Assembly: GCA_963771465.1 (NCBI GenBank)
Contig: CAVYTU010000017.1
Span: 896,001-960,000, forward strand
DNA length: 64,000 nt
Origin: an uncultured delta proteobacterium
Lineage (GTDB): Bacteria; Desulfobacterota; Binatia; UBA9968
Reading direction: 5' to 3'
The position numbers and the translations under genes are program-made. This document shows, piece by piece, positions 1 to 64,000 of this stretch (position 1 is its first letter; each line of letters begins with the position of its first letter). The notes under the pieces were generated by a model. It was not told the origin of the DNA and ran no database searches. It saw only the letters and a list, made by a program, of their open reading frames with translations.

Positions 1-378
1 CCCTTTATCGCCGCGGTGGCACTATTGAAAGGACGGCTTGCCTTGGCGGATTTTGACGGCGACGCATTAAAAGATCCCGAGGTATTGAAGCTGTCGGCAA
101 AGACCAGGCGGGAAGACGACCCCAACCACGGCCGGCCCAAATACGCCTCCGGCCACGTCTTCGTGAAGACCAAAGACGGCAAGGTTTACGAAGAACGCCA
201 GCACATCCATCCGGGCCACGTGGAAAATCCGGTGTCGGCCGCGGACGTTCAAGAAAAATACCGTTACAACGCATTGCGTCAGGTGAGTCAGGATAAGACC
301 GAGGCACTGATGCGCCAGGTCATGACGATCGAGCAAGTCGCCGACATGCGCGAGCTGACTGAGCAGTTGCGGTTCTAA
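1..378 (+). CDS. MmgE/PrpD family protein, C-terminal part (runs off the window start)
   Basis: Open frame from the window edge; PrpD C-terminal pattern '...PGHVENPVSAADVQEKY'. Confidence 0.75.
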   Translation, partial: PFIAAVALLKGRLALADFDGDALKDPEVLKLSAKTRREDDPNHGRPKYASGHVFVKTKDGKVYEERQHIHPGHVENPVSAADVQEKYRYNALRQVSQDKTEALMRQVMTIEQVADMRELTEQLRF

Positions 379-498
379 TCTAAAGCAGCAGCCAAAGAGG
401 CGCACCAACCATAAGCGGGGTTAAGTCCGGCGGATGCGCTCAATCTCTCGCGCCGGTCTCAAGAACGTGGCCGGCTGTCGAGTCGTGACGACACTGAA

Positions 499-1608
499 TT
501 ACCAGCTGGCGTGCATGACTTGCGAGATTCGCCGACGGGTATCAGGGTCATCCTTGCCGAGTTGATGGAGCTGCTGGCGGCAAATGCACTGACAAAATGC
601 GATGGCCGCCTGGCAGACGATCATGTTTTTGCCATTCATCGTTCGGTGTCCGGTCAAACGGCCCTGGCGGAGAAAAACGGTTTCTTCGGGGTGATAAATC
701 AAATCGTAGAAGCGAGTGTGCTGGGGAATGGTTTGCACTAGCGATTCTGATTCGCGGTTATTTGCGGCGATATCGGTTTCGGCAAGTGCCCGCCATTGCT
801 GCTCGAAATTCGTATTTAGCCCAAGGGACAGAGCCGGTGGATTGGCCGATGCCAAAGCAGAGTAAGGCTCCAGTATCGTCGCCATGCCGTTGGCAAGCTT
901 GCGCACGCCGCCTTGACCTTTGGTCGTGCTGTTGACGATCAAACCGACTTGCGGCGCCCATTTTGGGATTTCCGATTCATCTATCGCGACCGCCTGACGG
1001 CCGAGCTTAGCGATTTCGCTGGCGAGAGATTCGGCGTGCTCGCGGGTACGGTTGGCGATGATCAGGTTTCCTTTGCCGATGTGATCGCTCATGTGAAACG
1101 CTACTGCGCGCGCGGAACCGCCGGCGCCGAGGAGCAGAACGTTCATACCGTCGAGGGAAGTTACGAAGGCTTCCCCCTGTCCCGGCGCCACCAGCAGCAA
1201 ACTATCGATGAAGCCCGCGCCGTCGGTGTTGTAGCCGATGAGTTTGCCGTCTGGATTCTTTACGATCGTGTTGGCCGCGTGGATTCTCTGTGCGGCCGAA
1301 TCGAGCTCGTCGAGAAACTCGATTACGCGCAGCTTATGCGGTACGGTGACGTTGATGCCCAGGAAGCGATCGGATCGCCGCAGGGTCTGCAGCAGTTCGC
1401 CGACCCGCGCGTCGGCGACATCCAATGGCACGTAAATGGCGTTCATCGCCAGATGATCAAAAGTGGCATTCCACAATGCGGGGCTTTTCGAATATTGCGA
1501 CGGGCTGTCGCCAATGACGCCGGCGATGAGTTTGTCGCCGATGGCGTTTTCATCCAGCGAATTGGCAATCAATGATCGCAGCGCGGCGATATCTTTGGCT
1601 AGAGGCAT
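499..1608 (-). CDS. aroE: Shikimate dehydrogenase
   Basis: SKSP, GINVTVPHK, AANT, GYNTDG, GAGGSARA and DLIYHP motifs. Confidence 0.9.
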   Translation of the reverse strand: MPLAKDIAALRSLIANSLDENAIGDKLIAGVIGDSPSQYSKSPALWNATFDHLAMNAIYVPLDVADARVGELLQTLRRSDRFLGINVTVPHKLRVIEFLDELDSAAQRIHAANTIVKNPDGKLIGYNTDGAGFIDSLLLVAPGQGEAFVTSLDGMNVLLLGAGGSARAVAFHMSDHIGKGNLIIANRTREHAESLASEIAKLGRQAVAIDESEIPKWAPQVGLIVNSTTKGQGGVRKLANGMATILEPYSALASANPPALSLGLNTNFEQQWRALAETDIAANNRESESLVQTIPQHTRFYDLIYHPEETVFLRQGRLTGHRTMNGKNMIVCQAAIAFCQCICRQQLHQLGKDDPDTRRRISQVMHASW

Positions 1609-1680
1609 GTGGCGACCGTTCCGCTATTGTAGTCGCACGGCACCGTAGTTTTGGCAACTGGAAGCGGCGAGAGTGAGCCG

Positions 1681-3114
1681 CTAGATGGATTTTCTGATGG
1701 CGAGCTTGTTATCGCTAAAAGAGAGAAAGGTCGGGTTGCCGTCGATCACCGTCTCCATGGCGACATCGTAACCCCAGAGCTGTTGCAAATATTTCATTGT
1801 TTTCTCGGCGTAATCCAACTGCAGGTCGCGGCCGTCGTGTTCGTGTTTGAGCAGGAGGGTGCGGTTGTGCTTGTAGTCCGAATCTTCGACTTTGATCACC
1901 GGGATCGAGCCGGTGCCGACATTTTGGATCAGCGTGTCTTTGATCTGGCGCCAATTTTCTTCGTCAGCGACGCGGGTGACGACTTGCTCGTTGCCGCGGG
2001 TATTATATTCGAACAGATTGAGCTCGCGCATTAACTCTTCGGTCAAGTAACGGCGCAAAAACGACGAGTCGCGCTCGACCTCGCGGACTTCGAAAAGCTT
2101 TTCGTTGCCGGCCTTTTTGCGCGGGCCGAACTCTTCGATTTCTTCCTTGCTCGGGTTGTTCCAGCGCTTTTCAATGTCTTCCCAGATTTTCATGCCGACG
2201 TGATAGGGATTCAAACTGCCGGGCGAGGGGCGCAGCACTTGGGTATGGCGCACGATGAATTCCAGATGCAGCCCTTGGGGCAGGTCCAAGGCTTCGAGAA
2301 TGCGCTTGTGCCAAAAGCTCGCCCAGCCTTCGTTCATGATCTTGGTCTCGATTTGCGGCACGAAATACTGGGCTTGCTCGTGCACGATGGTCAGGAGATC
2401 TTTTTCCCATTCGGCGAGCTCAGGGTTGTGATCGCGCACGAAAATCAGCAGATCTTCGTCTGGAAAGAGCGGCACTTTTCTTAAATCGGGATCGACCCGT
2501 TCGGGTCGGCGATGGACCGCGCTGAACGGGTCGACGCTCGGTTTGGCCTCGTCCAGTTTGCGTTGGCGTTCCTCGCTCGGGGTGGGTTTTTTGATTGCAA
2601 GATTGCGCCGGCACTGTAAGGACAAGGCGTGCGCGGCGTCGAGGATCGCTTCCACTTTTTCTAGTCCGATGCTCGGGTCTTCGACATAGTGGCGCACGCG
2701 AGTCGCGTGGCTTTTGAAGGACTCGATGGTGTATTGCGCGCCCGTGGGCCGAAAGGTGAAATTGTTTTTGAAAAAATCGTTGTGGCCGTACACATGGGCG
2801 ATGGTGAGGACCTGCAAGGCCAGCGTGTTGTCGCGCATCAGATAGGCGATGGACGGGTTCGAATTGATCACCATTTCATAGGGCAAGCCGCTGACGCCGT
2901 AATCGTAAAGTGTTTTGAGCTTCTCGAAATTTTTGCCGTAGGACCAGTGCGGATAGTGCGCCGGCATACCTGAGTACACCATGTAGGACAACATGTCTTC
3001 ATGGTCGCAAATCTCAAACTCCTGCGGGTAGGGATCGAGACCGAAGCGTTCGACCAACGTAATGATGCGCTCGTTCCAACGTTCCAAGTCTTCGACGGAG
3101 TAACTGGTTGTCAT
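1681..3114 (-). CDS. spoVR: SpoVR/YcgB family protein
   Basis: YPHWSYGK, YEMVINSNP, HVYGHNDFFKNN, TKIMNEGWASFWH; third gene of the prkA operon. Confidence 0.95.
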   Translation of the reverse strand: MTTSYSVEDLERWNERIITLVERFGLDPYPQEFEICDHEDMLSYMVYSGMPAHYPHWSYGKNFEKLKTLYDYGVSGLPYEMVINSNPSIAYLMRDNTLALQVLTIAHVYGHNDFFKNNFTFRPTGAQYTIESFKSHATRVRHYVEDPSIGLEKVEAILDAAHALSLQCRRNLAIKKPTPSEERQRKLDEAKPSVDPFSAVHRRPERVDPDLRKVPLFPDEDLLIFVRDHNPELAEWEKDLLTIVHEQAQYFVPQIETKIMNEGWASFWHKRILEALDLPQGLHLEFIVRHTQVLRPSPGSLNPYHVGMKIWEDIEKRWNNPSKEEIEEFGPRKKAGNEKLFEVREVERDSSFLRRYLTEELMRELNLFEYNTRGNEQVVTRVADEENWRQIKDTLIQNVGTGSIPVIKVEDSDYKHNRTLLLKHEHDGRDLQLDYAEKTMKYLQQLWGYDVAMETVIDGNPTFLSFSDNKLAIRKSI

Positions 3115-3124
3115 GGGAGTCGGT

Positions 3125-4306
3125 TTAGGCGGCGTCCTCGCGGGCCCGGTCTTTGCTCAGAAAGGTCTTGAACGATGTCCAGATGTCTTCTTTCTTTTGA
3201 ATCTGTACGGTTTGGAAATTGGCCGCTTGGATCTGCGAGAAAAACTGAATCATGCTGCTGCCGTAATAGCCCGAGCCCAGCGGTTTGATCTCGCCGTAAC
3301 CGAAAAGATTGGCGGTCTTGGTCAACTCCTCGGCGGCTTTGAGCGCCGCCGGGTTGTCCGAGTCGAAATTGTCGCCGTCGGAGCAATGGAAAGCGTAGAC
3401 GTTCCAGAGCGCCGGATGGTAGCGTTGCGCGATGATCTCCAGCGCCTTGACATAACCCGATGAGATGAACGTGCCGCCGGATTCGCCCTTGTGAAAGAAC
3501 TCCTCTTCGGTGACTTCGAAGGCTTCGGTGTGGTGCGCGATGAAAACGATCTCGACGTTTTGATAGCGCGTGCTGATGAATTGATAGAGCAGGAAAAAAA
3601 AGCTCCGCGCCAGGTATTTTTTCACCCGATCCATGGAGCCGGAAGTATCCATGATGCAAAGCACGACGGCGTTGGATTCGTTACGGATATCGCTAACCGC
3701 GTGATGGTAGCGCAGATCGTCTTTGTGAAACGGAAAGCGCCCCGAGGGCAGCATGGCGTGGCGCTTTAACGTCGCCTTCTTCCGCTTGATGCGCGAACGC
3801 GCGGTGCGCTTTTTGTCGAGACGGGCGCGGATGCCTTTGCGGCGAAAGCCTTTTTGCTTGAATAAGCGCTCGACTTCGATTTGGCGCAGCCGCTTGCGCT
3901 CGAGATCGGGCAGCTCCAAGTCCTCAAACATCAAATCGATCAGTTCGTCCAAGGTGACATCGGTCTCGTAATAATCGACGCCCGGTTTGTCGCCCGCCTG
4001 TTGGTTGCCTTTGCCGTCCTTGCCCTCGCCAATGACGTCACCGGGCTTGGGTTCGCCGTCGCCGCCTTGACCGACGCCCGGGGAGTTATCACCGTAGACG
4101 AAGCGATATTCCTTTACCCCACGAATCGGCACTTTGATAATCCGATTCTTGTCTTTACCGATGATCGATTCCTCGGCGATGATATCGGCGATGTTGTCGC
4201 GAATCGCTTCGCGCACTTTTTGCTTGTGGCGCAGCCGGTCGCCGGCAGTGCGATCGCTGCGCTGGCCGGAAGAGGAGTTATAGGGACGAAAAATCGATGA
4301 GATCAT
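3125..4306 (-). CDS. yeaH: YeaH/YhbH (DUF444) vWA-like protein
   Basis: MDTSGSM, GESGGT and HCSDGDN motifs; ATG at 4306 chosen; lies between prkA and spoVR. Confidence 0.92.
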   Translation of the reverse strand: MISSIFRPYNSSSGQRSDRTAGDRLRHKQKVREAIRDNIADIIAEESIIGKDKNRIIKVPIRGVKEYRFVYGDNSPGVGQGGDGEPKPGDVIGEGKDGKGNQQAGDKPGVDYYETDVTLDELIDLMFEDLELPDLERKRLRQIEVERLFKQKGFRRKGIRARLDKKRTARSRIKRKKATLKRHAMLPSGRFPFHKDDLRYHHAVSDIRNESNAVVLCIMDTSGSMDRVKKYLARSFFFLLYQFISTRYQNVEIVFIAHHTEAFEVTEEEFFHKGESGGTFISSGYVKALEIIAQRYHPALWNVYAFHCSDGDNFDSDNPAALKAAEELTKTANLFGYGEIKPLGSGYYGSSMIQFFSQIQAANFQTVQIQKKEDIWTSFKTFLSKDRAREDAA

Positions 4307-4340
4307 TGACCTACCGCGATGTCCTATTCGGCGCTCGGAA

Positions 4341-6275
4341 TCAATCCTTCCACAGATTATTCGCCGCGTACTTGAGCACCACATCGACGCAGCTCTGGCA
4401 GTAGCCGTGTTCGAGCAGGCTTTTCACCATGGTGTTGTATTTTTCCGATTGCTCTTCGTCGCGCATGCGCGCCTTGGTGATCACCCGGCTTAGATCGCGC
4501 ACCGATGTAACGAGCTTTTTCTCGATCGCTTCTTTCAACGGCTCGTAGCTGCGGTAGTCGATTTTCTCACCGCGCCGGTTGGCCGCCCAGAGATACGCGA
4601 TCACTTCTTGGCGGAAACCGTCGGCGGCGGAGCCGATGATGGCGATCTGTTCTTCGATCGATTTCATGAAGCTTTCATCGGGCGTCAGCTCTTCTTTAGT
4701 GTTGCGGTCCTTGACCTTGCTCTTGTTGATATAGGCTTCGGCATGGTCGAGATAATTCTGAAATAGCCCCTCGGCTTGTTCCTGATAGGAATAAACGAAG
4801 GCGCGCGTGATCTCTTTTTCCAATAGCTCCAAATATTCTTTATGAAGCGTGTCCTGGAGAACTTCCAAAAATTGCTTGCGGGTATCGTCCGGCAGATCGG
4901 CTTCTTTGACCATGTTGATCAGCGCTTCGCGCACGTTGATCGGGTTGATGCAATTACCCTTCATGTTGTCGGAGAGCGCGTTGTCCAGGGCCTTCATAAT
5001 AAAGCGCGTCGAGATGCCCGACATGCCTTCCCGTTTGACGCTTTCGCGAAGCTCCTGAACGTCGACTTTCTTGGTCCGGCCTTTTTCGACCACTTCCTCG
5101 CCGTTATAAAGCTTGAGCTTGGTCATGAGGTCGCACTTGTTGGTCGGCTCCAGGCGCGACAGGATCGCGAACATCGAAGCGACTTCCAAGGTGTGCGGCG
5201 CGACATGGGCGCGGAAGTCCGAGTTGCGGATGATCTTCTGATAAATCTTCACTTCTTCGGATAGGCGCAGGTTGTAGGGCACGCGTACGGCAACGATGCG
5301 GTCGAGGATCGCCTCGTTGGTATGATCGGCTTTGAATTTCTGCCACTCGGCCTCGTTGGAATGGGCGACGATGACCGTGTCGACGTAGACCAAGCCATGG
5401 CGGCCCGGCGCCGGCACGACTTTTTCCTGCGTCGCGGTGATCATACAGTGGAGATACTCGATCTCGTTTTTAAATACTTCGATAAACTCGACGACACCGC
5501 GGTTGCCGACGTTTAACGCGCCATTGAGTTCCAATACTCGCGGGTCGCCTTCTGAATAGAGATCGAGCTTCGAAATATCTTCGCTGCCGATCAGCACGGA
5601 GGTGTCCTGGTTGTTGGGGTCGACCGGCGGCACCACGCCGATACCGACCCGCGCGCGTTTGGAAAACTCCATCGTGCGCACCGGAAACTCTTCGTATTTC
5701 CCGGCGAACTCGTTTTGTAGTCGGTAGCGGCACACTGGGCAGAGGTCGCCTTCGATGTGGACGCCGAGCATTTTCTCAAACTCTTTACGGAGATGGCGCG
5801 GAATCAGATGCAACGGTTCTTCGAACATCGGACAACCGTCGATGGCATAAAACGGATCGCTTTCTTCCAGGCCGCGATGCAACTTTTCGGCCAGCGAGCT
5901 TTTACCCGAGCCGACTGGACCCATCAAGTAAAGCACCTGGCGGCTCTCTTCGCCTTTCAGCGATGCGGCGTGGAAATAGCGCACGATCTGCGAGATGGTT
6001 TTTTCGATGCCGAAGAATTCTTCAGCAAAAAAATCATAAAGTTTTACCGATTCATCTTTATAGAGCCGTTGGACATGGGGATCATGGTTTTCGTGGATGT
6101 CGCGGATGCCAGTTTTGATTAGGGTGTCGTAGAGGCGGGCGTGGGCTAATTTTGTTATCGATGGGTCCGACTTTACTTTATCGAGATAACCGAGCAGATT
6201 GCCGCGCCACGATCGCGCTTGATGCTCGTCGCGGTCTTTCTTGATCAGTTTTTCAAATTCCTTATTATGGTCCAT
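4341..6275 (-). CDS. prkA: PrkA/YeaG AAA+ serine protein kinase
   Basis: Walker A GPVGSGKS, GCPMFEEPL, NRGVVEFIEVFK, GISTRF. Confidence 0.95.
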   Translation of the reverse strand: MDHNKEFEKLIKKDRDEHQARSWRGNLLGYLDKVKSDPSITKLAHARLYDTLIKTGIRDIHENHDPHVQRLYKDESVKLYDFFAEEFFGIEKTISQIVRYFHAASLKGEESRQVLYLMGPVGSGKSSLAEKLHRGLEESDPFYAIDGCPMFEEPLHLIPRHLRKEFEKMLGVHIEGDLCPVCRYRLQNEFAGKYEEFPVRTMEFSKRARVGIGVVPPVDPNNQDTSVLIGSEDISKLDLYSEGDPRVLELNGALNVGNRGVVEFIEVFKNEIEYLHCMITATQEKVVPAPGRHGLVYVDTVIVAHSNEAEWQKFKADHTNEAILDRIVAVRVPYNLRLSEEVKIYQKIIRNSDFRAHVAPHTLEVASMFAILSRLEPTNKCDLMTKLKLYNGEEVVEKGRTKKVDVQELRESVKREGMSGISTRFIMKALDNALSDNMKGNCINPINVREALINMVKEADLPDDTRKQFLEVLQDTLHKEYLELLEKEITRAFVYSYQEQAEGLFQNYLDHAEAYINKSKVKDRNTKEELTPDESFMKSIEEQIAIIGSAADGFRQEVIAYLWAANRRGEKIDYRSYEPLKEAIEKKLVTSVRDLSRVITKARMRDEEQSEKYNTMVKSLLEHGYCQSCVDVVLKYAANNLWKD

Positions 6276-6783
6276 TCCAACAGCCTCCCTTTTTTGTATC
6301 GCTAAAGAAAGTCGTTAATTTGAACGTACTCATGCAGCCAAACCCTGGATGTGTGGGAAATAGCAATGCGCTGTGAGCGATGACGGGGCACCAAGCAGAC
6401 GAAAACACTATGCGTGATTCGTGCATCACCTTGAATAAAATAAGCGGCGAAAAAAGGAGACGATGCCGGTAACGGCGCGAAGGGTTCTCTGGGAGTATGT
6501 TACGGCTCGCACGCGACCTCCTTTTATAATGCGGTCGGCTCGCCAATTGGCATTCTAGTCGTTAGACGACAGCCAAGAACATGATCTTCAGTACACCCGA
6601 TGTTCGACGAGGTTTATTGAAACGTTATTTCGCGTTAAAGTCAAGAATATTCTGGGTTTATCGTCGAGAAAACGATCGTTGATTGCATCGTCCGATGGTT
6701 ATCAAGCGTCGCATCCTCTGTTACAATGATCGACGAACGCGAGCAGCGGTTGAAAATCATTATCGCGGTGAGTGTCGATTACT

Positions 6784-7308
6784 ATGACGCAAGAAGCGCT
6801 ACAGATCGAACCGGGGCTGCGATGGTACGCCATCCAAGCCAAAGTCAATCGTGAAAAGGATGTCGAGAGACGCTTTAACGATTTGCACTTGGAGGTATTT
6901 TTGCCGTGGATGCGGGCGCGCCGGCGCATCGGCAGCAAATTTCACTGGGTGATGGTGCCATTGTTTCCCGGTTATGTATTCTCCCGGCTCGATATGGTTC
7001 TGTCCGGAAAAGCCGCGCGTTATTCACCCGGAGTGAAAGACTTTCTAACCTTCGGCAGCCGGGTTGCCGAAGTGTCGGAAGAGATCATTGAAGGCTTGCG
7101 AGAGCGCTGCCCCGGCGGGATTGCCGAGATCGATCCGGTCAAAGCCAAGCCTGGTGATACCGTGCGCATCAATGAAGGTCCATTCTCCGGCCTCGAAGCG
7201 ATTTTCGATGAAAAGCTCAAAGGCAGCGAACGCGTCGCCGTGCTGCTCGAAATTCTCGGGCGCCAGACCCGCATCGTCCTGCCGAGCGAAACCATTGCGA
7301 AGGTGTAG
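6784..7308 (+). CDS. RfaH/NusG-paralog transcription antiterminator
   Basis: NGN domain (WYAIQAK, PLFPGYVF) plus KOW domain (GDTVRINEGPFSGLEAIF). Confidence 0.88.
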   Translation: MTQEALQIEPGLRWYAIQAKVNREKDVERRFNDLHLEVFLPWMRARRRIGSKFHWVMVPLFPGYVFSRLDMVLSGKAARYSPGVKDFLTFGSRVAEVSEEIIEGLRERCPGGIAEIDPVKAKPGDTVRINEGPFSGLEAIFDEKLKGSERVAVLLEILGRQTRIVLPSETIAKV

Positions 7309-7422
7309 TCCAAACCGTGCTGCTTTCCTACGCGTCCCAGGCGCGCTCGACTCATTCCTTGACAGCGTTCGACCAGCCCTGATAAAGCCCCCACATTGAA
7401 TTGAGCTCGTGAGGGGGATCGA

Positions 7423-9915
7423 ATGGGTCACCATTCTCGGCAACGGCGGCTGCTCTTTTTCATTACGGCTATTTTGGCTCTTGTCCTGTTAGGCCAGACT
7501 TTGGTGTCGTCCGGCCGCTGGTTGAATCAACCGTTCCCGGGATTTTTTATTTATCAAAACTTGACGGTCGCTCCATACTCCGTTCCCGGTTGGGACGGAA
7601 TGGCGGCGGGATTGCAATCCTTGGATCGTGTCGTCAGCGTCGGCGGCAGTGTGCTCAACGGCCGCGCCGAGCTCTATGACCGCGTTCGTCATCTTCCGGC
7701 GGGCTCAAAAATCAATTATCAGGTGATGCGCAACACTCAGCGGCTTGACCTGACGATTACGTCCAAGAGTTTCACTGTGCGCGACTGGCTGTTGAGCTTC
7801 GCTATCTATATCGTCATTGGCCTGGCGTTTCTCGTCATCGGCGTAGTGCCGTATTTTTACCGAGCGCCGTCGCCGGTAGCTTTGCCGCTTTGCTTCATGG
7901 TCATGGCGGTGTTCGTATGGTTTCAGACCACGTTCGATTTCATGACCGAGGGTTGGCTGCCCAAAGAGATCCGTATCTTCGCGCTGTGCCTGACACCGAG
8001 CGCGGCGATTCACTTGGCGCTGCTGCTCAGTCGAGGCCAGCGCAAAACGGCGCCCAATCGGCTTGTCGTGGCATCGATCTATGGTGCCGGCACCGCCATC
8101 GCCCTGCTCAATAGCTGGAGCTATTTCGCCGCGGTGGAGACTTGGCGGCTGTTATTTCGTATGGCTTACGGTTATGTCTTTGTCGGCGCGCTGGCGTTCT
8201 TGGTGATTACCGGAAGGGCGTTACGTTATTCGGAGTCTGATTTGGAACGTTCGCGGTTGCGCGTCATGTTCGTCGGCGCACTTGCCGGTTTTTTACTCCC
8301 CGCGCTGACCACGGTTTTGACGATTACGCTGCAACTGCCGATCCCTTACAATCTGGCGTTGGTGCCGACGGTTTTCTTTCCCATCTCGGTCGCTTACGCG
8401 CTACTAAAATACACTCTCTTCGATCTTGGCAGGGTTTTTAAGATAGCCCTCAGCCGCGTCGCCTTGCTCGTTGTCTTGTTCGCGCTCTATGCCGGCGTGG
8501 CATTTCTGGTCGCGCCATGGGCCGGCGAGAGTATCGAAGATCCGTTGGTTCTGATGTTGTTTGCCGTTCTCGTCGTACTTCTATTCAATCCATTGCTCGG
8601 TTGGCTGGAAGGAGTCGTCGATCGCTACATCTATCAGCAAGACTACGACCCAGAGAAAGTGCGCGGCGAAGTGAGCCATTTTCTCCGCACTTTGTCCGCC
8701 GCCCCAGCTATAGCTATGGGATTCCTCGACCGCGTCGTTACGCCGCTCAGCATCGAGCGGGCCGAGCTTTTCTACCGAACGAAAGATGCCGATCAATGGT
8801 TGACGGCCGCGACGGATGCGCCGGGCGAGAAGCTGCTCGCGGGCGCAGCCGACGAGCGCGATTGTTTGGCTCTCTGGAAAGATCATGACTGGCGCGTGAT
8901 TTCCCACGATGAAGTGTCGACCGACCCGCAGTTCGGCGAGCGCCGGGAACGGATGCTGCAACTTTTCGAGCGCAGGCGCGCGCAACTTTTGCTGCCGCTG
9001 GTGTACCAGCGTGAAGTTCGCGGCTTCGTGTCGTTTAGCGCCAAGCGATCGGGCCGTGAGTATAGCGCCGCCGATTACCGTTTACTGTCGACACTGACGG
9101 AACAATTGGCGTTGTCGCTGGAAAACGGCAGGCTCTACGAAGAGTCGCTACAGGCCTATCGCCGCGTCGAGGAGAGCAATAAGAAGTTGATCGAAAGCGA
9201 TCGCGTCAAAAAGGACTTCGTCGCCAACATCTGCCATGAACTGCGCACGCCGATCACGACGATTATTGGATTCGGTGAAGTCCTGCGTGAATTCACAATT
9301 CCGGTGGATGCACGCGCGATTCTCGACAAGCTGGTGAACAATGGTCAAGAGCTGTCGAGCTTGATGGACAATCTGATGAATTATTCGCGCATGGAAGCGA
9401 AGATCTCCGGCACCGCAGCGCAGTTCGAGATCGTCAAGCTCAAAGAAATATTGGGCGCGCTTGAAATGATGACCCAGCGCTTGATCCGGGCGCGGCCCAT
9501 CGAGTTCGGCATACACATCGAATCGGCCATCGATACCATCGAGAGCGACGGCCAAAAGGTCCAGCAGATACTCGTCCAACTGCTCACCAACGCGCTGAAG
9601 TTTACCGAAAAAGGCCGCATCGATTTGTCGATCCGAGAACAGCGTGAGCGTGGCACTCTTGAAATCGCCGTGGCCGATACCGGTATCGGCATCAAGCGCG
9701 AGGATCAGGAACTTATTTTTGAGGACTTCCGCCAGCTCGACGGTTCGTCGACGCGTCACTACGGCGGCACTGGACTTGGACTTGGCCTTTGTAGGAAATT
9801 CGCAGCGGCTCTCGGCGGCGAGATTGAAGTGGCCAGCGAAATAGGCGTCGGCAGCGTGTTTAAATTGTTATTGCCGGTGCGCCCGGCGCAAACCGCGGAA
9901 CGCTTCGCAGCTTAG
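7423..9915 (+). CDS. Membrane sensor histidine kinase (PDZ, multi-TM, GAF, HisKA, HATPase)
   Basis: PDZ-like AGLQSLDRVVSV; about 9 TM segments; CHELRTP H-box; NALKFT, DTGIGI and GTGLGL boxes. Confidence 0.9.
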   Translation: MGHHSRQRRLLFFITAILALVLLGQTLVSSGRWLNQPFPGFFIYQNLTVAPYSVPGWDGMAAGLQSLDRVVSVGGSVLNGRAELYDRVRHLPAGSKINYQVMRNTQRLDLTITSKSFTVRDWLLSFAIYIVIGLAFLVIGVVPYFYRAPSPVALPLCFMVMAVFVWFQTTFDFMTEGWLPKEIRIFALCLTPSAAIHLALLLSRGQRKTAPNRLVVASIYGAGTAIALLNSWSYFAAVETWRLLFRMAYGYVFVGALAFLVITGRALRYSESDLERSRLRVMFVGALAGFLLPALTTVLTITLQLPIPYNLALVPTVFFPISVAYALLKYTLFDLGRVFKIALSRVALLVVLFALYAGVAFLVAPWAGESIEDPLVLMLFAVLVVLLFNPLLGWLEGVVDRYIYQQDYDPEKVRGEVSHFLRTLSAAPAIAMGFLDRVVTPLSIERAELFYRTKDADQWLTAATDAPGEKLLAGAADERDCLALWKDHDWRVISHDEVSTDPQFGERRERMLQLFERRRAQLLLPLVYQREVRGFVSFSAKRSGREYSAADYRLLSTLTEQLALSLENGRLYEESLQAYRRVEESNKKLIESDRVKKDFVANICHELRTPITTIIGFGEVLREFTIPVDARAILDKLVNNGQELSSLMDNLMNYSRMEAKISGTAAQFEIVKLKEILGALEMMTQRLIRARPIEFGIHIESAIDTIESDGQKVQQILVQLLTNALKFTEKGRIDLSIREQRERGTLEIAVADTGIGIKREDQELIFEDFRQLDGSSTRHYGGTGLGLGLCRKFAAALGGEIEVASEIGVGSVFKLLLPVRPAQTAERFAA

Positions 9916-9997
9916 GGCGCGACGAAATGGTTGCAGTGATTTTGCGCGAGTCCTGTGTTACATTCGCGCCACCAACACAGAAAGGTAGAAAGCGTTT

Positions 9998-10711
9998 ATG
10001 CCCCAGTTACGTCAATTGGTAATCGCCGCCGAAGATCCTGTCCGTTTGGCCGGCTTCTACCAAGAGGTCTTCGATCTCGAAAAGATTGAAGAAAACGCCG
10101 CCGTGGTGTTTCTCTCCGATGGCACGTTCAACTTGTCGTTGATGCGCGAGACCGAGCCGGCGAAGCAAGGATTTCGCCACCTGGGTTTCGACACCACCCG
10201 CGCCGAGTCGGTGCGACTAAAACTGGCCCATGTAGAGACCGCTGACCGCGAGGTTCACGAGGTGAATTCCGCCGCCGGCATCGATCACGAGCTGCATGAT
10301 CCCGACGGTAATCTGATCGGTATTTCACGGCGCGCTTTTGATGTTGCCTACCAGCAAAGACCGGTGCCGATTCGCCACATCGCGCTCTACACGCCCAATC
10401 CCCAGCGCATGCGCGACTTTTATTGCAGCGTCCTTGACATGAAGGAAGTCGAGCGCACCGATCGCTCATCGATCTTCGTCTCCGACGGCTATTTCAACTT
10501 GGCGCTCTTGTACCAAAGGAAAGAAGAACCCATGGGGCTCAATCATTTTGGCTTTCATGTCAAAAGCAATGAAGAGATGCAGGCCCGCGCGGAGAAGGCC
10601 GGTGTGCGCCGCGGCGCCAAGCGGCCCGACCGCATTCCCTTCGCCGAATATCGCGTGCATGATCCCGAGGGCAACGGCATCGATATCTCGCAAAAGGGTT
10701 GGCATGTATGA
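9998..10711 (+). CDS. Two-domain VOC/glyoxalase family protein
   Basis: Duplicated VOC modules (HLGF/HFGF; DPDGN/DPEGN). Confidence 0.85.
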   Translation: MPQLRQLVIAAEDPVRLAGFYQEVFDLEKIEENAAVVFLSDGTFNLSLMRETEPAKQGFRHLGFDTTRAESVRLKLAHVETADREVHEVNSAAGIDHELHDPDGNLIGISRRAFDVAYQQRPVPIRHIALYTPNPQRMRDFYCSVLDMKEVERTDRSSIFVSDGYFNLALLYQRKEEPMGLNHFGFHVKSNEEMQARAEKAGVRRGAKRPDRIPFAEYRVHDPEGNGIDISQKGWHV

Positions 10712-10729
10712 CCAAAGCGTTACCGGGTC

Positions 10730-10794
10730 GAGGATCGCTGATGGAGGATAGATGATCGCGGTTTTCTATCCTCAATTTTCCATCCTCTATCCTC
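10730..10794. repeat. Inverted array of degenerate heptamers forming an intergenic hairpin
   Basis: GAGGATC GCTGATG GAGGATA GATGATC (10730-10757), then TATCCTC AATTTTC CATCCTC TATCCTC (10767-10794). Confidence 0.7.
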
Positions 10795-10840
10795 AACCCT
10801 GCGAGTTCGCTATCTTGGAACGCTGAGTCGAGCAAACGTC

Positions 10841-11488
10841 ATGAATAGCGAAAATTTCTTGGAAGAAATCCTGACGCCGGTGCATGAGTTTTGCCGCCAG
10901 CTCGACGCCAAACCGCCGGCCTATTGTTACGTGCCGCTCGGCACGGATGCGGAACGCATTCGGGTCATGCAGAGCCGGCTGTTTAACGAATTGCGAGCCG
11001 CGGATTTATTCGGCACCTGGCTCAGGACGACGCCGGAGCTCGACGTCAAAGCGACGATGGCCGAATCAGCTCACGAAGAGATGGTCCATGCGCAATTATT
11101 GTCCAAGCGGCTTCGCGACCTCGGCGCCGAGCCGTTCGACTACAGGCCGCTGCCGGCGCAGATCGCCATGTTCAACGCCATGGAAGGGCTCAACGAAACC
11201 TGCGAGCGCATCGCCGGACTATCGTTGGCCGGGGAGACCGTCGCCAACTACTTGATCCAAATGTGTCTTAAATCGCCGGACGTGCCCGAGTGGATCAAGC
11301 AGCCCTATCGCAAGATCACCGAGGACGAAGAAGGTCACGGTAGTGTGCCGCAAGAATTTCTCAAACGTTATGCCATTACGGAAGAGCGCCAAGACAAAGT
11401 GCGCCGCGCGGTGGCGATGCGCATGGTTTTGTTCCGCGAGTATCTCGCCAGTTTGGACCGCTGGTCGATGGGAATCGATCGGTGGTAA
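10841..11488 (+). CDS. Ferritin-like (di-iron) domain protein
   Basis: Two ExxH motifs (EEMVH, DEEGH) with preceding Glu helices. Confidence 0.75.
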   Translation: MNSENFLEEILTPVHEFCRQLDAKPPAYCYVPLGTDAERIRVMQSRLFNELRAADLFGTWLRTTPELDVKATMAESAHEEMVHAQLLSKRLRDLGAEPFDYRPLPAQIAMFNAMEGLNETCERIAGLSLAGETVANYLIQMCLKSPDVPEWIKQPYRKITEDEEGHGSVPQEFLKRYAITEERQDKVRRAVAMRMVLFREYLASLDRWSMGIDRW

Positions 11489-11553
11489 AGGTCGACAATT
11501 TTTACGGTTTAGTATTACAGTAGCGTGAATTAAAAAATGGATAGGAGAGATTG

Positions 11554-12483
11554 ATGAAGATTCTGTTCTTCGACGATTTCAAACTCGGCGTGGTCAAGGG
11601 CGACAACGTCGTCGACGTATCGGCTGTGGTGCACGATATTCCACACCTTGGCCCGCATGATTTGATTAGCGGTTTGATCGAGCGCTTCGCTGATCATCGC
11701 GGCGCCTTGGAAAAGGCGGTTGCGGCCGGCACCGGCGTGCCGCTCAAACAGGTGCGCATTCGGCCGCCGCTGCCGCGGCCGGTCAATATCGATTGCATGG
11801 CGGTAAACTATATGGAAGACGGCACGCGCAAAGAGCCGGCGCCCATCAACGCCTTTCATAAATCACCGGGCTCCGTCATTGGCGACGGCGACACGATGAT
11901 ATTGCCCGATGTACCTGCGCCGATCTTCGAAGGCGAGGCCGAGATGGCGCTCGTCATCGGCAAACGCGCGGACAACGTGCCTGCCGCTAAGGCGATGGAT
12001 TACGTTTTCGGTTATTTGAATTTCATCGACGGCTCGGCGCGCGGCTTGCCGCCGGCGGGAAACACTTTTTATCAAATGAAGTCGCGCGCCACTTTCGGTC
12101 CCATGGGACCTTATATCGTGACTGCTGACGAAATTAAGGACCCGCATAATCTCCAGGTCCGATTGTGGAACAACGGCACTTTGATGCAGAACTACAACAC
12201 CAGTGACATGGCGCATAAAATTCCCCGCTGCATCGAATGGATTACGTCGATCCATCCACTTGAGGTGGGTGACGTGCTGGCGTTGGGCACCAACCACCGC
12301 GGCCTCAATCCGTTTCAGGACGGCGACCAGATCGAGATTGAAACCGAACCGCTGGGCCGTCTGCATGTGAAAGTTCGCGATGATCTCAAGCGTACTTGGG
12401 CGCGGGAGACCCGCCTGCAACGCCACGACAAAGGGGAGGAAGGTCACACGTCGCAGCTTACCGGCAAATATGCCAAAGCTTAG
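11554..12483 (+). CDS. Fumarylacetoacetate hydrolase family protein
   Basis: AVNY, EGEAEMALVIG, K..ATFGPMGP, GDVLALGT. Confidence 0.9.
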   Translation: MKILFFDDFKLGVVKGDNVVDVSAVVHDIPHLGPHDLISGLIERFADHRGALEKAVAAGTGVPLKQVRIRPPLPRPVNIDCMAVNYMEDGTRKEPAPINAFHKSPGSVIGDGDTMILPDVPAPIFEGEAEMALVIGKRADNVPAAKAMDYVFGYLNFIDGSARGLPPAGNTFYQMKSRATFGPMGPYIVTADEIKDPHNLQVRLWNNGTLMQNYNTSDMAHKIPRCIEWITSIHPLEVGDVLALGTNHRGLNPFQDGDQIEIETEPLGRLHVKVRDDLKRTWARETRLQRHDKGEEGHTSQLTGKYAKA

Positions 12484-12596
12484 TGCGTGCGATCGCGATT
12501 AAAGGCTATCTTGGACCGGCGAGCTGCGCGCTTGACGCCGCGCTGCTCGCCGGATTATTCCGCTGTTAATTTCACGCTGAGTCGTAGCGATATTCA

Positions 12597-13619
12597 TTGA
12601 CGCCCACAGTGATTTCTTCACCTGATCGCATCTCACGCCGACACCAGCTACGGCCGCTCAACGGAGCGTTGTGGTTCGTGTTGTGCGCGCTCTTGTCGTG
12701 CACAACTGTCAGCGCGCCGCCCCAGGATCCGGGATTCTACCCAGGCCAGCTGCGGATCGTTAAAGCGCAAAACCTGTCGGAAGAGCAACGGCGGGTCGAG
12801 GCGCGCTTCGCGGCATATTTAGAAAGCCGCACCGATGAGGCGATTGCCCGCTATCACGCCAAGTACGGCACGGAGATCAACACCGACAACGTGCGCGAGC
12901 TGTCCATCGACTATGCGCCGGGCGGAATGGATGCGGAGGATGGCGCCACGGTAAACGCGCGCACGCGCTGGGGCGATGCGGTGCATGAACCGGCGAGCGC
13001 GCTGACCCGGGAGATTTACCGCCGCGCGCTGCTTAAAAAAACCCCGCCGAAGCGGCGCCGGCAGGTGGTTTTTGTCGTCGGCGGCGCCGGTGTTGGCAAG
13101 ACCACGAGTATCCGCAACCTCTCGGACCTACGCAATGCGGTGGAAGCCTCAGAGATCGTTTACGATACCATTTTCGCCGGCTATCGTTCAGCGTTAGAGC
13201 GTGTCAATCAAGCCCTCGATGCCGGACGCATGGTGAGCCTGGTGTTTGTCTATCGCGATCCGATGGACTCGTTCGTCGACGGTATGCTGCCGCGCGCCAA
13301 ACGCGGCGGCCGGACGTTACCGTTGGACGTCTACGTCAACTCTCACGTCGGCGCGCTGGAAACTTTTCCCAGGCTCGCTGACAACTTTAAGGACGACCGC
13401 CGGCTTTCATTCGCCGTCATCGATAACAGCCGGGGCATGGCCAACGCAGTGGTGGCTGATGTCGACTTCGTCAAGTCGACGGCGCGCAAGTTTTCCCGCG
13501 AGACATTAAAACTCGAGGTCACGCGGGCATTGGAGCAAGCTTATGAAAAGGGCAAAAAAGGCGACCAGGACGGAATTTCTGAAATGCTCTACCGAGCAAT
13601 TAAAGGCGATGGATCTTGA
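12597..13619 (+). CDS. Putative lipoprotein with zeta-toxin-like P-loop kinase domain
   Basis: Hydrophobic stretch ending LLSC (lipobox-like); INTDNVRE, VHEPAS, Walker A GGAGVGKT, VYDT, GGRT..H; start codon uncertain. Confidence 0.7.
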   Translation: MTPTVISSPDRISRRHQLRPLNGALWFVLCALLSCTTVSAPPQDPGFYPGQLRIVKAQNLSEEQRRVEARFAAYLESRTDEAIARYHAKYGTEINTDNVRELSIDYAPGGMDAEDGATVNARTRWGDAVHEPASALTREIYRRALLKKTPPKRRRQVVFVVGGAGVGKTTSIRNLSDLRNAVEASEIVYDTIFAGYRSALERVNQALDAGRMVSLVFVYRDPMDSFVDGMLPRAKRGGRTLPLDVYVNSHVGALETFPRLADNFKDDRRLSFAVIDNSRGMANAVVADVDFVKSTARKFSRETLKLEVTRALEQAYEKGKKGDQDGISEMLYRAIKGDGS

Positions 13620-13722
13620 CACTTACACGAAACATCTGGCTGGCGCGATGGTCGAAGCGCTCAACTCGACCACCGAGCGGGAAAAATCGTCAGGCGGCGG
13701 CAACGATAAAAAGCGCAAGTGA
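13609..13722 (+). CDS. 37-aa small ORF overlapping the zeta-like gene end
   Basis: ATG at 13609 overlaps the upstream stop; MDLDTYTKHLAGAMVEALNSTTEREKSSGGGNDKKRK; fills the operon gap. Confidence 0.45.
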   Translation: MDLDTYTKHLAGAMVEALNSTTEREKSSGGGNDKKRK

Positions 13723-13731
13723 GGGGTTGGC

Positions 13732-14460
13732 GTGAAGTTTGTGACCTGGCTATCGAAAAAGTCCATCGGGCAAGTTCTTTATCGATCGCTTGCCGTTTCG
13801 ATTCTAGTTGGAGCGGGAGTCGCTCATGGGGCGGAAAACGACGACTCGGAGCGCACCGCACAGGCGATCTACAAGGAGCTGGTCGGAATCGAACGAAGCG
13901 TTCATCGGACGGTGCGCCAAACTGAGGGCGCCGAGAGGATTAGCAAGACATTGGATGAGCTGATGGGCAAATACGATTTGACGCCGCGCAGCAGTGATTG
14001 CCCGGTGTTTTTTGCCCAGGCAACCGTGCAATCGCAATTCAGCGGGTCAGGTATATTTCAAAAGGCGAGCATTAGTGATGTTGCGGCCATGTTGAAATCT
14101 GGAAAAATCACGCCGGATGCCGTGCCCGTCAGTTTCGTTTGGTTGGACGGTAAGCGAGTGACGGTAAACAATCGCTCGCTGACCGCGCTCTATAAGGCGG
14201 GACTGCGGCCGGCAAAATTAATCGATCAATCGGGAAAGTTGCGTCGGCAAGGCAGTGAGTCGCTCGAATCAGTACTGCAACGGATTGACGGCATGGCCGG
14301 CAAACCATCGACGGAAATGCTCGTGCGCGTCGCCGGCCACGATAGCGCCGGAACGTGGCGGGAAGCCATCGACTGGCGCGCTCCCATCGGCGAGATCGTC
14401 AGCATGCCGGAGGAATTGTTGGCCCATGCCCGAGTCTGCGATAAAAGCGCTGGCAAGTAA
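13732..14460 (+). CDS. Exported protein with ParB/Srx-like domain resembling Rhs C-terminal toxins
   Basis: Signal-like N-terminus ending VAHG/A; FAQ...F...SISDVAAMLKSGKITPDAVPV...NNRSLTAL..AG pattern. Confidence 0.55.
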   Translation: MKFVTWLSKKSIGQVLYRSLAVSILVGAGVAHGAENDDSERTAQAIYKELVGIERSVHRTVRQTEGAERISKTLDELMGKYDLTPRSSDCPVFFAQATVQSQFSGSGIFQKASISDVAAMLKSGKITPDAVPVSFVWLDGKRVTVNNRSLTALYKAGLRPAKLIDQSGKLRRQGSESLESVLQRIDGMAGKPSTEMLVRVAGHDSAGTWREAIDWRAPIGEIVSMPEELLAHARVCDKSAGK

Positions 14461-14467
14461 CCGTCCA

Positions 14468-16249
14468 ATGAGTTTTGCTAAAAAGCTGAAGCTAATTGCA
14501 AATTCGCTTCGTGCGCCGGCGGATTTCTGTCGCGTTCTCGCCGGGACTGGGATCGTTTTGTCGGCGCTGCTGATGGTGTCGAGCGCGAGCTCGGCTCAAC
14601 CGGCCGGCAGCCTGCTGTATTTCGCCAATGAGGAATTTAGACTTGCCAAGGTCATCGAGCGCAAAGAGATTTTAGATTATCGGGTTGTTGCGGCAGGAGA
14701 GCGTCGCTATCGCGAAACGTTTTTCGACAGCGCCGACCTATACCTTTTCGAACGGCGCATGTTTTATCGCGTTAAAGACGGCTTTGATGGTAAAGCGCGA
14801 GTCGAATTCTACGCCGGTCATTCTGCTAACAAGGACTCTGCCGCGAACATCGTTCATTCCGCGGCGCTCCCTGCTCGTACGGTGCTGGCGGTTGGCAATG
14901 GGCAGCTGGACGATCCAGCGTTGCGCAGCGGTCTGCCCGTGCCAACTACTCGGGAGTTCAAAAATATTCTGCTGACGGCGGAGTACGCCAAACACAGCGT
15001 CACGCTGGAACGCCGCGGAAAAGCGGAATTCTTAGTCAGCCTGTTGGCAGGCACCTTCGTCGGCGTTAGTGGAAAAAAAATTCAGATAGGGTTTCTCGCG
15101 CTGGAGATTCAGCCCATCGCGAGCCGCGTCACAGCGGTCCATTTCGGCGAGATCAAACGCATTGTAGATTCCTTGTCGGCGGAGGTGCGCCTCGCGCCCG
15201 ATCCCATGACGCTTTACAGCCGCGGTATCGAAAAGGCCGTTTTGCTGCGACCGGATGAACGGCGGCTCCAACCGCTGCGTGTGGTTGGCGGCGCTAGGGG
15301 CAGCGGCTTCGATCAATTCGATCAGCCGGACGCGGTCGCCTTTACACTCGACGGGCGATTGGTGGCGGGGGATACCGATAACGCGCGCTTCAAGATTTAC
15401 AGCTTCGGCGAACAAACCCAGTCAGTGCAAATCATCGGCGCCGAGGGAACAGCTGCCGGAGAATTCGGCCATGGGCTGGCGGCGACTCTCGGGAGCTTTA
15501 AGATTTTCCATCAAGTGCAAGGCATCGCTGTCGATAGCAACGGTCTGATTTATGTCATCGATCAGGGTAATCAACGCATTCAGCTATTCGATGGCGCAGG
15601 CAAAGTGCAGCCGGAGAAAAATATCCCCTTTCGTTTTTGCACAAAGGAAGCGCCGCGCTGCGCCGACGGTCTGTGGCGACCGAGTAATAAAATTGAATAC
15701 AACGGCATCCAAGGAATCGCTATCGATGCCGATGGCGGGGTGTACATTTCCGATAAGGGCACGAGTCGCGTTTATCGGCTCCTGCCCGGCGGTAAGCGGG
15801 ACCCAAATTTTAATTTGCAGGAAGTGGAGCCGGCGAGCGGCGAGCCCATGCTCAAGGAACCGGAATCGCTCGTGCTGCATCAGAATAAACTGTTTGTCTC
15901 CAACGAGGGCAGCGGTGAAATCAAAATGTTCGATCGGAGAACCGGCAGGGCAATCGGACCGGGCGCGGGTTTCGGCGCTCAAGTTTTCAGCGGCAAGGCG
16001 GAAGGGCTCGCGGTGACGGGTGATTATCTATTCGCCGTCGATGTGCAGAACACGCGTATCGCGGTGTTCGATTTGACCGGCGAGAATCCTAAATATTTGT
16101 TAGGTTTCGTCGGCGACTTTCAGTCGGCTGACGGTATCGCCATCGACCCCACCGGGAAATATGTCGCCATCGCCGATCAGGGCAATTTGCGCGTTCTCTT
16201 GTATTCGTTGCCAGAGATGTTGCGCCATTTGGCCGGCCTTAAGAGGTGA
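14468..16249 (+). CDS. Exported CYTH-like plus NHL-repeat beta-propeller protein
   Basis: Signal peptide (..SSASSA/Q); ETFFDSADLYL...YRV CYTH-like motif; repeated GIAVD/GIAID...D.GN.RI NHL blades. Confidence 0.65.
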   Translation: MSFAKKLKLIANSLRAPADFCRVLAGTGIVLSALLMVSSASSAQPAGSLLYFANEEFRLAKVIERKEILDYRVVAAGERRYRETFFDSADLYLFERRMFYRVKDGFDGKARVEFYAGHSANKDSAANIVHSAALPARTVLAVGNGQLDDPALRSGLPVPTTREFKNILLTAEYAKHSVTLERRGKAEFLVSLLAGTFVGVSGKKIQIGFLALEIQPIASRVTAVHFGEIKRIVDSLSAEVRLAPDPMTLYSRGIEKAVLLRPDERRLQPLRVVGGARGSGFDQFDQPDAVAFTLDGRLVAGDTDNARFKIYSFGEQTQSVQIIGAEGTAAGEFGHGLAATLGSFKIFHQVQGIAVDSNGLIYVIDQGNQRIQLFDGAGKVQPEKNIPFRFCTKEAPRCADGLWRPSNKIEYNGIQGIAIDADGGVYISDKGTSRVYRLLPGGKRDPNFNLQEVEPASGEPMLKEPESLVLHQNKLFVSNEGSGEIKMFDRRTGRAIGPGAGFGAQVFSGKAEGLAVTGDYLFAVDVQNTRIAVFDLTGENPKYLLGFVGDFQSADGIAIDPTGKYVAIADQGNLRVLLYSLPEMLRHLAGLKR

Positions 16250-16462
16250 GTTAATCATCATCGCATTATTGTGGCCATTCGGCATGCCATCGGTTATACG
16301 AACGAAAATACTTCAACGGGGACAACTCATGAACAAATCGAGTCTGATCGCTGTCAATTAGCTTAATTCGCAAATCGAGGTAGAGCCGTTCGTTGCAAAA
16401 GGTCAGTATGCCGAGCGGTCATTGTTTTTGACGACCACTCACATACGAAAAAGGGAAAGCAA

Positions 16463-18325
16463 ATGAAAACCACTAAGCGGGCGCTCAAGATGAGCAATCA
16501 GCAAACGAAAAAATCGACCATCGACCGGCCGCAGAATCTCGGCAAGCCGCAAATGAAGTGGGGCAGCGACGTGGTCGCCGAAGTCACGCGTCGGCTCGAC
16601 CTTAAGTATATCGCGCTGGTGCCTGGCGCCAGCTATCGCGGTTTTCATGACAGCATCGTCAACTATCTCGGTAACGACAATCCGCAGATGGTTATCTGTC
16701 TGCACGAGGAGCACGCGGTTTCCATCGCCGATGGTTATGGCAAAGTAACCGAGACGCCGATGGCCGTGGCGTTGCATGCCAACGTCGGCCTGATGCACGC
16801 GACCATGCCGATCTTCAATGCCTGGTGCGATCGCACACCGATGATTATTTTTGGCGCTAACGGACCGGTGGACGCGCACCGGCGCCGGCCGTGGATCGAT
16901 TGGATTCATACGGCGAAGGACCAAGCGTCGATGATCCGCAATTACACCAAGTGGGACGATCAGCCGGCGTCGCCGCAAGCGGCTGTGGAGTCGGTGTTGC
17001 GAGCCAATCAGATCAGCCGGACGGCGCCCTACGGACCGGTTTATATTTGCCTCGATGCCGGTCTGCAGGAAGCGCCGCTCACCGAGGAGATCTCGATTCC
17101 CGATCCGGCGCGTTTCCGACCGGCGCCGACGCCCGCGGTACCCGCCGATTCATTGGCGCAAGTCGTCAAAGCAATCGGCAAAGCAAAGTTTCCACTGATT
17201 CTCATGGGCCGGGTTTCGCGCAAGCAAGCGGACTGGGAACGGCGCGTGCGTTTCGCCGAAGCGATCGGCGCCGCCGTTTTGACCAGCAGCAATGATCCAG
17301 CGGCTTTTCCGACTACACACGCGTTGCATGTCGCGCCGCCCTGCGTGCGGCCGAACAAAGGCGCGATGGCGCTGATCGAAAAAGCGGATTTGATCATGAG
17401 TCTGGATTGGTTGGACCTTGCCGGTATCTTGCGTCTGGCCCTTGGCGATGCGCAAACCCAGAAGCCGACCGGTAAGACAGTCGTTCACTGCTCCGTCGAT
17501 AATTATCGCACCAATGGTTGGAGCATGGATCATCAGGCGCTCGCTGCCGTCGACATACCCATTCTCGCTGAGCCCGATCAATTGGTTGCGCAGTTGCTCG
17601 AAGCAATGGCCGTCAAGCATGACGGCAAGATCAAGCGCCGGCCGGCAATGAAGCAGCTTGGCCATTGGAATCAGGCGTCCTTAGTCGCCGCTGCCGCAAA
17701 AGGCGGTACGCGGATGACCCAGTGGGACATGGCGATGACGGTGCGATCTTTTGCTAAAAACAAACCGGTGACGTTCTCGCGTCTGCCGATCGGCTGGCCG
17801 GGAGAAGCTTACGATTTCGACGGCCCGCTGTCGTTTATGGGCAATGACGGCGGCGGCGCCGTCGGTACCGGTCCGGGACACACGATCGGCGCGGCCTTGG
17901 CGCTCAAAGACAGCGGCCGGCTAACCGTCGGTGTGCTCGGCGACGGAGATTATCTGATGGGTGTCAACGCACTGTGGACCGCGTCGCATTTCGATATTCC
18001 GGTGATGATCGTGGTGGCCGACAACCGGTCTTATTTCAACGACGAGATGCACCAGGAGCGGGTCGCGCAGATGCGCAGCCGTCCGGCGCAAAACCGCTGG
18101 ATCGGCCAGCAGATCGACAATCCGCGTGTGGATTTAGTATCGATGGCGCAGGCCCAAGGTTTCGACAGCGAAGCGCCGGTGTCGAGCGTTGAAGATTTGG
18201 CAAAGGCACTCAAACGCGGCGCCGAGGTCGTTGCCAACGGTGGGCGCTATTTCATCGATTCGATGATCGAGCCAGGTTACGCCGACAGCGGCCCGGATCA
18301 GCGCTCGGGCGGCGAGAAAAAATAG
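16463..18325 (+). CDS. Thiamine-diphosphate-dependent enzyme (acetolactate synthase/benzoylformate decarboxylase-like)
   Basis: HEEHAV catalytic Glu; GDGD...DN ThDP motif. Confidence 0.88.
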   Translation: MKTTKRALKMSNQQTKKSTIDRPQNLGKPQMKWGSDVVAEVTRRLDLKYIALVPGASYRGFHDSIVNYLGNDNPQMVICLHEEHAVSIADGYGKVTETPMAVALHANVGLMHATMPIFNAWCDRTPMIIFGANGPVDAHRRRPWIDWIHTAKDQASMIRNYTKWDDQPASPQAAVESVLRANQISRTAPYGPVYICLDAGLQEAPLTEEISIPDPARFRPAPTPAVPADSLAQVVKAIGKAKFPLILMGRVSRKQADWERRVRFAEAIGAAVLTSSNDPAAFPTTHALHVAPPCVRPNKGAMALIEKADLIMSLDWLDLAGILRLALGDAQTQKPTGKTVVHCSVDNYRTNGWSMDHQALAAVDIPILAEPDQLVAQLLEAMAVKHDGKIKRRPAMKQLGHWNQASLVAAAAKGGTRMTQWDMAMTVRSFAKNKPVTFSRLPIGWPGEAYDFDGPLSFMGNDGGGAVGTGPGHTIGAALALKDSGRLTVGVLGDGDYLMGVNALWTASHFDIPVMIVVADNRSYFNDEMHQERVAQMRSRPAQNRWIGQQIDNPRVDLVSMAQAQGFDSEAPVSSVEDLAKALKRGAEVVANGGRYFIDSMIEPGYADSGPDQRSGGEKK

Positions 18326-18379
18326 TTGCCGGGCGCAACGTGACGGCGTGAGCGAAATTGGCGCAATGGTCCGACGATT

Positions 18380-18560
18380 GATCTAGGCTGCGCGACAAAG
18401 GTGTGATCATGCTGCGCGAGCTGATGAAGAATGAAATTGCTAGAGTTCAGCGCGGGGAAGAGCCGATCGGCGTCTACCGAGATGCCAATCACGCCATGAT
18501 CGAGACAAACGTGGATGAAGGGGTGCGGGCAGATGCGCAGCGACGCGCGCTCGCCTTCGC
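18380..18560 (+). pseudogene. C-terminal fragment of a Rieske oxygenase (phthalate-dioxygenase-like)
   Basis: DKGVIMLRELMKNEIARVQRGEEPIGVYRD matches that family's C-terminus; no upstream Rieske domain; boundaries approximate. Confidence 0.55.
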
Positions 18561-18917
18561 AAGGCTCCTAAAAATGATCTGGCTAAGCGCTACCAAAGTG
18601 GTGCGCGGTGAGCCGGTTCTTCTCGTTAACGTTTTGCCGTGTCAGTTGTAGAGCGGGGCGAGCACAAGAATTGCGGCGATTACTTTCTTGATCTGTCGAA
18701 CGCAGAAACCGAAGAGTTTGGAATTGGCAGCTTGCCGCACAGCCGTAGGCCAGGTGGCCAAGCGCAATGCGGGTCAGTCAAGCTGGATTGTTATGTGAAG
18801 ACCGGTCGGTATCTATGATCGGTGCGAATTTCGCCACGTTTTTGCTGCCCGGTGCCTTAGTGGTTGTATCGTCGAACTTTGAACCTGAAAGGCGATCGGT
18901 TAATCCCGGTCGGCTGC

Positions 18918-20447
18918 TCAGTTTAGGTCGACGCTCAGGTCCGGTTCTTTGCCGGCTGAAACCGAGGGCTTGCGTCGGTTCGGATTGCGCAAGATCTGCA
19001 GTGACTTCTGTTCGATTTGGCGGATACGTTCGCGTGTGACGGCAAATTTCTCGCCAAGTTCTTCCAGTGTGTAGTCACGCCGCAGCTCGATTCCGAAGCG
19101 CATCCGCAGCACGGTTTCTTGGCGCGGCGTGAGCACGGCCAACGCTTTTCTCACTTCAGCACACACCATGCCGTCCATGACGCGGCTTTCCGGTTCAGGG
19201 TTGATGCGATCTTCGACAAAATCGCCGAGCTCATCGCCGTCTTCCCATACCGGAGTCTGAAGCGATACCGGATCGCTGTGAGTCTGCACTAGTTTAAACA
19301 TATCCGCGACCGACATCCCCAACTCTGTGGCGAGCGCCTCGGGGCTTGGATCGTGGCCGAGTTTACGTTGCATCTCACGCGCGGTTTGGAGCACTTTGTT
19401 GCGCGACTCGACGCGATGCACAGGGATACGGATAGTTTTTCCGGTGTCGATCAGGCCACGGGTGATGCCCTGGCGAATCCACCAACTGGCATAAGTGGAA
19501 AATCTAAAACCGAGACGGTAATCGAATTTATCGACGGCGCGCATGAGACCCAAGTTGCCCTCTTGGATTAGATCCAAGAAACCCAAGCCGCGGTTGATGT
19601 ATTTTTTGGCGATGCTGACGACCAGACGAAGGTTCGCTTCGGTGAATTCTTTTTTCGCTACCCGTGCGACGGTTTCGCCGGCGTCGATGGTTCCGGCCCG
19701 TGCGATGATCTCGGCCGCGGGCAGGCCGACCGACTCGACGACTCTTTTCAGCATCTCAGCGGTTTCTTCCCGCTTTGATTTTTTCGCGCTTCGAGCTTGA
19801 TATTCCAACGACTCGATACGCGCAGCCGCTTGTTTTAAACGGCCGACCAATTCATCGATGTGAGAGGTGGCAAGGTGAAGTTCTTTGATCAGATCGCCAA
19901 TCTTGGTGATGTATACCGCTTGTTTTTGGGTCAGCGCCGCTTGCCGGATTTTGGAGAGCCGTTTGTGGTTCAGTTCGCGGTCAATTAGGTCCTGGCTCTG
20001 ACGAAGCCGGCGCAGTTTGGCAATGGTATGCAAGAATGGCTTGGGATCGAGCAGGTGATTGCTCGCTAGTTCGTCGTCGACCTCTGGTTTTTCTAAAACC
20101 TCTTTGAGTTCGAGTTCTCCAGTAGCTACTGCTTGGGCGAGCTCGCCGATATAGCGCGATGCCATCGGCGTCGAAAACAGCGCGTGAAGAATTTGTTGCT
20201 GACCTTTCTCAATCGCCATGGCGAGCTCGATCTCGCGTTCGCGCGTGAGCAAGTGGACCGAGCCGATATCGCGAAGATATTGCTGCACCGAGCTGAGCGC
20301 AAAGTCCGACTCTTTGGTTTCGGGCTCGCCTTCATCACGCGGCTTGGCGCCGAATTCACTTTCCGGCTCGTGGTTTTCGACATTGGAAAAATCGCGGTTA
20401 TCTCGATTCTCTTCCAAGTCTCTCTCTGTGTGCAATTCAGGTAACAT
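18918..20447 (-). CDS. RpoD-family sigma-70 factor lacking region 1.1
   Basis: [20 protein letters not shown] (1.2), [40 protein letters not shown]...[10 protein letters not shown]. Confidence 0.92.
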
Positions 20448-20844
20448 GATGCTCTCCTCAAATAACGGCTCAACGACCTATAAGGTTCCTCAACCGAGTG
20501 AGTTTTGTGCAAGGTCGGAATAGTAGATTAGACGTTCAAACCCCCGTCTCTGTTCAAAATCTGCGCTAATACTCAGGCCGGGCCGTTTGTTAATCGTGGA
20601 GGAATCGGATTGTGTTCTTTTCAAGTCGAATTCGCAATGGGGTCCATGCTTTAGACGATCTCCGACACATACGCAGCTCGCCTCTTTCAAGGTAAGGACG
20701 GCAATCTACCCTGTCAAGGTTGGCAGGCGATTCGTGAGCCAATTTCTCTGATTTGTTCGTAATATCGCAAGTTAGCACATGATGAATTTACGGATGTCGC
20801 AAAATCGGCCACTTAAAACGCATGAATCTGTGTGGTTTACTGAT

Positions 20845-21606
20845 TTAGCTTCCCAGTGAAAGCAGCCGGCCCCAGCCGCTGATGGGTTTGATGATGCCGG
20901 GGCGTACCAAATCGTTCCACACTTCGGTGCTCATGTTGGTAAACGCAGGTTTGCCGAATTCTTCCTCCAGTGCCGGGATAACATGGAGGCACAGCGCGGC
21001 GCCGCCCGGCACTGAAATGGCTTCCGCTTGGGGAAACGACTTCGCCGCTTCACGCCCGACATCGAGCGCCATATTCAAACCCTCTTCCAAGGACATAGCG
21101 GCCGACTCGGCACCCCATTGGTTGCGCTTGGTGATACCCACGACTTCGATACCGCCATCGGTCAAGTAACGCACCAGCGCATCGTTAACCGGATCGGCCC
21201 AACGACTGCCGATTGCCAGTTTGGTTAAACCGAGTCGCTTCATCGAAGCGATCAGCGCTTCAAGCGGTGCGTCGGTGGGAATGCCGTTCTTGTCTGTTGC
21301 CTGACGGAGCAATTCGAGAACTCGCTTACGGCCTAGCGCGGCGGAGACCGGGGCGCCCCCTAAGATGATCAGCTGGGCTTTTTCGTCGGCGAGCGTGTCG
21401 ACGCACGTCCAAAAATTGCCAAGCGCTTTCTCCACAGCCTCCGGCGTATAGTTGCTGATCCCTAGCACGGCGGAAAATTCCATGACATCCAGTGGCACCA
21501 GCCGGTAGAATTGATAACCAGCGCCGCGGGCGCGCCCTTCGTGTGAGCGCGGATGAATCACGCCATAACGGAAACGAGGTAAGAAACTTTTTACATGGTC
21601 AGTCAT
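20845..21606 (-). CDS. Arylmalonate decarboxylase/maleate isomerase (Asp/Glu racemase superfamily) homolog
   Basis: Family-like GAP, LEEEFGKP and I.GWGRLL motifs; GGAGG RBS before ATG 21606. Confidence 0.7.
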   Translation of the reverse strand: MTDHVKSFLPRFRYGVIHPRSHEGRARGAGYQFYRLVPLDVMEFSAVLGISNYTPEAVEKALGNFWTCVDTLADEKAQLIILGGAPVSAALGRKRVLELLRQATDKNGIPTDAPLEALIASMKRLGLTKLAIGSRWADPVNDALVRYLTDGGIEVVGITKRNQWGAESAAMSLEEGLNMALDVGREAAKSFPQAEAISVPGGAALCLHVIPALEEEFGKPAFTNMSTEVWNDLVRPGIIKPISGWGRLLSLGS

Positions 21607-21756
21607 ACGAGCCTCCAAGCTATCGTCGAGTTATTGCGAGAGATGCGTATCTGCTACCTGTTATAGAAAACGCTTTACGCAGCTGTCAAGGCGATTGCTT
21701 ACTATTGTTCGTCATTGCTCGATTCTCGAAATACTATTTCGCGAATTCATCACATG

Positions 21757-23052
21757 TCACTTCGTCGGTGGCCGAAGAAAAAGGCTCAAGACGGCTGAAA
21801 CGATCAGCAGGCCGATGAAGATGCTAAACGAAAGCAGATAACTTTGCGTGGCGTCAAACAGGAAACCGAAGAACGGCGCGCCTCCGGCGCTGAAAGCGTG
21901 CGTAACGAGGGAGCCCATGCCGCGTATTTTGCCAAGTGAAATACGACCGAAATAGTTGGCCCAGATCAATTCCGCCAATATCGACGTGCCGCCCATGCCA
22001 ATGCCATAAAGAAAAAAACCGGCGTATAAGGAAACTAACCCAGGGTCGGACAACGCCAGTGAAATCCCCGCCCCTTGAATGATGAATTTGGCCATAATCA
22101 CCCGGCCGATATTCATGCGCTCAGCGCAAACTCCCCACACGAATGGCGTGCTGAACTGCATGATCGCGATCGTGCTCATGACCAGCGCCGCCACCGTCGC
22201 CGGATGGCCTTGATCGCTGACAAAGGAGAAGACATGAAGGTTCAATCCGCTCACGCCGACATGGGCGACGCCAAAGGTCGTAACGATGAGCCAAAATGCC
22301 GGAGTTCGTAGCGCTTCACGCCGCGTCCAGACGATGTCGTCGTCGGCAGCACGATTGCCTTTCTTCCGGTGAGCGGGTTTCGTAGCCGCGCTACTTTCGT
22401 TCTCCGTGCTCGACTTCCCATCCGGCAGCAGCCCCATGTCTTCCGGACGCCGGCGCATGAAGAGTAGCGATGGCCCGACGACCAATGCCAGCGTTAACAA
22501 ACCGAAGACGACCCAAGTGCCGCGCCAGCCCGCGTAGACAATGAGCGCAGCGGCGCACAAGGGCATGCCGACTTTCGCCAGACCGTGGCCCATGCCGGCG
22601 AGGGCGAGGGCGCGGCCGCGCATACGTACAAACCAGCGCGAGATCGTCACGTTCACCACCATCTGGCCCATAAGCGCATCACCGGGGCTGACGATCAGCC
22701 AGCGGACTAACAGGAATTGCCAGAAGTCGCGCGCCTGACCGAGCAGAATAAAGCCGACTCCAGAAACCACACCGCCGACGGCCATGAGCCACTTACTGCC
22801 GTGTCGATCCAAGAGCGTGCCCACCAGCGGCGCAGCAACGGCGCCGATCAGGACCTCGCCTGTGCGGATCAGGGAAAAGACGCCGCGCGAGACGCCAAGA
22901 TCGCTCGACAGCGGTTTAAGAAATACGCTGAGCGTGCTCGATATGGAAAACGCGGAGGCGATGTGAGCGAGAAAGCCGACGGCGACAATTGTCCAGCCGT
23001 AGAAAAACTTCGATCCCTTGGTTGTCGGTTCAGCGCTGCTCAATGATTGCAC
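21757..23052 (-). CDS. MFS transporter
   Basis: About 12 TM segments; FFYGWTIV, GTLLDRHGSK motif A, WFVRMRGRA. Confidence 0.9.
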   Translation of the reverse strand: MQSLSSAEPTTKGSKFFYGWTIVAVGFLAHIASAFSISSTLSVFLKPLSSDLGVSRGVFSLIRTGEVLIGAVAAPLVGTLLDRHGSKWLMAVGGVVSGVGFILLGQARDFWQFLLVRWLIVSPGDALMGQMVVNVTISRWFVRMRGRALALAGMGHGLAKVGMPLCAAALIVYAGWRGTWVVFGLLTLALVVGPSLLFMRRRPEDMGLLPDGKSSTENESSAATKPAHRKKGNRAADDDIVWTRREALRTPAFWLIVTTFGVAHVGVSGLNLHVFSFVSDQGHPATVAALVMSTIAIMQFSTPFVWGVCAERMNIGRVIMAKFIIQGAGISLALSDPGLVSLYAGFFLYGIGMGGTSILAELIWANYFGRISLGKIRGMGSLVTHAFSAGGAPFFGFLFDATQSYLLSFSIFIGLLIVSAVLSLFLRPPTK

Positions 23053-23224
23053 GCCGTCTCTTTTATCAATTATCGCAACGGAACGACAGGCCAATTGCGT
23101 TTTAACTTGCGGCTTCGTTAATGAAAAGCGGTGACCTTGTCCGCTTGAATGCTTCCAGCCATTGACGATACAAGGCTAGATGTCAGGCGATGACATATAA
23201 GTTAAAGCGCGATCGGAGGCGATC

Positions 23225-23755
23225 ATGACGGCGGTTATTGGCCTTGGGCACGTGGGCATCTATGTTCGCGATCTGGAAAAGATGGTGGCGTTTTATCGCG
23301 ACACGCTCGGCATGCGCATCACCAAGCAGAACTGGCGGGCTGGCATTGTCTTCTTCAGTACCGATCCGGAGCGCGCCGATCACGAAATCGCGCTGTTCCG
23401 CGGCCGAGCTGAAGACGCGGATGCGCGACTGATCAATCAAATTTCGTTGCGTGTCGGCACACTCGATGACTTGCGAGGATTTCACCGGCGCTTGGTCGCT
23501 GAAGGTTTGCGCATCGATGCTGTGGTCAATCACGTCAGCGCGCTCGGTTGCTATTATTTCGATCCCGAAGGCAATCGTTCAGAAGTGTTTTGGGTCACCG
23601 GCCGCGCCTGCTGGGTGCCGATCGCCCATTTGATCGATATCGCGCAATCGGACGAAGCCATCCTAGCTGAAGTCGATCGGCTCTGGGAAAGATTGCGTCA
23701 TGTAGGAATGGGCGAGCGTATGGTCAATGAACCGGCGACGTTGCAGTTGGAGTGA
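23225..23755 (+). CDS. VOC family protein
   Basis: GLGHVGIYVRDLE...YYFDPEGNRSE. Confidence 0.85.
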   Translation: MTAVIGLGHVGIYVRDLEKMVAFYRDTLGMRITKQNWRAGIVFFSTDPERADHEIALFRGRAEDADARLINQISLRVGTLDDLRGFHRRLVAEGLRIDAVVNHVSALGCYYFDPEGNRSEVFWVTGRACWVPIAHLIDIAQSDEAILAEVDRLWERLRHVGMGERMVNEPATLQLE

Positions 23756-23763
23756 GGAGACAG

Positions 23764-24633
23764 ATGGAAGCAGTTAAAATTGGCATTGGTACCTCGAGCA
23801 TCGGCCGATTCTTGCCGTATGTCGGCAAGGCCGCCGGGCTTTTTGCAAAGGCGAACATCGGCGTTGAGATCATCAATCAGCTCGACGAAGAGAAAGTCGT
23901 TGAAGACATCGTCAATCAAGTGACGCCGATTGGCACTCCGAACGCGCCGTCGCTGATTTTCTCGTTTCTAAACGGTAATGATCTGGTCATCATCGGTGGT
24001 GTTTTGAATCGTCCGGCCTTCTACTTGGTGGCAAACGAAAAGATTACTTCGGTAGGTGATCTCAAAGGAAAGAAAGTAGGTATCAATCAGCCGCGCCGGA
24101 TGGCGGGCATGATGATGCTCGCGCTGTTACGCCGATGGGGTTTCGATCGCGTAAATGACCTTGAGCTTGTCGACCTCGGTCTCAACGATCGGAGTTTCGA
24201 AGCGCTTCGTACGGGCGATCTCGACGCCGCGCTCTTACCGCCGGAGAAAGCATTCCTCGCTGAAGCAGAAGGCTTGCGCATCGTTGCCGACACGCTCGAT
24301 CTTGATTGCCACTGGGTGCCGCTTGCGACCACACGGCGATTTCTCGCTGCAAATCCTGAGGTGGTCAAGCAAGTGGCCGGCGTTTACCGCGACAGTATTC
24401 ATTTTTTCAAAAGCGAGCCCCAGGCGACACTCAAAACGATCAGCGAGCAGTTGCCGGCGTTGAACCGCGAGCCGCAGGTGCTTAAAGAATGTTACCGCAT
24501 ATTCGCCGAACTCTTCGAGCCGACGTTGACAACGTCGTTGAGCTCGCTACGCGCGGTCATTGATGAGGTTGCGTTGCAGGATTCGAGAGCGAATAACTTG
24601 CGGCCATCGTCGATTGTGGAGAACATTTTCTAG
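23764..24633 (+). CDS. NMT1/SsuA-type substrate-binding-fold protein without a signal peptide
   Basis: DLKGKKVG, AL..G.LDAA, F...NPE motifs; N-terminus not hydrophobic. Confidence 0.7.
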   Translation: MEAVKIGIGTSSIGRFLPYVGKAAGLFAKANIGVEIINQLDEEKVVEDIVNQVTPIGTPNAPSLIFSFLNGNDLVIIGGVLNRPAFYLVANEKITSVGDLKGKKVGINQPRRMAGMMMLALLRRWGFDRVNDLELVDLGLNDRSFEALRTGDLDAALLPPEKAFLAEAEGLRIVADTLDLDCHWVPLATTRRFLAANPEVVKQVAGVYRDSIHFFKSEPQATLKTISEQLPALNREPQVLKECYRIFAELFEPTLTTSLSSLRAVIDEVALQDSRANNLRPSSIVENIF

Positions 24634-24685
24634 TTAAGCACACGACCCGTTCGAAATTTATCAACCTAGAAATCGGAGGTGGACA

Positions 24686-25090
24686 ATGGCACGGATACGG
24701 CACATTGCGATCGGCACCCGGGATCCAGAGTCGACTGCGCGGTTTTACATGGAAGGCCTCGGCTTGAAGCAAGTCGGTAAGGTCAACACCCCAACCTCAG
24801 AGGGCTACTACCTGAGCGATGGCCACGTAAACCTGGCGATCCTGAAATTTAAATACGACGACCCTGCCACCACGGAGGGTGCCCCCAGGTACACCGGCCT
24901 GCATCACTTCGGTGTCGAAGTCGAGGACATGGCTGAGGCGCGCTTGCGGATCGAAAAGGCGGGCGCCGTGCATCGTCCTTACCCGGGAACCGAAGAGATG
25001 GCAAAGCGCGGCAACGTCGAGGTCAAGTTCACCGTGCCGGACGGCGTGACGGTTGACCTCTCCGAACACGGCTGGCTTGGCACCAAGTAA
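24686..25090 (+). CDS. VOC family protein
   Basis: IRHIAI, GLHHFG, PDGVTVDLS. Confidence 0.85.
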   Translation: MARIRHIAIGTRDPESTARFYMEGLGLKQVGKVNTPTSEGYYLSDGHVNLAILKFKYDDPATTEGAPRYTGLHHFGVEVEDMAEARLRIEKAGAVHRPYPGTEEMAKRGNVEVKFTVPDGVTVDLSEHGWLGTK

Positions 25091-25216
25091 TGAGCCAATC
25101 GCTTTTTCCGTACCAGATCGCAGATTCTCGACTGAGCGTCGCGCATTGAAGCAAAATTGTCCGAAGTCCTATGGACGCAACGTTAAAGTAGATTCAAGAG
25201 GGAAGTTAGGAGGTAA

Positions 25217-26467
25217 ATGAGAAATCGCAGCACATTGATTTTTCTCTTGGCGGGACTGCTGGTTGCGGCAACCGCTCCGGCACAAGTCACCGTCCTCAGT
25301 CGCGCTACTCTAGTTGACGGCACTGGCGCGCCGGCTCAAAGGGATATCACCGTCGTGATGGAAAACGGTCGAATTCGCGATATCGGGCCGGCGTCAAAAA
25401 CACCAGTCCCGACCGGTGCCAGCGTGCTCGATCTCAACGGGAAGTTCATCGTGCCGGGCATCATCAACGCCCACGGCCACGTCGGCGCGAAAACTGAGCC
25501 GCAGTTGCGCCAGTACGCGCTCTACGGCGTAACCACCGCGACCAGCATGCAGACCGATCCGGACGAAGTCGTACAGGTGCGCGAAGCGCAGAAGAAGGGT
25601 GAGTTGCGCGGCGCGAGGGTTTCCACGGTGAAGTATCGTTTCGCGCCTGATCCCGAAGTGGTGACACCGGAGCAGGCGCGCGCCAAAGTCGACCAAACCG
25701 TCGCTGCGGGCGCCGATTACATCAAGGTGTGGGTGGACGGGGGATTCGGCACACGGCCAAAACTCAGCCCCGAGTTTTGTGCAGCTGTCCTCGACCAGGC
25801 GCGCAAGCACGGCAAGCTCACCTTCGGTCACGCCTACGAACTCGCCGACGCGAGGATGCTGGTAGAGCGAGGCTTGAATATCCTTGGCCACAATATCCGC
25901 GACCGCGAGGTGGATGCGGATTTGATCGCGCTCCTCAAGCAGCGCAACGTGACACTAATTCCGACATTAATACGCGACGAATTTCTTTTTGCATACGGCG
26001 ACGCGCCGGCCTGGATCGACGATCCTTTCTTCCTTAAGTTCGTGCCGCCAGAGCGCGTGGCGGTGCTGAAGACTAAAATCCGTGCCGAGCAGGCGAAACA
26101 TCCCCAGCGCGCTTTGTTCAAAGCGGGCTTCGAGATGAACAAGTCCAATTTGAAGAAACTCTCGGATGGCGGGGTGCGCATCGCGTTAGGTACCGATAGC
26201 GGCGGTGCCGCCGACCGCTTTTTCATCCAGGGCTTTTCCGAGCACCGGGAGATGGAGTTAATGGTGCAGTCAGGCCTGACACCAATGCAGGTGATCCAAT
26301 CCTTTTCCAAGGGCGCCTCCGAGGCTTTGGGGATCGACAAGGATTTCGGCACGCTGGCCAACGGCAAGGCCGCTGACCTGCTGGTCCTGGAGAAAAATCC
26401 GCTCGACAACATAACCAATATGCGCTCGATACAGACGATTTATCTTGGCGGCAAGAAGTTCGAGTGA
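25217..26467 (+). CDS. Exported amidohydrolase family protein
   Basis: Signal peptide; PGIINAHGH, IKVW, GTDSG, GKAADLLVL. Confidence 0.88.
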   Translation: MRNRSTLIFLLAGLLVAATAPAQVTVLSRATLVDGTGAPAQRDITVVMENGRIRDIGPASKTPVPTGASVLDLNGKFIVPGIINAHGHVGAKTEPQLRQYALYGVTTATSMQTDPDEVVQVREAQKKGELRGARVSTVKYRFAPDPEVVTPEQARAKVDQTVAAGADYIKVWVDGGFGTRPKLSPEFCAAVLDQARKHGKLTFGHAYELADARMLVERGLNILGHNIRDREVDADLIALLKQRNVTLIPTLIRDEFLFAYGDAPAWIDDPFFLKFVPPERVAVLKTKIRAEQAKHPQRALFKAGFEMNKSNLKKLSDGGVRIALGTDSGGAADRFFIQGFSEHREMELMVQSGLTPMQVIQSFSKGASEALGIDKDFGTLANGKAADLLVLEKNPLDNITNMRSIQTIYLGGKKFE

Positions 26468-26769
26468 ATTAATTTTTTTGTCTATGAATCCGAGCCGCAG
26501 AGTTCGCTCGAATCGTAGAAGCGTTGTCATCCTAAATTCGTCCGTCGGAAGCCCTTAAAAATTTTTCCGCGTTCGCCCCAACCACTCGAGTGAACGCACT
26601 TGCCAGTGTCGCTTTCCACGCTCTAGTCGGCGACACGTTGCTGCTTTTTCTCACTCAATGTCCCAAACTCTCCATCGAGTCTATGGTCCGTGCGCCTCGC
26701 GCATCGCTTAGCAGCGAAATTGAGTTTGAAGCTTACATGTAAGACTTTATTACAATTTCTGTCCAAAAT

Positions 26770-26878
26770 TTATCGAATCGAATACCCCGGCGCCTACTAT
26801 AAAACGTCATGAACCGTGGCCAATCGCACCGTAATATCTTCATCGAAGACAAAGGGCGACAGACTTTTCTCGGTCACG
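26770..26878 (+). pseudogene. 5' remnant of a second Y1 (RAYT-like) transposase
   Basis: Translates with a frameshift as RIEYPGAYY/VMNRGQSHRNIFIEDKGRQTFLG; stops just before the left TIR of the intact element. Confidence 0.7.
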
Positions 26879-26900
26879 AAGTAGGGTCAGGTCTTGAATC

Positions 26901-26929
26901 TTGATCTTCTCGATTGATTGACGTAGGGT
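26901..26929 (+). promoter_or_regulatory. Possible sigma70 promoter giving a leaderless transposase mRNA
   Basis: TTGATC-17 bp-TAGGGT; ATG 7 nt after the -10; no Shine-Dalgarno. Confidence 0.35.
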
Positions 26930-26936
26930 CGTTGGC

Positions 26937-27785
26937 ATGGCGCGGCCATTACGGATCGAATACGACGGAGCGTTGTATCACGTCACCTCCCGGGGCAACG
27001 AACGCAAGGCGATCTTTAGGGACGATACCGACCGTCAGTTGTTCTTGAACACCCTGGCGCAGGTGATCGAGCGATTTCACTGGCTGTGCCACGCCTACTG
27101 TTTGATGGATAACCATTACCATCTGGTGGTGGAGACCGCCGATGCCAACTTGTCCAAAGGGATGCGCCAGTTAAACGGGGTGTATACCCAAACGTATAAC
27201 CGGCGCCACCGCCGGGTGGGGCATTTGTTTCAAGGGCGGTTTAAGGGGATTTTGATTCAGAAAGACAGCCATTTTCTCGAAGTCTGTCGCTACGTGGTGC
27301 TTAACCCGGTGGCTGCAGGCATGGCGAAGGGTCCTAGGGAATGGGCCTGGAGCAGCTATCGAGCCACCGCCGGTCAATCGCCGGCCTCAGGGTGTCTTAT
27401 GATCGACGAAGTGCTGGGGCAGTTTGGCAACCGGCGAGGATCGGCGCAGAACAAATATCGTCAATTTGTCAGCGAAGGGATCGGGCGAGCCTCGATATGG
27501 GAGAATTTAGAAGCGCAGAGTCTACTGGGGGAGGAAGGCTTCGCCGAAGCGCTCAAGGGGCATGTGAGAGGATATGAGAAGATCCAAGAGATCCCCAGAG
27601 GGCAGCGGCTGATCGGCCGGCCGACGCTTCAGAGACTGTTCGGCGCCAAAGACAAACAGAGATCGAAACGGGACCAGACGATTGCGAAAGCGGTCAATGA
27701 ACATGGTTATAGCCAGGTGGAGGTAGCGCATCATCTGAAGCTTCATTACTCGACGCTCAGCCGGATCGTCAAAAGGGCGCGGTAA
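26937..27785 (+). CDS. Y1 HUH transposase (IS200/RAYT-like) with C-terminal HTH
   Basis: YHVTSRGN, CLMDNHYHL (HUH), RYVVLNPV catalytic Tyr, WSSY; terminal HTH YSQVEVAHHLKLHYSTLSR. Confidence 0.92.
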   Translation: MARPLRIEYDGALYHVTSRGNERKAIFRDDTDRQLFLNTLAQVIERFHWLCHAYCLMDNHYHLVVETADANLSKGMRQLNGVYTQTYNRRHRRVGHLFQGRFKGILIQKDSHFLEVCRYVVLNPVAAGMAKGPREWAWSSYRATAGQSPASGCLMIDEVLGQFGNRRGSAQNKYRQFVSEGIGRASIWENLEAQSLLGEEGFAEALKGHVRGYEKIQEIPRGQRLIGRPTLQRLFGAKDKQRSKRDQTIAKAVNEHGYSQVEVAHHLKLHYSTLSRIVKRAR

Positions 27786-27903
27786 GTAAGTAAGCAAGCA
27801 AGTAAGCAGCAAGAGTAAAGACTTGACCCGTCTGTGCTGTTACCCTGTCTGTGCTGTCTGTGTGTGTGACCCTGTCTGTGGTGTGCTGTCTGTGGTGTGG
27901 TCC
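27783..27903. repeat. Microsatellite-like tracts flanking the right TIR
   Basis: TAAG/CAAG tetramers inside the TIR (27783-27813); ACCC+(T)GTCTGTG reiterated three times outside it (27826-27903). Confidence 0.85.
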
Positions 27904-27904
27904 T

Positions 27905-28040
27905 GCGCCGACTGATGGGTACGCTCAATCCGAAGATTGCCAATGTGAAAGTCGAGGACCTAATCGATAGCCGCTTGATCCGCAAACTCGACGAGAATGG
28001 ATTCATCGATAAAATAGCCGCGAGCTACGGATTGAAATAG
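27905..28040 (+). pseudogene. 3' remnant of an ABC substrate-binding protein gene
   Basis: RLMGTLNPKIANVKVEDLIDSRLIRKLDENGFIDKIAASYGLK* resembles NMT1-type SBP C-termini; 5' part missing. Confidence 0.65.
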
Positions 28041-28061
28041 GCGTTGCTATGAGGTGCTGAA

Positions 28062-28970
28062 ATGGAAACAGTCGGCTTTATCGGTCTGGGTACCATCGGT
28101 GGCGTCATTGCCACAAACATTCGCAAGACCGGCAAGGCCATGGTCGTTCATGACGTTCGGTTAACCGCGATCAAACCATTGGTTGACGGCGGCGCACGCT
28201 ATGCGGCTGCGCCGGCGGAAGTCGCGCGCGAATGCGCGGTCGTGTTCACTTCGCTTCCCGGCCCAACGGAAGTCGAGCAAGTGGCGCTTGGGCCCGACGG
28301 CCTCGTGCATGGTGTTCACGACGGCACCATTTACGTCGATCTTTCGAGCAGCAGTCCGGATCTCATCCGACGAATCGCCGGCGAATTTCAACTCCGCGGC
28401 GCGCGCGTGATCGACGCGCCGTTGATTGTCGGTAAGCGCAGCATCGCTAACAAAAGCGTGCAGGTGCTGGCGTCGGGTGCTCCGGAAGTCTACGCGGAAG
28501 TGAAACCGCTGCTCGAAACTTTCGCCGACACGGTTGTTTACACCGGCGAACTCGGCACGGGCACCGTGATCAAGTTGGCGCACAATTTGGTTCGCCGCGG
28601 CATCGGTCTGGCCATCGGTGAAGGTTTGGTGTTGGGGGCAAAGGCCGGAGTCGATCCCGAATTACTTTGGCAGTGCATGCACTGGGGACTGGATGTTCAG
28701 CTGAGTCAGTTGGTGAAAACTTTTTCAGATACTGTCTTCAAAGGTAACTTTGATGCGCCAGCAAGCTTCGGCATTGGCCTCTCGCGAAAAGATGTTGGCT
28801 TGGCGACCGAGTTAGCGCGCCAGCATAACGTGCCGATGCCGATCGCCGCTTTGGTCGAACAGATCATGGTTCACGCGATCAGCCGCGGCTGGTCCGAGCA
28901 GAGCACGGCGTCGCTATTTCGCCTACAGGAAGAAGCCGCGGGTATCGAGGTGCGCAAGCGAACGAAGTAG
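28062..28970 (+). CDS. NAD(P)-dependent beta-hydroxyacid (3-hydroxyisobutyrate-type) dehydrogenase
   Basis: VGFIGLG, FTSLP, DAP, G.GTVIKLAHN, KDVGLA. Confidence 0.88.
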   Translation: METVGFIGLGTIGGVIATNIRKTGKAMVVHDVRLTAIKPLVDGGARYAAAPAEVARECAVVFTSLPGPTEVEQVALGPDGLVHGVHDGTIYVDLSSSSPDLIRRIAGEFQLRGARVIDAPLIVGKRSIANKSVQVLASGAPEVYAEVKPLLETFADTVVYTGELGTGTVIKLAHNLVRRGIGLAIGEGLVLGAKAGVDPELLWQCMHWGLDVQLSQLVKTFSDTVFKGNFDAPASFGIGLSRKDVGLATELARQHNVPMPIAALVEQIMVHAISRGWSEQSTASLFRLQEEAAGIEVRKRTK

Positions 28971-29034
28971 TTCGAATTCGCACCCTCACGGGCGACACGG
29001 AGGGACGCAGGGTCACGCATGTCGGGGAGCATTT

Positions 29035-29835
29035 ATGGATTTGCAGCTGCGCGATAAGAAAGCGATCATTACTGGCGGCAGCGCCGGAATGGGCAAAGCG
29101 ATCGCGCGCCAGCTCGCGCGCGAAGGGTGCGACGTCGCCATTGGTGCCAGGACGGAAGCACGTCTGCGCGAGGCAGCGATGGAAATCGCGCAAGAAACCA
29201 ACCGCAAAATCATTCCGCTGGTGGTCGATACGCTCGACGGCGAGTCGATCAAAGCTTTCGTTCGCAGCGCGGCGGGCGCGTTGGGTGGCATTCATATACT
29301 CGCCAATTGCGCCGCTCGCGTTGGCGGCACGATCCCGGACAGCATGGATACGATCACGGATGAGCAGATCGTGAAGGATTTCGAAGAAAAATTTCTCGGC
29401 TACTATCGCTGTGCCCGGGAAGCGGCGCCGTACATGAAGCAAGCCGGCTGGGGCCGGATTATCAACCTGAGCGGCGGCGCGGGGCGCACCCCAGGTACGG
29501 CGATCAGCACGCCGGCGCGCAATATCGCCAGCGTCGCGCTGACCAAATCTCTGGCGAATACGCTCGGACCGTTCGGCATCAATGTCAACGCCATTTATCC
29601 CGGCACGACGGTCACCGAGGCGGTCTTGGAGCGTTTTCGCAATCAAGCACAGCGTCAGGGCAAGACTCTCGATGCGCATCTCGAAGAGCTGCGTCAGCGC
29701 AGCGTGATTCGCCATCTGGTTAGTGCGGACGATGTTGCGCAAGTGGTGGCGTTTCTTTGCTCGCCGTTAGCGATCAGCATTACGGGGGAAGCAATCTCGG
29801 TGTCCGGCGGCGTCAACGCGGATATGCATTACTAA
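29035..29835 (+). CDS. SDR family oxidoreductase
   Basis: TGGSAGMG, GRIINLSG, INVNAIYPG, ITGEAISVSGG. Confidence 0.9.
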   Translation: MDLQLRDKKAIITGGSAGMGKAIARQLAREGCDVAIGARTEARLREAAMEIAQETNRKIIPLVVDTLDGESIKAFVRSAAGALGGIHILANCAARVGGTIPDSMDTITDEQIVKDFEEKFLGYYRCAREAAPYMKQAGWGRIINLSGGAGRTPGTAISTPARNIASVALTKSLANTLGPFGINVNAIYPGTTVTEAVLERFRNQAQRQGKTLDAHLEELRQRSVIRHLVSADDVAQVVAFLCSPLAISITGEAISVSGGVNADMHY

Positions 29836-29891
29836 AACTAACGGCTAGTTCTCGCGCAATGGTGCGCGGATTCCAAGGACGAAATCGGCTC

Positions 29892-30563
29892 ATGGCGAAA
29901 ACATTTAGTGCTGAACTGAAAGACGGTTGTGCCCCGATTTGGCGCGCGATTGAGAATCATCCTTTTCTCGTTGAGCTTCATGCCGGCACACTGCCGATGG
30001 AGCGGTTTACCTATTTCATCCTGCAAGATTACGTTTACTTGCTCGACTTCGCCCAAGTGCTCTGTCTGGGTGGTGCCAAGTCGCCGGATTTGGCAACGTT
30101 GGAATTATTTTGCCGCCACGCGCTTGGCGCGGTGGAAGTGGAACGGACCTTTCACGCGAATTTCGGCAAGACGCACGGCTTGTCGCAGCGCGAGCTAGAC
30201 AAGGTAGCCAAGGCGCCGGCGACGCAGGCCTATATCGATCATCTCCAATCGGTCGCGCGCGGCGGCACGCTCGGCGAGCTAGTTGCTGCGGTGCTGCCTT
30301 GTTATTGGATTTATGGTGAAGCGGGCAAGCGTCTGTACCGAAACCGCCCGCGCAGTCCGAAGATCTATCGCGAATGGATCGAGACTTACGCGTCGGAGGG
30401 TTTTTGGCGGCCGGTGCGTGAACAGATTCAACTTATGGATAGGCTGGGCGCCAAGGCAAATAAGAATGAAAAGCACCGCATGTCAGAAAACTTCGCCCTT
30501 AGCAGCCGATATGAATTCCTATTTTGGCAACAGGCTTATCGCACGGAACGCTGGCCGGTCTAA
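29892..30563 (+). CDS. tenA: Thiaminase II (TenA)
   Basis: HPF, YILQDYVYL, LPCYWIY catalytic Cys, WIETY, YEFLFW. Confidence 0.9.
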   Translation: MAKTFSAELKDGCAPIWRAIENHPFLVELHAGTLPMERFTYFILQDYVYLLDFAQVLCLGGAKSPDLATLELFCRHALGAVEVERTFHANFGKTHGLSQRELDKVAKAPATQAYIDHLQSVARGGTLGELVAAVLPCYWIYGEAGKRLYRNRPRSPKIYREWIETYASEGFWRPVREQIQLMDRLGAKANKNEKHRMSENFALSSRYEFLFWQQAYRTERWPV

Positions 30564-30877
30564 TACGTCAGATCGCTGAGACTTCTGTCAATTAGGGCGG
30601 ATTGCGGATGTCGAGCATTGCAACTAATTTCACATTTCTTCATAAATTGTCATGCCTACTCTCGCGATTGCTACTGGCACGGGGTTCCTATAGACTCTCA
30701 GTAGATCATGCCTTGACGCTAGTGGCGCGCAAGAGGGCGAAGACCGGATACGGATTCCTCACCGGCATGGACTGCGGCGTGAATGCCACGTCGAAATATT
30801 TCCCGGTCTTGCCTACCCCTCCCTCTTCCTATATCGGCAGGCGCTTCGACTTGTAGCCTGTATTCAGAGGGAGTCTT

Positions 30878-31420
30878 ATGCATCCAATTGTTATCGTTCT
30901 CGTGCCGCTGGGTTTGATAGTTCTCGGCATGGTGCTAAACAGTATCGGCCTGTCTTTCGATCAACCGGCAACTTCCGCAGAGCAAGACCCGACCAAAAGA
31001 TTGTCGATTGAACGTGATTCGTTCCGCCAGTTCTTCGATCGCCAGCGCAAAGCGTCGATGAAACGCCAGCAAAGGGTTGGCCAATACGCATGGCTGCTGC
31101 TGATCGTCACGATCGGCTCCTTCATTTGGTTCTACAACATCACGGTCGATAAAACCGCGCTTTCAAATCGCATCGCTTCGCTACAAACGCTTGCTTCCCA
31201 AGAAGGCAAGGAACTTGTCCTTTCGCTGACCTTGAGCGACGGTAATAACGTAAAGTACGTCATCAAACCGCCCCAGGCCGATAAAAAAACCGATGCCAGC
31301 GCGAAGGAAACTGTCGCCAAGGACACGGTTTCGTCCTGGGAATTAGAGAAACTCGGCACGGCGTTGAGCATCGGCGATATTGCCTTGCCGGTGGGCATTG
31401 CGCTAAAGATAGCAAATTAA
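30878..31420 (+). CDS. Hypothetical membrane protein (2 TM)
   Basis: GAGGGAG RBS; two hydrophobic segments. Confidence 0.7.
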   Translation: MHPIVIVLVPLGLIVLGMVLNSIGLSFDQPATSAEQDPTKRLSIERDSFRQFFDRQRKASMKRQQRVGQYAWLLLIVTIGSFIWFYNITVDKTALSNRIASLQTLASQEGKELVLSLTLSDGNNVKYVIKPPQADKKTDASAKETVAKDTVSSWELEKLGTALSIGDIALPVGIALKIAN

Positions 31421-31563
31421 GCGCGTCGGCTGCTTTAGAATTGCAACGTGGGGATTCTTTCGACCGATAGGCTTACGGCCTCGTCGTTTGATCAGCGGAC
31501 GATTTCGGTTCGACCGGACCGGCGCGCTCGCGGGAAGCGCTGAGCGACGAAGGAGTTTGACGG

Positions 31564-31854
31564 ATGATTGATTTGACTAAAAAGTTGTTCGTGGGAATCA
31601 AGATTTCAACCGCGTTGCAAACTGAATTGGACCGTCCGGCGCCAGGGTCCAAGCACTATTTCGAGGGCAGCGACAACAAAGATTATCTTCAGATCGTTAA
31701 CCTGGGCGAGGACAAATTTGTGGGCCGATACATTCAAGACGGATTTCCCGCGGCGGGTATCGGCGACGTCAGCCGCAACGTCTGTAGTATCGTGAAAATA
31801 ATCACCCGCGGCCGGCGCGTTGAGGATAAGGATGTCCACATTTTCGCGTCCTAA
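31564..31854 (+). CDS. Hypothetical protein
   Basis: AAGGAG RBS; 96-aa ORF. Confidence 0.7.
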   Translation: MIDLTKKLFVGIKISTALQTELDRPAPGSKHYFEGSDNKDYLQIVNLGEDKFVGRYIQDGFPAAGIGDVSRNVCSIVKIITRGRRVEDKDVHIFAS

Positions 31855-31993
31855 TTCGGCTGCGCGTTGGAAATGCCGTGCGAGGTATTGTTGAGCCCAT
31901 GGCAACACCCGACATTGAATCGGCCCCGGAGACTTATTTGCCAAGCTGCTAAGCTGTAAACATTTGGAGACTTTTTTCCTAACGGAGGTTTAT

Positions 31994-32443
31994 ATGATCG
32001 AAAAAATAGAAATTGGATTGCGCGATGGCACCCTGGTGCGCCATAAGAAGAAGGGCTATGAGGGAAAGATCGAGGGTACGACCACGATCAAAACCTGCTT
32101 CACGAGAAATGGCGCCTTGCTGGAGCCGCCGTCGACCAAGGAGAGTTTTCAATACCGCGTCGTTGTAGTCGGACAGACGATGCGCTACATCGCACCCCTT
32201 GACGACTTGGAAATTCTTGACACTGCGGCAGAAATTATTTGTAGCCGTTGTCACAAGACGTTTGGCACGACGCCCGGCCTCATGGGCAAGGCCAGCGGGC
32301 GCTGCGCCTGCGGCGGGGCGATTTGTCCGGTCTGTTTGGCATGCCAATCGGAAGCTGCGGCGGAGGACAAAGCGACTTCCTGCGCTGATCAGCGCAAGCG
32401 GTTCCTGAAAAAGCTCGCCGCCGACAAAAAAAAGGTTGCCTGA
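31994..32443 (+). CDS. Hypothetical protein with Cys-rich putative zinc finger
   Basis: GGAGG RBS; CSRC...CACG...CPVCLAC. Confidence 0.7.
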   Translation: MIEKIEIGLRDGTLVRHKKKGYEGKIEGTTTIKTCFTRNGALLEPPSTKESFQYRVVVVGQTMRYIAPLDDLEILDTAAEIICSRCHKTFGTTPGLMGKASGRCACGGAICPVCLACQSEAAAEDKATSCADQRKRFLKKLAADKKKVA

Positions 32444-32501
32444 TACGATCGTCGAGGAGTGAAGATCGAGTTCTGTTATCCGCGAACGCCAGCGTCGAAC
32501 C

Positions 32502-32873
32502 TCACGCATTCCCAGCCAGCGCTTTTCGATGACGTGCTGCTGCCATGTGGCCCAGTCCGATGGTAAGAATGCCTAAGGTCAAGTGAAGGGATTGCACAAC
32601 CCAGTGAAACTCGCCGGCCATGAGCCCGGCGTGAAGCAGGCCGAAAATGATCGTAACCGCGCCGACGATGATTGCGCCGGCAGCGATTAACCAACTCCCA
32701 CCGTTAACAGCCTGCGCAATGGCGATTACCCAGAGCGTGCCAACGGTTAAAAATCCGAGCGCCATATGCATCGTCATGAGAGCCACGGCCATACCCGCCC
32801 AGTAGAGCAAACCGAGAATGAGTGCGAGGGCTCCGGAGAGAGTCAATATCGCGCTGGCATAGCGAACTAACAT
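32502..32873 (-). CDS. Small 4-TM membrane protein with His residues
   Basis: Hydrophobic helices with HMALG and HLTLG. Confidence 0.65.
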   Translation of the reverse strand: MLVRYASAILTLSGALALILGLLYWAGMAVALMTMHMALGFLTVGTLWVIAIAQAVNGGSWLIAAGAIIVGAVTIIFGLLHAGLMAGEFHWVVQSLHLTLGILTIGLGHMAAARHRKALAGNA

Positions 32874-32895
32874 GTCGGTGCAGGCTGATAGCGAG

Positions 32896-33159
32896 CTAGG
32901 CGCCCATACGGGCATATTCGCAACGAGGACAGGGAGCGCCGACGAGTACCGGCCAGCCGCAGTCGCTGCAGTTGGTTACCGGTTCGCCTAACAGGCCGCG
33001 GACCAGTGAGCCGCAGCGTCTGCCGCCGCAGGGGCCGGTACCGACACCAGTGCGTTTGCTTACTTGCTCAAAGGTTTTGGCGCCCCCTTGGATCGCCTTG
33101 ATGACGGTACCTTTGCGGATTTTATTGCAGATGCAAGCGGGCTTGAGGTTTTCAATCAC
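32896..33159 (-). CDS. BFD-like [2Fe-2S] protein with C-terminal zinc ribbon
   Basis: CIC...TGVGTGPCGGRRC plus CSDCG...CPRC. Confidence 0.8.
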   Translation of the reverse strand: MIENLKPACICNKIRKGTVIKAIQGGAKTFEQVSKRTGVGTGPCGGRRCGSLVRGLLGEPVTNCSDCGWPVLVGAPCPRCEYARMGA

Positions 33160-33259
33160 CGCCTGGGTCTTGGCGTCTTGTTCCGATGGGTCGATGGCGT
33201 GTTACCTGGCTTTCCCTGCGACTTCTAAATCACTGTAGCACAAATATCCCCAATACGAA

Positions 33260-34249
33260 TTACCGCGTGCCGATGACCAAAGACGAAGTGAGCGGCGGCG
33301 CTAAATCAATCTGCTGTACTTGGTTTAGCCCGGCGTGGTTCATCCACGCGGCAATCTCGCTAAAACTATAGCAGCGGCCGCCGTCGGTGGTGAGTAGCAT
33401 TAACAAACTGAAGATGGCGCCGACCGGTGGATTAGCGCGGCTCTCGTCTAGAATATGGTCCTTGATGATTAGCTGGCCGCCTGGATTGAGATTCGCCGCG
33501 AGTTTCTCAATCAGCGCTTGGTTCTTCAGCGAATTTTCACCGTGGATAATATTGGAAAGAAAGGCTACGTCATACCGTCCCGGGATCGGATCGCTGCGGT
33601 AATCGCCGGCGACGAGGCCGATGCGGCCGGTCATGCCGGCATCGCGCACGAAGCGCTCGGTGATACTCAGCGTCGCCGGTAGATCGAAAATAGTCGCCTT
33701 GAGGCTGGCGAATCGTTGGCACAGCGCGATCGGGTAGCTTGCCGGGCCGGAACCGATGTCCAGCATGGTATTCACGCCGTTCCAATCTATGACCGTGGCC
33801 AGTACGTCGGCGTCGCCACGCGCTTTGACCAGCGAATCCATGGCGTTGATGAAGGTCGCGGTTTCCGCTGGGTCGTCCTGATACATATTCGGCGGACGCA
33901 CGGCCTTGCCCGTGCGCAGCGCGTCCGGCAGCTTTTCCCAGCAGGACCATAGCGAAGCATCGAACTGAATCATGCCGCCGACGAAATGCGGCGAACTGCG
34001 CAGGAGATACAGCTTTGATACTGCGGCAAGCGAAAAGTGCTGCGCTTGTTTCTGCAGCAGATTGAGTGCCGTCAACGCGTTGAGCAGCAACTCGGTGGCT
34101 TGCGCCTCTAACTTGAGCTGCCGTGCGAGAACGTCGGCGGGCTTGGGTTCAGCGCCCAACGCGTCGAAGATTCCTAGTTCGGCCGCGCTCTGCACGATGC
34201 GTGCTTCGACATGGCCGCCGGCCAAGCTCATCAATTGAGAAAAGTTCAT
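33260..34249 (-). CDS. SAM-dependent O-methyltransferase (Methyltransf_2 with dimerisation domain)
   Basis: AAELGIFD, LDIGSGP, FDLP, GDY, SNIIH, L.PGG. Confidence 0.9.
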   Translation of the reverse strand: MNFSQLMSLAGGHVEARIVQSAAELGIFDALGAEPKPADVLARQLKLEAQATELLLNALTALNLLQKQAQHFSLAAVSKLYLLRSSPHFVGGMIQFDASLWSCWEKLPDALRTGKAVRPPNMYQDDPAETATFINAMDSLVKARGDADVLATVIDWNGVNTMLDIGSGPASYPIALCQRFASLKATIFDLPATLSITERFVRDAGMTGRIGLVAGDYRSDPIPGRYDVAFLSNIIHGENSLKNQALIEKLAANLNPGGQLIIKDHILDESRANPPVGAIFSLLMLLTTDGGRCYSFSEIAAWMNHAGLNQVQQIDLAPPLTSSLVIGTR

Positions 34250-34504
34250 TTCGCAAATAACTAACCCGGTTTATTCGCAGCCGGACGGGATCGGGGTGCA
34301 ACCCTTCCGGAGCGAAGGCAAAGCAGCTGTGCCTCGAAGCGGCAACCGGGCGAGTTAGCTCCGAGATCACCATTGAGAAGGTCAAGCTTCGTGCCGAGCG
34401 CCGAGCATAGGATGAAATATTCGCGCCGCTGCCTTCGCTCCTCTAGGGTCGCACCTCGATCGACACAGTGTAGTGAATTTTCCTCGTAGTGTGAATAATC
34501 CGGG

Positions 34505-35950
34505 CTAGAGCTTTTCGATAATCCGATAGCTCCGGCTCTTCGGTTTGAGCGGCGCGACGATATTGTTTTTGACCATGAGGCGAATGTCACGATAGGCGAT
34601 GTCGCGGTCGACCTCGGCGATGCGCTCGTACTCGGTCGTGGAAAATGTCTTGCCGTGGCAATAGGCGTAAGCGAGCAAGCGGCGCTGGCGCATGTTGATT
34701 TGCCCAGTGTTGAACTGGTTCAGCCAGCGTAAGGTTCCTTCGTCGTAAACCGGCGCGTTGCGCAACGTTACGGTGAAAATAAAACCTTCGATGGATAATT
34801 CCGGCGGATGGAGACCATAGGTTTCCATCTCTTGAAACATGCGCGGCACGCCTTCGCCCATCTCACGCAGATAACCCAAGTCGGCCAGCGTGCGAACGAT
34901 CAACGGATTGCGCGAGAAGTGAAGGCTCTTCTGCTGGCGTAATTGTTCCAGCGTCACTGGCGCCGGCGGCGGGCCGGGGCTCCGGACCATGATGTGATCG
35001 TCGAACATCCAGACTTCGATCGACGCGCCGGTGAGGGAATAGTCGCGGTGCGCCACGGCGTTGACCAAAGCCTCCTGCCAGGCGAAGGTCGGATACTCCA
35101 GCCGTTCGCGAAAAAATAGATCGTGCAGAATCGTCCGCTCACGCATATGTTCCTTGATCCGGCCGACGGCTTCGTCGATGAGCCGCACCAATGGCGCTTC
35201 GAAGCGAATGCGTTTGATGACGTTGAGCGAAGCGCCGTGTTGGCGCTCGGCACCTTCGTATTTTACGAAATCGATGCCGCCGCGCGGGTGCCAGCGGGTC
35301 GGATCTTTGGCGAAAAGCAACAACGCCGCGGTGTTAGGGGTGGGAATCGCCCGGGAGTTATCGAGCAAGTGATATGTCTGACTCAGGAGCACTTGTGGAT
35401 CTGCGCCCGGCGATACTTTATCGACGAACGACTTGATCAGCTCGGCGTCCAGATCGAACCATGTCGCATTGAGCGCCTGCTGGCGTTCGTAGTAAACGTT
35501 TTTCTTGGCTTGCTTGAGTGCTTGGATTTGTTCCGCCGGCAACGCCACGGTCTCCGCTGCGACTCGATAAAACGATCGGCCGCCGGCGACGCGATAAATT
35601 TCCAGCGCCGAACCGACTTCGAATTTGAGCAGCTGCAAATTACCGAGGCGGACTTTTTCGCACGACGGTGCCAGTTGCGGCCTGAGTAAATTCTGCGGCG
35701 CTTGTATCAATGTGTGCAGCTCGTCGTGATCGTAGGGAATGCCGGTAACGCTTTTATCCGAATCGACGCCAACGAGTAAAGTCCCGCCGTCAGCGTTGGC
35801 CATGCCGGAAAGCAGCCGCGCGATATCACGTGCCAGTTCCTCTTCGCGCTTTTTCTGGCCGGCGCCGCGGCGATATTCGAAGGCGCTCAAGAAGGCAAGG
35901 AACTGACCTTGTTCCTGTTTGAGCAGCAGTCCAATTTCATCCGCTTGCAT
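34505..35950 (-). CDS. Schlafen/AlbA_2 + HATPase_c_4 + wHTH protein
   Basis: MANADGGTLLVGV, EALVNAVAHRDY, SRNPLI, GEGV. Confidence 0.85.
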   Translation of the reverse strand: MQADEIGLLLKQEQGQFLAFLSAFEYRRGAGQKKREEELARDIARLLSGMANADGGTLLVGVDSDKSVTGIPYDHDELHTLIQAPQNLLRPQLAPSCEKVRLGNLQLLKFEVGSALEIYRVAGGRSFYRVAAETVALPAEQIQALKQAKKNVYYERQQALNATWFDLDAELIKSFVDKVSPGADPQVLLSQTYHLLDNSRAIPTPNTAALLLFAKDPTRWHPRGGIDFVKYEGAERQHGASLNVIKRIRFEAPLVRLIDEAVGRIKEHMRERTILHDLFFRERLEYPTFAWQEALVNAVAHRDYSLTGASIEVWMFDDHIMVRSPGPPPAPVTLEQLRQQKSLHFSRNPLIVRTLADLGYLREMGEGVPRMFQEMETYGLHPPELSIEGFIFTVTLRNAPVYDEGTLRWLNQFNTGQINMRQRRLLAYAYCHGKTFSTTEYERIAEVDRDIAYRDIRLMVKNNIVAPLKPKSRSYRIIEKL

Positions 35951-35962
35951 GGCTTTAACCCG

Positions 35963-36027
35963 GTTAGAAGTCAGGAGTTAGAGGTGAGGAGTCAGAAGCG
36001 GGGTCTCCCTACTTTTCACTCTTCACC
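35963..36027. repeat. Heptamer tandem array with inverted partner
   Basis: GTTAGAA GTCAGGA GTTAGAG GTGAGGA GTCAGAA (35963-35997); minus-strand GTGAAGA GTGAAAA GTAGGGA just downstream. Confidence 0.65.
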
Positions 36028-37176
36028 GAGATTTTCCCGCTATTCAGTTTGACGATCTCCAAAACCATCTGCGCCGAAAGATAGAAATCTTTAAGATCGA
36101 GCCATTCGTTGACCGTATGAATTTCGCGCATGCCGGTGCCGAGATTGGCGACGACGAGCCCTTTTTGATTGAGCACGTTGGCGTCGCATCCGCCGCCAGT
36201 GGCGCCGGTTTTCACATCAAGATTCAAGTTTCGTGCCGCGGCGTGGACCAGTTGTACGATCGGCGCGCTCTCGGGCACGTCCATGCGGTCGTAGTCGCGC
36301 TCGATCTTGGCTTCGACTCTAGCTTGATGATGCTTGCCGTCCAAGTCGAGCGAGTGACGCGCCGCGGCTTGTTCGAGGCAGCGTTGCATATGCTCGGTTT
36401 GCGCTGCCAGCTTTTCACTGCTGTGGCTGCGCGCTTTACCTTTAATAACGACTAGGTTGGGGACAATATTGACCGCAATACCGCCGTCGACGACACCGAT
36501 GTTGGCGGTGGTTTCATGATCGATGCGGCCCAACTGCATCTGCGCGATACCTTCGGCTGCGACTTTGATCGCGTTGATGCCTTTTTCCGGACAGATGCCG
36601 GCGTGGGCTTCGAGACCGTGCACGCGAAATTCCATACGGTTGGACGCCGGTGCTTTGGTGAAAAGAAAGCCCACCGAATCGCTGTCGAGCACGAGGCCCA
36701 TGCGTGCGCTGAGCCGATTCACGTCGAGCCATTTGGCGCCGATCAAGCCGGCCTCTTCACAGATCGTAAAGACCACATCGATGGGGCAGCAGGGTAGGCC
36801 GTTCTCCTTGATCACGCGCAGTACTTCGCAGATGATCGCCACACCGCTCTTGTCGTCGCCGCCGAGGACTGTCTTGCCGTTGGTGCGCAGGATGTCACCG
36901 TCGAGGATCGGCACGATGCCTTCGCCGGGCACCACGGTATCCATGTGCGCGGATAACAGCAGGGGTTGGCTTTTTGGCGCGTTGCCGGGAAATTTGGCGA
37001 TCAGATTGCCGACATTACCGCCGACCTTTTCGCCGGCGTCGTCGATCGATACCGCGGCGCCGAGCTCTTCCAACTCACGCTTGAGGCGAAGCGCGACGTT
37101 CAATTCCTGGCGCGACAGGCTGTCGATTTTAATCAACTCGATGAGGAAATGTTTTAATTCGTTCGTGATTGATCAA
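36009..37176 (-). CDS. M20 peptidase T-like protein, with an apparent 1-nt frameshift near the 5' end
   Basis: SAHMDTV, LGGDDKSG, EEAGL, GGGCDAN, IHTVNE; the RBS-preceded TTG at 37176 is 40 nt upstream of the main frame start (37136). Confidence 0.8.
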
Positions 37177-37751
37177 CGCGCTGTCCTCGCTCTCTCGGCG
37201 CGGGGATTTGTCGGCTCAAGCCTGGGTCAATCTGCCACAGTTTCACGCCAAATTCCAAGACTACTTTTACCTCGTTACTCATAGACTAGTAGCGAAGGTC
37301 CCATTTGAGCTTTTGACAGAGAGATTTCTTTATGAATGAACCCAATCGCATCGCGATCGAGCTGAGCCCAAAGGATTGAATCAAAACGAGCAGGGCACTT
37401 TAGAAAGCAAGACTAGGCCTCCGTGTCGCAAGAGGCGAGCACGGCCGCTAGGTCGAGTGGAATACCAACTCGATCTCGATTGGAAATTTGGCAGGTGGAC
37501 CAGCAGCACCGAAGCCAAAGGAACCGATCTGATTTGGGATGAGCGACTTTGAGGAGGGCGCCAACTAACAAATCTTTGACGGTAATCAGGCATTGCAGAT
37601 ATCTTCTCTTCAGATGAATCTTCATTCAGCTGACGTTAGTAATTAGGTCACAAGAGACACGGGTCCGAATGCCTCCGTCAATCTGAAAGCACCTTCCTTC
37701 AATTCTACAGGCACTAGTTGGCTCCGCTTAAGCCCGAAGGCGAACGAGAAT

Positions 37752-38552
37752 TTGTCCCAGAAAATGGGAATATTGAGGTCAGCTATCTCAATTATCCCAG
37801 TCTCTGCATTGGCGTCAATACCAGAGGAATTACGCCAACCACTCCTTAACTCATTTAGCAATATAATTCGAAATTTCCGCGAAAGGCGCTGGGAACCGTC
37901 TGAGCTAAACGGAGGAAAGTTTTGTGAGGTTGTCTATACCATCTTGCGGGGTTACGTAGACGGCAAGATGGCATCTAAACCAACCAAACCCAAGAATATG
38001 TTTGACGCTTGTAAGAATCTGGAGGCCGCCGACCAAGCACGCTTTCCGCGGTCTGTGCGAGTTCACATTCCCCGCGTCCTAGTTTCCCTGTATGAAATTC
38101 GTAACAACAGGGGAGTTGGACATGTTGGTGGAGATGTTAATCCCAACCACATGGACGCAACTCTCGTGATGGAGTCGGCAAAATGGATATTAGCAGAACT
38201 GATTCGCGTATTTCACGACATTAACACGCAGGAAGCTACCGAAATCGTTGATGCTCTAATCGATAGAACAATCCCTGTGATTTGGGAAGTCGGCGAGGTG
38301 CGTCGGGTGCTCAAGACAGGATTGCCGATGAAATTGCAAACACTCCTTTTGCTTTATTCGATCCCTGGAAGCGTACCTGAAAGGGATCTTTTCAAATGGG
38401 TTGAGCATTCTAACCTTACTGTCTATCGCCGCGATGTCTTACAACCCGCACATCGGGAACGACTATTGGAATTCAATCAGCTCTCAAGCCATGTTCAGAT
38501 TTCACCTACCGGAATTGCGTACGTGGAAGAAAACGTGTCGCTTATTGCCTAA
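37752..38552 (+). CDS. Lower-GC protein with HEPN-like RN...H motif and C-terminal wHTH
   Basis: YEIRNNRGVGHVGG in a helical domain; C-terminal LEF...VQISPTG wing; AT-richer than flanks. Confidence 0.55.
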   Translation: MSQKMGILRSAISIIPVSALASIPEELRQPLLNSFSNIIRNFRERRWEPSELNGGKFCEVVYTILRGYVDGKMASKPTKPKNMFDACKNLEAADQARFPRSVRVHIPRVLVSLYEIRNNRGVGHVGGDVNPNHMDATLVMESAKWILAELIRVFHDINTQEATEIVDALIDRTIPVIWEVGEVRRVLKTGLPMKLQTLLLLYSIPGSVPERDLFKWVEHSNLTVYRRDVLQPAHRERLLEFNQLSSHVQISPTGIAYVEENVSLIA

Positions 38553-38858
38553 GTTTACGCTTGGACAATGACGTTACCTAAACAATACAATTCGCCAGCG
38601 TTGGGGGCAAAATCTAATCGTTCAACAGAAATAGCCCTTTACAGAAGTCGCACTCAATTGCTTAGACTGGAGGAGGTTTGACGCCGAGCTTTGATAGTTT
38701 GATTCTGGCATTATGGCTGCTACGCGGCGTTGCAGTCGTTGGCTTTAGGACATCAACATTCTTGAGGCGGCAGTTTGAATCGATGAAATATGTTCTCGTT
38801 AGGCAGCTTTTTGATTCTTTACTGACAAGCGCGTCAAGGTTGCGGATGCTGACGTTGT

Positions 38859-38957
38859 TCAGCCGCCGTTCTCGATCAGCTTGGTGAGGTTGGTGAATTC
38901 CAATTCGGTAAATAGCGTGCGAACCTTCTCGATATCAAAGCCGGTGAATTGAAGCTC
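38859..38957 (-). pseudogene. Displaced 3' end of the 5'-3' exonuclease gene
   Basis: [32 protein letters not shown]; 38886-38957 matches 40474-40545 at 65/72. Confidence 0.8.
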
Positions 38958-39081
38958 GCGCAGCCTTTGGCGAAATGCATCGTGCCGGGCTGAAAAGAAA
39001 CGCACCTGCGTTTGACGGCTGGCGGGCTCGGCGATATAGGTCCGGGCAGAAAATAAGGTGGTTTGAATTGTCTATACCTAT

Positions 39082-39984
39082 ATGGCGACTCTGAAAGACC
39101 AAGACGCGATGAAACCTGTACGGCCGCCAAACCCAAACACCAGAGCGCCGAAGCTCAAGGCGCCGCCGGGAGCGTGCGATACCCATCTCCATATCTACGG
39201 ACCTTTTGATCGCTACCCGCTTTCTCCCGCCCGCCATTATACGCCGGCGGAACACTCGACTCTCGAGGATTATCTCAGAGTGCATCGCACGCTGGGTCTG
39301 GAGCGCGCCGTCATTGTGACCGGAAGCGGCAACGGCACAAACAACCGGGTAACGGCGGATGCGATCGCGCACATGAAAGGGCAATTTAAAGGCCTCGCGC
39401 TGCTTGATCCGGCGATCACTGACGTAGAGCTAGCGCAGTTGAAGGAAAGCGGTTTTACTGGCTTTCGCATGAAAGCCAACGGCAAGGATGCGCTTTCGAT
39501 CGAAACCGCGCAAAAGATAGCGCCGCGGGTCGCCGGGTTCGGCTGGCACGTCGAGTTTCAAGCGACATCGCTGGCTGAAGCGCTTAGCGTCGCGCCAGCG
39601 CTGAATAAACTCGGTATGCCTTACCTCTTCGATCACCTGGCGCGGTCGGGACCGGATAAAAGAATCAACGATCCCGAATTTCAAGAACTGCTCCGGGTTC
39701 TCCGATCCGAGGAGAACATCTGGATCAATCTTTACAGCTTTTATCAGCGTTCGGAGGAGGGGCCTCCCCATTATTCCGATATGGTGTCCGTGGCTCAGGC
39801 GCTTATCGACGCCAGGCGCGAGCGCGTCTTGTGGGGGACGAATTGGCCACACGGAGGTGTTCGGGTACCGATCCCCAACGACGCTGATCTTCTTGATTTT
39901 CTCCTCGTAGCGGTGCCGGACGAAAGTATCCGCAAGTTAATTCTTAGCGACAACCCGGCAATTTTGTATGGCTGGAGTGACTAG
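39082..39984 (+). CDS. Amidohydrolase_2 family (LigI/2-pyrone-4,6-dicarboxylate lactonase-like)
   Basis: ACDTHLHIYGP, DH, WGTNWPH, NPA.LY. Confidence 0.85.
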   Translation: MATLKDQDAMKPVRPPNPNTRAPKLKAPPGACDTHLHIYGPFDRYPLSPARHYTPAEHSTLEDYLRVHRTLGLERAVIVTGSGNGTNNRVTADAIAHMKGQFKGLALLDPAITDVELAQLKESGFTGFRMKANGKDALSIETAQKIAPRVAGFGWHVEFQATSLAEALSVAPALNKLGMPYLFDHLARSGPDKRINDPEFQELLRVLRSEENIWINLYSFYQRSEEGPPHYSDMVSVAQALIDARRERVLWGTNWPHGGVRVPIPNDADLLDFLLVAVPDESIRKLILSDNPAILYGWSD

Positions 39985-40191
39985 GTTTACCGCGATACAG
40001 GCGGGTAATAAGTATTCGTCCATCAATTATTAATTTTGCCTTTTCTACTTGCTGCTAGTCCGCGATCTCGCCTCGGTGTGTCAGGGATAAGTCTAATGTT
40101 TCCAGAGCGCGGCGCGTGTTGATGGCCAGGATGCGCACCGCACTTGGCGCCTTGTAAGGTCGCATACGATCAAACGGCAGGTAACGGCGAG

Positions 40192-41330
40192 CTACTCTTT
40201 GGAGACTGTCGAATTAATTTCGTCCACGCGCCGCAGCGCTTCCTCCTCCGTCATCGCATCCACCTCGCACAGCATCTGCGCCAGCTCGGCATCGCTTGCC
40301 CGCTTCGCTTGATTGTGTGTGATGACGGCCGCCATCTCAGCGACCGTGGGCGCTTGGAACAAAGATTGAAGTGGCAGTTCTAGTTGGAAATGCTTAATGA
40401 CCCGAGAGACCACCCGCATGGCTGCGAGTGAATGCCCGCCGAGCTCGAAGAAATTGTCGTCGATGCCTACTTGGAGGTTGGTAAATTCCAGTTCAGTAAA
40501 TAGCGTGCGAACCTTCTCGATATTAAAACCCGTGAATTGAAGTTCGGGCAAACCGACGTCGATGGCCACGTCCCGTTTAACCGTGGCCAGATCACGGCTC
40601 AAAAAAGCTTTGTCTTTGTCGGCCTCAAGGATCTGCCGGATACGCGCCGCGCCGCGCAGTTGCATCTGTTCCATGTCGTCTAGATGGGCGAAGAGATTTT
40701 CCAATGTCTGAAATTGTTGGATTAACGCAATTGCGGTTTTTTCGCCGATTCCTTTTACGCCCGGAATGTTATCCACCGCGTCACCCATTAAGCCCATCAC
40801 TTCGATGACCTGCTCAGGCGCGACGCCGAACTTATGTCTGACTTCGTCTTTGCCGATCCAGAGATCTTTGGCGCTGTCTAACAGTTTCACGCCGTTGGTC
40901 ACCAACTGCATCAAGTCCTTGTCGCTGGACACGACAACCAAATCACAACCTTGGCCGCAGAGTCGCTCGCAAAGTGTAGCGATAATATCGTCGGCCTCAT
41001 AACCCGGGAGTTCGAGCAAAGGCAAGTTGAACGCGTCGAGCACTTTGCGGAAGTAGGGGAACTGCGGGATCAGGTCGGAGGCGCTTCGGGCCGGTTGCCT
41101 TTGTATTCGGCTAGCATCTCGTTACGAAAAGTTTTGCGTCCGGCATCGAGGGCCACAGCGATGTATTCAGGCTTATACTGCTTGAGTAACTTCAGCAGGA
41201 TGTTGGTGAAACCAAAAATCGCGTTGGTCGGCAGGCCCGCGGAGTTTGTCATCGGCGGGATGGCAAAGAAGGCGCGAAAAATATACGAGCTGCCGTCGAT
41301 TAAAAATAAGCGCGCGGGTTGATCGCTCAT
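40192..41330 (-). pseudogene. Stand-alone 5'-3' exonuclease (PolA N-terminal-like), frameshifted near 41077 and fused to an NRPS carrier (PCP) domain
   Basis: [45 protein letters not shown]; then [11 protein letters not shown]; 1-nt loss at EAP/PDLIPQF. Confidence 0.75.
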
Positions 41331-41383
41331 TGGGGTTTGCGCGGACAGGTATTTAATCAATTGGAGCGGGCCAAGAAGCCTCG

Positions 41384-42796
41384 CTAGTCGCGGCGCGATA
41401 TCGTATGCGTTGCGGTGCCGTAAAAAGACTCCGCCGCTTCCATCAAAGTTTCCGACAAGGTCGGATGGGGATGCACCGAATCGGCGATGTCGCGCGCGGT
41501 GGCGCCCATTTCCACGGCGAGAACACCTTCGGCGATAAGCTCACCGGCGCCGGCGCCGGTGATGCCGACACCGAGAATTCTCTCGGTTTCCGGCTCGATG
41601 ATCAGTTTGGTCAAACCGTCGGGACGATCGAGTGTCAGCGCGCGACCTGATGCGCCCCACAAAAACTTTGCCACTTTGATCGCAATGCCTTTTTGCTTCG
41701 CCTCATTTTCAGTCAAGCCGCACCAGGCGACTTCCGGGTCGGTGTAGACGACCGCCGGGATCACGACGTTTTCGAAGGCGCTCGCTTCGCCGAGGATCGC
41801 TTCGACTGCGATCTTGCCTTCCTTGGTCGCGCGATGAGCGAGCAACGTGCCGCCGTTCACATCGCCGATGGCGTAAATATTAGGATCCTCGGTTTGCTGT
41901 TGGGCGTTACATTGAATGAAGCCTTTGTCGTCTTTGCTGACCTTGGTGTTCTCCAGGCCGAGGTCGGCGAGATTTGGCGAACGGCCGACGCTAACCAGCA
42001 CGCGATCGTAAAGTTCGTCGCGCGGCTGCTTGTCGATCTCGATGGTCACTTTGATCTGCTTGCCGGCGGTCGCCATCTTGAGCACTTTGGTGTTGAGGCG
42101 AATTTCTTTGAAGGCTTTTTGCGCCGCCCGCAGCACGGGCCGCGCCAGGTCGGCGTCGACCCCGGCAAGAATCGCCGGCAGCGCTTCCAACACCACGACT
42201 TGACTGCCCAACGCAGCGTAGACCGTGCCAAGTTCCATGCCGATGTAACCGCCGCCGACTACTAACAAACTTTCCGGGATGTCTGGCAGTTCCAGTGCGC
42301 CGGTCGATGTCATGACGCGCGGATTGCCGAGGTCGAAAGCGTTGGGCATTGCCGGTTTTGAACCGACAGCGATGATCGCCTTTTCATAACGGATGAATTT
42401 TTGTCCCTCGGCTGTTTCCACCCGCAAGGTCTGGGAGTCTTCAAAATGGCCGCGGCCTTGGATCAGCTCAACCTTGCGGTGCTGAGCGAGAGTCTTGATG
42501 CCCTGACCCAGCTTGTCGAGGATCGTATTTTTCCAGCTGCGCAGTTTCTCCACGTCGACTTTCGGCGCGCCAAACTCGATGCCGCGCAGGGCAGAATCTC
42601 TCGTCTCGCGGAGAATCTCTGTAGCGTGAAGCAACGCCTTCGAAGGAATGCAACCGACGTTTAGACAAATGCCGCCGAGGCGCGGGTTTTGTTCCACCAA
42701 GGTGACTTTTTTGCCTTTGTCCGCGGCGTAAAACGCTGCCGCATAGCCGCCGGGGCCGGCACCGAGAACGACGATTTCAGTGGTAATCGGTTCCAT
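41384..42796 (-). CDS. lpdA: Dihydrolipoamide dehydrogenase
   Basis: GAGPGGY, GGICLNVGCIPSK, HPHPTLSE. Confidence 0.96.
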   Translation of the reverse strand: MEPITTEIVVLGAGPGGYAAAFYAADKGKKVTLVEQNPRLGGICLNVGCIPSKALLHATEILRETRDSALRGIEFGAPKVDVEKLRSWKNTILDKLGQGIKTLAQHRKVELIQGRGHFEDSQTLRVETAEGQKFIRYEKAIIAVGSKPAMPNAFDLGNPRVMTSTGALELPDIPESLLVVGGGYIGMELGTVYAALGSQVVVLEALPAILAGVDADLARPVLRAAQKAFKEIRLNTKVLKMATAGKQIKVTIEIDKQPRDELYDRVLVSVGRSPNLADLGLENTKVSKDDKGFIQCNAQQQTEDPNIYAIGDVNGGTLLAHRATKEGKIAVEAILGEASAFENVVIPAVVYTDPEVAWCGLTENEAKQKGIAIKVAKFLWGASGRALTLDRPDGLTKLIIEPETERILGVGITGAGAGELIAEGVLAVEMGATARDIADSVHPHPTLSETLMEAAESFYGTATHTISRRD

Positions 42797-42805
42797 GTTT
42801 AGAAA

Positions 42806-44122
42806 TTATTTGAGCTTGATATCGGCTTCGGCGAAAGATTCGACCCCGGCGATGATCGCTTTTACGAATCGCACCGCGTCGCCGCCGTCGAGCACTCTGT
42901 GATCATAGGCGAGGCAAAGCGGCAAAATAGTTCGGATCGCGATCTTGCCGTCGATTGCGACCGGTTTCGCCTGTCCCTGGCCAATGCCGAGAATCGCTAC
43001 CTGCGGCGTATAAATGATCGGCGTGAAGTGGCTGCCGCCGATGCTGCCCTGGTTGGAAATGGTGAAGCTGCCACCTTGCAGTTCTTCTATAGCAATTTTG
43101 CGCTGCCGAGTTTTTTCGGTGATCGTGTGAAGCTCTTGGGATAGTTGCAGCAAGTCTTTCTTGTCGACATCGCGCAATATCGGCACGATCAGGCCGCCCT
43201 CCGTGTCGACGGCGACGCCGATGTGGCAGTAATCTTTGTAAACAATTTCCAGCGACGATTCGTCCATGCTGGCGTTGGCGCGCGGATGGTTCTTGAGCGC
43301 GCGGCCGAGAATGAACAGAAAAAATGACGTCAACGTCAGATGCGCGTCTTTTTTCTCGTAGGCTGGCGCGTGTTTTTTTCGCATTGCTAACAACGCTGTG
43401 ATATCGGCGTCGGCGAACTGATTGATCTTGGGAATTGTTGTCCAGGACTCGACCATGCGCCGGCTGACGGTGCGGCGCAGCGGCGACATCTTCTCCCTGC
43501 GAATCGGTCCCCACTTGGCGAAGTCGATCGCTTCTGCGGGACTTGGCGCGGCAGGTGCGTTCGCCGTTGAGGCCTTTGCCGCGGGCCGCTCAAATGCCAT
43601 GTGCTGAAGTTCTTGGATGTACGCGCGCAAGTCTGCAAGATTGATACGGCCGCCGGCTTCGCTGCCTCTCACTCGGGTGAGATCGATAGCGAGCTCGCGA
43701 GCGATCTTACGGATCGACGGCGGTGCCGGCGGTGCCGTGCCGCTTTTCGATTCGTAGCGGTAAGCATTGGGCGCGATTTCAGAGTTTGCCATCGCTTGCG
43801 GCGCCGCTGCCGGCTGCGCCTTATTGTCCGCCGCGACTTTAGCCGGGGCATTCTCGGCCGCTTTGTTGCTCGGGGCGACAGCCGACGGGCTGCCGGTGTC
43901 GATTGAAACCAGCAACTGGCCGACGCTTACTTCCATGCCTTGTTTGACATGAATCTTGGTGACGATGCCGGAGCTGGGTGCGGGAATCGACCCCACCGCT
44001 TTTTGAGTTTCGAGCTCCATGAAGGCCTGGTCTTTTTTGATCTCCTGGCCTTCTGAAACTAAAATACTGACGACGGTGCCGCCCTCGACGCCTTCAGCGA
44101 GCTGGGGAAGTTTCACATCCAT
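42806..44122 (-). CDS. aceF: Dihydrolipoamide acetyltransferase E2
   Basis: Lipoyl domain ETQKA, E3-binding domain, YDHRVLDG; PDH operon. Confidence 0.92.
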   Translation of the reverse strand: MDVKLPQLAEGVEGGTVVSILVSEGQEIKKDQAFMELETQKAVGSIPAPSSGIVTKIHVKQGMEVSVGQLLVSIDTGSPSAVAPSNKAAENAPAKVAADNKAQPAAAPQAMANSEIAPNAYRYESKSGTAPPAPPSIRKIARELAIDLTRVRGSEAGGRINLADLRAYIQELQHMAFERPAAKASTANAPAAPSPAEAIDFAKWGPIRREKMSPLRRTVSRRMVESWTTIPKINQFADADITALLAMRKKHAPAYEKKDAHLTLTSFFLFILGRALKNHPRANASMDESSLEIVYKDYCHIGVAVDTEGGLIVPILRDVDKKDLLQLSQELHTITEKTRQRKIAIEELQGGSFTISNQGSIGGSHFTPIIYTPQVAILGIGQGQAKPVAIDGKIAIRTILPLCLAYDHRVLDGGDAVRFVKAIIAGVESFAEADIKLK

Positions 44123-44165
44123 GGAGAATTTTCGCGGCTGTCCTTTTGGCGTGTCAGTTTAGGGA

Positions 44166-46856
44166 TTAGAGGCAAAAGGGAAATGACTTTTCAGGATCGA
44201 TGCCCAACTTCTTGATCGCCTGGTCGACGACCGTCGCCGGAAACGCTTCTTTTAGGTGTAGCGCGTAAAGCGTCGCCACCGTCGTCGATTCAGCGTCGAC
44301 TTCAAAAAATCGCCGCAGGTTCTCACGCGTGTCGCTGCGGCCGAAGCCGTCGGTGCCTAAAGTCATGAGCCCGCCGGGAACCCAAGGCGCGATCTGATCG
44401 GCAACCATCTTCATATAATCGGAGACGGCAACAAAGACGCCTTCTTCATGTTGCAAGAGTGATTCGAGATAGGACTGCTTCGGTGGCGCGGTGGGATGGA
44501 GCATGTTCCAACGCTTAGCCCGAAGCGCGTCGCCGCGCAGCAATTTGTAGCTTGTCACGCTCCAAACGTCCGCCGCGACATCGAACTGCTCGGCGAGAAT
44601 GTCTTGGGCTCGCAGCGCGTCGCGTAGGATCGGCCCGCTGCCAAAAATATGCGCTTTATATTTTTTGCCCTTGGTCGCGGGCTTGACTTTGTACATGCCT
44701 TTGAGGATGCCCTCTTCGGCGCCCTCGGGCATGGCCGGCATCGGATAACTCTCGTTATAGAGCGTCAGATAGTAAAAATATTCCTCGTTCTCAGCGTACA
44801 GCCGGCGCAATCCGTCTTGAATGATGACTGCGATCTCATAACCATAAGCGGCATCGTAAGTTAGCAACGTCGGAATCGTGCTGGCAAGCAAATGACTGTG
44901 GCCGTCTTGGTGTTGCAACCCTTCGCCGTTGAGCGTCGTCCGTCCCGCGGTGGCGCCGAGCAAAAACCCCTTAGCCTTGCTGTCGGCGGCGGCCCAAATA
45001 AAATCGCCGATGCGCTGAAAGCCGAACATGGAGTAGTAAAAATAAAAGGGAATCAAGTTGATGCCGAGATTGGCATAAGCGGTGCCCGCTGCGATAAATG
45101 AAGACATGGCGCCGGCTTCGGTGATGCCTTCTTCGAGGATTTGCCCGTCCTTGGCTTCGTTGTAGTAAAGCAGCGTTTCGCGGTCGACAGGTTCGTAGAG
45201 TTGGCCCTTCGATGAATAGATGCCGATCTGACGAAACAACGAGTCCATGCCGAATGTTCTGGCTTCGTCCGGAATAATCGGCACGATCAGATCGCCGACT
45301 TCCTCGTGGCGCAGTAGCTTGGTCATCAACCGCACAGTGGCCATGGTCGTCGACATCGAATGCTGACCCGAGCCTTTCAGTAATTCAGTGTAATTTTCGG
45401 CGTTGGGAACGCTGAGCGGTTTTGCGCGGACTTTTCTTTCCGGCACGAAGCCGCGCAGTTGTTTTCGCCGTTCTAGGAGATACTGGGTTTCAGAGCTGTC
45501 CATCGGCGGGCGGTAGAAGGGTGTCTCGACCACTTCCTCGTCCGGCAGGGGAATGTCGAAGCGCTTGCGAAACTCGCGCAGCTCACGCTCGTTGAGCTTT
45601 TTCTGTTGATGCGTGATATTGCGGCCTTCACCGGCCTCGCCCAAGCCGTAGCCTTTGACCGTTTTGGCGAGTATGACCGTCGGTCCGTCTTTGTGTTCGA
45701 CCGCGGCCTTATAGGCGGCGTAAACTTTTTTTGGATCGTGACCGCCACGCAACAGGCCGTGAATTTGGTCGTCGGTTAAGTGATTGACCATTTCCAGGAG
45801 TTCAGGATATTTGCCGAAGAAATTTTTTCTCGTGTAGCTGCCGGGCTCGACGGAAAACTTTTGATATTCGCCGTCCACCGCTTCTTCCATCCGTTTGAGC
45901 AGCAGCCCATTCTCATCGGCCGCTAACAGCGGGTCCCAGTCCGAACCCCAAATCACTTTGATCACGTTCCATCCGGCGCCGCGAAACAGCGCTTCGAGCT
46001 CTTGAATGATCTTGCCGTTACCGCGCACCGGGCCATCGAGGCGTTGAAGGTTGCAGTTAACCACCCAGACGAGATTGTCGAGATTCTCGCGCGCCGCGAG
46101 CGATAGTGCGCCGGACGACTCCGGTTCGTCCATTTCACCGTCGCCGGGAAAACACCAAACTCGTGGCTCTTCACCGCTCAATAGGCCGCGGCTCTTGAGG
46201 TAACGCACGAAACGCGCCTGGTAAATCGACATGAGCGGGGCCAACCCCATGGACACCGTGGGAAACTGCCAGAACTCCGGCATTAGGTAGGGGTGGGGAT
46301 AGGACGACAAGCCGCCGACGCTGGAAAGCTCCTGGCGAAAGTGATGCAACCGCGGCGCATTGATGCGCCATTCTACATACGCGCGCGCGTAAACGCCCGG
46401 CGACGCGTGGCCCTGAAAATAAATCATGTCGGCGTTATTGGTGCCGTCGCTACCGCGGAAAAAATGGTTCTGGCCGACTTCATATAAAGTCGCGGCAGAG
46501 GCGTAGGTGGAAATATGACCGCCGATATCGGCATGCAGCCGATTGGCTTTGACCACCATCGCCATGGCGTTCCAACGGACGTAGCTCTTGATGCGCCGTT
46601 CGATTTCCCGGTTGCCGGGGTAAGGTGGTTCTTTTTCGGGCGGGATTGTATTGATATAAGGCGTGCTGACCGTGAACGGAATCTTAATGCCCGACTGGCG
46701 CAAGCGATCGGCGAGTTCTTCGAGCAGCTGGGACGCTTGTTCCGAGTGCTCGTTCTTTAAAATATATCCAAGGAAATATTCGAGTGAGGCGATCCATTGA
46801 TGGCGGTCGTCTTTGGTCGACTTGCCGTTACCGGTCGATTTGTTTTCAGGTTGCAT
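44166..46856 (-). CDS. aceE: Pyruvate dehydrogenase E1, homodimeric
   Basis: GGHISTY, GDGEMDE, NCNLQRLDGP, GEGLQHQD, GTDGFGRSD; ATG at 46856. Confidence 0.96.
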   Translation of the reverse strand: MQPENKSTGNGKSTKDDRHQWIASLEYFLGYILKNEHSEQASQLLEELADRLRQSGIKIPFTVSTPYINTIPPEKEPPYPGNREIERRIKSYVRWNAMAMVVKANRLHADIGGHISTYASAATLYEVGQNHFFRGSDGTNNADMIYFQGHASPGVYARAYVEWRINAPRLHHFRQELSSVGGLSSYPHPYLMPEFWQFPTVSMGLAPLMSIYQARFVRYLKSRGLLSGEEPRVWCFPGDGEMDEPESSGALSLAARENLDNLVWVVNCNLQRLDGPVRGNGKIIQELEALFRGAGWNVIKVIWGSDWDPLLAADENGLLLKRMEEAVDGEYQKFSVEPGSYTRKNFFGKYPELLEMVNHLTDDQIHGLLRGGHDPKKVYAAYKAAVEHKDGPTVILAKTVKGYGLGEAGEGRNITHQQKKLNERELREFRKRFDIPLPDEEVVETPFYRPPMDSSETQYLLERRKQLRGFVPERKVRAKPLSVPNAENYTELLKGSGQHSMSTTMATVRLMTKLLRHEEVGDLIVPIIPDEARTFGMDSLFRQIGIYSSKGQLYEPVDRETLLYYNEAKDGQILEEGITEAGAMSSFIAAGTAYANLGINLIPFYFYYSMFGFQRIGDFIWAAADSKAKGFLLGATAGRTTLNGEGLQHQDGHSHLLASTIPTLLTYDAAYGYEIAVIIQDGLRRLYAENEEYFYYLTLYNESYPMPAMPEGAEEGILKGMYKVKPATKGKKYKAHIFGSGPILRDALRAQDILAEQFDVAADVWSVTSYKLLRGDALRAKRWNMLHPTAPPKQSYLESLLQHEEGVFVAVSDYMKMVADQIAPWVPGGLMTLGTDGFGRSDTRENLRRFFEVDAESTTVATLYALHLKEAFPATVVDQAIKKLGIDPEKSFPFCL

Positions 46857-46916
46857 CCAGGCGTGATCCTTGTTTTTTAAGAGACAACAAAACTGGGCCA
46901 AAATCAACTGAGTTCA

Positions 46917-47636
46917 ATGAAATATCTTGAACTGACTTTCACCGAAGCGGAGCGTAATCTCTCCTGCGACGAAGCGTTGTTGGAGTTGTTCGAAGCGCAA
47001 CATCCGGACGATGGAGTTCTGCGGCTGTGGCAATCGGAAACTTACTTTGTCGTACTCGGCCATTCTAATCATCTGGCGGCGGAAGTAGCAGTAACCGCGT
47101 GTGCGGCCGATGGTGTGCCGATCCTCCGTCGCGTAAGTGGCGGCGGCACGGTGCTCCAGGGGCCCGGCTGTCTGAATTATTCATTGATTCTCGATTGTGG
47201 AAAGTTTGGCCTAAAGAATATCGGCGCCACCTTTCACTATGTATTGAATCGCCACAGGACATCGATTGCGGCGCTGACCGGACTGCCAATTGCGGTCGCA
47301 GGCATCAGCGACCTGACGGTGGGCGGACGTAAGTTCTCTGGTAATGCGCAATATCGCAAAGCGCGCTATGGGTTGGTGCATGGGACCTTTCTTCTTGATT
47401 TCGATTTACCTCGCATTGAACGCTATTTGCGCATGCCGATAAAGCAGCCCGATTACCGGCACGATCGCGCACACGCGGATTTCGTCACAAACTTGAGCCT
47501 CGATGCCGATCGAATACATGAAGCATTGCTGAGTGAATGGGAGGCTTCTGCGGTCCTTGATGTCGACCTATTACGCGAAATCGACAGACTGGTCGATGAA
47601 CGGTACGGACGACCGGAATGGTCAAGCAAATTCTAG
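46917..47636 (+). CDS. lplA: Lipoate-protein ligase family protein
   Basis: RRVSGGGTV, GRKFSGNAQ, HGT; divergent from the PDH operon. Confidence 0.85.
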   Translation: MKYLELTFTEAERNLSCDEALLELFEAQHPDDGVLRLWQSETYFVVLGHSNHLAAEVAVTACAADGVPILRRVSGGGTVLQGPGCLNYSLILDCGKFGLKNIGATFHYVLNRHRTSIAALTGLPIAVAGISDLTVGGRKFSGNAQYRKARYGLVHGTFLLDFDLPRIERYLRMPIKQPDYRHDRAHADFVTNLSLDADRIHEALLSEWEASAVLDVDLLREIDRLVDERYGRPEWSSKF

Positions 47637-47644
47637 CGATATTG

Positions 47645-48282
47645 GTCGGCGGAGATCATCCCATTAGCACAGTGTTGCCCGAAGAACTGTTGAGGCACGG
47701 CGAAAATACGGCGATCTGATATTTCCCAGAAGATCGTCATAGACTAAAGACGCAAGATTTATTCACGGCGTCGATTTTTTGAAAAAATTCAGCGCCTCAC
47801 CGCCGCTACGCCGAGGCACGCCCCGAATTGAGCGAATGGCAAGTCATCAGGGCGAGAACTATCAGGGCGGCGTCAAAATCACGGCTACAGACCTGCGAAA
47901 CGTGTTTGCGACGGTCGTCATGGACAACGTAAGGAATCCGATACGGCGCGCCGACTCATGCGGCATACTTCGCTTCAGACGACGACGAAATATATGAGGT
48001 TGGTCAAAGACCGAATGCAAGATGCCGTCAAATTCTTGGGTAATTCCTTGGAGGCAAGTCTTGGGGGTAGATTTGGGGGCAACTTCCAACGTAAAAATGC
48101 TCAAAACGACATCATGCGCGAACTCCCTGCTACGGCTTGCTAAAACGCGAACCGCAGCAGGAATTCCGCGTTTCCCCTCGGTAAATCTTGTTGGCCTGGA
48201 GGGGAGAGTTGGTGGCGGTGGCGGGAGTCGAACCTGCGACGCCGCGGATATGAGCCGTCCGGTCAGGAAGAAAAGTAATTGA
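47645..48282 (+). pseudogene. Degenerate 3' part of a tyrosine integrase related to 53285-54298
   Basis: IFPRRSS*TK, IYSRRRFFEKI, TDLRNVFAT, LMRHTSLQTTTKY with a stop and frameshifts; also ends antisense to a tRNA 3' half. Confidence 0.85.
48210..48257 (-). other. Displaced 3' half of tRNA-Met (distal att site)
   Basis: CGGCTCATATCCGCGGCGTCGCAGGTTCGACTCCCGCCACCGCCACCA; 21-bp core 48237-48257 identical to 54268-54288; no 5' half. Confidence 0.9.
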
Positions 48283-48303
48283 TTTATAAGTCTTTTTTCC
48301 ACC

Positions 48304-48326
48304 GGGGGCCACACCTGGGGGCCATC
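48304..48326 (+). repeat. Putative integrase arm-binding direct repeats
   Basis: GGGGGCCACACCTGGGGGCCATC, 21/23 identical to 54115-54137. Confidence 0.7.
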
Positions 48327-48382
48327 CTAGCCAAAAAACGGCGTTTAGCGGGTCGAAACAACGCCATTGATGCGGTCTACGC

Positions 48383-48820
48383 ATGAGCGACGCACTACCA
48401 CCGCCAAAGAGCCGTCGTGAATACCAGAAGCACGGCACACACACACGAGACAAGCGCTTGCGGTCGCGTGGTCTTAGTGGAATCGACGGCAGAACTTCCG
48501 AAGGCCGCGAAGCGCTAAGCTGGCGCGATGCCGTGCTCAAATTGAAAGGTGGTGCCGCGTGTTCGTTCGCCGTCAAGACCGAAATCAAGCTGGCTTGCTT
48601 CGATCTTTTTCGGTTGTTGCACTTGCAATCGTACATGATCGCCGATTGCAACCACCGGCTAACGCTGGTCAACCGGCGCAAGCGCGAGCTGCCACGCATT
48701 CATGAGCAGTACGCCGAAATCGATCATCGGTTCTCGCGCCGCGTTGAAGGGTTGGACTTAGGCAAGGTGCCGCCGATGGACCTCGCGTCGAGATTGGCGC
48801 AAGCGACGGCGGAGCGATGA
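48383..48820 (+). CDS. Phage-related protein, possibly terminase-small-subunit-like
   Basis: Basic N-terminus with KHG and IDGRT followed by helices; first gene inside the att site. Confidence 0.45.
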   Translation: MSDALPPPKSRREYQKHGTHTRDKRLRSRGLSGIDGRTSEGREALSWRDAVLKLKGGAACSFAVKTEIKLACFDLFRLLHLQSYMIADCNHRLTLVNRRKRELPRIHEQYAEIDHRFSRRVEGLDLGKVPPMDLASRLAQATAER

Positions 48821-49330
48821 GTAAACAATATCGCGTCGAAATGTTTCTTATCCCACTCGCTCCAACATAATCGCACAGAGTAAATAGAAGACAAACGCCA
48901 GCACGATGAGTATCAAAACCTCCCACGGTCGCCATTCTCTCACCTTCCAAGATTGCATAAGCCCATGCCTGATGGGATCAGTGTTTTGCATACTGTTCCA
49001 TCTTAGTGCGGAGGCCCACTTCGGAAATCCCCGGTGGATAGTGGCCCAATTGCGACTCAGCGGTGTCCCAATTCGGCTTCACCGAAAGCAATGAGATCAG
49101 GGACAAGCAAGCAAACAACAGCGCCAGCAGTGTCCTTGTATTCATATATGCTCTCCGGTCTCGCGAGTTCCCGCAGACAAGAAATTCGGCCCTCCGGAAC
49201 TCGTCGGATTTCAAGTCTCATCTGCTCCCAGATAATTGCAGTATGCGTGACGGTTTCTGTCTAATATTAGACAGTTCCAAAAATATTTCGTTCGCGATTG
49301 GCGCAAGCGGTGGCAAGAGAGAGATGGATC

Positions 49331-49549
49331 ATGAGTCGTAAAGATATTGAGATTATCGAAGCAGAGACACGGCGGCTGGAAGCGCTCGGCATCGTCTTGG
49401 GCATGTTGGGATTGAAAGAGCCGAAGCGAGCCGGACGACGGCGCATGTACGTCACCGAAGCGGACCGGCAGAGAGCCTACCGAAAACGCAAGTCAGAGAA
49501 AGTCCGTGACTTGCAAAAACGTTCGCCCAGCAGCGTTGCAAGCTCGTGA
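49331..49549 (+). CDS. Small basic protein with ADRQRAYRKR motif
   Basis: GRRRMYVTEADRQRAYRKRK, typical of small mobile-element DNA-binding proteins. Confidence 0.55.
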   Translation: MSRKDIEIIEAETRRLEALGIVLGMLGLKEPKRAGRRRMYVTEADRQRAYRKRKSEKVRDLQKRSPSSVASS

Positions 49550-49660
49550 ATTCGTTGAAGTCTGTTGTTACGAAATTCGGCCAAATCGGTGAAGTGGCAC
49601 ATTACCATTTACCGGGGGAAACGTTACGAAATAAGGCGATAGCGATAGAGGTGATTGACG

Positions 49661-49831
49661 ATGAGTTTTGATCTTAAAAGTTGGAGTGAAGCGAACGGTT
49701 TCGCCTATTCTCCTTTTGGTTATCAACACACCGGCAAGATGGACAGCGATGTGATCTGCCGGGAGGGTTTAATCACCACAAGCGACGATGTGAACGGCTG
49801 GTTGCAATCGTTTCCGCAGATGAGCCTATGA
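49661..49831 (+). CDS. 56-aa hypothetical protein
   Basis: GAGGTG RBS; MSFDLKSWSEANGF...; below the ORF-track length cutoff. Confidence 0.4.
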   Translation: MSFDLKSWSEANGFAYSPFGYQHTGKMDSDVICREGLITTSDDVNGWLQSFPQMSL

Positions 49832-50086
49832 TGAGAAGCCAGCTATTCCAGTTCCAGCGTAACCGTCCCTGTTACTGTCAACCCAATCTTTGGCGAAAAT
49901 ATAGGCCGCCCTTTCAGCGTCTTTATATCTGTCAAAACTTCTCTCGAAGGCCCACTCCATCCAGAGCTTAACACGCTCCTGGCCGTTTTCGGTCCAGCTA
50001 ATTTTGGCAACAGGTTTAAAACCAATGCTGTCGTGAAAGGCGGAGGCACTGGACCGGATCAAGAACCCTTTGTAAGTTTGTTCCAT
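49826..50086 (-). CDS. Small hypothetical protein
   Basis: GGAG RBS before ATG 50086; MEQTYKGFLIR...AKDWVD. Confidence 0.6.
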   Translation of the reverse strand: MEQTYKGFLIRSSASAFHDSIGFKPVAKISWTENGQERVKLWMEWAFERSFDRYKDAERAAYIFAKDWVDSNRDGYAGTGIAGFSS

Positions 50087-50259
50087 TTCTCCACGGTAAA
50101 TCAACCGCCACGAGATTTCTGTCCAATACTGAACCAGACTTTAAAAAAAATTTAGGATACTATCAATTCGCCGGGAAGTGTGGACCAACGGCCATTTTAG
50201 CGCCGCAAGAAAGCGATGAGCAATGCTTAAACCAAAAGAGGGCCGGGCATGAAAAAACT

Positions 50260-50547
50260 TTATCTGATCTCTACGTCTCCTGCTTCACGTAAAGTCTTAC
50301 CGATTAACTTCCCTTTGTTAGCGTAAAGAAACGCAAAGTTGGTATCCCTAAAATTTTTCTTCCATAGGCAATTGCCAATACCCCAGGAAAGAACAATGCT
50401 AATTCCTGCGGGATGTGCGGGTTGAATGTTCTGGATTATTAAGCCGAGCAACTCGAACGTCGCTGGTATTAACGCCCCTGCCGCACCGACGGAAAAAAGT
50501 TTTGGCCAGGGAGACAATTCTTTATGGTTCCGTAAAAGCATCGGCAC
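50260..50547 (-). CDS. Small hypothetical protein
   Basis: 95-aa ORF ending GKTLREAGDVEI. Confidence 0.5.
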   Translation of the reverse strand: MPMLLRNHKELSPWPKLFSVGAAGALIPATFELLGLIIQNIQPAHPAGISIVLSWGIGNCLWKKNFRDTNFAFLYANKGKLIGKTLREAGDVEIR

Positions 50548-50698
50548 GTTTCTAAGCTTTGATGATACACGAAGCGGTCATCGCCGCCAAGGACGACGGA
50601 AACTCTCGTTGATGTTTCGGTGAGGACGATCCGAGTTGGGCCAAAGACGCAGCTATCGGTGAGAAGATGATAACGCTCGGTCTGAGAACCGTGACCTG

Positions 50699-51019
50699 TT
50701 AGAAAATTCCCAAAAGTCTTCGGACTTCTACCGCGCTGTTATCCAACAAGTAGTATCCGATTTGCCATCCGCGTTGATCGTATGCGAGATCGTCCTTGGT
50801 GACTTCGATCACGGTGACTACGACAAACCAAAACGCAAGCGAAAGGACGGCGCGGTCTGCGGGGTGTGGGAACTCTGGTGCGCTTACCAGAGATTGGTTT
50901 TCAAGTCGGTGTCTCAATCGGAGACCTAAAGTCGCGTAACAAAATTTTAGCGATTTCTCGGCAGCGAGCTTTCCATCACCGTCAGCAGATTTGAGCAACC
51001 AGATTCTCGCCATTGGCAC
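50699..51019 (-). CDS. Small hypothetical protein
   Basis: 106-aa ORF co-oriented with its neighbours. Confidence 0.45.
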   Translation of the reverse strand: MPMARIWLLKSADGDGKLAAEKSLKFCYATLGLRLRHRLENQSLVSAPEFPHPADRAVLSLAFWFVVVTVIEVTKDDLAYDQRGWQIGYYLLDNSAVEVRRLLGIF

Positions 51020-51147
51020 CGTTATGCAGCTTTCAGGACTTTCATTGGAGAGGCCCAGATATCAGTCGGTGCAGGAAAGCGCAAACGCTAGACGTCGCGG
51101 TTCTGCTCATGCAGCGGGCGGCATGGTAGCGATGTATCAGTGTGTTG

Positions 51148-51435
51148 CTAATCTGACTTACGAGCAGCCGTGATCGCCTTTGCGATTTCTTCAACGGCTT
51201 CAGGATAGACTGTGGCGGCTATGAACAGAAGTCTCTCCGCGTCTTCTATATCGCAGCGAATTTCTAATACACGTTCGAAATGATCTTCTTTGTATCTGCG
51301 AACAATGACGCCGTTATTGAGGATCGCAAATTCGCGTGAGGCCGGGTCGCACTTATCGACAAAGCCCTCATAAACGAGCAGTGTCATCAGAATGGTGGCT
51401 TGCACGGCGCAGACTTGTATAGAAATCGCCCACAC
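51148..51435 (-). CDS. Small hypothetical protein
   Basis: 95-aa ORF with natural composition; start uncertain. Confidence 0.5.
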   Translation of the reverse strand: MWAISIQVCAVQATILMTLLVYEGFVDKCDPASREFAILNNGVIVRRYKEDHFERVLEIRCDIEDAERLLFIAATVYPEAVEEIAKAITAARKSD

Positions 51436-51645
51436 CTGTCAACGAGCCAAAGTAAGAACAGCGACAATTTGAGACAGCGTTACACAAGTACCCCGACAAA
51501 TAACGCTTCGCGCGGAAGGCAGCACCAACGAACTAATCGGTGGACGTGAACCGTCTTGTAAACTTTGCTCGTGGTGCGAGATTGTGAACACTACAAGTCA
51601 GCGACGGCTGGTGAAATTGTGCCGTAAGCGGCTGAATGCTAGATT

Positions 51646-52284
51646 ATGGCTATGGACGATTGCTGTCAGTTAAAAGCGGGCGAACTCACGTCATTACGCA
51701 ACCAGCACCGGAACGTTCTCGTTTTCGTGTTGGTCATCAACGCCGTCTTATTCCTTGTAGAGGTTGCAGCCGGTTTGTTGGCGAACTCGACCGCATTGCT
51801 GGCTGATAGTCTCGACATGCTTGGCGATTCGCTCGTATACGGATTTAGCATGTACGTGCTTGGGCGTAGCGCGAAATGGAAGGCCAAGGTGGCGCTGCTG
51901 AAAGGCGCGATAATGGCCATGTTCGGCGCAGTCGTTCTCTTGGAAGCGGCTCACAAGACAATCGCTGGTACGGTGCCGACTGCTGAGACTATGGGAGTTA
52001 TCGGGACACTGGTGTTGCTCGGTAACGGTATTTGCTTCTTTTTGCTTTTTCGCCACCGGTCCGATGACATAAACATGCGCTCAACGTGGCTGTGTTCGCG
52101 CAACGACATCATCGCGAATGTGTCGGTGATTGTGGCCGCGATTTGGGTAAAACTCCTTGACGCGAGTTGGCCGGATATTCTCGTCGGAGTCGCCATCTCT
52201 GCTTTGTTCATGCGAAGCGCTATCACAGTGCTTCGCGACTCGCTATCGGAACTGCAAATGCGAAGGACCGCAGTCTCCGACTAG
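51646..52284 (+). CDS. Cation diffusion facilitator (CzcD-like) lacking the C-terminal domain
   Basis: N-terminal DDCC, STALLADSLDMLGD, NMRSTWLCSRND, WPD; 6 TM. Confidence 0.88.
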   Translation: MAMDDCCQLKAGELTSLRNQHRNVLVFVLVINAVLFLVEVAAGLLANSTALLADSLDMLGDSLVYGFSMYVLGRSAKWKAKVALLKGAIMAMFGAVVLLEAAHKTIAGTVPTAETMGVIGTLVLLGNGICFFLLFRHRSDDINMRSTWLCSRNDIIANVSVIVAAIWVKLLDASWPDILVGVAISALFMRSAITVLRDSLSELQMRRTAVSD

Positions 52285-52341
52285 GCCGTTTGAGACTCCG
52301 CTTCGACTTGACGGACTTTGGGCACCTGTTAGATTACCATC

Positions 52342-52830
52342 ATGAACAGGCGAGATTTTCTTATTCAGGGTTTTGTTTTGGCTGCTGCTGTCTCGCTGCC
52401 GGAGTTAGTCTTTGGGGCGACGCAACACGCCTACAAACTAGCGCCAACCTCAATCCTGCCGGAACAGATTAGGAAAGGCCCGGTCGAAACAAGAGATGCC
52501 TATCGCTTCGCCGTCCTAAACCGAGACGTTCTCCGCTATATTCCCTGTTACTGTGGCTGTTGGGACTCGGTTGGGCATACGAGCAACGCTTCGTGCTACG
52601 TCAAGGACAAATCTCCTATAGACAAACCGGAGTTTGATCCTATGAGCGTTGGCTGACAAATTTGCATAGACATCACGCGTGACGTGATGAAGCTGATGGA
52701 CGAAGGCAGGAGATTGAAAGACATCAGACTGCATATCGAGAAAACGCACAGTCAGAAAGGACCAGGCACCCCGACGCCAGCGGTGCCGGAGAGTTACAAA
52801 GAATTTTGGCCGGTAAGAAAGCGAGGTTAG
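52342..52830 (+). CDS. Tat-exported PCYCGC-motif protein with in-frame TGA (candidate selenoprotein, UxxC)
   Basis: MNRRDFL Tat motif; IPCYCGC, H.SNASC; TGA 52654-52656 followed in frame by QICIDITRD...GPGTPTP up to TAG 52830. Confidence 0.8.
52671..52689 (+). promoter_or_regulatory. Candidate bacterial SECIS hairpin
   Basis: CATCACG-CGTGA-CGTGATG, a perfect 7-bp stem starting after a 14-nt spacer downstream of the TGA. Confidence 0.55.
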
Positions 52831-52832
52831 CT

Positions 52833-53084
52833 ATGAAGAAAATGCTATTCGGAATTCTTGGAGGCTTGCTAATTGCCACAGCAGTCGGCGCATATCAGGC
52901 CGAAGATAAGAAAAGTGAGTCGCCGATGGGCGGAATGATGCAGGGCATGAAGATGATGGGTGAACAGTCGCCTGAGATGACGCAACAGATGAAAGAAATG
53001 ATGGCTCGGATGTCCAAAATGATGGATATGTGCAGCCAGATGATGAGTAATAATCGGTCAAATCAGCAGCCAGAAAATAAGTAA
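52833..53084 (+). CDS. Small exported Met-rich protein (putative Cu/Ag binder)
   Basis: GAGGT RBS; Sec-pathway signal peptide; MGGMMQGMKMM...MKEMMARMSKMMDMCSQMM. Confidence 0.75.
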   Translation: MKKMLFGILGGLLIATAVGAYQAEDKKSESPMGGMMQGMKMMGEQSPEMTQQMKEMMARMSKMMDMCSQMMSNNRSNQQPENK

Positions 53085-53284
53085 GTTCTTCCTGGCAAGT
53101 TCCGTTGTTGAAAACGTGCGGTTATGAAAGATCGCGCGATAAATTGCGTGCGCGGCTGATGGCTTCAAGACCATCCGCCTGCACCACCGGAAGCGCTGGC
53201 CAACGTCGTATCGCGCTACCTCGTCGATAGCGCCGATCCATCGGTAGGTAGGTCGCAACACCGGATAACGCGCTTTTCTGGAAC

Positions 53285-54298
53285 ATGAACAAGTTCGTAC
53301 TTAAATTTTTCGGCGAGACGACTCTAGTCGGCAACATCAAGGATGAGCAGATCAACGAGTTCATCAAGAAATATCGGCAAGGTCGAAAGCCAAAGACCAT
53401 GAAAAATATTTTCACAGACCTGAATGCGTTGCTTAACTACGCGGTGCAAAAAAAACTCTTAAAAGTGAATCCGGCAAACTTCGCCAACCGCGAACTTATC
53501 GGCAACACCAAGAGCAAAAAGCCTCAGCTTAACTTGGACGAAGTCCGAATGGCGTTGTCGGTGCTCAATGACAAGAGAGTGCTCAAGCGAGAGCGGGTAT
53601 GGTTTCTGGTCGGGATCATGACCGGTGGTCGGATGGACGAAGTAAATCGTGCGCAGTGGCCGGATGTTGATTGGACTGCGCGCGAAATCCATATACGCGG
53701 CACCAAAACCGATTCTGCCGACGCCAAGCTGCCGATTCCGCCGCCGCTGTTCGCCGAGTTGGTCGATCTCTACCGGCATAGAGAAACCTCAGACTATATT
53801 TTTCCTGGCGCGTCTTCGCAGACGAAAAATAAGAAAATCTACTCGCGCCGTCGTCTGTTCGAAAAGATACGCAAACTAGTCTTCGAACGGTACGACCGGC
53901 ATATCAAGCTTACGCCGAAAGATTTGCGCGATATCTACGCAACCGACGTGTCGGCGCTAGTTCGCGATCCGGAAACGCTCATGCACTTAATGCGGCACAG
54001 CAGCTTGACCACGACCACGAAGTATCTGCGCGGGGTAAAAGACCGCATGGTGGAAGCGGCGAAGGGCGTTGGTCAACAGTGGGTTCCGGCGCTTACTGAC
54101 GACGAAAAAAGCCTGGGGGCCACCTCTGGGGGCCATCTTGGGGTCGAAATAGTGCCTAAAAGGCCGCAAAACGCACAAAGCGACACGGCCAGATTGTCGC
54201 CGGAAAATCCGCTAACTACTCGGAATACATGGGGAAAAATTGGTGGCGGTGGACAGAGTCGAACTGTCGACGCCGCGGATATGAGCCGCGTGCTCTGA
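53285..54298 (+). CDS. Tyrosine recombinase/integrase overlapping tRNA-Met antisense
   Basis: TGGRMDE (R), RGTK (K), KDLR, MRH, TKY catalytic set; last about 19 codons lie on the tRNA antisense strand. Confidence 0.92.
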   Translation: MNKFVLKFFGETTLVGNIKDEQINEFIKKYRQGRKPKTMKNIFTDLNALLNYAVQKKLLKVNPANFANRELIGNTKSKKPQLNLDEVRMALSVLNDKRVLKRERVWFLVGIMTGGRMDEVNRAQWPDVDWTAREIHIRGTKTDSADAKLPIPPPLFAELVDLYRHRETSDYIFPGASSQTKNKKIYSRRRLFEKIRKLVFERYDRHIKLTPKDLRDIYATDVSALVRDPETLMHLMRHSSLTTTTKYLRGVKDRMVEAAKGVGQQWVPALTDDEKSLGATSGGHLGVEIVPKRPQNAQSDTARLSPENPLTTRNTWGKIGGGGQSRTVDAADMSRVL

Positions 54299-54317
54299 CC
54301 AACTGAGCTACACCGCC
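54241..54317 (-). tRNA. tRNA-Met (CAT), probably elongator
   Basis: GGCGGTGTAGCTCAGTTGGTCAGAGCACGCGGCTCATATCCGCGGCGTCGACAGTTCGACTCTGTCCACCGCCACCA; paired G1-C72; Ile2 identity not fully excluded. Confidence 0.93.
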
Positions 54318-54361
54318 ACAAGGTGGCTAAAGGAAGATGGGAGTTTGAAAAGATCACGCCG

Positions 54362-55087
54362 TTAGGAAAGCGCGCGAACGGCATCCCACTTTCGTTGCAT
54401 CAAGGTTCGATTGACGCGCTTTTTTCCTCGACCGATCTGATACAGAACTTTCTCATCAACGTCCAAGCAAGTCAACATGTTGCCGTACACCAGACCGGTA
54501 TCGAGACCAACCTTATACGGTAGATCGAAGTAGACCGTGTGCTGTGGCGTGTGCCCGAACAGCACCGTGTAGGGCAGCTTGTGCGATGCGAAGATAAATT
54601 TATTGCGAATCCAAAATAACTCCTCTTCGGTTTGTTCTGCGAACGTCTTCGCTGGATCTATGCCGGCATGCACGCATAAGAACGGTTCCATTAGAAAATA
54701 GTTTTGTAAATGGCGATAAAATTCCAAATGATCGCCAGGGATGACCCGATGGGCCTCGAGTGCAGACGGACTGTCGGGGTTCAGGCCATAGCTTGCCATC
54801 GTCGCCCTGCCGCCATTGATGAGAAACATATCGCCATGGGCGCCGCCGATTTCCAGGAAAGACAAGAGCATGTCCTCGTGGTTGCCTTTTAGGAAGATCA
54901 GCTCAACAGCACTCAATTGTTTCTTGAGATCGAGGAGAAACGAAACCACGCCGCGTGAATCAGGGCCGCGGTCGATATAGTCGCCGAGAAACACCAATCG
55001 GTCGCCGCGCGCCAGTGGTAAGCGGTCGATTAAATAACGGAGCTCATCGGCACAGCCGTGAATATCACCGATTACAAAACTCTTCAT
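54362..55087 (-). CDS. PPP-family metallophosphoesterase (Ser/Thr phosphatase)
   Basis: GDIHG, GDYIDRG, GNHE, HAG, FGHTP, LDTG. Confidence 0.92.
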   Translation of the reverse strand: MKSFVIGDIHGCADELRYLIDRLPLARGDRLVFLGDYIDRGPDSRGVVSFLLDLKKQLSAVELIFLKGNHEDMLLSFLEIGGAHGDMFLINGGRATMASYGLNPDSPSALEAHRVIPGDHLEFYRHLQNYFLMEPFLCVHAGIDPAKTFAEQTEEELFWIRNKFIFASHKLPYTVLFGHTPQHTVYFDLPYKVGLDTGLVYGNMLTCLDVDEKVLYQIGRGKKRVNRTLMQRKWDAVRALS

Positions 55088-55194
55088 GAGACGTGAATCC
55101 TAAGCTACTCTCTTGCGCTGTGCAAACATGTCGGGTTTGCACAGTGGTAAAATTTCTTGTGAGTGATAACCTAGTCGCAGTCGAGAACGATGTC

Positions 55195-55575
55195 ATGAAG
55201 CTGCGCGAAATGTATTCAAGCCACGCTGCCGTTGGTGGTCTGTTCTGTTTGGTTCTGGGAATCGGCAACTGGGTCGTCGGCGCGGTTGAATCGACAAAAT
55301 ACCAGGCCCTGCTACATAAGACTGCGCAAACTGGATTGGAGGAATCTTACCGTAACTTTCAGGAACTCGATCAACAGAAAAATGAAGAAGTGCTGCGACG
55401 CATTAACGACAATCGGGAGAAGTATAATGCCGCCCGGGTTAAACTCAATTTCTTTTACGTCGTATTAACCGGCGGGAGGTTACTTTGCGTTCTCGGACTC
55501 ATCGTTACCGTTTTCGCCGTCATTCGCATGATTCAGCGCGATACCCAGTTGAAAATCGGTAAGATTGAGGCTTAA
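55195..55575 (+). CDS. Hypothetical 2-TM membrane protein
   Basis: Two hydrophobic helices flanking a coiled region. Confidence 0.65.
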   Translation: MKLREMYSSHAAVGGLFCLVLGIGNWVVGAVESTKYQALLHKTAQTGLEESYRNFQELDQQKNEEVLRRINDNREKYNAARVKLNFFYVVLTGGRLLCVLGLIVTVFAVIRMIQRDTQLKIGKIEA

Positions 55576-55614
55576 CGAGTTAAGCGATGAGCGCGCGTCC
55601 GAGTGGCTAGAAGA

Positions 55615-56637
55615 CTATTTCGACGGTTTCGATTTTTGATATTTGCGATAATCGTACCCGGTTGCCATGGCCAGCAGGATGTCTTCCATTCCACCGTTCT
55701 TTTCCCGTCTCAAAATCAACAAGCGGTCGTAGAACTCTTTGAAATCTTTGTAGATCCGTTGACTATCATCGGTGCCGCGAAGGTAGAAATCCTTGATCCG
55801 GGTTACCGTAAAACGCAAAGCTGAGAAGCGTAATTCATTGGGAAATGAATCCCATTCCGGTAAGGAGAGCGGCCGGAGACTTTCATAGCCTGAGATCAAC
55901 GCTTCGAAACGATCTATTTGGTATCGGTCCCCAAGAAAGCACAGAGCATTTACTGCCGTTGCAAGGTCATAGATCAACTTGCCACGGCAGGCCGCCTCAA
56001 AATCCATCACCCCGGTCAATCGATTGCCTTTGAATTTGACGTTATCGGCAAACAGGTCGCCATGGATGATTCCTTTGGGCAAATTATTATCTAAGTAGTT
56101 TTCTAAATAGGTAAACTCGTCATCCAAGACCCGGACAATGTTCTTCAGATGGGTCGGCAGTTGCCGGCGCACGTCACGGTAAATTGAAACGATCCGATTA
56201 AATCCGAATCGGTTGTCGATACCTTTCTTATAGCTTCTTCCGATCAGGTGGAGGTTTGCCAAAGCATGTCCCAGCGCATTCAAATGCGTCAGGTTAATTG
56301 CTTCAACCGCCAGCTCGGTTCCCTCGATGAACTTGTTTACCGTGAGGCACTTGTTCTGTACTTCGAGATGAAATCGGCCGGTTTTGCTCTTGAGCGGTTG
56401 GAGACATGGGAAATTTTGCTTTCGGAGGTGAAATAAGAGTTCAAGTTCTTGTTTTACCTCAATTTCGCTTTTGACTTCGTCGATTTTTGCGAAATACCGG
56501 CCACGTTTAGTTTCAATGAGATAGTGCGTATTCACCGAGCCATTCTTGATGCCGGTAAAGGATACCAGATCGCCCAACGCAAATTCATCGGCGATTTTGG
56601 TAATGTCTTTCTTTGTGAGTGTAGTGTAGATGGCCAT
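55615..56637 (-). CDS. thrB: Homoserine kinase type II
   Basis: MAIYT, G..NT.Y, LPKGIIHGDLFADN, DF, ALRF. Confidence 0.85.
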   Translation of the reverse strand: MAIYTTLTKKDITKIADEFALGDLVSFTGIKNGSVNTHYLIETKRGRYFAKIDEVKSEIEVKQELELLFHLRKQNFPCLQPLKSKTGRFHLEVQNKCLTVNKFIEGTELAVEAINLTHLNALGHALANLHLIGRSYKKGIDNRFGFNRIVSIYRDVRRQLPTHLKNIVRVLDDEFTYLENYLDNNLPKGIIHGDLFADNVKFKGNRLTGVMDFEAACRGKLIYDLATAVNALCFLGDRYQIDRFEALISGYESLRPLSLPEWDSFPNELRFSALRFTVTRIKDFYLRGTDDSQRIYKDFKEFYDRLLILRREKNGGMEDILLAMATGYDYRKYQKSKPSK

Positions 56638-57085
56638 CGAGCAATCTCTTATCGGGGCCCAAACGATGATTTCCCGGTTTGCCAGCCCAACCTGCTAATG
56701 CGCTCATGCGCCTTAAGATCAGTAGATATAACGGAAAATACTGGCTAGGTCAATACGATTTAGCCAAAGCTTAGCAATATTAATAACTTATCTAGCGAAG
56801 GTGGTTTAAAAAGTAAGCTGGAGGCGAGCTCGTTTCCTGAACTTTTGGCAATTATTGAGCATGACCAAACTGATCCAAAAATTGACGATAGAATAGAAAT
56901 AGAAGGGGGCAGTTGCAGGGGTCCGGCCGGGGGCTCACTTTTTATAGATTGAGGTATTAGATCAACCCGATCGTCGGCGTTAAAGTCCAAGGTAGACGAT
57001 AGTGCCGGTGATGAAGGCTCGGGCGTTTATTTGAGCCCAGTTAGATCTAACGGGATGTAATTTCCTGCCAAATCTGATTTTTTTC

Positions 57086-57115
57086 TTGACAAGGATCGTC
57101 GGCTTTAACTAATCT
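57086..57115 (+). promoter_or_regulatory. Sigma70 promoter of the csp gene with long 5' UTR
   Basis: TTGACA-18 bp-TAATCT, about 140 nt upstream of the ATG. Confidence 0.55.
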
Positions 57116-57257
57116 CCCCCGACCTTCGCGATGAGCTTTATATTTCGCAGGTCTAAGCCGTGTTGTTGGGGAGAATGGTTCTCACAATTACTACTTGTCG
57201 GAGTAGCTGCCCAGTAAGTTCATTATTTTAATGTGTCAGTCGAAGGAGGTCGAGTCA

Positions 57258-57458
57258 ATGGCGACGGGTAAAGTTAAATGGTTCAATAACTCAAAAGGCT
57301 ATGGTTTTATCGAAAACGAAGGCGGTGGCGACGTCTTCGTCCATTACAGTGCGATTCAGGGTGATGGGTTTAAGACTCTGAACGAAGGGGAAAGTGTCGA
57401 ATTTGAAGTTTCGCAGGGCGACAAAGGTCCGCAGGCCGTCAACGTCGTAAAACGCTAA
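57258..57458 (+). CDS. cspA: Cold-shock protein
   Basis: AAGGAGG RBS; GKVKWFN, KGYGFI, DVFVHYS. Confidence 0.95.
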
Positions 57459-57682
57459 AGCGCTTCGATGTTGGTGGCAATGGCGGCGAAACACTTCCGC
57501 TTTAAGGAATTTCCCGCACTTGAATCCCTATCAAACGGCTCAGCTAATTCGCTGCTTGCGCCGCAAAGCCATTCATCTGCTGATAAAGCCTCTCTCCTGT
57601 AAGTCCGCAGGTTTGTTTAAAGGTAGAATAAATAGTAGCTTTATCAGTAAAGTTTCGGGCTAAATCACTGGGATTAATATTT

Positions 57683-58192
57683 ATGGAGCAAACCGGACAG
57701 ACTACGGACTCGCGCTTTGGACAAGACAAGTTGCTCGCCGAGACGGTGGTGCTAACTAAGCTGGACAAGGCGATCGGTTGGGCGCGCAAGTACTCGCTGT
57801 TCCCCTATCCTTTTGCCACCGCTTGTTGTGCAATGGAGTACATGGCGCTGTCAATGTCGCCCTACGACATCGATCGTTTCGGTGCGCTATTGCCTCGCTT
57901 TAGTCCGCGTCAGGCGGATTTGCTGATGGTGATTGGCACGGTGAACCATAAGCTGTCGCCGGTATTGAAGCGAGTTTACGAGCAGATGTCCGAACCCAAA
58001 TGGGTGATGGCGTTTGGCGCCTGTGCCGCCAGCGGCGGATTCTACGATAACTACGCAACCGTTCAAGGAATAGACCGAATCATTCCCGTGGATGTTTATG
58101 TCCCAGGCTGTCCGCCGCGGCCGGAGGCTGTGCTCGACGGTTTGATGGAGTTACAGCATCGCATCGCGCAACAGAAACATCCGGTCGCTTAA
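57683..58192 (+). CDS. nuoB: NADH-quinone oxidoreductase subunit B (orphan)
   Basis: TACCAME, SPRQADL, GACA.SGG, VPGCPPRPE. Confidence 0.92.
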   Translation: MEQTGQTTDSRFGQDKLLAETVVLTKLDKAIGWARKYSLFPYPFATACCAMEYMALSMSPYDIDRFGALLPRFSPRQADLLMVIGTVNHKLSPVLKRVYEQMSEPKWVMAFGACAASGGFYDNYATVQGIDRIIPVDVYVPGCPPRPEAVLDGLMELQHRIAQQKHPVA

Positions 58193-58272
58193 GTGGTGGC
58201 CTGAATTCACGGCAATCTAGTCCACGGTCAGCGATCGACCCGTATCTGATTCTGACGAAATCTATTAATTCC

Positions 58273-58548
58273 ATGGCTGAAGGACAGAAAGATCCGTTGA
58301 CCTCGCCGCGCGGCGATTTTTACCACCAAGGCGTGATCACCAAATTATTTCCGTCAAATAATACCGGGGTCGTGCGCACCGAAAGCGGCCGGGAGCTGAC
58401 GTTTTCTTATGAGTTGGTGATTCTCTTCGGCGAAGCCCAGTCGCCCCTTGAGCTTAAGGTCGGCGATGAGGTTGGCTATGATCTGGGCTGGACGTCAGGC
58501 GGTTTAAGGGTTACGAAGATCAAAACTTATCCAAAATTCGTCAACTAG
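58273..58548 (+). CDS. Divergent cold-shock/OB-fold domain protein
   Basis: GVITKLF...GVVRTESGRELTF...LKVGDEV. Confidence 0.6.
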   Translation: MAEGQKDPLTSPRGDFYHQGVITKLFPSNNTGVVRTESGRELTFSYELVILFGEAQSPLELKVGDEVGYDLGWTSGGLRVTKIKTYPKFVN

Positions 58549-58563
58549 AATTTTTCCGCGTCG

Positions 58564-59394
58564 TCAAAATGGCAGTGCCGTCAATGCGAGAATCTGGCGC
58601 CCAAGTATCTCTCCGACAAATACTCCCAGCAGAGCGATGTAAAACAGCCCCGTGGCGGCCATCGTGTGCGGAATTTGCAAGGTACGCCAAATCATCCACG
58701 ACAAAATCAGCGGTGCAACTTGGCCAACCGTCATGCGGGTAACCAAAAGTGTCGAATGGCGCTGCCACAGACGTTCCATGCCGGCGAGGCTTTGGGGATT
58801 GCCAAGGAGATAGAGTGCCAGGGGCGCGAGGGCGAAGAACGCACACTGTAAGATCAGCGTGGTCACAAAAAATTTGTAGATGCGAATAAACGGCTCTAAA
58901 CTCTGTCCGGTATCGATTAAATACCAGTGGCCGATGAGCATGCCGACCGTGACGCTGCCGAGCAGTAAAGCCGATACAAGAAATGTCGCTGGATATACCA
59001 CGTTCTCGATTGAAATGATCGCGCTGCTATGAAAACTGAGCGTGGTCAACGCCAGGCCGGCAACCCCAGTTAAGATAGAAGTTGCGAAACTACGCGCGCG
59101 AAAGGCTTGCCGTTCACCCCACAATGAAACCATGTAGCAAGTAAACGAGAGGATGAATGCGCAATGAAAAAAAACTTCCAAGCCGACCGTCCATGAGAAG
59201 TGTTGCTCCAAACTTTGTAAATAGTAAACACTTTTGCCCCATAAGCCGATCAGAGCGATGCTGAAGAGAACGCCGGCCGTGGACTTGTAGAACGCGCGCT
59301 CAATTTCGTGAAAGGGAGTGCCGGCTAGGGCGAAGAGCCCGCCCAAGGCGATTTGATAGAAGAATATTAAAAAGCTGCTGGAAAATCCTTGCAT
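58564..59394 (-). CDS. Multi-TM membrane protein (MLIGHWYL, AATGLFY) downstream of menG
   Basis: About 8 TM segments; co-oriented with quinone genes. Confidence 0.65.
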   Translation of the reverse strand: MQGFSSSFLIFFYQIALGGLFALAGTPFHEIERAFYKSTAGVLFSIALIGLWGKSVYYLQSLEQHFSWTVGLEVFFHCAFILSFTCYMVSLWGERQAFRARSFATSILTGVAGLALTTLSFHSSAIISIENVVYPATFLVSALLLGSVTVGMLIGHWYLIDTGQSLEPFIRIYKFFVTTLILQCAFFALAPLALYLLGNPQSLAGMERLWQRHSTLLVTRMTVGQVAPLILSWMIWRTLQIPHTMAATGLFYIALLGVFVGEILGRQILALTALPF

Positions 59395-59417
59395 GGGATT
59401 GTGTTCGTCCCGTCGAC

Positions 59418-60137
59418 CTAGGATCGCTTTACCGCTACATGCATGCAGACCGCACCGCAGAGAAATTTCCGAATCGCGACTTCTTGGAAACCCGCCTCAG
59501 AAATCATGGTGGCAACCGTCTCAGGCGAATAAAAACGCTTAACTGAATCGGCCAAATATTGATATGCTTGTCGATCGTTCGACAGCAGGCCGCCGATCCA
59601 TGGCATCATTCGGTAGAAATAGATCGCGTAAAGTTTGGCGAACCGGCCCGGCGAAGGTGGAAACATGTCTAACGAGACCAACTTGCCCCGCGGTTTGAGT
59701 ACGCGAAAGGCTTCGGCAAAAAATACCGGCAAATCCGAGACGTTGCGCAGCACAAAGGCGGTCATCGCGCCGTCGAAAGTACGATCGCGCAGGGGGGCCG
59801 CCATGGCGCTGCCTTGAATGAACGCGGTGCTAGATCCGTGGGGCGCATCGGCGCGCTTGCTTTGCGCTCGTCGGACCATTTGCAGGGAAAAGTCCAGACC
59901 GATGATGCGCGCCTTGCCCTTGGCAATTCGAGCCGCGTTGAACGCTAGGTCGCCGGTCCCGGTGCCGAGATCGACTATAGACGGATTCTCGCCGCTCAGC
60001 ACCGTGCGGATCGCTTGTGCTCGCCACCAGGTGTCGAGGCGAAAACTGATGACGCGATTGAGGAGATCGTAGCGTCCGGCGATCCGGTCGAACATGCTTT
60101 GAACGGCTTGGTCGCGCGGATGGCGGGCAGCGGACAT
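59418..60137 (-). CDS. menG: Demethylmenaquinone methyltransferase (UbiE/MenG)
   Basis: MFDRIAGRYDLLN, DLGTGTGD, LRNV, AYQYL..S. Confidence 0.9.
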   Translation of the reverse strand: MSAARHPRDQAVQSMFDRIAGRYDLLNRVISFRLDTWWRAQAIRTVLSGENPSIVDLGTGTGDLAFNAARIAKGKARIIGLDFSLQMVRRAQSKRADAPHGSSTAFIQGSAMAAPLRDRTFDGAMTAFVLRNVSDLPVFFAEAFRVLKPRGKLVSLDMFPPSPGRFAKLYAIYFYRMMPWIGGLLSNDRQAYQYLADSVKRFYSPETVATMISEAGFQEVAIRKFLCGAVCMHVAVKRS

Positions 60138-60179
60138 TATGAATCTGAGAGATAAAGTGAGCAGGACCCGCGTGCCAGG

Positions 60180-61223
60180 TTAGAAATCGCGGTCGATGAT
60201 TATCTGCACCAGAGTTTTGAGGCCGTTACGATAGAGCGATGGCGGCAGTTTCTTGATCGATTTAAGCGCTGCTTCGGCGTAGCGTTTAGAGAGCGCTTTG
60301 GCTTCTTGGATCGCCGGCCCATTTTTTATCGCATTCAAAGCCGCCCTGATTTGATCTTCCGTCGGCTGGCTGCAATCAAATGCTTCACAGACGGTGGCGT
60401 CGCCATTTTTCATGGCGAGAATGATCGGCAGCGCCGGATTACCGTCGCGTAGATCCATGCCCGTCGGCTTGCCGAGCAGGTCGGGATGGCCGACCACATC
60501 GAGAACATCGTCGACCATTTGGAAGGCGATGCCCATGTTGAGTCCGTAGCGCTCGGTTTCGTCGACTAATGCGGGGCTGGCGCCCGCGAGATAGGCGCCG
60601 ACTTTTGCGCCGGTGTGAAACAGCGAAGCGGTTTTTCGTTTAACGATCTCGACGTAATCGTCGAGAGTCACGCTGCGGTTTCGGTTAAAGTGGCCTTGCA
60701 ATATCTCACCCTCAGTGAGCAACGTGCAGGCGTCGGCGGTCCACTGGACTACGGTTTCGTCAAACTTACCGGCGAATTCGAATGCTTTAATAAAAAGAAA
60801 ATCGCCCGCGACCAAGGTCGATTTCATGCCGAACTTTTTAAATGCGGATTCTTTACCGCGGCGCGTATCGGCACCGTCGATAATGTCGTCGTGTAGCAAA
60901 GTGGCGGTGTGAATGAGCTCGATGGCGGTGGCGATGTCGACGATGTCGCTGATGTGTTTTCCACCAAAGGCGGCGTAGGCGAGCAGGGTGACCATCGGCC
61001 GCACCCGTTTGCCGCCGCCGTAAATCAGATGACCCGAAATGTCGGTCAGTTCCTGCTCGCGCGAGCGAATCGCTCGCACAAGATTCTCTTCGACGAGTTT
61101 GAGTTCGTCGCTGACGAAGCTAAACGGATCGTTGGCGCCTTGGAATAGTGGAATTTTACGATCGTGTTCCGCCGCCGGAACGGACTTAGCTTTGATCGTT
61201 TTAGATTTGCTTTCTGGAATCAG
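60180..61223 (-). CDS. Long-chain polyprenyl diphosphate synthase, probable non-canonical start
   Basis: GGKRVRP, LHDDIID..RRG, KTA, FQMVDDVLD; frame open to 61262 with no ATG/GTG/TTG above 61079. Confidence 0.85.
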   Translation of the reverse strand: MIPESKSKTIKAKSVPAAEHDRKIPLFQGANDPFSFVSDELKLVEENLVRAIRSREQELTDISGHLIYGGGKRVRPMVTLLAYAAFGGKHISDIVDIATAIELIHTATLLHDDIIDGADTRRGKESAFKKFGMKSTLVAGDFLFIKAFEFAGKFDETVVQWTADACTLLTEGEILQGHFNRNRSVTLDDYVEIVKRKTASLFHTGAKVGAYLAGASPALVDETERYGLNMGIAFQMVDDVLDVVGHPDLLGKPTGMDLRDGNPALPIILAMKNGDATVCEAFDCSQPTEDQIRAALNAIKNGPAIQEAKALSKRYAEAALKSIKKLPPSLYRNGLKTLVQIIIDRDF

Positions 61224-61458
61224 AGAGGCTCCGTCGGCTGGGAAAACTTTGGAGGCAAAATGTCATAGATCACCAGCGAGGTCAAGCTGATCTCACGCTC
61301 CGACGAGCGTGAGATACTCGCGGTGACAGCGTTTTAGAGCGAGAAACCGAGTTTTTTCCTTGACAATCTTGAGCCCCAACTAATATATAACGGCGAAGAG
61401 TTGCAATCGTTCAGGCGCTAACAATTCACGGGGTGTAGAGAAGGGAGCGGAGGTTAAT

Positions 61459-62166
61459 ATGGAATTTACATTATTTATTTTGCGGTGGATTCATTTCATG
61501 GCCGGTGTGACCTGGATCGGCATTCTTTATTATTTCAATTTCGTGCAGACGCCGTTCTTCGCGGAGACCGAAGCGCCTGTGCGTGTGGGCGCGATTCAAA
61601 AACTTGTGCCACGTGCTTTGTGGTGGTTTCGTTGGGGCGCGATGATTACGTTTCTCGCGGGTATCGCAATCTATGTGATCCGCATGGGTGAGATGGGCGG
61701 CGGGCTATTTTATTCATCCGCTTACGGCGTAACGATCACGGTTGGCGGTCTGATCGGAATTTTGATGTTCTTGAACGTATGGCTGGTCATTTGGCCCAAA
61801 CAGCAAATTGTCATGGCTTCGACAAATCAAGTTGCGTCTGGCGGACAAGCATTGCCGGAAGCGGCCGGCGCGGCACGGCGCGCGGCGTTGACTTCACGCA
61901 CCAACACGGTGTTCTCCATCCCGATGCTCTTTTATATGGGTGCCGCGAGTCATTACGGTTCGATGGTGGGAGCGTTGAATCCCGGCGGCGGTTCAAGAGG
62001 CTTTTTCTGGCTGCTGGTATTTGTCATCATCGCCGCAGTGGAGTGTAACGCGCTCATTGGCACACAGGGCTCAACCAAAGTGCCGTTGGATTCGGTAAAA
62101 GGCGCGCTTTGGTGTGGTTTTCTGATGACCGGTATTTTATTTCTGCTAACCCTCGGTCTCAGCTAA
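61459..62166 (+). CDS. PuuD/urate-oxidase N-terminal-like membrane protein without cytochrome c domain
   Basis: RWIHFMAGVTWIG...YFN, WWFRW, NVWLVIWP.Q, SRTN, SH. Confidence 0.8.
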   Translation: MEFTLFILRWIHFMAGVTWIGILYYFNFVQTPFFAETEAPVRVGAIQKLVPRALWWFRWGAMITFLAGIAIYVIRMGEMGGGLFYSSAYGVTITVGGLIGILMFLNVWLVIWPKQQIVMASTNQVASGGQALPEAAGAARRAALTSRTNTVFSIPMLFYMGAASHYGSMVGALNPGGGSRGFFWLLVFVIIAAVECNALIGTQGSTKVPLDSVKGALWCGFLMTGILFLLTLGLS

Positions 62167-62178
62167 GCACGAGGAGTG

Positions 62179-62532
62179 TTATTGAGCTAGATAAGCGGCT
62201 AAATACGGAATCTCGTCTTTTAAGAACGGGAACTGCGGCATCACCTTGGTCGGCCGTTTTGGTTTATAGTTAGGCGGGTAGCTGGTGCTTAGAACCCGTG
62301 CTTGGAGAAGTTCCCTTGAAGATCCTTTGATGGCAGGGCCGAGCGGTCCATCGCGCGATGGATCGTTGTTGTGGCAAGCGACACAGTTGGCCAGGTACAC
62401 GGCCCTGCCTTTTCCCACGTCGGGATTTCGCTTTGACGCGGCATCGTCGGCGTCATTCGAACAGGATGCCAGAAAAAAATAGATTCCCAGCAAAAGTGTT
62501 GATCGCTTAGTCGACCGCGTCATAGCCCGCAT
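62179..62532 (-). CDS. Monoheme cytochrome c lipoprotein
   Basis: LASC lipobox; CVACH; distal MP. Confidence 0.85.
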   Translation of the reverse strand: MRAMTRSTKRSTLLLGIYFFLASCSNDADDAASKRNPDVGKGRAVYLANCVACHNNDPSRDGPLGPAIKGSSRELLQARVLSTSYPPNYKPKRPTKVMPQFPFLKDEIPYLAAYLAQ

Positions 62533-62779
62533 ACCTCGCTGCCGTTTACTCTTTAATATCGCTACTAAGGCCGAACGCTGGGCCGTATCGAAGTGAGATC
62601 ATTCGCGCCGCAAGCGTCTCGGTTGTATTTTTTGGTTCTCCGCCGCATTTTGAATTGATCTGAATGCCAGCGTTGATAGCGGGTCCGAGTTGGCGCGAAG
62701 TTGCTTCAAACATGGAGGGAAAGGAGTCGGTCGAGGTTAGAGAATCTGAGATTTGTATGCTAACTAATGATTGATGACT

Positions 62780-62866
62780 TGGTGCGAAAGGGGGGAATCG
62801 AACCCCCACGGCTGTTACCCCACAGGATTCTGAGTCCTGCGCGTCTACCAATTCCGCCACTTTCGC
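62780..62866 (-). tRNA. tRNA-Leu (CAG)
   Basis: GCGAAAGTGGCGGAATTGGTAGACGCGCAGGACTCAGAATCCTGTGGGGTAACAGCCGTGGGGGTTCGATTCCCCCCTTTCGCACCA; long variable arm. Confidence 0.95.
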
Positions 62867-62946
62867 GCAGTATAACCGACCAGCGAGTCACTTTTGTAAC
62901 TTGGGGTCGGCCCCTTGTCAAGGTGAGCCGGAGGTTTTACGGTGGC

Positions 62947-63456
62947 ATGACTCGTATTTTATTAATCGAACCTGATCGAATGTTGCAACACGCGTTTACC
63001 ATGGCGCTTTTTCCTGAGCATCAGGCGAAAGTCGCGTATTCGATTCCCGAGTCGACACCGGAGGAGTCCGATTTATTAATTGTCGACGCCGTCGCGTTGC
63101 AAAGCCGAGAGGCGATCTCAGCACAGCAATTACGACTTCTTGCCGCATGGAAGTTGCCAATGATTTGGATCGGCGGCAATCAATTAATTCCAGCGGCGAT
63201 TCGTGACCAGGTCGTGGGCATCGAGCCGCCGCTGATGAAGGAAGGCTTGCAGCGCGCGTTAGTGGAGTGCTTGGGAAAAACCGCGATTCCGAAGCGCGAT
63301 GGCGATGCGGCGGCACGCCGAGGTGAAACACGCGCGGTCGCCAAGCCAAGAGCGATGCGCAAGACTCATGCTGCGCCGAGCGACAGCGGCAAATTCATCG
63401 AGCTCGTCGATGTCGTCGAGGAAGTTTCCGCGAGCGAAAATCTGCAAGCCAAATAA
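62947..63456 (+). CDS. Degenerate receiver (CheY-like) domain protein
   Basis: RILLIEPD, DLLIVD; low-complexity tail ending FIELVDVVEE. Confidence 0.55.
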   Translation: MTRILLIEPDRMLQHAFTMALFPEHQAKVAYSIPESTPEESDLLIVDAVALQSREAISAQQLRLLAAWKLPMIWIGGNQLIPAAIRDQVVGIEPPLMKEGLQRALVECLGKTAIPKRDGDAAARRGETRAVAKPRAMRKTHAAPSDSGKFIELVDVVEEVSASENLQAK

Positions 63457-63469
63457 TTAGCAGTGCGTT

Positions 63470-64000
63470 ATGCAATTATCGAAAGCTTATAGCCACCGGG
63501 AGATCGAGCAAAAGTGGTATGCCCATTGGGTGAACTCCCGGTTGTTCGAGCCGGCGCGAAACGCCGCCGACTATTTTTCCATCGTCATCCCACCGCCCAA
63601 TGTCACCGGTTCGCTGCATATGGGGCACGCGCTCAACAACACGCTGCAAGACATTCTCTGCCGCTACCAGCGTATGGACGGCAAGCGTGTTCTTTGGGTG
63701 CCCGGCACCGATCACGCCGGCATCGCGACCCAAAATGTCGTCGAACGTCAGCTCGCGCAAAAGGGTACGAGTCGCGCGCAATTGGGACGCGAGCAATTCA
63801 TCGAAAAAGTCTGGCAGTGGAAAGAGGAAGCCGGTAACGCGATCTTACATCAGCTCAAAGCGCTGGGAGTTTCCTGCGACTGGAGTCGTCAGCGCTTCAC
63901 CATGGACGAAGGTCTATCGCGCGCGGTGCGCGAGGCGTTCGTCCAACTTTGGGAAGATAAGCTGCTCTATCGGGCGCAAAGGTTGATCAACTGGTGTCCG
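63470..64000 (+). CDS. valS: Valyl-tRNA synthetase, 5' part
   Basis: MQLSKAY..., [36 protein letters not shown]; runs off the window end. Confidence 0.95.

Follow-up and report, generated by a model that had tools for sequence, protein, structure and literature searches.

The window analysed, a 64,000-nucleotide stretch from an uncultured delta proteobacterium of the Binatia, carries on its forward strand, at 52342..52830, a gene of the PCYCGC/CYCXC family interrupted by an in-frame TGA. From the ATG at 52342, the called ORF (52342..52656) is closed by the TGA at 52654-52656, and the frame past it stays open for 57 sense codons (QICIDITRDVMKLMDEG...GPGTPTP...) up to a TAG at 52828-52830, which lies 2 nt before the next ATG at 52833. 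The end of the ORF, the 57-codon continuation, the TAG and the 2-nt gap all reproduced the coordinates given in a first-pass annotation made from the letters of the window. Translation of the TGA as selenocysteine yields a 162-aa product with the residue U105 in the motif U-Q-I-C108. An open continuation is by itself unremarkable, at least 57 more codons being found after 26 of the 120 long TGA-closed frames of the window. Upstream of the gene, a promoter-like TTGACG-16-TAGATT element with a TG extension (52308..52335, forward strand) ends 6 nt 5' of the ATG. This pattern is not significant alone (1 found versus 2.0 expected) and is kept in 4 of 10 aligned upstream regions, those of the window and of the loci L046, L048 and L060.

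The gene is flanked on the same strand by two others. At 51646..52284 lies a short CDF protein of 212 aa with an N-terminal DDCC (PF01545, 77 bits versus 26.6; TIGR01297, 85.4 versus a cut-off of 82.35), of which only the membrane domain is matched, suggesting a short exporter lacking the usual cytoplasmic domain. Directly downstream, after the 2-nt gap, a gene at 52833..53084 encodes a Met-rich secreted protein of 83 aa, for which no Pfam or NCBIfam family was matched. Further on, a tyrosine recombinase of the phage integrase family (53285..54298, forward strand; PF00589, 49.6 bits) abuts a tRNA-Met(CAT) predicted by ARAGORN at 54241..54317 on the reverse strand, a likely integration site. 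An att-like partial copy of the 3' part of this tRNA-Met, detected as a direct repeat of 57 nt with 84% identity and a spacing of 6031, is located at 48201..48257 and likely corresponds to the far end of an island of which the recombinase forms the other edge. The recombinase, the tRNA-Met and the partial repeat together suggest that the three genes lie on an island of about 6 kb, the left half of which (48.3-51.6 kb) contains no ORF of at least 110 aa.

The 162-aa translation matched PF13798 (PCYCGC) with 81.8 bits against a gathering cut-off of 25, over residues 34-147 and thus across the TGA. In an alignment of 34 rows (A1), comprising the window protein and 33 homologues, the invariant columns are Y54, A57, C69, C71, C73, H79, C85 and C108, the last of these lying 3' of the UGA site, while U/C105 and G122 are each conserved in at least 90% of the sequences. 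The cysteines C69, C71 and C73, present in 34/34 sequences, belong to the eponymous PCYCGC motif (P68-C73, 52543..52560). The later CxxC that the first-pass annotation had attributed to the family was indeed present in 123 of the best 150 of 1024 representatives of 50% identity clusters; among the same 150, 10 sequences end right before the site and 2 carry W or G there. The TPTP-like tail it had also mentioned holds for a subset and fails as a family-wide feature, being found by pattern in 7 of the 123 CxxC representatives and by reading in 19 of the 34 rows of A1.

At the N-terminus (residues 1-27, 52342..52422), the motif NRRDFLI, a hydrophobic segment after it and then FGA were read by eye as a twin-arginine-like signal peptide. 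In the Tat consensus, an S/T-R-R-x-F-L-K-type motif precedes a hydrophobic segment and a cleavage site of the A-x-A type. No Tat-signal HMM of Pfam or NCBIfam matched the window protein at E <= 0.01, and MNRR[DAE]F is kept in 9/9 Sec-clade genes with a complete N-terminus. The export of a folded selenoprotein has a precedent in the catalytic subunits of the FdnG/FdoG-type periplasmic formate dehydrogenases, which are Tat-exported selenoproteins. The likeness is confined to a twin-arginine signal on a Sec protein, which for the window protein is a motif read by eye; unlike it, the FdnG/FdoG subunits are large molybdopterin enzymes, and they share no homology with it.

To follow the codon at the site, 43 loci (L021-L063) were read in frame; they include loci of the 22 matching genomes in a sample of 401 from the phylum, together with 15 loci from metagenome collections and 4 from genome collections. 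Forty-two of them are readable at the site, L057 ending before it, and they divide into 18 with TGA and 24 with TGC or TGT. The TGA group comprises the window, its paralogue, L023, L024, L027, L045-L056 and L060, or, by source, the window, the paralogue of the same genome, 12 metagenome contigs, one MAG and the genomes G036, G399 and G110. The paralogue, located on another contig of the host genome, shares 70% identity with the window gene and likewise shows TGA at the aligned codon, and the close relatives covering the site have TGA in 13 of 13 cases. L045, which is 99-100% identical to the window, probably stems from the same organism and is thus not an independent locus. In DNA contigs from two further runs, no other letter was seen at 52654-56, and a more distant DNA contig reads ...MSLA followed by TGA. 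In relatives, a TGA near the C-terminus (…K-TGA-GG) was considered as a second Sec codon and rejected; it was taken for the genuine stop, which overlaps with the ribosome-binding site of the gene that follows, since the window has CGA there and a TAG two codons on.

The host assembly (6.9 Mb, 19 contigs) encodes the full set of selenocysteine genes. A tRNA-Sec was detected with 76.7 bits against a cut-off of 47 and typed by ARAGORN as SeC(tca), and selA (614 bits), selB (358.6 bits) and selD (376.3 bits), clustered on one contig, all exceed their curated cut-offs; selD is itself interrupted by one in-frame TGA. TGA closes 14 of the 49 long frames of the window, which shows that it serves as an ordinary stop in the host genome, and on this ground a recoded genome with TGA read as Trp or Gly was rejected. 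The first-pass annotation had proposed the 162-aa Sec-decoded reading and had tied its fate to TGA in homologues, to Sec genes in the host and to the letters found in reads. This reading is now strongly supported, as TGA occupies the site in 17 other loci, selA, selB, selC (tRNA-Sec) and selD all score above their curated cut-offs, and contigs, independent ones included, show TGA and neither TGC nor TGT.

Just 3' of the UGA, a SECIS-like element spans 52661..52700 on the forward strand, with a lower helix (52661-52667/52693-52700) and an upper helix of seven perfect base pairs formed by the arms CATCACG (52671-52677) and CGTGATG (52683-52689), which enclose the loop CGTGA (52678-52682). The arms, the loop, the UGA-to-loop distance of 21 nt and the G at loop position 2 all agree with the first-pass description of the hairpin. 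The elements sought by bSECISearch are reportedly stem-loops that closely follow the UGA, have their apical loop at a distance of about 16-37 nt and carry a G among the first loop positions; with its loop start 21 nt past the UGA and its G at position 2, the window hairpin fits this description. Hairpins of this kind are rare: a perfect 7-bp hairpin with its loop start 16-37 nt downstream and a G at loop position 1-2 follows 9 of the 1986 TGA triplets on both strands of the window. Only the local hairpin stands out, the folding of the 76-nt stretch as a whole being no better than that of shuffles (z = 0.08). Rfam gave 0 matches at E <= 10 over 52300-52900.

Comparison of the TGA loci revealed that the hairpin behaves like a selected RNA structure. 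Its letters are identical in L023, where the protein is only 35-40% identical, and in L024 the CGUGA loop is retained on another stem, CGGCG/CGCUG, three pairs of which differ in both partners. In L027, which belongs to another subfamily, a different GC-rich stem carries a GGA loop 23 nt past the UGA. Over 15 TGA sequences, pairing was found in 93.3% of cells versus 14-63% with the partners slid, and 4 double-change pairs were counted versus 0.4 in shuffles, a number reached by 0 of 500 shuffles, with the covariation coming mostly from the single sequence L024. A test of synonymous codons on 11 Sec-clade genes, which is independent of L024, gave the same codon in 265 of 292 same-amino-acid pairs (90.8%) for hairpin codons 110-116, compared with 1410/2974 (47.4%) for residues 28-104 and 567/1079 (52.5%) for residues 121-150. 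The codons of I111, T112, D114 and V115 were identical in 55/55 pairs, and the sole varying hairpin codon is that of R113, the third base of which falls in the loop. The Cys forms mostly have no hairpin at that place, L040 having a GC-rich one. As the close Cys form P0004 also keeps the hairpin-encoded residues ITRDVM, part of the conservation is at the protein level.

Four independent lines, namely the Sec machinery of the host, the Sec/Cys pairing at the site, the continuation of the protein past the TGA and the selected RNA element, thus converge on the prediction that the UGA at 52654-52656 is very probably decoded as selenocysteine. The anatomy of the element and the presence of the machinery suggest insertion driven by SelB, which, together with Sec-tRNA(Sec), would bind the stem-loop starting about 7 nt past the UGA, with its apical hairpin at 52671-52689 and the loop CGUGA.

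Gene calls in databases follow the TGA as a stop. A search of a collection of 5.8 billion proteins returned 490 matches, the best 120 of which were examined: 115, the ORF of the window among them, terminate with ...MS[x][A/G], immediately ahead of U105, exactly at the site where the first-pass annotation had expected annotators to truncate the protein. The other five of these 120 read through the site with Cys (1), Leu (1), Arg (2) or Trp (1), residues that are all one base away from TGA or could stem from calls under another code. The Leu, Arg and Trp cases indicate that database calls can carry residues other than Sec or Cys at the site. The C-terminal part of the protein is also on record as the product of a separate 57-aa ORF (P0236), which is one of the best 150 cluster representatives.

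These calls are what a true stop at the TGA would predict, with a 104-aa protein followed by an untranslated stretch or by an independent small gene that could start, for example, at the GTG at 52684. The 104-aa products called for 115 of the best 120 homologues, the 57-aa record P0236 and the existence of a 48-aa ORF starting at this GTG fit such a view. However, both parts form one protein with a Cys junction in 24 loci and in 123 of the best 150 representatives, and the Pfam domain spans the junction. Moreover, C108 and the helix 106-120 lie 5' of the GTG at 52684, the host has the Sec machinery and the gene a conserved SECIS-like hairpin, all of which makes a genuine stop very improbable. 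A nonsense mutation creating a pseudogene, or a TGC or TGT misread in sequencing or assembly, appears even less credible. TGA is one base from either codon, and the relative L060, from a MAG, is frameshifted elsewhere in the gene, but 17 further loci of independent assemblies have TGA at the same codon, one of them the second copy in the host genome. The DNA contigs without any other letter at 52654-56 and the ...MSLA-TGA contig of a relative point the same way, as does the conservation of the frame and of the amino acids downstream.

The window gene is an additional member of a predicted selenoprotein family that is already listed, and not the founder of a new one, so the novelty implied by the first-pass annotation does not stand. 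Table 1 of a 2026 review contains the entry 'CYCXC family protein (OS_HP4), PF13798, UxxC, 1 Sec', for which it cites the 2007 Olavius symbiont paper (PMC13188914), and a table in a 2022 review has 'Hypothetical protein OS_HP4 ... UxxC' (PMC9312934). The name OS_HP4 is absent from the main text of the 2007 paper, the Table 2 of which gives OS_HP1-3 only (PMC1976440), and from the main text of the 2008 GOS paper (PMC2398784), in which again only OS_HP1-3 are named; the first description of OS_HP4 is therefore given here after the citation in the reviews. The same UxxC family also corresponds to the NCBIfam equivalog model NF041379, named 'OS_HP4_CYCXC, CYCXC family (seleno)protein'. In the literature searched, no experimental study of the PCYCGC/CYCXC family was found; the NF041379/OS_HP4 family and the window protein are alike in being known by computational prediction only.

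The window protein scores 58.9 with NF041379, below the cut-off of 90, as do L023 (60.4), L024 (69.3), L033 (54.1) and L058 (44.9). The model is passed by a short subfamily consisting of the Sec form L027 (107.3) and of L028-L031 and L037 (112-127), and U105 aligns with the U of L027 and with the Cys of the passing members. Both groups share the PF13798 domain, the invariant CxCxC...H...C...[U/C]xxC arrangement and Sec at the first position of the xxC pair. The clade of the window differs from the NF041379/OS_HP4 members by an 11-residue insertion, KDKSPIDKPEF, before UxxC, by a GPxTPTP tail with an EFW extension, by an RRDFL signal where those members have a lipobox or membrane anchor, and by its fixed Met-rich-protein/CDF neighbourhood. 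By sequence comparison it is a sister clade inside PF13798 with the predicted Sec at the homologous position. The occurrence of the Sec form L027 among the Cys forms of the other subfamily leads us to infer that Sec/Cys switches probably happened more than once.

A Cys form has been mentioned in another context. In PMC13068155, a PCYCGC lipoprotein of Parageobacillus thermoglucosidasius adjoins an Fe3+ binding protein, and the conserved Cys of PCYCGC and further conserved cysteines are noted. Such Cys forms resemble the window protein in their PF13798 domain and their extracytoplasmic location, and differ by the Cys at the site, their lipoprotein anchoring and their other neighbourhood. Sec forms of metal-handling proteins also appear in the table of PMC13188914, which contains a putative mercuric transport protein, a metal-binding protein with UxxU, CopZ-family forms and an SO_0444 family Cu/Zn efflux transporter with UxC. 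The likeness of these entries to the window protein is one of working principle only, with Sec in place of a metal-ligand Cys and soft-metal transport; they belong to unrelated folds and families, and the sequence and structure searches made here found no link to it.

The three genes constitute a module that is present twice in the host genome. Their order in the window is CDF, selenoprotein gene and Met-rich gene, whereas at the paralogous locus the Met-rich gene follows the selenoprotein gene and the CDF gene comes last. Across the loci, a Met-rich gene lies directly downstream of the Sec-form gene in 11, and a CDF gene adjoins it in 4 (L022, L047, L051 and L055, the paralogue included). A SAM methyltransferase is found downstream in L048 and L060; in L048, a CusF-like gene lies upstream and a pair of metallo-beta-lactamase and rhodanese genes is present as well. 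Metatranscriptome contigs of two runs (X18 and X19) cover only 52827-53092, which corresponds to the Met-rich gene. The neighbours of the wider family are mixed, with cytochrome b (6), TPR/CcmH-type (5), FeS/Fer4 (5), BlaI/BlaR1 (4) and methyltransferase (4) genes among 125 ORFs, counted from 142 picked after 17 ORFs of L059 and L062 were left out as near-duplicates of L058. As no single theme emerges from this tally, the functional lead was taken only from the clade of the window itself.

An AF2 model of the protein (mean pLDDT 85.7, pTM 0.77) is mostly helical and of low confidence over residues 1-27 of the signal peptide. In this model, U105 is located just before the helix 106-120, so that the U105-x-x-C108 pair would form at the N-terminal end of a helix. 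A Foldseek search against the PDB gave nothing at E <= 0.001, with a faint CcmH likeness (2hl7, probability 0.09) at rank 3, and the A1 profile searched against PDB sequences returned chance-level rows only (saposin, E = 0.0057; CcmH 2kw0, E = 0.58).

The RRDFL signal would send the protein to the periplasm, where C69, C71, C73, H79, C85, U105 and C108 would, most probably, bind a thiophilic metal ion or pass it on. In this scheme, the selenoprotein would have the products of the flanking genes as partners, the short CDF exporter on the upstream side and, 2 nt downstream, the secreted Met-rich protein. The handling of thiophilic metals is suggested by the conservation of seven residues of ligand type and by the presence of a Met-rich partner and of an exporter. 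The overall explanation, that of a 162-aa PCYCGC/CYCXC selenoprotein that is probably exported and may handle a metal in the periplasm with its module, can be held with high confidence, close to that placed in the decoding of the UGA. The choice of metal handling over thiol/selenol redox chemistry, judged on its own, is evenly poised.

A redox role of the UxxC pair is the main rival to this reading. The protein would be a real selenoprotein working as a periplasmic thiol/selenol-disulfide oxidoreductase, for example in the maturation of cytochromes or envelope proteins, with U105-x-x-C108 as its redox pair and no metal bound. The position of UxxC at the N-terminal end of the model helix is consistent with such a function, and the 2026 review states that most uncharacterised UxxC/CxxU selenoproteins are probably redox proteins (PMC13188914). 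The neighbours of the Cys forms, which include cytochrome b (6/125 ORFs) and CcmH/CycH-type TPR proteins (5/125), and the sole faint PDB likeness, that to CcmH (2hl7, 2kw0), neither hit being significant, are compatible with it. However, this likeness is at chance level, and a simple redox pair needs none of the five further invariant ligand-type residues C69, C71, C73, H79 and C85. The clade of the window also speaks against it through its fixed neighbours, which encode a secreted Met-rich protein and a CDF exporter, and, in L048, through a CusF-like gene. We regard a purely redox function as rather unlikely, and keep periplasmic metal handling as the preferred role.

A more specific version of the metal-handling reading can be put forward as a speculative proposal, which we consider more doubtful still. 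The clade would represent a distinct periplasmic twin-arginine selenoprotein, the metal-capturing part of a mobile three-gene soft-metal module, in which the selenolate might capture Cu(I), Ag(I), Hg(II) or Cd(II) more tightly or more rapidly than the Cys forms do.

The locus offers a well-supported case of a selenoprotein gene cut in two by standard gene calling, and the 115 of the 120 nearest entries that stop at the site indicate that the same error extends over essentially the whole clade in public collections. The window gene opens no new kind of biology. Its clade is missed by the curated NCBI model NF041379, and a model built from the sequences of the clade would correct the annotation of numerous genes in soil, rhizosphere and sediment metagenomes. 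For the family, the fixed association with genes for a Met-rich secreted protein and a CDF exporter, in some cases within an integrase island, provides a first testable functional lead. If the proposed capture of soft metals by the selenolate were true, these genes would form a selenium-dependent metal-resistance module, invisible in annotation because nearly all of the selenoprotein genes appear as 104-aa stubs.

The whole module is duplicated in the source genome. The second copy lies on another contig (G000:C13:136694-137188, corresponding to positions 1501-1992 of the paralogue locus L022, and L022 2000-2917), where the gene order is unlike that of the window, the selenoprotein gene being followed by the Met-rich protein gene and then by the CDF gene. 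The paralogous selenoprotein gene shares 70% identity with the window gene, carries TGA at the same codon and is followed by a hairpin identical to that of the window. Analysis of the host Sec machinery revealed selA, selB and selD side by side at G000:C14:197319-201637 (L017, L009 and L019). The host selD has a TGA in frame, so its selenophosphate synthetase is itself a selenoprotein.

The Met-rich gene (window 52833-53084) encodes a secreted protein of 83 aa, extremely high in Met, with Met runs such as MGGMMQGMKMMGE and one Cys, for which no family match was found in Pfam or NCBIfam. A gene of this kind is located immediately 3′ of the Sec-form gene at 11 loci, and the window copy is covered by contigs from two metatranscriptome runs. 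The CDF transporter (window 51646-52284) is just 212 aa long and consists of the membrane domain only. An N-terminal Cys pair, unusual enough to be mentioned, is kept in both copies of this transporter (MAMDDCC in the window, MDDCC in the paralogue).

Judging from its boundaries, window 48201-54317 is likely an integrative island of about 6 kb, whose cargo is the CDF/selenoprotein/Met-rich module. A tyrosine recombinase gene (53285-54298) adjoins a tRNA-Met(CAT) on the minus strand (54241-54317), the 3′ part of which is found as a direct repeat at 48201-48257 (57 nt, 84% identity). The left half of the island (48.3-51.6 kb) contains no ORF of at least 110 aa.

Upstream of the selenoprotein gene, a promoter-like element, TTGACG-16-(TG)TAGATT (window 52308-52335), ends 6 nt 5′ of the ATG, so the mRNA would be leaderless or nearly leaderless; no obvious Shine-Dalgarno sequence precedes this ATG. 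The element is common to the window, L046, L048 and L060, that is, to 4 of the 10 aligned upstream regions.

The closest named relative, L060 (4001-4487; 84% identity), comes from a MAG labelled 'uncultured delta proteobacterium'; its frame is split between residues 59 and 60 by a frameshift that may be an assembly error. In a few database homologues (P0019, P0020, P0061, P0023, P0231 and P0263) the Sec site is occupied by Leu, Arg, Trp or Gly, residues that are each a single base removed from TGA or would be expected from gene calling under code 4 or code 25. In two relatives, SAM-dependent methyltransferases are encoded beside the module (L048 3436-4086; L060 4695-5438 and 2747-3583). The top NCBIfam match of one of them, arsenite methyltransferase, is sub-threshold and hints at a metalloid context for the module in some lineages.
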